DNA of 55,369 nt, filler included, from Sphacelaria rigidula (lineage: Eukaryota): assembly GCA_964200075.2 (NCBI GenBank). It is 5 parts of 5 records of this genome, joined end to end, with 100 filler letters (N's around TTAATTAATTAA, not from the genome) between each part and the next. Parts side by side here need not be neighbours in the genome. Positions count along the whole stretch, not along the records: positions 22,190 to 33,183 come from CAXNAA020005562.1; 4 more parts are not named here. The stretch is one strand, 5' to 3'. Under the pieces are notes generated by a model, which saw only the letters and a list, made by a program, of their open reading frames with translations, searched no databases and had not been told where the DNA came from. Below, piece by piece: positions 1 through 55,369 of the stretch. A program made the position numbers and the translations under genes. How positions within the stretch are numbered: position 1 is the first letter of the stretch; the number at the start of each line of letters is the position of its first letter.

Positions 1-249
1 ATGGTTCCATTTCTTTACCTACTGGTAGCTAATTATAACTTTTACATGTCCTAGAAATTTGGATAAAATGTTGCGGTGCCTACGAATGTCCAACAACTAT
101 CCCAAAATAAACAGTCTTCCGCATTTTTGAAAGTCCCGTACAAGGTGGTTCAGGTGGTTACATATAACTACCCTATATCGTCGGTGAAGGCACCCAAAAT
201 CTCTTCAGCAAGCGTGAACAACAGTGGATTCTACAAATTAAGGATGAAC

Positions 250-615
250 ATTTGTTTAGGATGAGCCTCTGCAACCTTGAAAGATGGACATTGAGATATT
301 TTGAAATTAAAAATGTAAACGCGTTCTCTTGCCGCGATGTGTGGCGTCGCTCATCCTCAAAGAAATCCATTCGTAATTTGTAAATCCCGTGTTCACAGCC
401 AACATCTTTGACCTCCATTCATTCCCGTATACGAAAATATTGTTTCTACACTTCTTAGAATCCTCTTTTTACGTGGGATTTTGCAAGGTGCGAATGGATC
501 TGTTTTTCGGCATGAGCGACGCCACACATCACGGCCCGATATAGTTTGTCTTTGCATTTTGTTGTCGAGATCATTTCGGTATTCATGGAGGTTCCCAAAG
601 GTTCATCCTGAGAAA
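250..615. mobile_element. Degenerate foldback / inverted-repeat element
   Basis: gccgcgatgtgtggcgtcgctcatcc...atccattcg (~331-373) is inverted at ~490-535; outer arms aggatgagcct / aggttcatcct. Confidence 0.55.
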
Positions 616-1585
616 AGATCCATCCTCAACCACCTGTAAAATGCTGTGTTCGTAGCAGCGTACGCCAAGGCATATGGTTTGAGCACAGGAGCAAACGATG
701 CATGTCAATCTATGCAGTTTGTTCTTGTTTGTGGTCTTAAATATGCTCTTTCTTTTTAAGAGGACAAGACGTGCGACCTGTCGGGCCTTAGTAGCATATG
801 AACATATGAACGTTACCGTACATTTTGTCTCCTGCAGGGAAAATGCACTGTCACATCCGGGGGAGAGACAAGCGAGGAGTCGCCACAACACCCGCCGCAG
901 CAGGGTCCCGCCCCGACGGAGGACTCGTCCACCGGGTCAAATACAGCTACATGGATGTCCAACCAGATCGCGAAAATGGCGCCGTGGTGAGAATCCATGC
1001 GCTCACAAGCACCATACTGAAGCACTAAAAACGTCGTTCAATGCATTTTCGAAACGAAAATAGAACTCCAGAGATGTCAAAGAGGGCACAAGGCTTTCCT
1101 CATTTGAAGGTCGCTCATACACATGAATATGATGAAAGGATGACGGACCAACCGACCAAGGGTTTGCTAGTCAACATGAAAAATGTCAACAAACCATTTC
1201 TGTGCACAACCCCCCGATTCGCACGGTGATTCTTCGTTCGTGCGGCCTTTGTGCTAAACAATGGCTTTGACAATACGGCTTTCGCCAGATGATTGAGAGT
1301 CTAGCGATAGATCGCGAGTGAGAACCCGAAGAAAAGAATATCCTCATCCATTCGTCGACTGGTGTTTCTCCGGGAATACTTCGCCTAGCCAGGCGAGGAG
1401 TGGCGCGAATGAAAGCTCTCAGTCTTGGGATGACTTCAATGTGTTCATTTTTGGATCGACCTCGTCAATCAGCAGAAATCTTGAACTCGAGATTTCCAAA
1501 ATAGCGTCAGTTCCGAAATAAATGCCCCGATAGGCCTTCACGTGTTCTCACACGTTTTCTATAGTAGCTTGCCCCTGGAGCCTCC

Positions 1586-1777
1586 TGTAATGCGTGGGAG
1601 GACCTCGTGCTTTTTCATCGCATCGGAGTGTAAACACCCCTAGGGTTAGTGTTGGGGTCAAGGTCAGGGGCGCGGTCCATACAGGGACTGGCCCGATTGG
1701 CCCCGGAAAACGTCGATCCTGACGTGTTTTGAACTACGATGCGGTGCGAAAACCCCGCGGTCCTCCAACGCATTACA
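1586..1777. mobile_element. MITE with TIRs TGTAATGCGT.GGAGGACC and internal telomere-like TTAGGG variants
   Basis: TIRs tgtaatgcgtgggaggacc / ggtcctccaacgcattaca; second copy at 4119-4329. Confidence 0.75.
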
Positions 1778-2499
1778 CCCCCGATACCCTCGAATAGGAG
1801 CTTATCGTGTAGCAAAAATAGGTACGCGATATCGTTGCAGGCAAAACAAAACACGCACGTGAAACATTGGTCAAGTTAGAGCAGTTTATGACACTCGAAC
1901 TCACTCAACGCTAGACTTATCATTCTGGCGAAAATCCGGTTTTAAGTCTCGTAATCTGTCTGTGTGATGTAGTTTTTTTACGAATAATAACGAGCAATGC
2001 TTCTCGCTTGTTGTACAGTCGCAAAATGTAGCGTTTGACGCGCACGGTTTACGTAGCATTAGTTGATGTGTTGATCGCCGCGTGATTGCTTTTCGGAATG
2101 ATCTTGTTCATCAGGTGACCTTGTAGCAACAACAGCCCCGTGCTGTGTACCCAGACAGACTACTGCCCTCTTGCGGTAAGTCAGGAAACAAATGTGTGCT
2201 TCAACTGTTTATTCTTAGTACCCCAGACCGAGGACATTAGGTGAAGAGAGGTGAGGGAAACGAGTGAGAGAAGAAAAAGTAGAGCACCCCCCTCTCACAA
2301 CGGCCCACGATCCAAAGTTCCCTGTCGGCGCATGAGCCGCTACCAGCTACCCAAGCAGTTTCCATATATGTAGGAACTACGAACAATCTTCCCTTTTTCA
2401 ACGAAGAAGTTTCTTAATAGTATTATTACTAGAATACTTGAACATCCCGCAATTTTCCCGCTCATACATGCTCGCTTATGTTTGTAGATGAACTATAAA

Positions 2500-4625
2500 C
2501 AACTAAAGATTGTGCAAGATGAGGTTCAACACTGAAATGGAGTTCAAATGCCCCTCCAAACTCGAGGTTTTGTGCGAAACATTATTGCGAAAGGAAGGCA
2601 CTAACGCAAAAAGTCTCTGCTGCAATTAAGTAGGTGTGGCTGGCTGGTAATAGGTGCACCGAATGAATGCGATGTACGCGGATGCCGATGACGATACCAC
2701 CGGAGGAGCAATGGCGGAGAGGCAGCTCCTCGCCTATGTCCTGTGTGTCCTCGTTCGGTGATTCCCACTTCTCGTTACATTCGGGACCCACGCCGTCATG
2801 CGCTGACCAGAAAGGCCTTGTCCGAGATTAGATTTCAAGCAGCGTAGTCGGCAGTAATTCAAACAAGCCCAGGTAATCAATTTGATGCTAAACTGACTGC
2901 CCCTAGCTATTCGATATCACAAATTGCACAAGCCTTGTAACGGAGGAGAGCTATGATTTAGGGATCTTACTCCACAGCATGAAAACGGCTCTCAGGAGCT
3001 GGGCGAGGGCGCTTTCCCCGGCTCCCGACAGGTTTAGCAAGAACAATGACATAGTTCTCGCAAGCTCTATCTCTATGGAACATTACCGGACACAGAGAGT
3101 TTTCTTCGAATAACATTCCCCGTTTTTTCACCCGTGAAGCGTTTTCTAGCAACAAATTTCAGCTTCGAACATAAATTGGCCCATTTCAGTCCAGTTCTAT
3201 ACCGATCGCTCTATGTAATTTGTAGAAAAGTTCGGGAAAACGTTTGGGCCGCATCTTCGTATGTCAGATTGAACCCAAAGCAAGCACTTTCCTTCAGCTC
3301 TTGAAAGACGTTTTGATGCTTTGGAATTACTTCCCAAATTCACAACTCTCCTCCGTTACAAGGCTAGTGCAATTTGTGATCGGTTGCTACTGGCAGTCCG
3401 TGCAGCAAAGAAATAATTGTCCGGGCTTGTTTGACTACCGCCGACTATGCTGCTTGAAGGCTACTCTTAGGCAAGGCTTTCCTGGTCAGCGCACGACGGC
3501 GTGGGTCACAAATGCAACGGTAAGTGGTTAATCATTCAGCACCCTTGTTCCTGGTGAAACTATAAACCATATCTCTCCCCAGCTTAGGATGACCCTCCTC
3601 ACATGGCAATTTTTCAAGAAACGGGCACGCACACCCTGCGGAACACGCGACCGGTTGTACATCGGGAAAACTCAGATTATAGTATGTCAGCCCCCATGTG
3701 GGTCACGCCAGCAACAGGTAAGTCACTGCCAGAGGAACCTTTTTTCACTCCTCATACCAAAGCGATGTCCACGAGTGTTTGATCTCTCATACATTCCCCC
3801 AGCTCGGGTGTGGCAGACTCAACTATAATCATAGCACCCCTCAACTTGCAGTTGGATCTTCGCGCAATCGTCGTTGCTCGCATGCGTGTGTGAGAGAGGA
3901 TAGTAGTGGTGACGGGAACATCGCCCTGCTTTTCGATGACGTGTTCTGCAGCGCACAGAGGCACGCCCTATCCAAAAAGAGCGGCAGAGAGGAAGCGATC
4001 TCTGCATTGGTCAGCGCCACAGACAAGATACGATTACTCTCGGCACCCCGATCTTTGTTGGGCTGTGTAGCAATAAGCCGCCTGTCAGCACATACATGGC
4101 AAATTGGTATGTGCTGCTTGTAATGCGTGAGAGGACCGCGTGCTTAGAGGACCGCGCCGTGGTTCAAAATACATCAGGATTGATGTTTTTCAACACCAAT
4201 CGGGCCAGTCCCTGCAGGTACCACGCCCCCGACCATAACCCTAACACTAACCCTGACCCTAACCCTAACCATGGGGATGTTCGAATTCCGATGCGGTCCT
4301 CGAAGCACGCGGTCCTCTCACGCATTACACTGGTAACACGATGCCAATCTCTTCAGCAATTGGGAATCGCCAAGCGAGGACACGCAAAGGACACGGGCGA
4401 GGAGTTTCCTCTACGCCATTGCTCCTCCGGTGGCATCGTCATCGAAACCCGTGTACACCGCATTCATTCGGTGCACCTGTTAATGACGACACCTGCCGCA
4501 CTGCCACACAGACGTTTTGCGTTAGTGCCTTCCTTTGGCAGTACTGTTTCGCGCAAAAACTCGATTTTTAGAAGGCCGCTTGAACCCCATTTTAGTGTTG
4601 AACCTCATTTTGCACAACCAGCTCT
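2500..4625. mobile_element. Nested foldback element (outer arms ~2500-2770 / ~4360-4625; inner arms ~2786-2950 / ~3346-3507)
   Basis: Reverse-complement pairs visible, e.g. acaagccttgtaacggaggagag / ctctcctccgttacaaggctagt; shares segments with 8164-10451. Confidence 0.7.
4119..4329. mobile_element. Same MITE family in opposite orientation, with a (CCTAAC)n-like tract
   Basis: tgtaatgcgtgagaggaccgcgtgctt ... aagcacgcggtcctctcacgcattaca. Confidence 0.8.
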
Positions 4626-4756
4626 TAATATTGAACACAGGTGATCCCCCACGGATGCAGCCATGGTGAAGAGATGGACCTACCGACGCTAGATGACATT
4701 CAAGACTTGCATACAGGCCTCTTGTGGAGGGGAATGCACGTTTGGCGTCTTCCCCC

Positions 4757-5329
4757 TGTTCAGGAGGCGAACAGGTTACCCATTGAACCAATGAGCGCAG
4801 TGAGCGCTCACTGATTGAATGGGTGACCTGTTCGCTTCCTGAACAAAATAAGTGCTGTGTGGCCCGTCCCGGCATGACACATCAGTGATCTCGGGGGCCC
4901 CTTACCCCTTGCCCCTCGCAAGCCTCACTGTTCCCACGTCAAACTCATTCCTCCCACAATCGATCATGCCGGGACTCGAACCGCAAATGTTTTGTTCATG
5001 AAGCGAACAGCTTCCCCATAAGCATATCTTTTGTGCAGGCAGCGAATAGTGTACCCATTGAACAAGTGAGTGCTCACTGGTTCAACGGGTAAACTGTTCG
5101 CTTCCTGAACAAAGATATGCGGTTCGAGTCCCGGCATGATCAATTGTGGAAGGAATGAGTTTGACATATGAACAGTGAGGCTTGCGAGGGGCAAGGGGCC
5201 CCGGAGATCACTGATATGTCATGCCGGGACGGACCACACGGCATATATTTTGTTCAGGAAGCGAACAGGTTTCTCATTGAACAAGTGAGCACTCACTGAT
5301 TCAATGGGTAGATAATTCGCTTCCTGAAT
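4757..5329. mobile_element. Palindromic element with three internal hairpins and a Pol III B-box (tRNA/SINE-like)
   Basis: Arms ~4800-5010 and ~5090-5300 are reverse complements; GGTTCGAGTCCC at 5121-5132 and its inverse near 4971-4983. Confidence 0.7.
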
Positions 5330-5834
5330 ACCCTCACCCCCGAGTAAATTATCAAAACAGCAAGAGCCAATTCGCTCTTCTATGCAGGCTACGAAGAATA
5401 TTGTGTTGGTGTTAGTCAGTACAGACTGCGCTTAGCAGAAAAGGTTCATCGCATACTATCGGGTGCGGTACAGATATTTCAATTTGCTTATGATGTTCTC
5501 TTGTTTGTAAGCAAAATATACTGATACTTATCGGCTATCATCTGAAACTACAGGAACAGAGTTGCGAGGTAACCTGCAAGAATTGTCTAACCAGTTTTAC
5601 GACGGATTCCCACCCATAATGTTTTCGGGCACTACATGTTATAAAACACTTGTGTGCAATGTGACTGGCCAGGGATGTATCTTCTCATTAGTGGTTAATC
5701 ACCAAAAAAATGCGTCGAGATTATGCTGAAACCAGCACGTAGCTGTTTACGGGGGAGAATCAAACCTCCATGAGAACCACAAACGGGGTAAGACAGTCAA
5801 GGGAAGCTTGGCGTAATCGTCCGGCTTTCCTTTG

Positions 5835-6172
5835 GAATATCATATCCATCTGGAATATCCATCTGGGATACCATGTCGATGTGAGACGTCCATCTGAGAT
5901 ATCAAGTCGATCTGGGATGTCTGGATAGGATATCAATACGAGTGGCTATTTGGGATGTCCGCCTTGGCTGTGGACACCAATCTGGGATATGGACAACCAT
6001 GTGGGATATATCTGGGATATCTAATTCCCAGGTGGATATCCGCATTCTCCTTATCCCTGAGGAAAATCCACACCCCAGATGGATGTCCCACATGGACATC
6101 CAAACCTCAGATTGTTTTCGATTCGAGATGTTGTGATATTCGAGATGGGTGCCAATCTAAGATATCCATATC
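5835..6172. repeat. Degenerate tandem repeat rich in ATATCCATCTGGGATAT-like units
   Basis: Many ccatctgggata / gatatc / gatgtcc units on both strands. Confidence 0.6.
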
Positions 6173-6295
6173 GTAGCTGGAGAGTTCATGATCAGGCAAC
6201 ACTGTCTGGCGAGTTTCATCGTGTTTTTCGTTTCTACAGGCCACCACCAAGCGGCACCTTGACCGTGGCACGTGGTAACTATGAAGCGCTAATAA

Positions 6296-6691
6296 CAGCC
6301 GAGCATCAAAATTGAGGATGGAGCTTTTCATCGAGAATGAGAACCGGGAGAATTAACATCGTCGCATTCACACCAAATCTTCGGAATTTGGTTCCATTGC
6401 TTCACCTACTGGTAGTGATTGACAACTACTACACACCACACAAATTTGGATTTCGAAACCCGAATGGTTGGGGTCCTGGGTGAATAACCAATTTCGGGGG
6501 ATTTCGGCGATCCGATCGGATCACCGAAATTCCCCGAAATTGTTTCTCACCTAGGACCCCAACATGTCGGTAATCAGAATCCAAATTTGTACGGCGTGTG
6601 TAGTAGTTGTCAATAGCTACCAGTAGGTGAAGAAATGGAACCACATTTCGAAGATTTGGTGTGGATACGAAGGCATTAATTCTCCGGGTTC
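6296..6691. mobile_element. Fully palindromic MITE, copy 1 (right end truncated)
   Basis: Centre GATCCGATCGGATC at 6509-6522; arms pair outward for about 170 bp. Confidence 0.8.
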
Positions 6692-7600
6692 ACACGTGGA
6701 CAGATAGCGCCCTGTAGGATGTGCTGCACAGGGTTCTTTCCAGTCTTTGTGACAACTCCTGTATACAGCATATGCAAACCCTACTACCTCCACCAGCATT
6801 TCGTATAGCGTTTTTCTCGACACAAGGTAGGTAATTCTGTGGAGTCACTCCCAATTTGAAAAATCCAAATTATTTTGTTACAAGATCTGTAGAATTATTT
6901 ATTCAGCGAAAGCTGTTCCGAGTAAATCCTCTTCTTGCCCAATTTCCAATTGGGGCAAGAAGAGGATATACTTCGGACAGCTTCTGCTGAACAAATCCCA
7001 TACACTGGCAGAATTGGAAATTGTACAGCAGACGCTGCTCGAAATGAATCCTCACTTTGCCCGCCAATTCATCCAGAAATTGGGCAAAAAGATAACTTGT
7101 TGCGAACAGCCTCAGTTGTGCAAGTCCCACATACTGTACCGTAATCGGCGTATGAGATTCGAGAGGCAGAATAATTTGTTGAAAATTCATCCTTTTGATC
7201 CCGATTCACATGTCACCTAATAAGGGAATTTTCAACAGCATGTGCTGCTTTCATATCCCATACACTAACTGCGAGCGTATGACCACACGGCTGAGCTCAG
7301 CTGTGGTAATGGTGCGAGAGCAGCATATACCTTCCTATAGTGTGTACACGACAGTCCTGAAAACCCCGTAGTCTCGTGCTGACCAAAAACAACCGCAAGA
7401 ACATCGAGATATAGCAGGGATATCGCCACAACAATACTGGCGGTATGGTGCTGTACTGGACTCTACAATACCGTTCAGGACAGCACCATACCGTGCAGAC
7501 ACGTGTGGTGGCCCATATGCTACAAATCTAGCGCAGCGGCATGCGCTATAGGTACGGCTATACGATGTGGATGCCGGTCTGTTTAGATTCAGATACATAA

Positions 7601-8042
7601 CAGCCGATCGTCGAAATTGAGGATGAAGCTTTCGATTGAGGATGAGAACCCGGGGGATTGAAATCTCCGTATCCACAACAAATCTTCGAAATATGGTCCT
7701 TCCTTCACCCAGTGATAGTTATTGACAGCTGCTATACGCCCTACAAATTTGGATTTCGAACCCCGAAATGTTGGGGTCCTAGATGAAGGAAACATTTGAG
7801 GGAATTTAGGTGATCCGATCGGATCGCCGAAATTCCCCGAAATTGGTTTTTCACGTAGGATCCCAACATTTCGGTAATCGGAATCCAACTTTTTATGGCG
7901 TGTATTACTTGTCAATAGCTACCAGTAGGTAGGTAAAGGAATGGAACCATATTTCGGCGGTTTGGTGTGGATACGACGGTTTTAATCCTCCAGGTTTCCA
8001 TCCGCAACGAAAAGCTTCATCCTCAATTTCGATGATCGGCTA
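7601..8042. mobile_element. Fully palindromic MITE, copy 2 (about 440 bp)
   Basis: Centre GATCCGATCGGATC at 7812-7825; ends cagccgatcgtcgaaattgagg / cctcaatttcgatgatcggcta; a further fragment lies at 1-35. Confidence 0.8.
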
Positions 8043-8163
8043 TTATATGGGAGTATTGTATACCGCCATGTAGCCGAATGAGGTGGATCATGATATGTGT
8101 GGGTCGCCCATGAATTGCGATCACTGTTGTGCACGGGCAGCACGGTACATGTGTTTGCCCAAC

Positions 8164-10451
8164 AACAGCGGATCCTGAAAAGTGGGGTCCATCTCAAAAA
8201 TGAGATTCAAGTGGCATTTCTCTTTTGCAGGGATGACGCGAAACACGTACGACCGAGCGAAGCCATCTCCCCCCCCAAGTGTCCGCAGCAGTTAAGCAGC
8301 TGTGGCTAAATGCACCGAACGATTGCGGTGTACACACGTGTCGATGACGATATCACCAGAGAGAGAAGCGACGACAGAGAAGGAGCTCCTCGCCCGTGTC
8401 CTTTTTGTGTCCTCGCTCGGCGATAAACCAATCGCTCGAGAGACTGGCTTCATCGATGTTACCAGCATGTACCCAATTTTTCATGTGCCGAATCATCGAG
8501 CTTCGGAAAGATTTCCTCTCGTCCTACACTTGCCTGTCGAGCTCACGAATGCGAAGATCGATTTCTCTCTGCCTCTCGTTTTGGACAGGACGTGTCTCTG
8601 TGCGCTGAAACACGTGTCCTTCCAAAATAGGGCAGTGTTCCCGTCACCGCTACTACTGTTCTCTGTCACACACATACCAGCAAGGGCGGTGGTGCGGCGA
8701 AAACAACAGATATATCCAATTTGAACTTGGGGGGTGTTATTCATCGTTGATTTTACCCGACATGTATGTGAGCAACCCTCTGGGCGCCCAACGACAACAG
8801 CGTGGGAGACGCCAGTTGAGAGGGGGGTGGATGAGCCATCAAACACTTGTGGAGACCTTCTTGACATGCGGAGTGAAAACAAATGCCTATGATAGTGATC
8901 TAATCGTTGCGAGCGTGATGCTGCAATCTGGAGCACGCGCTGGCTGCGTGAACCTTGGTACAGTAGCTTTCAAGAAATAATTCCGATGTGACGAGGTCAC
9001 GCATTACCACCTGGGGCAAAATATGAACCCACGAAGAACAAGAATGCTCTATGATCAATCATTTGTCGTTGCATCCGACACCCACGCCATCAACCGCCAC
9101 CCTTAAAGATCTTGTGGCTTTCAAGCAACGCTGGCGGCAGTACGGCAGGCAAACCCTATCATAGCTAGCTTTCGTTGCTCTACTGGACTGGCTGGCGTCT
9201 GCATAGAGGTCGCCCGACGTAGCAACATGTGCCAAATTTCGCCATCTCTGTGAAAACAAAACAGTTCAGTTCTCCCAACTACATAAACATGATTAAAAGG
9301 ACTCTAGTGGTCTGAGGAACTGTGGCTTCCCTGTCCTCCTGCCAGGTATGTGAGAAGGACGACAGAGATTTTGGAATCGCATGTAACACTCGCGGGGAAA
9401 TATATAGGTTCTTTATGAAAATCCGCGCTTTCCAACTTGCAAATCGTATAATGCCTGTTGCTCTCTAATAAGAGCATTAAACCGTCAGTTTCTGTTCCGT
9501 TCTGTACTGATTGGGACATCCCCATGTCAGGAAAGTTTGGTATTGCTGTTTTACAGTATCTTCGCAAGTGTGGACGGGCCCAAAGCGGCCACATTCCCTC
9601 ACATCACTAGAGTCCTTTTAATCATGTTTATGTAGTTAGGAAAACCGAACTGTTTTGTTTTCACAGAGATTGCGAAATTTGGCACATGTTGCTACGCCGG
9701 GCGACCTCTATGCAGACGCCAGCCAGTCCAGTAGAGCGACGAAAGCTAGCTATGATAAGGTTCGCCTGCCGTACTGCCGCCAGCGTTGCTTGAAAGCCAC
9801 AAGATCTTTAAGGTTGGCGGTTGATGGCGTGGGTGTCAGATGCAACGACAAGTGGTTGATCATAGAGCACCCCTGTTCTTCGGGACGGGGAAACCGCAGT
9901 TGCTCGGGGAAAAAGAGCCATTTCAATGATCTAGACGTAGTTTCGAAAACCGAACTGTTTTGTTTTCATACAGTAGCTGTTCCGAATTTGGATACATAGT
10001 AACATGTTGTTACCGTGTGTGACCTCTCGGCATACGCTGTGCAGACGGAAGTCAGTAGAGTAGAGCAGCGAAAGCTCCAGATTGCAGCTGACACACCCCT
10101 CTGCACCACGCTGGCAACAGTTAGGTCACCACCATAGGTATGGTTGTCCACCCCGGATGTCAAGAAGGTCTTCACGAGCTTTTGATCTCTCTCTCTCTCT
10201 CACACACACACACGCCACAACTGGCCTGTGGCAGGCTCTTGTGGTCGGGCGCCATGACTGTCAGATACGTTATGTCGTTGTGTACACCGCAGTCGTTCGG
10301 TGCATTTAGCCACAACTGATGATTCACAGTTGCAGACTTTTGTGGGGAAAGATAGTTTCGCTCTGTTAATGTTTCGCGTCGTCCCTGCAAAAAAGATATG
10401 CCACTTGAACCTCATTTTAGGGATGGGCCCCATTTTTCAGGATCCGCTGTT
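8164..10451. mobile_element. About 2.3-kb nested foldback element with near-identical inner arms 9032-9309 / 9605-9882
   Basis: Termini aacagcggatcctgaaaa / ttttcaggatccgctgtt; intermediate arms ~8835-8935 / ~10070-10185; inner arms give near-identical ORF translations on opposite strands. Confidence 0.75.
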
Positions 10452-10995
10452 ATATGCGGATCACGGCCAAACTCTTCTGTCTCGATGCGATATTGGTTCA
10501 GGAGCTCATGTTAGCGTCTAGGCCGGCCCACCCTGTGGGGTGATGGCTACATTTCATTCATTTTCTCCTACAAACATCCGGCAGAAGCCGGCGAAACTGC
10601 CAGCGAGGGTATAAAGTAAGTCGCAAGAACCGTTTCTACATGATAGATACGTTGTTGCTCGTTCACTGATCAGCATGAAAGAACAGCCTTGATCGGATTG
10701 AAAACACTTTGAGCTTCACTTGGCTGGCGAAGGTCACTGTTCCGTCAAACCTTATCAAGTGATGACCTTGTCGTCCAGCTTCCCCACTGAGTCATCCTAC
10801 AAAGGGGGGCGGGGGTATATTGGGCCACTTCTTGCACACAATTCCAGGGCGAATCGCCGCTGAAAAATACAAGCGCATCGCGAGTGTTGCAGGTCATCTG
10901 ACACACTTATCAGCCTTTTTTTCGTGCAATCAAATACCCCCCCCCCCACACCCACGCATGCCCCCACAACACTGTCGCCCGCAGAACTTTACATT

Positions 10996-11095
10996 NNNNN
11001 NNNNNNNNNNNNNNNNNNNNNNNNNNNNNNNNNNNNNNNTTAATTAATTAANNNNNNNNNNNNNNNNNNNNNNNNNNNNNNNNNNNNNNNNNNNN
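10996..11095. other. Artificial contig linker (N44-TTAATTAATTAA-N44)
   Basis: 44 N + TTAATTAATTAA (stops in all six frames) + 44 N; the identical 100-bp structure occurs four times. Confidence 0.97.
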
Positions 11096-12405
11096 TATAC
11101 ACTGCCTCATGGGTGCCTCACCATATAAACTCTACGTGAAACGATCATCCCCATTGTACGGAGTTGAGGTTCTCCCATGCCGCACAACATGATCTAGCTC
11201 GACGACCACCATGGTTGCCGCAAAAAAAAACGTTTTTTTTTTGGGGGGGGGCGTACTTATTTGTTGCTTGGCTTTGTGGGGGGTAAAAAGTGTCATTGAT
11301 AGATAGGTTAATTGCTTGATTGATTGCTCGAGTGATATGTTGCGAGGGTCGGACGAATCAATGATTCGTCCGGAAATTACTTGATTTTAGTGTAATTGAT
11401 TCGTGCGGTACGAATGAATTCTCACGCTTTTGTTGTCAGCGTTGCAACCCAGGTACGCGAAGCCCAGGCAGGTGGAATGGTCGAAACGTTGCGTGGAGAC
11501 CTGTTTGACCGGCGGTCGACTTTTTCTTTCTCTTTCGATCAATCAGGCCTAAGCAATCGTGGATTTGGTGATTCGAACCGGCGATGATTCGTCCAAACCG
11601 TGATATGCTGATTGGTTGATTGATTGATTGATTCGTTGTTGTCTTCACATGTAAAAGCGTGTCGATATCTGGTCAGTGCTTCTCACCTCTCTGATACGGA
11701 CGCCTTCCGTGGTCGCAGGCTAAATGCCCCCAAAAAGTTATTTAAGGAAATCACGTGAAAATAAAAAATAGCTCCAGAAAACTCGATACGGACGCACGAC
11801 ACAAGAAGATTTGATAATAGCCGCTGAAAATCCGGTGCCGCAGGCGACCATTCGTACAAATGGTATTGAGCCCATCGCTCCCACTCGACGCGCGTGATTG
11901 TCGCACATTAATGCAAGTATACATACAGAAATTTATGTATGTATGTATGTATAGAGGGGTCATGCCACGATAGAGGGGTGTCCTAATTTGTTGCTTGCCT
12001 CGGTCATTTGACCCTTGACCACGCACCCCTTTCGAGACGGGGCACCGTTCCTATTTCTCATAAAAAAACCTTCAACATTTCGGTGCTCATTCCTTCGAGG
12101 CACTCATGATCATGCATGCCTTAGTCATAAGACCATTGACCTCGCATCCCTACAAAGCCGCGACGGAGCACGCTTGGTTTTCGCCCGACCAGCCTCGCAA
12201 TCAATCACCAAGCGCAAAGCGCCGTGATGTGTTCCATGAGTCGCATGAAGGGTGAGCTGCATCCTGCAAAGATAGTTCGGCCCGAAGTGTACTGGCTATC
12301 TTTCATTTGGATGAGACAGCCTCCAATGAGTTGTTTCATTTTCTGGTATCGCCACTTCCAGAGACAGCCACGGCTTACACACTGCCTCATGGGTGTCTCG
12401 CCATA

Positions 12406-12835
12406 GGGGGGGAGGGGTTCTCATGTGTTGCTTGCCTCAGTCGTTTGACCATTGACCACGCATCCCTTTCGAGACGGAGCACAGGGGAGGAAGAGGGGGG
12501 GGGTCTCTTGGGCCATTTCTTCCACGAAATTCCAATTCAAATCGTCGTTGAAAGCAGCACCGTTTGTTCGAACGATCTTGTTACCGAATAATGATGCTGA
12601 CTCATCCCGGACTGCTTGACACCGTTTTCAACCAAATGCAAGCGCACCGCGAGTGTGGTAGGTCGTCTGACACACCTGTAAGTCCCTTTTTTGGTGGAAC
12701 CAGACACCCTTGTCCCCCTCACGTCTCGAAAGGGATGCGTGGTCAATGGTCAAACGACGAAGGCAAGTAACAAATCCGTACGCCAACCCCCCCCCCCCCC
12801 CCCCCCCCCACCCCCCCCTATCGTAGCATGAGTCA
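12406..12835. mobile_element. Dispersed repeat with inverted ~55-bp arms (TTGCTTGCC...GACCATTGACCACGCATCCCTTTCGAGACGGAGC), G/C homopolymers and a ~170-bp core
   Basis: Arms 12426-12480 / 12722-12772; arm copies at ~11988-12040, 22036-22089, 29605-29662; core copies at ~10820-10930 and ~33408-33600. Confidence 0.7.
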
Positions 12836-13086
12836 GAGATCTTGCACAACGATATATAGTACGCGAACCTCCATACTCGTGAACAATGCCTACATGAGGT
12901 AAGTGATCTAAATACATAATATTTCTTGCAGATAGACTGGTTTTGGAATCACTAGGCTTCGGTGAGGGAGCAGTATCCTAATCAAAGTATATGACTATAT
13001 TGTACGAAGTACGGAAAATGGATTTTGGCAATATCTTACTAAATCGGTCTTCCTCCTGTATGTACCACTCTCGCGAATACATAGGT

Positions 13087-13308
13087 CACATTCGGAAAAT
13101 TCGGGAATATAAGTCACATTTGGATATGCCGTCGTAGGGTGAGTATGCAGTTGCTCTAGAACCGTTGATATGATATAGAATTGAACTTTGGGTGTGGCAC
13201 ATTCGGAAAATTCGGGAATATAAGCCACATTTGGATGTGCCGACGTAGGGTGAGTATGCACTTGCTCTAGAACCATTGACATGATATAGAATTAAACTTT
13301 GAGTGAGG
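13087..13308. repeat. Tandem duplication, 111-bp unit x2
   Basis: cacattcggaaaattcgggaatataag... starts at 13087 and 13198. Confidence 0.9.
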
Positions 13309-13840
13309 GGGGAGGGCGGGGGAGGGGGGGCATGAAAAAATCCCCTGGTTGGGAGGGATGAATTAATAGCATCCCCGGGGTTTCCGTGGGTATGCCTCCC
13401 TAGACATCGTTTTAAACCTTGAGGCGTGTATTTTTACAAGGGTAAGTCTTCTGTCTTTCTGATTATTTCTGATTGCCTTCCCCGCAGCGCCTCTAGGAAC
13501 GGACACGTTCATCAAAAGATGGGAGGATCTCGAACTGGAGGTTGCCCCGCGAGAGGATCTATTGGCCTCCGCTTCGGGTGCTGCTGTGGAGGATGATTTT
13601 ATGCCATTCTGAGGAAACGCAATGGTTATTAACAGTCCCATCAAGAAAACGCCTCAAAAATGATAAATAAATGAAAAAACGTGAAGAAATAAAAAGAAGT
13701 GAAGACTGATTGAGTTTAGAGAGTAGCACAACGTCCAAATGTGGCGAATGTTTTGTCGCCCAGAGTGGTACACACATATATTGACACACTTTCACGCCTT
13801 CCAGGGCACGAAGTTGACCTCGGAGGGGATCACACCTCAA

Positions 13841-13979
13841 ACCCTGGACAGTATATGGTCAATAGTTGCAGTAGACAGAACATATACTGCGTACAGCATA
13901 GGCCTACTTCACCCATTCACTCAGGACAATCTTTCTGTCTGCTGCAGCTCGTGACCATATATTGTCATTATCCAGGGTG
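13841..13979. mobile_element. MITE (CACCCTGGAC..TATATGGTCAATAGTTGCA.TAGAC TIR family)
   Basis: Inverted ends; related copies at 20889-21066 and 23230-23395. Confidence 0.65.
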
Positions 13980-15497
13980 TAGAGGGGATTGCGAATTTCT
14001 CGCGGAATCGTCCATAACGAAAGGTCAAAGTTATAATCTATGCTTCTTCAACGGCTTCTCAGAGAAATTGCCACTCTGGCCAAAACATTTGAACGGCGAC
14101 TACCAGAAAACGCAAAGGCACCCCGGGACCCCCTCCCTCGGGAAAGAAAGGAATTGCGAGGAGTCAAAATCCGTCTGGCAATACCGTTGGGCATGAATCA
14201 ACGCGGAATGCCGAAAAAATACGTGCATTTTCCTGGGGTGATGAGACTCCGTCGCCTAAGGAAAACCAACTTCGATCGGATACGGGAACAAGTTTGCCCG
14301 CAGTACCTAAAGCTGAGCTACGATTTGTGAAGAGATCTTGACCACGTATTTCCGTCGATAAAGCTTACGGCGCTGAACCCCGCAGACGTTGGAGAAAACG
14401 AAGATTTAGGGGGCTTCGTTCCGTCCTGGGGAATTTGCTCATACTCCATTAGCCCTCGGTGCTACAGTAGCAGCTTGCTCATAAGAAGCTGAAAATTAAG
14501 CTCAGCCCAAGTTTTTTTCTGATGCGAAGGGACCTACTGCATTGAACGTACAGTAGTGGGTGGTCTAACTGTTCATTTTGTGACTTTTGGTGATTTTTTC
14601 GTAATTGACGACTTTCTTGGGCTCTTTCCGTTTGTCACCGCTTATCACATTAGGGACCTCAAGATATTTGTATCAGCTCCACATTCCGAGAAAAAAAACA
14701 ATCGCCACTCAACATTGAGTAACTTATGGCCTGACCGGTTATCGGGGATCCTGCCACGTTTCAGCCCAGATTCTTACTCTTCGGTATTTTCGGTCGATCG
14801 AGCTTGTCCTGATCATATTTGTGAAGAAATGTACAGTTTTATTATTTTGAATTCTACCTATTCATTGCACTAGAGCCGAAAAACTCTGTTTCACGGTCAA
14901 CAACACCCTCCCGATCAACGGGGTATTTACTCGTATCGCCCGATAACACCAATGAACACTGACTTGAGCACTGTTTCTAGAGAACGATCTCTTCATTGAA
15001 CCAAAATCTACCGACGCTAACAATTTCGAGTTCTATCAAAAAGTAGTACGCGAGGAAAACCCCAAAACACCCCTCAATACTTGGACCGCACACTACTGTT
15101 GCGTAGCGGTCGTTGATGAGACGGGACACTTTCTGCCGGTCATCACGAACGGTGCGCGAATCTTGTGACATATATTACCAAAAAAGATTTTCTGTATTTT
15201 GATGGTTGTTGCCCGGTGATTTGCTCCTGCTGATCCCGTTGGTCAGCAGGTGGCGGGGGACACTACTCGTGTCATCTTCGAAGACCCCGAATGGGTTGGT
15301 ATTCCGGAGAACTCCAGGAATTCCATAATATGTCACAAGGCGCTTCGGCATACAGCGGCATCGGCGAAGGCAATCAGCACGTGCAATTCTGACGTTGCTG
15401 ACAAAAAAAAAAAAAACGTTTCTAAAGGGAGGACAGGAGACCTGGCAGCGAGGAGCCGGCGGCTGCGGTGGTACTGTACCAGTGAAATACAACGAGG

Positions 15498-15818
15498 TGT
15501 GCTCACCACTTGGTCGATGAAGAAATTTCTCGGAAACATATATTTTTAAATAACGTTAACCTTAACCCCAACCCGAACCCCAACCCAAGGCATACCGAGA
15601 ACCCTTGGGCGAGGGGGGTGTGAAGCGTTCCCTAGACGAAGTGTGGCGTTGGCAGATCTCAAAACGGCGCCCCAGGCGCCGATTTCGACGAAAACGCGTT
15701 CTGCGCACGCGAGGTGCAGTTGGGGCTGTCAGTCCCGCTAAAGATCCGAACATCGGTGTTTACACTCAAATCAAGTAATAACATACCGGGAAGGTTTTAA
15801 TCGACCAAGTGGTGAACA
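15498..15818. mobile_element. MITE-like element with internal TAACCC-like repeats
   Basis: gtgctcaccacttggtcgat ... atcgaccaagtggtgaacac inverted ends. Confidence 0.55.
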
Positions 15819-17334
15819 CTACCGAATACAATGAACAATGTTATGCCTGTCTCGGGTGCTGCAGACGTGGCTGATGGAAGGGAAAGACGAGCCGTATCTC
15901 TTGTCAAATTGAGACAAGACTTTGTGGGGAACGACCATATCCCGAGAGACGTCAAGAACATCGTTGCGCAGAAACAGACCGTGCTGGACTTTGAGTTGCG
16001 TCTTGTGCACAGCAGCCTCACTGAGTCAGCTGCCCATATGAACGTGACTACGCCGAAGGGTACATGATGAATGATCGGATGCCAGGGCGGTCGACTACGT
16101 TCGAGTGGGTAATTTAGTTCCCGCGGAGGGAAGGACAGTGCCGGGTACAAGAGACAGGCCGAAATTCGTGTCGGGTTTCTCGACACTTTCATCGTTCAGT
16201 CCGTAGGCGCAGTACAGTAGAACGTAAGCGGACGGACCGGGGCTGGGACCAACCATCCAGGAGGCGGCTAAAGTAGTCCCGGTGATTCAACGACAAATTT
16301 CCAGCCAAGCCCCGTTTTGTAGGTTGTGCGCAGCAGTCTATTGTACACCCCCCTTTGCACTTGATACATCTCGTTCTTCTCAACGGGACTACAGACACCC
16401 CGGAAAAGATATTTGGCCATAATCACGCTAAGTATACGCAGGGTTTTAATCTACCGTCAGGGTCTGGAACATACGAATGGCGGTCGCCAGAACACGCGGT
16501 AGTTATCGTTCGGAACGTATTGACCTTACCCTACTGCTTTACGAACGACCCTTGTCCCTCCTCCCCGGGGATGAAACCAAGGCATCCCCTCCCGGAAAAT
16601 TCTCAGCAGGAAAAGGTGTTATCTAACGTATGAGCCATTTGCGGCCGGAACACAATAAATCTAAACACGTGACCGGTGCCAACAAAAAGCCCACAACCTA
16701 CTGTAAGTCGTGACACCTCGTGGTGTTCTCATGGGTCTGCAGACACGCCGGGGAAGACATTGTTCCATCCCCTCCTTAACGCGCCGGGATCATAATCTAC
16801 CGACAGGGTTTATCAAGTACAATAGCGACGCCCCTGAACACGCGAGGGGTCACTAGAATCTGTATATCCTACATGCTGATCTGGGACCCCCCTTCCCCCC
16901 CATCCTGATCACGAGATAAGCACATCTCCTCCACGAACAACCTCGACAGGGGGAGGGTAGGCGTGCACTCACGATCTTGCATGCCGCAGTCATTGGAACA
17001 TCGACCTCATATCCCTGCAAAGTCGGGACGGAGCACAGCGGGTGTCCACTGGACCAGACCGTTTGTGGGCGGATTATATTGCTACTTGTGGGCGCATGAG
17101 AGGTATCTTCGGAACAACGTCACCCCCTACTGCATGTGCCCCTAGAATAGTCGGGAGCACTACCGTTCGCATGCGACAGAGCAACGCGGTGAATAGCACC
17201 CTCGAGGGTGGCTACTTTCATATCGCTGGAAATCCATGGGCTCAACCTTCACACAAGACATCAACGGTTTGATGGTGTTTCTATCTTGTCGTGTGTGCCA
17301 TGTACTAAATAATAATCGATTCCTGATGACGTCT

Positions 17335-17505
17335 TGAATTTAGTGGAACGGCCGAAACAAGAGAGGCCCAACATTAACCCACGAGTTGGTCTACGTCAAA
17401 AACACATTGGGCCGACGGGGCCGTGGGTCCACTTTTTTCAATTTAGACCCACTTGTGGGCTAATGTTGCTCCTCCTTTGTTTTGCCTGTTTCGGTATATT
17501 CACAA
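17335..17505. repeat. Short imperfect hairpin
   Basis: caacattaacccacgagttggtcta pairs with tagacccacttgtgggctaatgttg. Confidence 0.5.
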
Positions 17506-20203
17506 CCTCCTCAAGAGTGCGGAAACTTCACTCGGTGTTTGCGAAGCCGAATTTACGTGACTCGGCCGCGAGGTGTTCATAACTTCGCTAACTCGACTGC
17601 ATAGATATCATTTCCACGTAACTTCAATGATACCCCCATTTCCAACCCCGAAAGAGTAATCTCGATTCTACATGGTCATTTTCCAGTGAATGGAGGACTG
17701 CTATCGCAAAAGGAACTTCGGATTCGGCATCGCAACCAAATGATGTTTGGTTATGTCTGCTTTTCTCCATTTCAGTAAGAATTGGGCCCATGAGGCGTGG
17801 TTCTGGAATACGGCGAAAGTATTCCTGGGTTTAACGCTTATTTCCAATTCCTTTGGTGCGTCAAACGTTTTACCCGCATTGTGGTGGTCTCCTGACGTAT
17901 GTAGCGCCGGGTGCACTGATGAACGCGTTCTCCAGTGCATCGTTTCAGCCCCTATCCCCTCAGTCACGGTGTCCCCTGTGCACTCAATGGTTGACTTTTG
18001 GTGTTCCACAGGATCAGTACAGGATCAATGTCTTTCGTGGGGTCTTCGCATTGACGAGTTTTGATAGACAATCATTAGTTTTGTGTAGTTGGGTTCTCTT
18101 CAGCTTCTGTGCGCTCTCCTCGTTGACAGTGTTTGAGGGATATTGATGAGAGCTTTCTTTTGTGCAGTTTCATCATAACTTCTGAACAACTGGAACGGCA
18201 GAGTCGCGCATGCGATTACCAGCCCGCACACAAGAGCTTACACTCTTTCAAGGGTTCCGTTATTCCTTTGGAACAATGACTACATGATCCTGTAATTCAT
18301 GTCTTCAAGCTTCGAACACTCCACAGCATCCCTTGCCTTGGAATCGCTCAAGTTATGGGGTGGCACGAAGCGCCAAAACACTTGCATTCTTGCTACGAAT
18401 TTACATTTTACACAAGTCCTTCAGCGTAACGCATGACAGCGCAGAATCTCGCTGAGGTGTGACCCACCAGAATGCAGCCTTTTCTCCCGCAAACATTCCG
18501 TGTGATCAAACAGAGCCCACTATTGCTCTAGTTTTCATTTTCGGGACTTGCCGTTAAGTTGTTTGTTCTCTCATCAGTCCCTCTCTAGTCTCCCTTGTGG
18601 CTGGCAGACCTCTCTCTCCGTTGGCCACAACTACCTCTCCATATTACTCTTTCTCGCTTCTCCTTAGTGGTTACCTCTCTATCACTACGCCACAACCCGG
18701 CTCGCTCCCTCTCTGCAGCACATGATTTTTCGGAGTTCACAACGTGCCGCACCGTGCCACAAACTTGCCCCGTGCATCCAAGGGGAGCATACTGTATTTA
18801 CTTTTTCTTGACGCAGTTTGAACCCCTCCCCTTCCTCGAGACGAGTCCGTGGTCTCGAGGGATTCGCCCCTCTCTCCCCGGCACACGCCCTGCATTTTGG
18901 TCTTGCGGGTTGGGTCAGCACTACCACACCACGTCAACTCATATCAAACAAACTCAGTCGACTACTTTGTTTACTCTCGTCCTCATGCTTTCCAAGGTGG
19001 AAACCAGATACTACAAAGAAAAATTCCAACACATCAGTAAGCGAATCCTCGTTCTCTCTACCCCAATGGCTACAGTCGGTCCATTTCACCACCGGGGCGC
19101 GGCGTAAACCCCGGGTGAAAAACTTCATGGAGATTCGTATTTGACCTGTTGCTAGTATATTTTAACTGTGCACTCAATATTATTAGGTTCTCTCTATGTC
19201 ACCCTCTGGCCGTCAGCCCCTCTTCCTCTGTTGGCCACAACTACCTCTCCACATTACTCTCTCCCACGCGCCTTTTTCGCCAGCTACCTCTGCAACGTCT
19301 TTGTGCTATGAAAACCAAGTAAAAGCCTGTATCAAGATTTGCATTTGGACTGCTGCTGGCAATCACCCACTATTCACTCCATGTCTATGGGTCCTGAAAC
19401 ACGGCTGCGCCAATAACAAAATACAGCCGTGGTCGAGACCACTCACGGTGAGCGCTGCAGCGTCAGCCGCGTTGTCATCACGTCCTCAAACACAACGGCT
19501 GATAAAGAATGCACTGCCTTGATCGAGATGGATCTTACTGAGCGTTCTTCAGCGGCATGCCTCGACATCTTCGGGCGTCTGTCTGTGCTGCACATTTGCT
19601 CTTATTTCACGTTTAGAAACGTTTCCGTTTCAAGTCGTACGGTTCGACTTGTACCCGAAATATATGTCACTGCGGATATTTCCCGGCTATTTTTGTCGGT
19701 TGAAACAGTACACGAAGGAGACGCAACACTTGCACACATTCCGTGGCTGGCCGTCTCTTATCATGACCAATGGAAATCATTCGGCCCCCGCTGTCTCGAG
19801 TGACGCCGTCGACACCCCTGGAACCCTGCACACCGCAAGCATCCTGGAGAATGTCCGTAGTCAACCAAGGGACATACTTGTATCACCCAAGGTGACAAAA
19901 AACGCAACTTCGACTCTCTACAACACATGAAGGCCGCGCACTCCCCCGTAAGGTCGACCTCGTTTATCGAAATACCTCGACAAGATACGAAGATTTATCC
20001 AGCGGCACAGCTTCTTCCCGTGGTGTCCTCCCCGTGGTAAATAAGAAAATATATATATATATATATATAATTCGAGCTTATCGTATCACCCCGCATATTG
20101 ATATTCCAACCCGACGCCATCCCGATGTCATCCCGAGCCCTCCAATCTCCTTCGTGTTAAGCATGGTCGTTGATATTTATGCCAAGGGTGTGCTAACAAC
20201 TAT

Positions 20204-20471
20204 ACACACGTCGGACAGCTCATGAGCTACCTCAATATTACTCTTTATTGCTATAGTGTACTGATCCGGATCATGACCTAGCTCATTTGGCCCCTCTTTT
20301 TTCATGTTTTCTCCCTTTAGCGCTGGCCGCCGAGCACGCAGAACAGCGCAACGGCAGCGTTTCGGCTATTTCTCAGACCCCACTGTCGCCTATTTTGTGT
20401 TCTTGGACGAGGCATCTGGGAGTTCTCTTCGATGAGCTATTCTTGATAGCTCGTGAGCTGTCCGACGTGTG
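20204..20471. mobile_element. MITE-like element with 25-bp TIRs
   Basis: cacacgtcggacagctcatgagcta / tagctcgtgagctgtccgacgtgtg. Confidence 0.55.
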
Positions 20472-20888
20472 CAACATCAGACACTTTTATTACTGCGAGG
20501 TGTGGATTCGCTAGACACGAAAAAGAACTGACCCCCTCACTTCCCATACTACCTGGTAGTAAGTCGAAAAAAACACGGGATTTGTTTACGGGTCAGATCG
20601 CCAAGATACTACCCCTTCGAATATTCCGAGCCCCGTTGACATATACATATGAGGAGGAAACTCTAAGGCAATTCCTTCAACTCGAGAAGCCTCACATGAA
20701 ACTTGGTTTCTCTTGCCTGGAGTGAGAATTTTCACGGAGTGTGTTTGTTGTGCGGTAAAGAGGCAATTCCTCCTCCCGTTCACAATCGGGGCGGCAGCCT
20801 TCCATCATGTGGAACTCTCCTTGTAAGATACACAAAGAAAAGAACCTGGAGACTTTTCCTTGCCTCTCTAACCCTGACGAGGATTGTA

Positions 20889-21066
20889 CACCCAGGACAA
20901 TACATGGTCAATAATTGCAATAGATCTGTACTTTACGCAGAACATTTTTTGTCTACTGCAACTTCTGACTATATATGCCGAAAAACGTTGCAATAGACCT
21001 ATGCTTTACGCTGTACATTTTTTGTCTATTCCAACTCTTGACCATATGAATTTAGTGTTCAGGTTG
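20889..21066. mobile_element. MITE, same family as 13841-13979
   Basis: cacccaggacaatacatggtcaataattgcaatagat... with internal inverted copies. Confidence 0.55.
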
Positions 21067-21719
21067 CTGTGGAGGATTGCAAGGCACCCGCCAGACGAGT
21101 CGTTAGTCGTGCGTACCTACTCGAGTCAAATCATACATTGGAAAAATGGTTCAGCCAGCCTCGGGTCAAACGAAATTTGCCGGGAAAAAATGAAGACAAG
21201 TCATGCTCGAGTGAGACTCGAGTCATCCGGGTCATATGGCGAAAAATGATGATGAGTCAGACTCGAGCAATACGAGTACTATGGGAAGGGTCCCCACGAC
21301 CAACTAACTACTGAGGCCAGCTTCGAGGATCAAACAAGTACTTGTGGGACGTATAGAATAGGCGTGACATAAGGGGAATATAGTATGAAAATATGCGTCA
21401 TTCCCAATTCCACGATTCCCGAGTACTACCGTACTCTAATGGTGGCTAATTCGGCAGTACACGATTACCGATTACTTTTCCATTCGGTTGTCGCACATGA
21501 ACTGGTTCGGTTTGAATGCCAGGGATAGTCAGCAGTCATCTTGACACCATAGAAACCAACGCGGCGCGAGTTCGTAGAATAGAACAACACCCGCACAGGA
21601 TTCTGAACCACAAACACTTGGAACATGTGTGCATACGCTTGCCGCACTGTTATTCTGTGCGCGAATCGGATCGGCCCCGATCAACAGCAACGACGACGAG
21701 AGACGAAAGTGTCACACAC

Positions 21720-21899
21720 CTCGTGGCTGGGCCAGTTGTAGGCGATGGAGACCATGTGGCCGCGGTCTCGAGAGGAGAAGTACATGCCCCTGGCGACGCG
21801 GAACATCCTGGAGAAGTTGAGGCACGCCCACCCTACGGTGGGCGTGTACACGACAGACGCCATCTCCGCAAAGTTGTCCATCAAAACACGGTAAAACAG
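21720..21899 (-). CDS. ME: Malic enzyme internal exon (NAD-dependent, plant-mitochondrial-like): LFYRVLMDNFAEMASVVYTPTVGWACLNFSRMFRVARGMYFSSRDRGHMVSIAYNWPSHE
   Basis: cag|CTG ... GAG|gtgtgt, 180 bp, phase 0-0; contains the malic enzyme YTPTVG motif (catalytic Tyr) and RGMYFS..DRG.M....NWP. Confidence 0.92.
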
Positions 21900-22089
21900 C
21901 TGGAATATGGAGGACCGAGAGGGATGGATAAATGGGGGGTGGGGCGGTGGGGAGGGGGGGCGGTCAACTCATGATCTTGCATGCCATAGTCATGTGACCA
22001 TTGAACGCGCGCGGGGGAGGGGGGCGTACTCATTCGTTGCTTGCCTTAGTCGTTTGACCATTGACCACGCATCCCTTTCGAGACGGAGC

Positions 22090-22189
22090 NNNNNNNNNNN
22101 NNNNNNNNNNNNNNNNNNNNNNNNNNNNNNNNNTTAATTAATTAANNNNNNNNNNNNNNNNNNNNNNNNNNNNNNNNNNNNNNNNNNNN
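22090..22189. other. Artificial contig linker
   Basis: Same N44-TTAATTAATTAA-N44 structure. Confidence 0.97.
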
Positions 22190-22589
22190 GCTCAACTCGT
22201 CTGTGTCGATGAGATACTGCTTTTAGAGCCTAAATCCGTTTTTAGGCTGGCCCAGCTCGTACGGCTTCTTCGACACTTCATGACACGAGAAGCTTGAACG
22301 ATACGAAATTGTCGTGTACTGCCTGCGAGTGCAGAAGCGCATGTGTTGCTACTACAGGCTGCACGTGAAGTTCTTGCGATGCGCATGCGAGTCACAGCAG
22401 ATATCTTCAAGGCCTCTTTCAACAAGCGTCAACAAATGGGCTAGGCGCTTTTGCGGGGGCGCACTAGGAGGACGCAGACAGTGCAACCCGCTTCGCGCAA
22501 AGCTGCTGCACATTCGAGCGCACGTATTCAAGAAGGAAAGAAAAAAAATGATGAAAAGATCGGGCAGACAGCCTACAACACCTGCGCAC

Positions 22590-22661
22590 CTGCCAACTTA
22601 TTGTTCGACAGGTCCAGACGCTCCAGGAAGCACAACTTCCCGATGCAGGGCGGGATAGGTC
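22590..22661 (-). CDS. LRR exon, 72 bp: GPIPPCIGKLCFLERLDLSNNKLA(G)
   Basis: cag|GA CCT ATC CCG ... TTG GCA G|gtgcgc. Confidence 0.9.
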
Positions 22662-25600
22662 CTGTCAACGGAAGATCGAAGATATGAAGCACACACAGAT
22701 GCCACCGTGGTACAGGGGGCACAGATTAGTTCCAAGAAGCTTTTGCGACATATCTACCGAACCTCATCGCGCGCAATACTCACCAGATATCAACATCTGA
22801 CCTGTTTTCTTGCACACGGGCGCTTGGAAACCCTTGACCAGAAGAAGCACATACAAGTGCATCTCTGAATAACGAAGGTTTGCTTGCGCGGGGTATTTAG
22901 GAGCGCTGCTTTTGCACGCCTCCAAAACTATAGTTCCCTACTCTACTCTACAGTCGATCCAACGTACCCGACGCCCAGCTACCTCTGACAATCCGACTGC
23001 TTCACGCGGAGGCGGCGGAAGCGATGCTGCACGGATATGCTACATGGACGCTGCGTCCCGAGGAAATACGGGAGGGGTTGAACTCCGCAGGAAAGAGCAA
23101 GCCGGCTACAACACTGTTGCACACAGAAATGTGCTCAAAATGACCAACTACGAACGTACCGAGACAGCCATCCGCAGGAGTCAACTCTGGTTCGAGGGGG
23201 GTCTTGTCCGACAGGACGAAACAAGTCCACACCCCAGACAATATATGGTCAAAAGATGCAATAGACGAGAAGAGTACTGCATAAAGCATGGGACTATTGT
23301 AACTATCGCTGGCCGACAATAGTCGAAATAGGCCCATACTTTATGCAGTATTTTTTTTGTCTATTGCAACTATTGACGATATATTGTTCAAGGTGTGAAC
23401 AAGTATCACAAACAAATCATGTTCGGACGGCTTTAATACAGTCGTACAAGAGCACCTGGAGGCTGGCCGATCCCCAAACACTGTGTACGACAAAACCCAT
23501 GCCCTCACCTGTGAGGCTGTTGTTGTTGAGGTAGAGCACCTTGAGGTTGACGAGCAAAGCCAAGGAAGAAGGGATGTCTCCTGCGACACCAGGGCACACG
23601 AAGCAGACCGCGAATCAAGAGGTGCACCCATACAAGCTATGAAGCAGAAAACAAGAGGGCGATGGAGAAACAGACAAACCTTTAACAACAACCACCGCGC
23701 CGCAGCTGGCACATGACCGACTAGTTTATGCGGAGCAGTGGGTTTAGGTTCGAATTTCGGCGGTGATGCCTCATTTCAGTAGTTCTGGTAGTGCTGGTAA
23801 AAAGCGTGAAAACATAATTTTCCCATGAAAGAATCGAAAAAAGTCGACGGGCTGCAGGAGTGCCGACGCAATGCTCCACGATAGCTTGCAAGGCAGGTGC
23901 ACACCTAGGGAACATCCATGTTTTTAATCCCGTGAGACTTGAGATTTGTCTCGAAAGAGTGATGGGGGACACGGATAGAGTATGGCGAAAAAAAAAAACT
24001 ACAGCTGGGTGTGGTTGCGATTCACCCGGCGCAGAATGCATCTCGTATCACGGCAGAAGGTAACATCGGCAGAACAAACGCTCCGTCGCGCCACTCGAGA
24101 TTTTTCTCGTGTGTAAGAATGCCGTCCAGTCTTGTCCGCAGTCTGGCCAAATTGACGTGGAAGGCCCGCGATTGAACGTCGCGAGAGTCACAGAGCTCTT
24201 ATAGTCTGAAATTACATTACGGATCGGCCCTTGTGTAGGTGGTTCACCCCAGAGGTGTCTAGTCTCAAGAAACCACAGAAATAATCAGCGACAAGCAGGC
24301 CTCTCTGACAATAAATGAGGAAGGACACATTGTTCTGTTATGTACACCTCGAATCACAAAATGATGCTCAAACTCGACCACCAACGTGCTCAATGCACGT
24401 GAACGGCAGAACCCAACTTTCCAACTCCTGCAGGTCCAACGGCACCACGCAGCCAGATTACTCGAGGGAGTGATCTCGCGATAACCCCTGTTGTTTGTCT
24501 TTGTTTATTTGTTATCACTGCTTCCTTTTCTTCTTTGCTTTCTGTGCTGTTGCTTCTTTCTTTTTCTGCTTCCTTCCTTCCTTCCTTCTTTTTCTGTTCG
24601 TTTTTTTTGCTGCTCCTGACGGCGGGCTGGATTGTTGCAATCAGCTAATGTGAGATGATCAATCAATCTATGAATCAATCTTCCCCCCTCGCCCCCCCCA
24701 CCCCGAGCCAACCCCAAAACTGCCACGAAGAAAAGATCATGGGTGTACACGTTACACGTGACGCTTTTACGTGACACATTCGAAGAAACGTAGCTTTGGG
24801 TCATTCAACGCTACGTAAGGTTTGTTTTTTTTGGATGGGACAAATGTAACTCAACGTGATCCTTCGCATGGGCCCTAACATGGCGTTTTCCTTTCCAAAT
24901 GTGACGAAAACTCTACGTTTTTTCGTGAATTTGTAACGTGTCACGTTAACAATTCACAAAAACAGCCTTTTTTTACACCTGAAAAATCCCAATAGTCACT
25001 GCTTGAAGGTCTACACGTTACATCACGTTACGCTACATGTGTCCCGTCTAAAAACTGGAAACCTTACGTAGCGTTAATTGGCCCAAGGTTACGTTTTTCG
25101 CGTTTTTTTTTCAAATGTGTCACGTGTGTAACGTGTATATCCCTGGAAAATGGCCATACAGCGCATGATAGCTGGTTTCAGACTGGATGAAGCGACTCGT
25201 ATGGGCGACATTGACGAAAACGATCCCAAGTATGGGAGGTCCCAGCTGCTCGGTGTGCTTGGCTCTCATCATTTTTATCCATATGTAGATTTTACTTCCT
25301 CAAACCAGCCACTTTTATGGGACGGGGGCTATCGCGGCATCACCCCAGAGAAAGCTGCACGTGTCCGGATTTTGAACCCCTAATCTTGTGCCCTGGCCGG
25401 ATATAATTGCATTGCACTCGTACAAATCGACTTAATGGTCGACGAGGGAAAGGGACTGCTGAACCCCTCTTACGGTAAAATAATAAGGGCGAGCACCGCA
25501 GAAGGATGTTGGAGAATTAAAAACAAACAAGGAAAAACTCTTGTAATGGCCTTTCTCCTGTGTGACCCCGGCTGATGTGCCCGCATATACCGAAGGTTGT

Positions 25601-28600
25601 AGCCCGGCGTCCAGAATAAATGGGACAGCACACACACACACTCTCATACCAGTTGTACAACCGGAGTGTGGTGGCTACTCGAAACAGGGGAAACCTTACC
25701 GGTGAAGTTGTTGTCGTCCAGCTCCAGTCTTACGAGGTCCGTGAGGTACGACAGCTCCATCGGGATGGGGCCTGCGCGATTCATGAAACATACACGGGAG
25801 AAACAAATCGTTGAGAGCGACTACTAGGACCAAGTAGCCCTTCTCGCTACCCCAGCAGAGTCATGGTCCCGTAGTGTAGAGCTGGATCAACAGCACGGTG
25901 CAAGTATGCGCGCGTCGCGGTACATACGGGGGACTTCGTGTGGCCCCGCGGTGCTGTGTCCGCTACCGCTACAGGCTCGTTCACGGGAAAAGACAAAAAA
26001 ATCTGTCATCAGCAATTACCTTCTGCAATACGCATCCAAAAGTCGCCTTCATGGTATCATACTGACAGCAATGAACAGACGAAGAGCGCGACATAGCCGG
26101 ATTTTTTAGAAAGGCTATAGCGGTGGCGCTATGGACAAAAATGTGTCTCGACCAATCAGCGCATTTCAAACTGGTCCGAAATTGAAAACACGAATTCCAA
26201 GCCCATTTTCCACCGAATCTCCACATGCTTCAAATCATAGTGACCGTCATCACCTCAAGAAACTAACGGGAGATACGGTTTTGAAAACGGTTCCAGCGGG
26301 GTCGAATTATAGCCGAAACCGTAATGCTTCGGTGATACGGAGTTTGGCGTCGTCTAGTTTCCACTCATAATACTCAGGAAAGACTCAGGGAGGGAGCCTC
26401 GTGACGATTTCCCTTATATCTGTTGAAGAAAAGCTAAGATCATCCTCAAACTTGGCAGTTCCGTAGGTATTGATGCTCCAAATGGAAAAATTATATTCTT
26501 GGCAAGAGTTTAAAGTTTCTATGTTCTCTACGGGCTTTCGGGGGTCTTTGAACTGGGACCCCGGAAGGCGGTACAGAATGACTCAAAAGAAAAGATAATA
26601 ACATGATGCGTCCCGGGATGGTACAAGGAACACATGTACGAAGTTTGAAGAAAATCGAAAATCTCATAAATTTCTCCTGCCTTGACATAAAATTCACCCC
26701 AAAAAGATGTTTTCATACTCAAACCAAGTAGTTAAGAGTTTGCACGTTTCAAGTTTACATCCTCGCACAGACGCGCAAATCTTGACGCATTTATTAGGAG
26801 TTAGACCCTGAAACTTCGCACAAATGTGCTATGAATCCTTACGCAAGTTTCGATCAACGAGGATCTTCCCTGTTTTGATTTTTTTTTACCGTTTTTCGGG
26901 GGTGCGACGGGATCCAAGTCGTTTTTCGAAGTCGTCCATTTTGGGACCCTGGAAAGCCGGCACTACGTTTTTTTTTTTTCCCATTTTTTTCGCGAACGCT
27001 CTGTCGCCGCAAAACCCAAGGAAGAACCCCACAAAGTTTCGTGACCAAACTCGATTAGCTGGTGCTTGAATTTTCATGTTCACGTCAAAGGCCCAAAAAT
27101 GCCATTTTTATACTAAAATCTAGTAGTTTGCCGTTCACCGTGGCACTCAGTTAAAGTGCGACAATCAAATCAATCAAATTACGGCAAGGTTCATTGCACA
27201 AACGCGAAAAACTTCACGCCGTTTTAAGGAGTTCGACCCTGAAATTTTGCACAACTGTGCTATGGGTCATTACACAACTCTGGATGAACGAGTTTTTTTT
27301 CTCCTTTTTTACCGTTTCACGGGGGTCCGACTGGATCGAAGTTTCCCCCAAAAAACGGTGAAAAAAGTCAAGAAGTGAAAAAACCTCGACCTTGGAAAGT
27401 TGCGTAGTGACCCATAGAACACCTGTGCAAACTTTCAGGGTCCAACCCCTTAAAACGGCGTGAAGTTTTGCCGATGAATGATATGTTTTTTCCCGTGAAC
27501 CAGCCTGTATCACTCGATAGGAAGTCCCTTGAGGCAGAAACAAGCGCACCCGACCGGCGAGCAGACGGTTCCACGTTCCAATACTTGCGGGTGCTTCTTT
27601 CCGACAACCGCAGGCCGGGGCCGGGTGATCTTTCCAGGTAGAAAAAGGTAAATAAACACGAACAGTGTACCGTAACCAGCTACTATATCCACCACTCCCA
27701 AATATGTTGGTGCAAACGTGCCAGGTCTACGCCACGCATCGTACCCTGTACCGTTACTCCTCCCAAGGGAAAGGGTCTTGTTCTACACGTCCTCCATGGT
27801 CTGAGAGTCTTCAAGGTGTGAAAAACACCACGAAAAGCGCAAGGTGGGGGAGTCCCACATGCATCTCATGAGCTAGTCACAGTGGGGTATTTCAGTATGT
27901 TTCGCCTCACTCACCTCATCTCAAGTAATTTGCACTACCCTACAAAATAAACGTGAGTACATCGATACAAAGCAGACATGCTAAGAGTAGGGTACCGCTC
28001 GGTATTTCAGGTACGCCTCTACACTTTGTATCTTTTTCTGTCGATAGTGCAGGTGCGCTGGAAAATACTAAATATTTTCGGTGTCTCCGTGTCTCATCTC
28101 AGGTGCCGTGGGGTACTCCGTACTGCCAATATCGCGTGAAATTCGGGCATACCGAAATACTCGGTATCTAACATTACTATAATTTGTGGTCCAGTTCTTA
28201 GCACTCAGCACGCCAGGTTGGTACCCCGGTCCAGCACACCGCGCCACAAAGATATTCCCATCATGCTGTATCTCACAAGTAATACCGCACAATGGTCATG
28301 AGATAGTCTTACCTGTAAAGCCGTTCCCGCTCAAAACCAACTCCTGCAGAAGCACCAGTCCTCCGAAAGACGCAGGGATCGGGCCTGGATCGGGAGCGAA
28401 GGACGAGTGTAGCGATCATACCGACTGTACCCTCGTTCGCTAGCGCCAACATCACTCGCCCACGACGGTGGCATTTCTTCATGTCGCAACGGTTCCGTTG
28501 GTCTATATCGCATTTATCCGAATTTCCCGAAATTTTCAATCCTACAGAACGGGCATTAAGATACGGCCAACACTTGTGAACAACGAAGCTCGCATGACAG

Positions 28601-29450
28601 CACCCTCCCGCCTCGTACAGTCAGTGATGACCAAGTGCTTGTAAAACACCACTCCGTGAGTGAACAAGAGCGTTCAACTAATGCCCGCATGCGTTCATCA
28701 ACTGTTGAGCAACGTAGGGTACTCTTGTTGCTCAGTAGCAGTCCTTGCCCCTAGCGCACACCTTCGAGGTCATTGTCAGCCAGAAACAACTGCTCCAGCT
28801 CTTCCAGCTTAGACATCTCCTCCGGTATAGGCCCTATCGTGGTAGATATAAATAATATCACACGACATCACAGCACAGCACAGCACATCTCACCCCGTCA
28901 TGACACATTTCAGCACATTTTCGACAAAAATTCGAGAAGAAACAGCACACACATAATAAAGAAAGTGGAGTGTCACAACGAAAACTCACACTTCTCAGTG
29001 GCTCGAGCGGACGACTGACCTGTGAGCTTGTTATTGCTCAGGAACAGATGCTTGAGGGCCGTGAGCTGCCCAATCTCCGGGGGAATGGCATTGCTCAGGT
29101 GGTTATCCCGGAGGCTCAGCGTCTGAAGCGCTGTCAGGGCGCCCAGCTCCGGTACCACGTGACCTGTGATTGTCGTTATTGTTGTTTGACCCACATGTTT
29201 GTTTTACTTTTACTGGTCGAATTTATGACATTACTGTACTGCTGTTGGTTTGTGAGACACCATCGAAAGTATAACAAACCCAGGGAGTGAATCTACAAAT
29301 TCTTCCATCCGATCTGTCGAAGGCCTGCTTATTCAAAATGAGTCACAAGTATGTCCATGCTTCAGTCCGACTCGTATTTGATTTGATCGTTTTGCCGATC
29401 GCGCGGTTTTGACCAACCTGGCTGGCTCCAATGCTCACGTTCGCCCTCTC

Positions 29451-29487
<37 letters not shown>

Positions 29488-29568
29488 CCCCCCGCCGCCC
29501 CCCAACACACCTCCCCCCCCCAGCGCCNNNNNNNNNNGTCTGCCAGTCCCGCTCTGCCCATGCTTCCC

Positions 29569-29602
<34 letters not shown>

Positions 29603-30138
29603 ACGCTCCGTTTCGAAAGGAATGCGTGGTCAATGGTAAAATGACCAAGGCAAGCAACAAATAAGTACCCCCCCCGACGCCTTCGTGGAGCCAGGTGGCA
29701 CTCATGACATGATTCAGCAGCACCTTCAATAGGCAAGTGCGCATGGGCACTAGCCGGTTCCAAGCATTTTATCGCAAGTTATGCGAGTTAATTTTTTCTC
29801 GACCCACGAGAAGCAGATCCAGGCCCAAATATCGTCCAAGCACCTTTCAGCATGTATGGTCCCATAGAACGAAGGAGATCTGAAACCTACGGAACAGTGA
29901 CCCAAGTGAGCCACAGAGAAAGGTCCAAATTCGTCAATGTGTCTATTTTTTTCTCGAGGGAATGGATATCTGTGAAACAATGTTCCTTTTTGAATAATTT
30001 AAAAACACCGACAGAAGTAGCAGACTATATTCGTGGATGGATGTTCAAGCAGGCTTAGGATCTCACCCTTCAAGCTGTTGCCGCGCAGGCTCAGGATCTC
30101 CAGGTGGCGCAGCTGTGAGATTGAACTGGGAATCAAGC
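22590..30138 (-). CDS. Partial multi-exon leucine-rich-repeat protein gene (LRR-ROCO or LRR receptor-like; 8 LRRs in 7 exons; start and C-terminal domain lie outside the recognised exons)
   Basis: Exons 30067-30138, 29020-29163, 28762-28833, 28313-28384, 25700-25771, 23509-23580 and 22590-22661 all have AG/GT borders, are all phase 1-1, and splice in frame into GxIPxxxxxLxxLxxLxLxxNxLxG repeats. Confidence 0.92.
23230..23395. mobile_element. MITE, same family, inside an LRR-gene intron
   Basis: caccccagacaatatatggtcaaaagatgcaatagac / gtctattgcaactattgacgatatattgttcaaggtg. Confidence 0.6.
23509..23580 (-). CDS. LRR exon, 72 bp: GDIPSSLALLVNLKVLYLNNNSLT(G)
   Basis: cag|GA GAC ATC CCT ... CTC ACA G|gtgagg. 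Confidence 0.9.
24738..25145. mobile_element. MITE with ~85-bp TIRs (CAGGG-type end, possibly hAT-derived) in an LRR-gene intron
   Basis: gggtgtacacgttacacgtg...aacgctacgtaaggtt / aaccttacgtagcgtt...gtgtaacgtgtatatccctg. Confidence 0.6.
25700..25771 (-). CDS. LRR exon, 72 bp: GPIPMELSYLTDLVRLELDDNNFT(G)
   Basis: cag|GC CCC ATC CCG ... TTC ACC G|gtaagg. Confidence 0.9.
28313..28384 (-). CDS. LRR exon, 72 bp: GPIPASFGGLVLLQELVLSGNGFT(G)
   Basis: cag|GC CCG ATC CCT ... TTT ACA G|gtaaga. Confidence 0.9.
28762..28833 (-). CDS. LRR exon, 72 bp: GPIPEEMSKLEELEQLFLADNDLE(G)
   Basis: tag|GG CCT ATA CCG ... CTC GAA G|gtgtgc. Confidence 0.9.
29020..29163 (-). CDS. Double LRR exon, 144 bp: GHVVPELGALTALQTLSLRDNHLSNAIPPEIGQLTALKHLFLSNNKLT(G)
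   Basis: cag|GT CAC ... CTC ACA G|gtcagt; two tandem 24-aa LRRs. Confidence 0.92.
30067..30138 (-). CDS. LRR exon, 72 bp: GLIPSSISQLRHLEILSLRGNSLK(G)
   Basis: cag|GC TTG ATT CCC ... AGC TTG AAG G|gtgaga; 24-aa plant-type LRR consensus. Confidence 0.9.
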
Positions 30139-30761
30139 CTGCGATGACAGGACAGAGGAGCAGTCATCCGCACGAGGCGCAGAAGGATCAAATATACAGC
30201 CACATTTCGCCCGGTCAACGAGATGTCACGACCGTAGTGCTCAACTCTTGAGACAAGGACTAAGGTGAAACTGTACTACGAACGCCCTACCGAGAGCGTG
30301 TGTCCTTCGTCTCAAAATTAAATCTGGAGTGAAAAATGTGGCCGAAATCGATTCTTCGATTCGATGCCGGCCACGGCATTCATTTCCTTGGTTTTTTCAT
30401 TCATGCTTTCGTTCTAGACTCACTTCCCGTGGAGGGCGTGTCTCATCAAGGGACATGACCAGCAGAAAAGGACGGCGGAACCCATTATTTTCGTTGTCTG
30501 TTTTGCGCGGTTAACAGGGAATTCTCGACAAAAACACGAGAGAAACATGAGTGTAACGTGCGGCTGCAGCGAAAGCTACGAACCATAGATCAACAGCGTC
30601 CCCAACTAGAAATTCGTTCAAACTTTGGTAACTGGATAGACACTGGTCCGTTGAAACAGTTGTTAGCCCGGGCCCTAGCTTTTACCCGATCTATCTATCT
30701 TGTGATTTGTTTGGTGCCGAACGGCCCCGAGGTGAAGTAGATCATTGGAAAATATACAAAA

Positions 30762-32287
30762 AAGGGTACAGCCTCATGCTTTTGGACCTCAAAACGTTAC
30801 CACATTTTTTCGGTTTGGGGCGCGGTGTTGCACGCGGGCTCAACACCTCGAAAACACGCTCCAGCACCTCAACCCCACGCCCAAGGTGTCTGGGCGGCAT
30901 GCTTGACAATTTTTTTTCATCATCATTTCACACGCGGTACAAGGCTAAACTATGGCGCGTAAAGAGGGTCTGTGAGAGTACCCTTTTTTATCCACAAACC
31001 AGGAGGGTACACCCTTTTGTTTTCACGTGTATACCCTTCGATGCTCAAGTGTATACCCGCCTTTACCTTTTTTTGTGCAGTGGTGACCGTACTGCCGGCT
31101 CCTCAGGAGATACACCGAACAGTCACAACCATACCCATTTTTTTTTGTGAAATCACGCCGTGCCCAAAAGGCGAAAACCCAACGGCCAAGAAATTGTATC
31201 CTCCTCCTCGTTGGCCCGCAAACCCTCGGAAGATCCGACGATGCATACAGGGCGCGAACGCTTGTGTGACGGAGCTAAAAATAGATACGTGTGATATTTT
31301 TTGCCGACGCACACACGCCCGAACGGCATCATGTGGCGTTGCCATGATCATTGAACCACGGATACCGTGGGCACAGACAACGTGTTTGTTACTCTGCTCG
31401 TAGTTTATTTCCGCCTGCCTGACCCCTCTCGTACTCCCAGCATGGCTTCACGCTGTTTGTAGTGTTGTGGAACAAAAAGCACAGACATAAGCAGCGTCCA
31501 CTTGACTGTGTTTGGTGGAGAGCGAAGGCGTAACGACTGTTTCTTGCCGTTGTTTTCAGCCAAGACATACAACACACGTAACTGAATCTGCACACACTTG
31601 ACTGCAGGGTGAGAACATGTCGGGGGCCCTTCGGGACTGTGAGTTCTGGTCATGATCCGCAAATTGCAGATCTTGCAGCGGTCTGATGTTTAACGATCAT
31701 GGTGACGCCATTTGGGCGTGTGTGCGTTGGCAAGATGTTTCACATGCATTCGTTGGATCTTCGTGAGCTCCAACACACAAGCATTCGCGCCCTGTACGCA
31801 TCGTTGGATCTTCCGAGGGTTTGCGGGCCACTTTATTGGTCTATGGATTTCGCATTTTAGGCGCGGCGTGATTTCACAAAAAAAAGGGTATGGTTGTGAC
31901 TGTTCGGTGTATCTCCTGAGGAGCCGGCAGTACGGTCACCACTGCACAAAAAAGGGTAAAGATGTGTATACACTTGAGCATCAAATAGTACACACGTGAG
32001 AACAAAAGGGTAAGATATTTTTCTCAGCAGAAAGCAGGGTGTACCCTCCTGGTTTGTTCACAAAAAAGGGTACGCTCACAGCCCCCTCCTTTACGCACCG
32101 TAATTGAGCCTTATACAACGTGTGAAGTGATGAAACAAGAATGATCGGGGATGCCGCCCAGACACCTTGGGCCTGGGGTTGAGGCGCTGGAACGTGTTTC
32201 GAGGTGTTGGGCCCGCGCGCAGCGCCGCGCCTCAAATTGAAAAATGTGTTGACCTTCCTTGTTCCAAAATCATGAGGCTGTACCCTT
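30762..32287. mobile_element. About 1.5-kb foldback element (arms ~590 bp, spacer ~31356-31687)
   Basis: aagggtacagcctcatg / catgaggctgtaccctt termini; long internal matches such as accgtactgccggctcctcaggagatacaccgaacagtcacaaccataccc and its inverse. Confidence 0.85.
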
Positions 32288-33183
32288 CTTGGACATTATC
32301 GTCGATTATTTGTCTGTTTCGAATACCCTCTAGCTGCACCTAACTCAAAATTGACTGCTTTTGAAAAATCGTGACAAGAAATATCACCTGGATTGCTACT
32401 GCTTGCTCAACACCCCACGCCAAGTCATGAATGCCTCTCAAACAGATTACAGTACCCCGAGCCGTCGTGGACTGCGGCTGCACGTGTCATGTTACCATGT
32501 GTCAAAGGGGTTGTGCGCGTAGTGTGAGTGCAGGCAGCTACCGATGAACGCATGAAAATATCGGACACATGATTCAAACAGTCGAAGTTGGCGGGCATGG
32601 TACAGGGATGGTGCAGACATGGGGCAAAAAGAACAATAATTTTGTCAGATTGAGAGTGTAGCGTTGATCGAGTGTGGGATTACTCGTTCGCTTTAACTTG
32701 ACCATTTTTCCTTTCTGTGTGATTTTTTTGCCTGTAACACTGGCGTGTGCTTACAGTTACACGTCGATATCCTACTCAGGGATATCAAGGGCTTCAGTGG
32801 CAAGCGACTACAGAACGTGTATCGGGTCTCGTGGAGGGACATTTCGGAACTGAAATGATTAAATCATTAACAGGTTGCTCTGCTTCGCATCGCACTTCCA
32901 ATTTTCCTTTATCCTTTCTTGCATTGGAATGGAATGGAAAAGGGACAGAAGAGACAGATGCCCTCAATGAAGAAAAGCAAGAACGGCATACAAGCAGAAG
33001 AAGGTACAGAAAGAAAGTAAGGCTACAGATTGACGATGACAATTTCGCGCATCGCACCACGCAAATTCCAGACACTATCGTTCTAGTCCAAGTGACGTCC
33101 TTCCACGTGTGCAAGGCCGCGACAGTGAAGAAGCTATACTACTGTACTTTATTGGCAAAGCACAGTAGTATAGCGTCGTCACT

Positions 33184-33283
33184 NNNNNNNNNNNNNNNNN
33201 NNNNNNNNNNNNNNNNNNNNNNNNNNNTTAATTAATTAANNNNNNNNNNNNNNNNNNNNNNNNNNNNNNNNNNNNNNNNNNNN
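33184..33283. other. Artificial contig linker
   Basis: Same N44-TTAATTAATTAA-N44 structure. Confidence 0.97.
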
Positions 33284-33357
33284 CCTCCCCCCTACCTCGC
33301 CGCCCTGCCGCCGCCGCTCGCGGGGGGGTGGGCCGGCCACGACCCAGACGCGAGGGG

Positions 33358-33405
<48 letters not shown>

Positions 33406-33845
33406 TTTTGGGCCACTTCTTACCTGAAATCCCAAGGCAAATCGCCGTTGAAATCAGCGACGGTTGCTCGAACGAGCTTGTTATAGATAAATAACGCTCA
33501 TTTATAACGATTGATACCGTTTCGGACCAAATACAAGAGCATCGCGAGTGTGGCAAGTCGTCTGCCACACCGATGAGCCTTTTTTTTGGTGCAATCAAAT
33601 ACCCCACCCACCCCCCCCCCTATCGTAGGATGACTCACGAGTACACGAAAATTGATGAAGCGAAAAGCCGCACCACTCTCATCAGACATTTTTGGAGCCA
33701 TGTCATTAAAAAAATGTTCTCCTACCTGGTCTGCGGGGTATGTTTAGTTGTTCACGGGAAGGAGTGAACGACATACACTAACTGTACACGTAAAAAAAAG
33801 AAGGGATGAACGGACAAACGCGGCCACAAGTGTGTGCACACTCAC

Positions 33846-33989
33846 TGTGGCATTCTTGAGCAGCTCTCGCAGCACCTCCGGGTAGGGCGATTCGATGTAG
33901 TGCTTGTTGTGCTTCAACACCAGCTTGGCTTTGCCGAAGCTCAGAGTGCAATCTCTGATGAAGGTCACCACGCTTTCTGGCACCGCCGT
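33846..33989 (-). CDS. XPB: XPB exon 6 ([48 protein letters not shown])
   Basis: cag|ACG ... ACA|gtgagt; 144 bp; matches the CT.SYGK.KLVLKHN.Y..ES motif. Confidence 0.95.
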
Positions 33990-36900
33990 CTGCCAAATGG
34001 CCCGAGACAGGCGAAGTTGGTCTACATTATCATCACCATCACGAGCGGAAATGATGCGTCATGCTCCACGCCACGCATAACAAAGCACGGTACAGGGATA
34101 CTCCTCACCGACAACCACGCGAGATACCTCTCTGTACTTCCAACGCCACTGATACTTCATTATTTTATTACTTTCGTCACGCTGTCGACCCCCCCCCGTC
34201 CTCGGGATGACTCCGTCGTCTACTGTTGATCAGTCTCAAGATCTGAAGGGTCAACCCGCCTCTCCCCCGGTACACGCCTTCTTACGTTACACTTTGGTAG
34301 AGTATCGCGGATTGAATCGTGACTTAAACACTCCTGCACCGTGCCGACTCTCGTCAAATAAGCTATTATAACTTCCTCCGCTATTCACGTCCTCATGTTT
34401 TTCAACCATGGAAATCATGGAAATCATAAACCTGGCAGATTCCAACCCGCGTTTTCCCACCCTAATCCTACAACAACTCATTTAACTTGCGCGATTTGAT
34501 TTCAGACCACCGCGACGTGGCGGCAATCACATGTAGGAGCATCTGTGCCAACGGAAGCTAGCACCATGCCCACACTTGGGCCGTGTTTCGCACCACCATG
34601 GGCGGTGTCAAACGCGCATGTGCGTTCTCTGCTGCAATTAACTAACCTTGGACAGGCGGTTGAGCACCCTGATGATGCTCTCAGTGTCGATGGACACGGC
34701 AACAGCGGCATACAGGCTGTACGGCGTCAGCTTGTACTCGTGCACAAACTCCGGCCGAGCCACCGGCTCAGCAATGGCTACCAAGAAGTCGTAAGCCTGC
34801 GAATGGCATGGTTGAAAACAAATGCGCCCGAGTTTTCAGTTTGACAAGCACAGTCGGGAGATTTTGAAGTTCGAGAAGCACAGTCGACATGACGCTGCAG
34901 CGAAAGTTGTTTGTGCAAAACAGCTAGTGGGCAGGAGATGGAGGGCTGAAGCGGCACGTTGTGTTCAGCGCCGTGGGCAAACTGCATGCGAACAATCAAG
35001 GTGAAAATTCACATTATTTTCCCGAAAGGTAGGTGTCTTGACCACGAATCTACGCCGACTTAATTCATTGTGGGTTCTCCATGTACGAAGGGTTGTTCAC
35101 CGAATATTTGCATCTGCGGAAAGGTCGAACCCTGACCATGACCTTCATCATCTTTACAAGTCCGAGGACAAGCTAAGGTGCTCACCTGGTGATAGTATGG
35201 AGACGACGCTTCGAGGTAGATGTGGCCGTCCGGCAGCACCCAGATGGGGCGGTCGCCGTGCTGCGCTTTCAGCTAAACGATGGCACGATGGCACCAACCA
35301 TGGACACGATCACGGGAGAGCGAATCATGTAGCAAGCCATAGTAAAATAGTGAATCTCGGCTGATGAAGGCAGGCCAGCAAACATGGATCATACACTAAA
35401 GCATGACAAATTACGAGTTCGGTATCAGAAGGTGGCCCTTCAATGACAAAGAGGCCGCATAACATGAGAGGCCATACCTCCAACGTACACCACACTATGG
35501 CATGAAGATGCCACAAGAGACACAGCAACAACCCACGACATGAGTTGATAGGAAGATGATCTTGGGGATGTGTACGGAGGACAATCCGCTTGCGGTGCGG
35601 ATTACTTCTTTTCAAACCTCACGGAGCGCAGCGGATATCCGAATGTGCGAAAAATTACGGATTATGACGGAGTGGATACCCGCGATTGAAAGATGTCACT
35701 GAGCGGAGGGGATTTTTCGAATATGGCACGGTACGGTGCGGAGCGGAGCGGATATCCGCCTGCTACAAAATCACATATTATTGCGGAGCGGATGTCCGTC
35801 GCACGGATTTTTTCACGGAGCGGATTGTCCCCCTCCGTGGAACAAACCGCACAAATCGCGGCATTTTCCCACGGTGCGCCATGGCTATACTCCGTTAATA
35901 TAACACGGTTATCCGCGAAAATGGCATGGATATCCGCGGATGACTACCAAAAAGTACGAAAGGGTCGTTTCGCTGAGACTTCCAGATGCTGGACAGGGGG
36001 GACGGCGGATATAATGCTCCACATACAACGTCGCGTCCCTAACCGAACTCACGGAAGTATAGCCACACCCCTGAGATTACTCTAGCACTAGCGTCCACCG
36101 ACACATTGACCACAGTGCGCCGAACGCTTTCTACGATCTTGGCGGGAGGTGTGTGTGGGGGGTACTCATTTCTTGCTTGCCTTAGGTGTGGGGGTGGGCA
36201 CAGCAGAATCGGAAAAGTTCTCACGTAGAGGAGAAGGAGGAAGAGAATCGGAACCGGGTGTGGAGGTGGACATGCACCTCCACCTCAGCCTCTGACATGG
36301 GAGATTGCTCGGCACTGTGTTCGGTATTGGAACCCATGGCATCAGCCATCCGAGGTCCGCGCACCGCCACCGTGTTTGGATTACGCTCTTCAGTTTGAGG
36401 CGCACGCGTCTGTGAGTGTTTGTGTGGGTTGTCATGATTCGCTGCAGAATTTCAGAACCACATCGGTGAATTGCTTATCCAGAACAATATTTTTTATACT
36501 TCGAATTCCAAGTTATCCGGCATTTGGAACAGTTTCGTCCGTGGAAATCTGTGGCTTTTCAGCGGTTCGATCCGTAAGTTGTGCTTCGGAGAACGCACGG
36601 ATGGACTACGGAGTGGATAAAATCGCTCTGTAGAAAAACCGAGTTTCACGGTTCCAACCGCGCAGCCGTAATCCAAACGGAGCGGAGCGATTTTGTTGAA
36701 ATTGTCACGGAGCGGTGCGGATATCCACACACCAGAAAACTCGCGGATTATTGCGGAGCGGATATCCGGCCTTGATTATGTCACGGAGCGAAACAGATTT
36801 TTCGAGTATGGTACGGAGCGGATATCCGCCCCCTACAAAGGCCACGGAGCGGTGAGGTTTGACAAATCGCACCGTAATAATCCGCTACGCGGATTTATTC

Positions 36901-39473
36901 TTCATCCGTTCACATCCATGAATAATTTGATGCGACTTCAGGAAGGTGAAGGAGACTCGTGACACCCTCTGCTCTATGTACCCCGATCTCTCGCCAACGT
37001 TCAAGGCGGTCACCGCGACGAAGAGCGCCAGAAGTGTGCTACTCCCAAGTGTTTCACCTGCATGTCCTGGCAATCCTTGAGGTTGGCAAGCAGGGCGTCA
37101 TCATCGTCATCGTCATCGTCATCATCATCACGTTGCTTCGCCGCCTCCTGGTGTCGGCTAGTCTTGCTAACTTTGTTTTTCGTAGCTTTGGACTGTGTAG
37201 TGTTCAGCGCGGCAAGGAGCAAAGACGGTGGACATAGCGATAAAACCCGCCAAACCAGGACAATGTCTCAGATTCGCGGTGGTCAGAGGAATACTCACCC
37301 AGGAGAGGGTCGCACAAGTCGCTCCAGGAAATGATGACGGAACAACACGCGGACGGTGTGGAGCAAGACAAGCTGCCTCCCAGAGATGTAGCATGCTCTC
37401 GACCGTACGTACTTGTAACGTAGGTCGAACCCGATGGAAGTCACATACGCCCTTTGTTCGTGTTCCGTCGGCAGTGCATCACAAAAGCATGACGACTGAT
37501 TTGATAGATTGAATGGTCGATTAATTGGTTGGTTGGTTGTCGGACCTTTACTGATCTCCCAGGGATCCAGCCTTATCGTGGTCACATGATATACGTACCC
37601 GAGACGACACGAAATTGAAACACTCGCTGTATATAGCATTGTGTAGCCGCTCATTTTTGGCGCGTGGGTGCATTGACATCGATCTACAAATCAAAGCGAG
37701 TCCATTGGAATGGAAACGGCAGTCGACCATGAGACACCGTCCTCCGCCGCATTGCTGTTGTCGTAAGTTATGGAACAAAAGAACAAACACTATAATAACA
37801 TTATTCTAGGCCATGCGAATGCCTTAGGGCGGACTTCCCATGACAAGGGGAGTTGGAACCCGCTTTCACATTGTTTCTGTCTTTCTCCACATCGCATATA
37901 TTGTCAAGGCGAGACTACTACACGGCGGTATCCCCCGAGAGTCGTCAGTGTCACCTCGTTGAGCTTTCCCAACCGTTCCCTTGCACGCTTAGCTGCAGCC
38001 GTGCCCCCTCCCGTACCGTAGTCCTCATCGTCCGCGTCGTCCTCCCAATCGCTGGGTACGAGATATGCATCTTCGTCTTCGTCCAGTCCTCCCCGCGATC
38101 TACAATGTCCGTGGGCGTTCGAAAACAAGAGCACATGGGGCAACTTTGCATGTTGACCGTGTTGATGTGTGCTCATTTAGATCGCACCTGCATACTCTGG
38201 CCGTCCACCAATGAGTAACTGTCACCGTGGGTACCGGTTCAACAGCGAGACACAAGGGGTGTCGACAGATTTCACTCGATGTCAACCAGTTTGCACTGGG
38301 TGAGGCACGCTAATATCGATTGAAAAACAGCCACTAATAGCTAGTGCTGAGGAGCTGAACGGCGTGGCCTGCATATTTGCCGAGAGGTATACAGTACGTG
38401 CTACAGGCGCGGCTTGTGCGGGTGTGGTTGAGTGGTGTTCAAATGTTGTGCCCGAAGTTCACGGAATTTCCCCCTTCATCACCGACAGATTATCCCCCCG
38501 TCAGTCAATTGAGAAGGATGGGTCGAGGTGGATACACAAGGGCAAGCGCATGGACCCGCTGCGGCGAGCTTGTCGCCCTCCCTCGCCTCTGTGGTGGGTA
38601 GGTAGCATAGCCAAGGTGTGGTGAGGGTATCCATGGCAAACCATTACTCACAGCTGAACGATACACCGAGGTGGAAATATGCACCCGCCTCGTTCAACCA
38701 TGGCAGAGTGCTTCTGCACGTCTATTGGCTGAAACTTCTTTCGCATCGTGTTTGCCTCGCCCACGCGTCCTTGTAGCGTCCATCCACAGCGTCCATCCAC
38801 ACCAACCGAAACCACCCTAATCCGCCATCAACTTGCGGGACTGTCAGCGGAAAAATCTCGGAACAGAATACCAGGACGTTGAAATGGTCACCCCTTTAGC
38901 CGCCAGGGTGGGTCATCTAGGACTGACAGCATTTCTTCTAGAGAAAACTATGCTAATCCAACCCATGATCCACCCTGGCGGTCAGAGGTGACTGTACTGT
39001 TGTGGTCAGCGGCATTGACTTGGAGTGTCCTCGCGCAGGTATCATGTCCGTTATTGTGAAGAACAGACTACACAATGGAGCAGCACAGCACAGAGGGGTA
39101 CACCGCAAGGCATGAAAAATAATATGTTCGCGGGGGCACATCGTACTGATGGTGGATACCTTTCATCGCCTGGGGCTGGCGAACGGGGACAGAGTTGGGC
39201 TGGCTGGGTTCAAAACTCGCAGAGAATTGAGCATCGCTGAAGAAGACCGTTCGGAAGACCGTCACGACGAATCAGTACTGTTGTTTAGTGCGCTCTGTGC
39301 CATGCGGTGGTGGCCATACTGGAAACAAAGACAGTTTTGAAGCTCCGCCGGTCACGCGGCTACAGCACGTTGAAAGTTGCACAGATAACTCCAGATGGCG
39401 ACACTGATAACGTGACGCCTTTATTAGTGAATAATCTATCGACTCACCGCCTAGCCTTACGGCGACTGCTCAT
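33846..39473 (-). CDS. XPB: TFIIH helicase/translocase subunit XPB, 5' part (six exons; truncated by the contig end)
   Basis: Spliced translation ...[68 protein letters not shown]...[40 protein letters not shown] matches the conserved XPB/ERCC3/Ssl2 N-terminal domain; exon phases are consistent. Confidence 0.93.
34647..34796 (-). CDS. XPB: XPB exon 5 ([50 protein letters not shown])
   Basis: cag|GCT ... AAG|gttagt; 150 bp; highly conserved XPB motif. Confidence 0.95.
35186..35272 (-). CDS. XPB: XPB exon 4 ([29 protein letters not shown])
   Basis: tag|CTG ... CAG|gtgagc; 87 bp; matches the RPLWV..DGHIFLE motif. Confidence 0.93.
35580..35942. repeat. Repeat rich in CGGAGCGGATATCCG motifs, in an XPB intron
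   Basis: Multiple ggagcggatatccg-like units; related copy at 36590-36895. Confidence 0.65.
36590..36895. repeat. Second copy of the CGGAGCGGATATCCG repeat
   Basis: Shares gatttttcgagtatggtacggagcggatatccgcc with ~35711-35760. Confidence 0.65.
37058..37192 (-). CDS. XPB: XPB exon 3 (SKATKNK...poly-Asp...KDCQDMQ)
   Basis: cag|TCC ... CAG|gtgaaa; 135 bp; ends immediately before the conserved LK..H..RPIW motif. Confidence 0.8.
37955..38099 (-). CDS. XPB: XPB exon 2, acidic N-terminal region ([27 protein letters not shown]...GKLNE)
   Basis: tag|A TCG CGG ... AAC GAG|gtgaca; phase 2-0. Confidence 0.7.
39448..39473 (-). CDS. XPB: Probable XPB exon 1 (MSSRRKAR[R])
   Basis: gcagcATG ... CG|gtgagt; phase 2 fits the next exon; an alternative phase-2 first exon exists at 38652-38701. 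Confidence 0.55.
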
Positions 39474-42400
39474 GCTGCCTTGTCAAGGCCTTGTCGATCC
39501 TGACGGTCGAGCAGGTCGTTTCTTCTCTCGAGAGACTGTCCAACTCTCGAACTAGATCGCAACGTTAACTCTGAAAGCAGCAGCTTAAGCTCAGCAATTC
39601 ACCACCCAAACCGTATTCTACTACTTTTACTTAGCACGAATACAACCAAGTAGGCCGTAGGCATGAAACGCGCGCTAGCTGGCCACTGCAAGGAAGGGAC
39701 GAGGACAGACGAGGTCATATCATGCCATGCGTTGGGAGTATTTGGGTTTTAGTGTGGTACTCGGGCTTGCCTACGATCGGTCATACCTGTTGGTCGGTAG
39801 CTGGTAAGTATTTCGGTAGATTGGTGGTTTTGCTTTCCAGAATTATACAACATTGTTAGAGATATACCAAAAATTACATAGACAACGAAAGCTTGGCGTG
39901 TTAGGAGAACACGATCTTCTCTTTGTTTTATTTGTCATCGAGATTACCGTCGGGCCAACCCAGTTTTCCTACAGGGAGTGTTCTACACCGTCATAATTTT
40001 CCCATGGGGAGTGTTATACACCGTCCGGGCATAATGAGTCGCATACTGTCCGTCTTTGCACATCACACAATCTCAAGTGTGGACCAGACAATACGACCCG
40101 TCCTCGTACACACGTTGAGCAATGCACCGGCCACTCGAGTCACAACAAGGCAATTCTATTGGCTACAGTAACAAGGATGATGCAGCTGCAGCAGAGAGAG
40201 ATGAGCTGATTCGGAAGTTGGGTCTCCATGAACTCACAGCGGCACTTGGGAGCCTGAGGTGCAGCCAGTAGGAGGATCGTAGCACGTGGTGACTACTGTG
40301 ACGTGATTTACTCCGGCACTGTACGCTACGGTACTCGAGTGCTCTCTACATGCCTGTCCATCTACCATTTTGCCAAACATTACAGAGATCTTGCGTGCAA
40401 CAAATCACCTGGTGCACCATCGATCGTGCTCTTGTGCGCGAAGGATTTTTTGCATATTTTTCGGAACATTTCCAAGGCGTGAACATCTTACATCTTTCTA
40501 GGCACTCATACTTTTGCTTCCCCGCCCCTCTTCACAAATACAGTCTGTACTTTGTGTGTCATTACCAGCCACCCAGAGGCTGGATTTTGTCCCCCTTCCC
40601 CCCGCCCTTGCCCCGCTCCGCCCATTTCTGTTTACTGGATTGAAATGGGCTGTAATATCGAGCAGTATGCCCCCACAGGGTCAGGCACGCGGGTAAATAT
40701 CCAACCAGTTTTTCTCCAAAATAACCCGACAAATGTGCATTACCATGCACGACAAGGGGGCTGTTACGGTACACTGATATCGTTCACATAAACCACGCAC
40801 GACAGGTGGGCTGTATATGAACGTTGAACGTTGCTGTACTGTACTGTACTGTACTGTTGTCTGTGTTTGTTTTCTGACCGTTGAACAGCAAGGCCGTGTC
40901 TTATCATATTTTCTTCGACTCGAACGAGTTCGCGCGGCGGAACTGATTCAGTTCGCTTTCCTGTGTTTGAGTCCGAGGGAATTTGCGCGCTTTGAATCGA
41001 AAAGGCTGAGCGGAATCCGTGAAGCGGTACTTCTTTCTTATATATAGTACGGTACAGACAGTACAGACCGTACAACAACAATGACGACCTCTACTGTTGT
41101 ACAGATAGTGTGTGTGTGTGTGTGTGTGTGTTTCGCACAGCGTGCAGGCGCGATGTGCAAAAGAAGCGAGCAACGCGACATACATACAGCACAGCTTTCT
41201 GACTCTCTGCATACAGGAGGATGCGAAACAGATTTTAACCACGAACAGCTTTGCACCATCTCTACCCTCCATGAGCGCGTTGGCAATTCAATCGTCCACC
41301 CCAACACGCACCTCAGTCGATAGACCCTGCCACAAAATGAGATGCCCAAGTTTTCGCCAACAAGAAGAAACACATGATGCCAACAGTGTGGTGGTATCGT
41401 TTTTCGGTCACCGCAGTGTATGTATCCCTGCCCTCAGTTCGTGATCTATGCCGCAGGGTTGAGTAGGTAGCTGCGAATGAACCATACTGTATGTGTTTTG
41501 CGCAATTCTGTGGAAGGGTAGTGTCTGGCACGGTTGTCTTCAAGACAGGAGTTACGTGCCCCTTCGTTCATTCCGCCGCTCGTTTGGCTCGAAAAAGCTA
41601 AGCTTTTCTGCTTTTTACGCTGCCCGTCGCGCGCAACGAATTATAGAATGGGCTTGAAGGTATCTGAGAACACAAATGCCGTGGACGTATCTGATACGGC
41701 CTCGTAGCGACCAGTTCGATTCGACGGCATGTTTTCGAGTCGATTTAATTTTGATAAGACATGGCCTATTTTACGTGCATGCGTGCAGAAGTGACACGCG
41801 AAGCACGTTCACAATACTCTCTGCACACGGTGTGCCCTAGCTCACCCACATTACGAAGACTCAGAATATTCTGCCCCGCGTCCATGCGTACGTACTCTGA
41901 TGCCCGTCTCCTCGTACAAGTCGACGACTGGAGTCTCTGGAGGCTTTCGTCATGCCGGAAGGAAGTAAGCACGGTTATCGACGGAAGGAGGAGGCAACAA
42001 AACAACTCGAGAGGAGCGCCCGCTGCGTCTCACAGGCGCTTCCAGGTATGGAGGCGTTTTTTTTTGCCATCTCATGGGCCTACGTTTCTGCGCTGTGCAC
42101 GTGACTTCTGCCGTATTTGTACCCGTGGAATGATCGTTGGGTCTGTCGTCCAGGCCGGTTCTGGCATGTTGGTACAAAGGAGGAGAAATATGTGGGATAT
42201 TCAAAGACGTCGAAGGATGTGGCGGTTTGGTTTGTACGAGAAGCCGACAAGCTGGCTGGAGAGTGCGTGACTTCCCAGTGCCCTCTCCGAGAATACGAGC
42301 TGGGCCAGCTCAGAAGCGGCCAAACGTTGTCCACACTACAGCTTTCCCAGTTTCCCGAATAAACCCGATGTGAGCATGTCACTGTGAAGTGCAGAACATT

Positions 42401-42639
42401 CCGGTATCACACGGCACCGCCGCTGAATGAAGGAAAAAAATGAAAGACAAAAAAGGCAGAGGGTTAGAGCACGAGTACGAGTAATCGGCGTTGTCGATGC
42501 TTCCAGTACGTTAGAATACTCAGTTTTTTCGGCAGGGGATGCTACACGTACTGCGGCATATTCGCTGAACCCGTGTTTTTCTCGAGGAATCTCCCGAGGT
42601 AGGTTTCCCGCGGTTTAGACCATTTATTACGCTTGTTTT

Positions 42640-43100
42640 CTGGGGGGGTGGACGTATTTTCCAGTTTTACGCCATTTGACACGGTTTCTGGTCCCCAAAC
42701 AGGGGTTATTGCCATCAGATGTCTTGGACACTTCGCGTCACCTCACTGAAGAGTCTAGCCCACTTTTTCGATTCGGTTGGCTCCGAGGCTTCGAGGTTGA
42801 CCTCCGAACAAAAATCTAGCTGGACGTGAAAAAATAACGTGTACACGTGAATCTTTGGTGATTTTTGGAGTTTTCAATATCGTGCTCACATATTTTCATG
42901 CCCGGCTAGATTGTTTTGTTCAGAGGCCATTCTCGAAACATCGGAGCGAAGCGAGTCGGGGAAGTGGGCTGGGCTCCTCTCGGTGAGGTAATGCAAAGTG
43001 TCCAAGATATGTGATGTCGATATTACCGGTTCGGGGGCCGAGAACTGGATCAAATATCCCCCCCCTGAAAAATATGCCCCCCCCCCCCCCGCCCTCCCCC
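42640..43100. mobile_element. Foldback element with ~190-bp arms and G/C-run ends
   Basis: tcttggacactt.gcgtcacctcac / gtgaggtaatgcaaagtgtccaaga; gaacaaaaatctagc / gctagattgttttgttc. Confidence 0.65.
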
Positions 43101-44276
43101 CCAACCCCCCCAATGACAAAAAGCAACTGTACGAAATGTTCTTCTAAGAGTTGATGGAACTTAGCCGCAATTCCGCGTAGATCGGCAAAACCTAGCTCCG
43201 CACAGTAACGTACCACGGCATCGAAAAATTATTTTGTTACCGTGGAATACTATATCGTTCCGCACCGCACCGTTGCCGCGATTCACTAATACCGAGCTGT
43301 ATGTGCCACAATTTGAAGTACCGTAGTCTACAAATTAATCCCACGCGGGACCCCGCATCTTTGATGATGTGTGGCTCAGGCTGTCGTGTCGACACACACA
43401 CACACACACACACACAAAAGCTGAAAAAGGAAGCAAGCAAAAACGCCTGTCTGCCCACAACCCACACACATGGCAATCACTTTGATTCCTAGCGAGGGAG
43501 CACGAGAGCGACTTTTTGGAAGGGTTATTCCTATTGGTACCATGTCAAGTCGCGAAAAGGCCTGGAGATCTCAACGGGTGGGACTGAAACACGGTTCACA
43601 TACAACGCACAACCCAGTTCGAACAAACACGCTTAGACCATAGACCATCCAGAGCACGAGTGCATCATCCTAGCGCTAGCTGCTCTTGCTCATCCACACA
43701 CAGTATTGTATGTTTCACGGCAATCCGTTCCGTATTGAAGGAAGGGCTGCGGTGTGTGTGCCACAAACGTTGCTCATGATGGAGTCATTCGCCGTTTGTG
43801 CGTGTGTTATGCGGCGCCCGTCTGACGAAAAACATCGGATCGCCCTCAATTTTGGGCCGATTTTCACCACGCCGAAAAAAACGTCATCCTCAGTTGATCA
43901 AGAGCTACCGCTCGAGCTATGCATTTTGCATGCTGGGACATTGGGATCAGAAGTTGATGTGTGCTTGTACCTGAGATCGGTACTGTGACAGGCATGTACC
44001 ACAGCAAGAGGTATTGCGCCGCTGCTGCGTGCTCCCCCTAAAGCGTGCCTCAGTACCTTTTTTTTCGCCGATCTGATAGGTCCACCGCGTCCTATGTTCC
44101 TAGAAGGCTTCAACGCAAAATTATAATTAGCGGCGCGCGGAGCAGAATGCAACGAGGTAAAAAACCACCGTTTTCGATCGAAAACATGCGGTCGAAAGGC
44201 ACGAAGCGGCACTTGACTCCTATTTTACAGACCACCACGCCAAATAACATCTGTTCACAGGGCCATGCAAACTCCA

Positions 44277-44376
44277 NNNNNNNNNNNNNNNNNNNNNNNN
44301 NNNNNNNNNNNNNNNNNNNNTTAATTAATTAANNNNNNNNNNNNNNNNNNNNNNNNNNNNNNNNNNNNNNNNNNNN
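44277..44376. other. Artificial contig linker
   Basis: Same N44-TTAATTAATTAA-N44 structure. Confidence 0.97.
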
Positions 44377-44419
44377 GAAAAAAAAGGGTGAGAGGGGGGC
44401 GGGGGGAGGGGGGGTGGGT

Positions 44420-44457
<38 letters not shown>

Positions 44458-44559
44458 GGACAAGATAAGGAAGGACGTGGCATTCAGGCGGAGGATAATG
44501 CAATCTGCTCCAAACAAAGAAGTCGTTAGGGCGTATCTCAGCACACTATTTTTCTACCG

Positions 44560-44690
44560 AAAATGTGCGGTGGAAACGGAAAACTCCGATCTGATAGGTG
44601 GTTGTGATTTCAACCATCACAGTTAATTTTGAAGATTGTTGAAACCACGACCTATCAGATCGGAATATTTGTCTTCCACCGCACTTTTTC
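44560..44690. repeat. Imperfect hairpin
   Basis: gtgcggtggaa...tccgatctgataggt / acctatcagatcgga...ttccaccgcac. Confidence 0.55.
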
Positions 44691-47600
44691 GATCGAAAAC
44701 CGATGTGCGAAGACATGGCCTTATGCAATTCCGAAGAAAAAACAGCGAAACGAAAAAAAACATAGCAAGCGCCCGGAAACCCAAGAGCCTGAGAAGATTT
44801 AGGGAAGGCTACCTAGAAAGGCGATGAGAGGGCTACATCTCCCGTGGCTTGAGGAAAGGTGAAAAATGTAAGGGGTCGAAGAACCCCCGAACTGGATTTA
44901 CGTAAAGAAGGGATATATTTTCCGATTTTTCAAAAAATGAAGGGCGTCAAATGCAGGAGAAATTACAGCAGGGCAAGGCTGTCTGCAAATGTGCCATGAA
45001 GATACGGATGTTGACTAAAATAATCATCCGTCCACTTGATTTTTCGAACGGAACAAAGCTCGGGGTACGATATCGGTCGTAATGTGACACGCATGCGGGC
45101 GGTAGCAACGAACGGATTTCCGTCCAACAAACACTGCTGCTGTGTATAGACGAGCAAGGGACCACTAGAGCTGAAGGCGATGCGCATGTATGTGTGGCGG
45201 GTGTTCGTGCCTGTTTTTTTCGGAGGTTGGTGCAAACGTGTTGTGTTTCCTCGTCGCGTCTTCCTCGCCCCGGTGCAAAGGGGTGTTAAGTCAACGAACC
45301 CTGCACGAGCTGCCGCATTTGAAACCTCGCGTGCACGTCTCGCGCATGGAAAAGCGTTTTTTGTGTGACTTCAATTTAGGAGGTTGTATGCACTGCATTT
45401 TACATTTGCTTCGATCTGTTTTCAAGCCAAGAGGTTACGCACTGGATCTCGCTTCCGACGCACGCATTATACCACGATCCAAGCATTGAGCCCACGATCA
45501 TCATGTACACGGTTACTGTCGTGCCCACATGGACACTCTTCACCCCGTCGAGGGGGAGTCGCACTCTCTAAATTAAGTCGTAGAGACAAGTAGTAGTAGT
45601 AGTAGTAGTAAGTAGTAGTAGCGTAACCAACCGTGCCGTATCTGACACAACTTGCGTACGAGCTGAGCTAGGCTAGTAACGGATTGAAGCTCTCACAGTC
45701 ATATCTAGTCGACACAGAAGAGTTGCGTCATGATCCGCATATCTTCTCGATCGTCTAACGAGGGGAAGCATGCCCAATTGCTCACATGACTGGGCCACCT
45801 TTTTTTCGTTGACGAAACGCTATGTTGAGAAAATCCTGTGCCGGACGGAGATAGGTCCAGACTAAAGTCTACCTGAATCGCCAAACGATAATTATAGCGG
45901 ATGGTGGCAATCTTGAGTGTAAGCATCCCCTGGAGCACGGGGAAACGATCGATACTCCCACCTTCATCCAATTCGTCATATATCTAGAGATTTGGCGCAC
46001 ATAATATTCCATACTAAACTCCATATACACGAGAAGATGCACTAGATGCACTAAATCTGATTTTCGCCCTTCAGTTTTGAGAACTGTGCTTTGAAATTTG
46101 GTATGGAGAATCACTACGGCATAACTTGAAGAATGTTCAGCTCCTTGAAGTTTTGTTTTTCTATATTTCTGTGTCTTCGGAACGTTCAAGTAAAAAACGG
46201 GCGCCGTTTTTGGCCCATGCCTCACTTTCTCAGCTCAATGTTTAGAATTTGATTTGAAATTGAATATGGAAAATAGCAAGGGCATCCTGAAAACAAAACA
46301 TGGTCGCTCGGGTTTTCCCTGACTTAAGGATGTCGTGAAAATGGTTCTTACTAAAGTAAAACGTCCTCAACTCGGGAAAGAATTAGGAAATCATCGCGTC
46401 CCATTTTGTTTCATTAAGCAGTTCTAGTGCTTTTCCGCACAAGACTTCAAAGCATAAGTAGTACCAAAACCGGAGTAATAAGTGTCCTGCAAAACACTGC
46501 TTCAAATCTCAACCAGACCTGCCTCTGAACCGCCTATTTTCACCTAAATTTTGAGTGATGGGCTTTTAAATTTGGTGTGGAGAATCGCTGGGACGTAACA
46601 CTCCTGAAGAGAACAAAACCTATTAACGTTCTAAAATGTGTTGCTTTATCATGTCCAGCTCTCAAAGTTGAGGTGAGAATCGACCTGCAACCTACAGATC
46701 CGCTCCTAGGCTGTTCCAGCTCGTACGACTTGTTTGTGGTACGGGATACACCCAGAGGTTGACAACACAAGCACACACCAACTGACTGAAAATAAAGAGA
46801 CTCATACCCAATATAGGTAATATAACTTGTTCGACGAAGGTCGGCCGGCTGCAGGAGGATCGATTCAACGCTTGATGAGAGTGTGCGGGGCAGACAAGTA
46901 TCGAGGGAAAGATGGGTTTGTCTCTTGAAGAAACTACGAACTCAGTCTGAGCAAAGGTCTGGGGTGAACATACGTCGAAGACAGGATGAAGTACACGTGC
47001 CGCGGCAGGTTGATGATCCTGTATGGCCAGTGTTTTCGGATCGCTGTGCGGGTTGATCAGAAACAACGATAAAATGTAACAGCTCAGTACTGGGCGGGGG
47101 GGCGTGATGAGCGATCGGAACAGACTATGCGGCTCCGTTATTGGTTTTCGCGTCGCTCGGCGCACACTTTGGCAACACATCCGGAATTGATACGCTTCGA
47201 CACGTACGAGCTGGGCCAGCCTAGAAACGATTTTGAGCTCTCAAAGCAATATCTCATCGACACAGACGAGTTGGGCCGTGATACGCATATCGCGTTGATT
47301 GTCCAGTCGAAGGAAAGGTGCCCATCTGCTCAAAGTTTGGGCCAATATTTTTTCGTTGATTAAACCCCATCTCTAGTAATTCCTACACCGTACGGAGCGA
47401 GTGTCCATACTAAAATCTACATGAAACCCCGAACGATACATTCAGCGGATGGCGACGTTTTTCGGTGTAGACATTCCCGCCCCCTCTTCTTTGATGACTC
47501 GACCGTTTGTTGTTGAACGTGCAAGTTTGGCCAAAAACGAAACTGTGACCTACGGCAAGCGCAGGAGTGCCCCGGAACCGTATCAGCGAGTAGGACAAGT

Positions 47601-49233
47601 CATTGCAAGATGTCAACATCCGCCTAGCCCTCTTTTCGCGAGAAACGATGGAGAAGGGCCAAAAATGCACTTTTCAAAAAGTGTTATTTTTTTTAAAATA
47701 AGAAGTAGCCCTAAAGACAACAATCAGTTTTCAGGTATCAGAAAAATTCCGCTAAATCATGACAAAAAAATGTGTGCACGGGTTATTTTGTTATTATGCC
47801 CTATTGATTGTCCATACCAAATAATAGGGTCCAACTCTGAATATTGGCCTGCGAATGGGCCTGCAAACTACAAGTTCGCTCCTGGGCTGGGCCAGCTCGA
47901 TAATTGTGCATTACGAAAGGATCATTCTTGTTTTCGAAGTTGAGTTGACCCACTGATGCAAAATTAAGTAGAACCACTTCGAATTATCGTCATACGTACG
48001 GTGGTTTCAGTACAACAGCGAAGTAACAACCCTGAAGAAGTAACACTTTGCGAAAACAGCACCGCCGAAAGCATTGAACATGTCTATCGTAAATCATGCT
48101 GTCGACCACACACACACGCTTTTCCAGATGATCGTGTGTGCCAGTCCAGCGTCGCCAGGCAAGTCGACACCCAGCACATGCATACGAGTACAGGCCCTCC
48201 GTTAATTCAGTGTCCAATATTGTACATCAGGTCGCTCGTCGCACATCCTTGATGACGTAGTTCTAGGAAATAGTCAACATATCAAAGGCATTATGATAAA
48301 CCTGTTGTGTTACACGTATAGAAAATCGTCATATAAGGCCAATTTTTCGCGCCTGATGTATATCCATCGTAATCACAAGCGTTTACAGGATGCACTTTTT
48401 TCGAGATGCTTCATGATATTCGCCACCAAAAACAGAGGACGAACACCGCAATCTTCGAACAGTATCACTCTGTGTCGCAAAGCTCCGACTCCGTGATGTT
48501 TGACTCAGGTACCGTCAGCCTATATACACCGACACCATCAAAAAGCTTCTTCAGCCTTGGGGAACTTTTTAGCTGACCTTGTATCATAATGGGCAGGATG
48601 CAGTCATAGGCTGTCTGGCTGATTGATTGAGTGCGAACGTTAACCTATATGCTTCGAATCCAGGCACCGTCGCGAGATATACTCGTACTTAGCACCGGAA
48701 AATCGATCGTAATCGTGTTGCTGTCTTGTTGTCACTGTAGTTATCGTTAGTGTGTCCAGATTGCAGCTTCTTGGTCTGTATTGTGTGATTTTCGTGCGAC
48801 AGAGGGAGGGATGGTGGTGGGGGGGGGGGGGGGGGGCGTCGAAATACTCGCAAGTGCAGCACAGCGTCACCCCCACCACATTGATTCGGAACTTAATTCA
48901 CGCTCTTGTGTACAGCGCGGTCCCGTTCGTGTGAAGAGACGCGATAAACGGTCAAACATCACGAGTGGAGGCGGACAAGAGCTTGAAAGGCTGCCAGCCA
49001 AGTCATACGGCATCCCTGAGTGTAGAGTGCTCCTATACAAACTGCACATGTCTCTGACCTGCGACTAGCCACTGCCTGTACCACGTAGTTTACGCTACCG
49101 CTCTTCTTACAACGCAACGTGCAAGGGGCGCGACGACAGTGATGAGAGGGAAAGTGACGGGGAAAATTGCACAAGCGGCCAGCTGGTGGTCGGCGTCGGT
49201 ATACCTGATAATACATGAATTTGATGTCCTAAA

Positions 49234-49500
49234 TCAGTACATCCGCAAAGGCATATACAGCGAAAAGGTGATGCCTCCCTCCCACAGTGTTGCATTTGAT
49301 ACAGCAGTCTGTATAATAACTTGAGGAAAACAGGTGACTCCGAGTATGGGCAGCATCTTCTTCGTGGCGCAAGGCGAATTATCAAAAGTGTAGACGTGAT
49401 CTATGTACAAGAAGAGAGTCTCGGTCGCGTGGTGAAGTAAAATCCTTCTCGCCCAAGATCGTTTTACGAGTCCTGTGTCCACCACATAATATATTCGTAC
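49234..49500 (-). CDS. Cullin N-terminal-repeat-like terminal exon or pseudogene fragment (88 aa + stop)
   Basis: cag|GTA ... TGA; LVKRSW...LFLYIDHVY...LPILGVTCF.QVI resembles the cullin pattern L.KRW..H......FF.YLDRY.....L..VGLTCF...V (recognised by eye only). Confidence 0.4.
   Translation of the reverse strand, partial: VRIYYVVDTGLVKRSWARRILLHHATETLFLYIDHVYTFDNSPCATKKMLPILGVTCFPQVIIQTAVSNATLWEGGITFSLYMPLRMY

Positions 49501-55369: not shown

What the first reader, a model, noticed from the sequence alone, without database searches (positions are those of the whole stretch)
22590..30138. Array of interchangeable one-repeat-per-exon LRR cassettes (candidate exon-shuffling immune receptor)
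Seen: seven minus-strand exons scattered through 7.5 kb of repeat-filled introns, mostly missed by the ORF track. Six are exactly 72 bp and one is 144 bp. Every intron interrupts the same Gly codon (phase 1), so any exon can be skipped, duplicated or swapped without a frameshift. The framework (GxIP...LxxLxxLxLxxNxLxG) is fixed, while the solvent-facing segments differ in every unit (EILSLRG, QTLSLRD, KHLFLSN, EQLFLAD, QELVLSG, VRLELDD, KVLYLNN, ERLDLSN). Established: brown-algal LRR-ROCO genes (described in Ectocarpus) have single-LRR exons of 24 codons and are proposed pathogen receptors diversified by exon shuffling. Inference: this is a member of that system or a related LRR receptor, able to diversify combinatorially by splicing or recombination. 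The architecture is known; this instance and its effector domain cannot be identified from the window.
Basis: partly seen in the sequence, partly recalled or inferred. Interest (0 to 1): 0.75.

Follow-up and report, generated by a model that had tools for sequence, protein, structure and literature searches.

The report
Expressed gene with one-repeat-per-exon LRRs
This is a real, transcribed algal gene whose leucine-rich-repeat domain is built from small exons that each encode one repeat, an architecture already described in brown algae, and this copy shows no sign of actively reshuffling its exons.

Summary
Seven minus-strand exons (six of 72 nt, one of 144 nt) lie at the stated coordinates. 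All have AG/GT borders and all split a Gly codon after its first base. Together they encode eight 24-residue plant-type LRRs.

Three probable RNA runs each hold one ~4.5 kb contig. Its depth falls only on these exons and is zero in intron-only bins, so the exons are spliced as predicted. About 3.4 kb of the mRNA lies 3' of the last exon, outside this piece of the window.

The architecture is the published brown-algal "type I LRR exon" (PMC3341825, PMC11378527). It occurs in ROCO GTPases, some LRR-kinases and many other LRR genes.

ROCO membership cannot be tested here. No Roc, COR or kinase coding is in the window and no ortholog was found.

Evidence at this locus goes against "interchangeable cassettes":
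- the units are only 38-58% identical in DNA;
- there are no relic or antisense LRR exons;
- one intron has been lost;
- the three RNA assemblies show the same isoform;
- a second DNA sample has the same exons.

Verdict: a new member of a known kind, of low interest.

The parts
30067..30138 (-). LRR exon 1 (72 nt; GLIPSSISQLRHLEILSLRGNSLK). It is the first LRR exon visible in this piece, not the first exon of the gene.
   Evidence: AG/GT borders and phase. RNA-contig depth in its bin corresponds to 76 nt covered in all three RNA runs. Place 30068 is covered at exactly the contig depth.
29020..29163 (-). Double LRR exon (144 nt; units 2 and 3, joined by an Asn codon). An intron has been lost within the array.
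   Evidence: Pfam LRR_4 3e-8, LRR_1 4.5e-7, LRR_8 2.1e-6. It matches without mismatch at 29019-29161 in one 4465-4520 nt contig of each of X6, X7 and X8 (table 8).
28762..28833 (-). LRR exon (unit 4; GPIPEEMSKLEELEQLFLADNDLE)
   Evidence: Bin depths 28429-28795 and 28796-29162 equal contig depth times the exon bases in all three RNA runs.
28313..28384 (-). LRR exon (unit 5; GPIPASFGGLVLLQELVLSGNGFT)
   Evidence: Bin 28062-28428 has depth 6.21/4.86/4.81, which equals 31.7/24.8/24.5 x 72/367.
25700..25771 (-). LRR exon (unit 6; GPIPMELSYLTDLVRLELDDNNFT)
   Evidence: Sequence only. Its inclusion in the mRNA is not shown, because its bin is swamped by high-copy repeat depth.
23509..23580 (-). LRR exon (unit 7; GDIPSSLALLVNLKVLYLNNNSLT)
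   Evidence: Place 23565 is covered at exactly the contig depth in X6, X7 and X8. DNA run X4 has G>A there, which gives Ser to Phe at unit residue 6.
22590..22661 (-). LRR exon (unit 8; GPIPPCIGKLCFLERLDLSNNKLA). It is the last exon visible; its GT donor shows that the gene continues.
   Evidence: Bin 22557-22923 has depth 6.21/4.86/4.81, which equals contig depth x 72/367.
22662..30066 (-). Span of the six phase-1 introns (903, 186, 377, 2541, 2119 and 847 nt) with the five internal exons between them. The introns carry foldback repeats at 27208-27469, 23218-23407 and 24786-25096. Intron 1 holds a poly-G tract with a 10-N gap at 29442-29612.
   Evidence: Intron lengths; inverted repeats. RNA depth is zero in the intron-only bins 23658-24391, 29163-29529 and 30264-30630; bin 27695-28061 reads 0 in X6 and X7 and 0.35 in X8. 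The length of intron 1 is uncertain because of the gap.

Best explanation
The seven exons are the visible part of the LRR domain of an ordinary, expressed nuclear gene of an alga. A brown alga or close relative is most likely, but that is an inference.

Shown: the exons are spliced at the predicted sites into an mRNA of about 4.5 kb. Roughly 530-570 nt of that mRNA lie 5' of the first visible LRR exon, and about 3.4 kb lie 3' of the last one. Both parts are outside this 11-kb piece of the window.

Inferred from what is established for LRR domains: the eight 24-residue plant-type repeats (LxxLxxLxLxxNxLxGxIP) stack into a curved solenoid. Its beta-sheet face, formed by the variable xxLxLxx residues, binds a partner. 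The domain serves as the recognition or regulatory module of a large protein of about 1,100-1,300 residues.

Not shown: the C-terminal part. The single most likely architecture is LRR-Roc-COR (ROCO GTPase), at about 45%. Another type I LRR protein is about 45% and an LRR-kinase about 10%.

The one-LRR-per-72-nt-exon layout with symmetric phase is an inherited family trait, the 'type I LRR exon'. It permitted exon duplication and shuffling during evolution. At this locus, however, the array looks old and static and is spliced constitutively.
For: Exon structure and motif; Pfam LRR.

Splicing:
- X6, X7 and X8 each hold one contig (4520, 4465 and 4485 nt) that matches 29019-29161 with no mismatch, 606, 574 and 568 nt from one end and 3771, 3748 and 3774 nt from the other.
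- Depth in the five repeat-free bins that hold exons equals the contig depth (31.7/24.8/24.5) times the exon bases in the bin.
- Depth is 0 in the intron-only bins, apart from 0.35 in X8 at 27695-28061.
- The 2 nt missing at 29162-29163 and the extra bases in the exon-1 bin fit the GT ambiguity at the exon 1/exon 2 junction.

Static array:
- Pairwise unit identity is 38-58% nt and 33-58% aa.
- nhmmer --max over the whole window finds only the 8 units; the next hit has E 0.8.
- A protein HMM against 2535 six-frame ORFs finds only the 8 units (full-ORF E 1.4e-26 to 4.6e-11, per-unit 9e-14 to 7e-11); the next hit has E 0.72 and reads as noise.
- No exon-flank duplication appears in self-BLAST.
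- There is a fused 144-nt exon.
- DNA run X4, from another study, covers every exon in the same local context. It shows 2 exon differences, one synonymous and one Ser>Phe.

Known architecture: PMC3341825 sections 12 and 15 and PMC11378527 sections 10 and 11.

Size fit to ROCO:
- The mean brown-algal ROCO is 1241 aa.
- Ectocarpus P0047 has its LRRs up to about residue 270, Roc at 349-469, and 1064 aa in total.
Against: - The runs are only guessed to be RNA.
- The splice joints themselves were not among the 15 of 322 joints printed. Splicing therefore rests on depth arithmetic plus one listed piece per run.
- Inclusion of exon 25700-25771 is not shown.
- Contigs drop rare variants, so minor exon-skipping isoforms are not excluded. 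Teng et al. report such isoforms for two Ectocarpus ROCOs.
- Only 7.5 kb of the gene is visible. Relic exons, or recently duplicated units, could lie in the unseen part or elsewhere in the genome.
- The brown-alga assignment is indirect. It rests on the label 'algae metagenome' for X4, on an Ectocarpus LRR-Roc protein among the hits, and on the exon architecture.
- Nothing in the window speaks for Roc-COR specifically. LRR-only proteins (P0001, P0030) and bacterial LRR proteins are as similar as the ROCO hits, at 45-53%.
Confidence: 0.8

Rival explanations
1. One reading: an LRR-ROCO candidate immune receptor whose single-LRR exons are used as interchangeable cassettes. New binding surfaces would be generated at this locus by alternative splicing and/or ongoing exon shuffling.
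For: - All exons are symmetric (1-1 phase, multiples of 72 nt), so any skip or duplication keeps the frame.
- The architecture matches that of Ectocarpus and Saccharina ROCO genes, for which exon shuffling, positive selection and multiple splice variants are reported.
- The transcript size fits a ROCO.
Against: - No relic or antisense LRR exons, which are the published hallmark of shuffling and were seen at 19 ROCO loci.
- The units are deeply diverged, at 38-58% nt identity.
- One intron has been lost.
- The same exons are present in a second DNA sample.
- No Roc or COR coding in the window.
Confidence: 0.1
2. The LRR domain belongs to a non-ROCO protein. This could be an LRR receptor-like kinase, or one of the many other type I LRR proteins of brown algae (LRR-only or with another C-terminal domain). 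It would act in protein-protein interaction or signalling, not necessarily in immunity.
For: - In Ectocarpus, 5 of 15 LRR-kinases and 46 of 164 other LRR loci use type I exons. None of the kinase loci and only 13 of the 46 show shuffling traces, which matches the static picture here.
- P0001 (1417 aa) and P0030 (806 aa), both eukaryotic hits, carry LRRs only. P0001 shares a brown-alga-type N-terminus with the Ectocarpus ROCO P0047.
- The ROCO hits are no closer than the others.
Against: - The 3.4 kb of transcript after the eighth LRR suits the about 790 residues plus UTR that follow the LRRs in Ectocarpus ROCO P0047.
- ROCOs are the largest single class with type I exons in Ectocarpus, at 37 genes plus 20 pseudogenes.
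Confidence: 0.5
3. Not a functional gene: chance LRR-like ORFs, or a decaying pseudogene array in repeat-rich DNA.
For: The locus lies among transposon-like repeats. No start or end of the gene is visible in the window.
Against: - There are 8 motifs against 0.66 expected.
- All 7 exons are stop-free with canonical splice sites.
- A spliced contig of about 4.5 kb is present in three runs, with zero mismatches on the listed exon.
Confidence: 0.03

Closest known systems
Brown-algal 'type I LRR exon' genes (Zambounis et al. 2012, PMC3341825; Teng et al. 2024, PMC11378527)
   Same: - 72-nt exons, each encoding one 24-residue LRR with the pattern GxxPxxLxxxxxLxxLxLxxNxLx.
- Nucleotides 3-71 encode 23 residues and the Gly codon is split across the intron.
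- Plant-specific GxIP motif.
- Long introns.
   Different: - One exon here is a fused double unit of 144 nt.
- No intronic, inactivated or antisense LRR exons.
- No recently duplicated units within the 7.5 kb seen.
Ectocarpus/Saccharina LRR-Roc-COR (ROCO) GTPases, e.g. the Ectocarpus protein P0047 (LRR + Roc)
   Same: - N-terminal array of type I LRRs.
- Transcript length compatible with a protein of about 1,100-1,300 aa.
- P0047 is 46.5% identical over 170 aa of the LRR domain.
   Different: - Roc, COR and the LRRNT-like N-terminus were not found in the window.
- The similarity is at the generic LRR level and equals that to bacterial LRR proteins.
Plant-specific (PS) LRR proteins such as LRR receptor kinases (rice/sorghum BAM1 hits P0043, P0044) and PGIP
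   Same: The 24-residue repeat with LxxLxxLxLxxNxLxGxIP. The two-unit exon is 63-67% identical to the best repeat pairs of these proteins.
   Different: No kinase, signal peptide or LRRNT was detectable here. Whether plant LRR-RLK genes lack the one-repeat-per-exon structure is recalled and was not tested.
Lamprey variable lymphocyte receptors (the analogy drawn in PMC3341825)
   Same: LRR cassettes as conceivable units of combinatorial diversity.
   Different: VLRs are assembled by somatic gene conversion from flanking cassette libraries. Here there is no cassette library in the window and no evidence of rearrangement: the DNA run X4 is collinear.

Membership tests
Type I LRR-exon genes of brown algae | Each LRR is encoded by its own 72-nt exon | tested here: met
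   6 of 7 exons are 72 nt. 1 is 144 nt, which is two units with the intron lost.
Type I LRR-exon genes of brown algae | Exon register GxxPxxLxxxxxLxxLxLxxNxLx, with nt 3-71 encoding 23 residues and a split first codon | tested here: met
   L10, L13, L16, L18 and N21 are invariant in 8 of 8 units. G1, I3 and P4 are present in 7 of 8. All 6 introns split G|GN.
Type I LRR-exon genes of brown algae | Exons are actually spliced into an mRNA | tested here: met
   Depth arithmetic and the listed contig piece in X6-X8 support 6 of 7 exons. Exon 25700-25771 is masked by repeat depth. The runs are only guessed to be RNA.
Type I LRR-exon genes of brown algae | Host is a brown alga | not testable with these tools
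   No genome is held and organism names are coded. The support is indirect only.
LRR-Roc-COR (ROCO) GTPases | Roc GTPase domain (PF08477) C-terminal of the LRRs | not testable with these tools
   The 3' 3.4 kb of the transcript lies outside the window piece. tblastn of three ROCO proteins (P0047, P0048, P0054) against the whole window hits only the LRR exons.
LRR-Roc-COR (ROCO) GTPases | COR domain (PF16095/PF25497) after Roc | not testable with these tools
   Same reason as for Roc.
LRR-Roc-COR (ROCO) GTPases | About 45-residue LRRNT_2-like N-terminus before the LRRs (Ectocarpus ROCOs) | tested here: inconclusive
   Relaxed tblastn of 11 proteins against 30139-33183 gave only noise, E 0.3 or worse. 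The 5' exons may lie beyond the piece.
Exon-shuffling (dynamic) LRR loci in the sense of Zambounis et al. | Intact or inactivated LRR exons in introns or on the non-coding strand, or recently recombined units | tested here: not met
   nhmmer --max and a protein HMM over 2535 ORFs find only the 8 coding units. Unit identity is at most 58% nt. Only 7.5 kb of the gene could be examined.
LRR receptor-like kinases | Transmembrane segment and protein kinase domain | not testable with these tools
   tblastn with the kinase-bearing hits (P0041-P0045, P0062) found only the LRR exons in the window. The rest of the transcript is unseen.
Pfam LRR clan | Score above the gathering threshold for an LRR model | tested here: met
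   For the 48-aa exon: LRR_4 34.1 bits (cut-off 27), LRR_1 29.2 (20.6), LRR_8 27.8 (27).

The most novel reading that the evidence does not exclude
The array is one member of a repertoire that diversifies within individuals. Minor mRNA isoforms that skip or repeat single LRR exons, or somatic rearrangement of the cassettes, would give each cell or thallus a varied set of recognition surfaces. This is the 'adaptive-like immunity' idea raised for brown algae in 2012. Contig-level data cannot exclude rare isoforms or rare rearranged DNA.
Probability: 0.04. Interest if true: 0.8.

Novelty: new member of a known kind. Interest (0 to 1): 0.15.

Why it matters
It matters little beyond annotation. The locus is a correctly recognised example of a gene architecture published in 2012 and revisited in 2024.

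Two points are useful:
- It shows that short-exon LRR genes missed by ORF tracks can be recovered and confirmed with transcript contigs.
- It is a case of a type I LRR array that is static: diverged units, an intron loss and one isoform. This is a reminder that the symmetric exon layout alone does not show ongoing combinatorial diversification.

If the unseen C-terminus proves to be Roc-COR, the gene adds one member to the brown-algal ROCO candidate-receptor family.

Tried and rejected
- Whole-genome access. None is held for this window. One search was a frame error of mine and was corrected.
- Ortholog search with the 48-aa exon, lengths 'longer'. It returned 63 proteins, with 29.7-52% identity to the spliced domain. 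None is an ortholog.
- Ortholog search with the alignment of the 7 exon translations, to draw words from all units. 8000 candidates were scored, 5279 had E<=0.001 and 120 were listed. The list is swamped by many-repeat bacterial proteins; the best is 52.9% over 191 aa among 179 proteins.
- Metagenome contig scan for a longer copy of the locus. It gave 14 loci at no more than 61% identity, all unrelated LRR genes.
- tblastn of all 63 hits against the window to find Roc, COR or kinase exons in any of the five pieces. There was only one hit outside the exons (22427-22513, E 0.002), judged to be noise.
- Search for N-terminal exons upstream: noise only.
- Rfam scan: no match.
- Earlier findings of this scan: nothing held.
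- No RNA holder is listed on record for the stretch. X6-X9 are only guessed to be RNA.
- Bins without RNA cover upstream of 30264 do not locate the 5' exons.
- The weak HMM hit at 17580-17675 was read and rejected as non-LRR.
- I did not use the third protein search, the representative-library search, the atlas, or structure and complex prediction. A 24-48 residue LRR query can only return generic LRR proteins, and the spliced domain could not be handed to those tools.
- The supplementary tables of both papers (lists of type I loci, selection tables) were not seen. They could refine the prior odds for ROCO against other classes.
Full report
**What the window is.** The 55,369-base window is not one continuous stretch. 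Four linkers of 44 N + TTAATTAATTAA + 44 N, starting at 10996, 22090, 33184 and 44277, cut it into five pieces of about 10,995 bases. The finding lies wholly in piece 3 (22190-33183). Whatever belongs to the gene beyond those limits is therefore absent, and the neighbouring pieces need not be adjacent in the genome. The pieces share interspersed repeats. No whole genome is held for the window.

**Observation.** I scanned both strands for AG|exon|GT(GC) with exon lengths of 72, 144, 216 or 288 nt and no stop when read in phase 1.
- There were 291 candidates on the plus strand and 295 on the minus strand. Only 7 carry an LRR motif.
- Six are 72 nt and one is 144 nt. Each consists of 2 nt that complete a Gly codon, 23 (or 47) codons, and 1 nt (G) that opens the next Gly codon. 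All six introns therefore lie in the same phase within G|GN.
- The 144-nt exon is two repeats without an intron, and the junction residue there is Asn.
- The eight units read GLIPSSISQLRHLEILSLRGNSLK, GHVVPELGALTALQTLSLRDNHLS, NAIPPEIGQLTALKHLFLSNNKLT, GPIPEEMSKLEELEQLFLADNDLE, GPIPASFGGLVLLQELVLSGNGFT, GPIPMELSYLTDLVRLELDDNNFT, GDIPSSLALLVNLKVLYLNNNSLT and GPIPPCIGKLCFLERLDLSNNKLA.
- L10, L13, L16, L18 and N21 are invariant. G1, I3 and P4 are present in 7 of 8 units.
- The core motif occurs 8 times in the six-frame translation, against a mean of 0.66 (maximum 3) in 100 Markov-1 simulations.
- Pfam LRR_4, LRR_1 and LRR_8 pass their cut-offs on the 48-residue exon.

**Expression and splicing.** The look-up of sequencing runs listed five runs of 'organism A' or 'algae metagenome' that hold 31-78% of the sampled words. 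It also listed four small runs of another study (X6-X9, 'RNA?', a guess) that hold 5-6%. The exons make up 5.8% of the stretch queried.

I laid X6, X7, X8 and the DNA run X4 on 22190-33183.
- Each of X6, X7 and X8 holds one long contig (4520, 4465 and 4485 nt; depth 31.7, 24.8 and 24.5). It matches 29019-29161 without a mismatch and continues far beyond on both sides of the record.
- In the five repeat-free bins that contain exons, the mean depth equals contig depth times exon bases divided by 367 in all three runs. For example, 6.21/4.86/4.81 corresponds to 72 nt in bins 22557-22923 and 28062-28428, and 15.5/12.2/12.0 corresponds to about 180 nt in 28796-29162.
- Bins that hold only unique intron sequence read 0, apart from 0.35 in X8 at 27695-28061.
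- Places 30068 and 23565 are covered at exactly the contig depth.

So six of the seven exons are shown to be part of one spliced molecule. The seventh (25700-25771) is hidden under repeat depth.

- The exon-2 piece stops 2 nt short of the acceptor and the exon-1 bin carries a few extra bases. That is what the shared GT at the exon 1 donor and the start of exon 2 predicts.
- The splice joints themselves were not among the 15 of 322 joints printed.
- In transcript orientation, exon 2 starts 568-606 nt from the 5' end of the contig and is followed by 3748-3774 nt. After subtracting the five downstream LRR exons, about 3.4 kb of mRNA lies 3' of 22590, outside the piece.
- The three downstream lengths differ by 3-26 nt, never by 72. 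The dominant assembled isoform is therefore the same in three samples.

**DNA of another sample.** X4, from a different study, gives unique-depth contigs over every exon in the same local context (records 1-5), broken only at repeats. In exons it differs at two places: 30068, which is synonymous, and 23565, which changes Ser to Phe at unit residue 6. There is no exon presence/absence difference.

**Signs of shuffling.**
- The eight units are 38-58% identical in nucleotides and 33-58% identical in residues.
- An nhmmer profile of the units, run with --max over the whole window, returns only the eight units (E 1e-13 to 9e-9); the next hit has E 0.8.
- A protein HMM over all 2535 six-frame ORFs of 12 residues or more also returns only the eight units; the next hit has E 0.72 and reads as non-LRR.
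- Self-BLAST shows repeats in the introns but no duplicated exon flanks.

The introns do hold foldback elements (27208-27469, 23218-23407, 24786-25096) and very high-copy repeats. Intact or decayed LRR exons in introns or on the opposite strand, which Zambounis et al. used as the mark of dynamic shuffling, are thus absent from the 7.5 kb that can be seen. One intron of the array has been lost.

**What the rest of the protein is.**
- tblastn of all 63 proteins from the first search against the whole window hits only the LRR exons. These 63 include three ROCOs (P0047 LRR-Roc from Ectocarpus, P0048 LRR-Roc-COR-TIR, P0054 LRR-Roc-COR-EAD7; Pfam) and several LRR-kinases. There is one noise hit outside the exons.
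- No LRRNT-like N-terminal exon is detectable in 30139-33183. Part of that stretch is a large inverted repeat (30759-32290).
- Two protein-database searches and a metagenome-contig scan gave no ortholog.
- The spliced 192-residue domain was joined only inside scripts. It is 52.9% identical at best to any of 179 fetched proteins, the best being bacterial metagenome LRR proteins. It is 46.5% identical to the Ectocarpus ROCO P0047. That is generic LRR similarity.

The C-terminal domain cannot be named.

**Comparison with what is known.** I read the following in each paper.
- Zambounis et al. 2012 (PMC3341825): sections 12 and 15 in full, plus found passages.
- Teng et al. 2024 (PMC11378527): abstract and sections 10 and 11.

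Zambounis et al. define the 'type I LRR exon' as 72 nt and 24 residues, with the pattern GxxPxxLxxxxxLxxLxLxxNxLx. In Ectocarpus it occurs in:
- all but one of the ROCO loci (37 ROCOs are counted, with 20 related pseudogenes);
- 5 of 15 LRR-kinases;
- 46 of 164 other LRR loci.

Antisense or inactivated intronic LRRs are found at 19 ROCO loci and 13 other loci, and at none of the kinase loci.

Teng et al. describe the same 72-bp exon, with nt 3-71 encoding 23 residues, in four brown algae. They report 111 ROCOs with a mean length of 1241 aa, splice variants for two Ectocarpus ROCOs, and positive selection at unit sites 14, 16, 18 and 19.

The present exons match the type I definition in length, register and phase. 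From the Ectocarpus counts, and the fact that a 4.5 kb mRNA with 3.4 kb after the eighth LRR suits a ROCO (P0047 has about 790 residues after its LRRs), I put ROCO at about 45%, another type I LRR protein at about 45% and an LRR-kinase at about 10%. This is an inference, not a test. The supplementary tables that list the loci were not available.

**How it most likely works.**
- Shown: the exons are transcribed and spliced into one long mRNA.
- Established for LRR domains generally: the repeats form a curved solenoid, the conserved L/N positions build the core, and the xxLxLxx residues line the concave binding face.
- Inferred: this domain is the recognition or regulatory module of a large cytosolic or membrane-anchored protein.
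- Differences between repeats at the exposed positions are normal for any LRR protein. They do not by themselves indicate diversifying selection.
- The symmetric exon layout made duplication and shuffling possible in the family's history. The locus itself looks old and fixed.

**Verdict.** This is a new member of a known kind, of low interest (0.15). The bold reading is within-individual diversification by rare isoforms or rearrangement. Contig data do not exclude it, but nothing here supports it (about 4%).

Noticed in passing
window 10996-11095, 22090-22189, 33184-33283, 44277-44376: There are four identical 100-base linkers (44 N, TTAATTAATTAA, 44 N) at equal spacing of about 11,094 bases. 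The window is therefore five pieces of about 10,995 bases joined artificially. Features cannot be followed across the linkers, and adjacency of the pieces is unknown.
   Followed up: partly
window 29442-29612: Intron 1 holds long poly-G runs (minus strand) around a 10-N gap. The DNA contigs of X4 break on both sides (29441 and 29648). This is probably a low-complexity tract that the assembly could not cross, so the stated intron length of 903 nt is uncertain. Similar G-rich ends recur at 11972-12045, 12406-12480, 22013-22089, 33350-33403 and 44396-44453.
   Followed up: partly
window 30759-32290: A large inverted repeat lies just upstream of the first visible LRR exon: about 600-nt arms at 77% identity, with inner arms at 92% (31011-31147 / 31875-32011). 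It looks like a foldback transposon or two inverted copies of an element.
   Followed up: no
window 27208-27469, 23218-23407, 24786-25096: Palindromic, MITE-like foldback elements sit inside the LRR gene's introns. Similar self-complementary elements occur in other pieces (for example 4759-5328, 6338-6694, 7597-8046, 42642-43087).
   Followed up: no
window 25126-25859, 29530-29896, 32466-32832, 22190-22556: These intronic or flanking stretches have summed contig depths of thousands to tens of thousands in the probable RNA runs as well as in the DNA run. They are high-copy repeats that are also present in transcripts.
   Followed up: no
window 24540-24610 and 25615-25640: Simple-sequence tracts lie in introns: a (GGAA)n-like purine run and a short (TG)n run on the minus strand.
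   Followed up: no
whole window: No stop-free frame longer than 234 codons exists in 55 kb, there is no Rfam match, and no further recognisable coding exon was found. The other four pieces were not annotated.
   Followed up: partly
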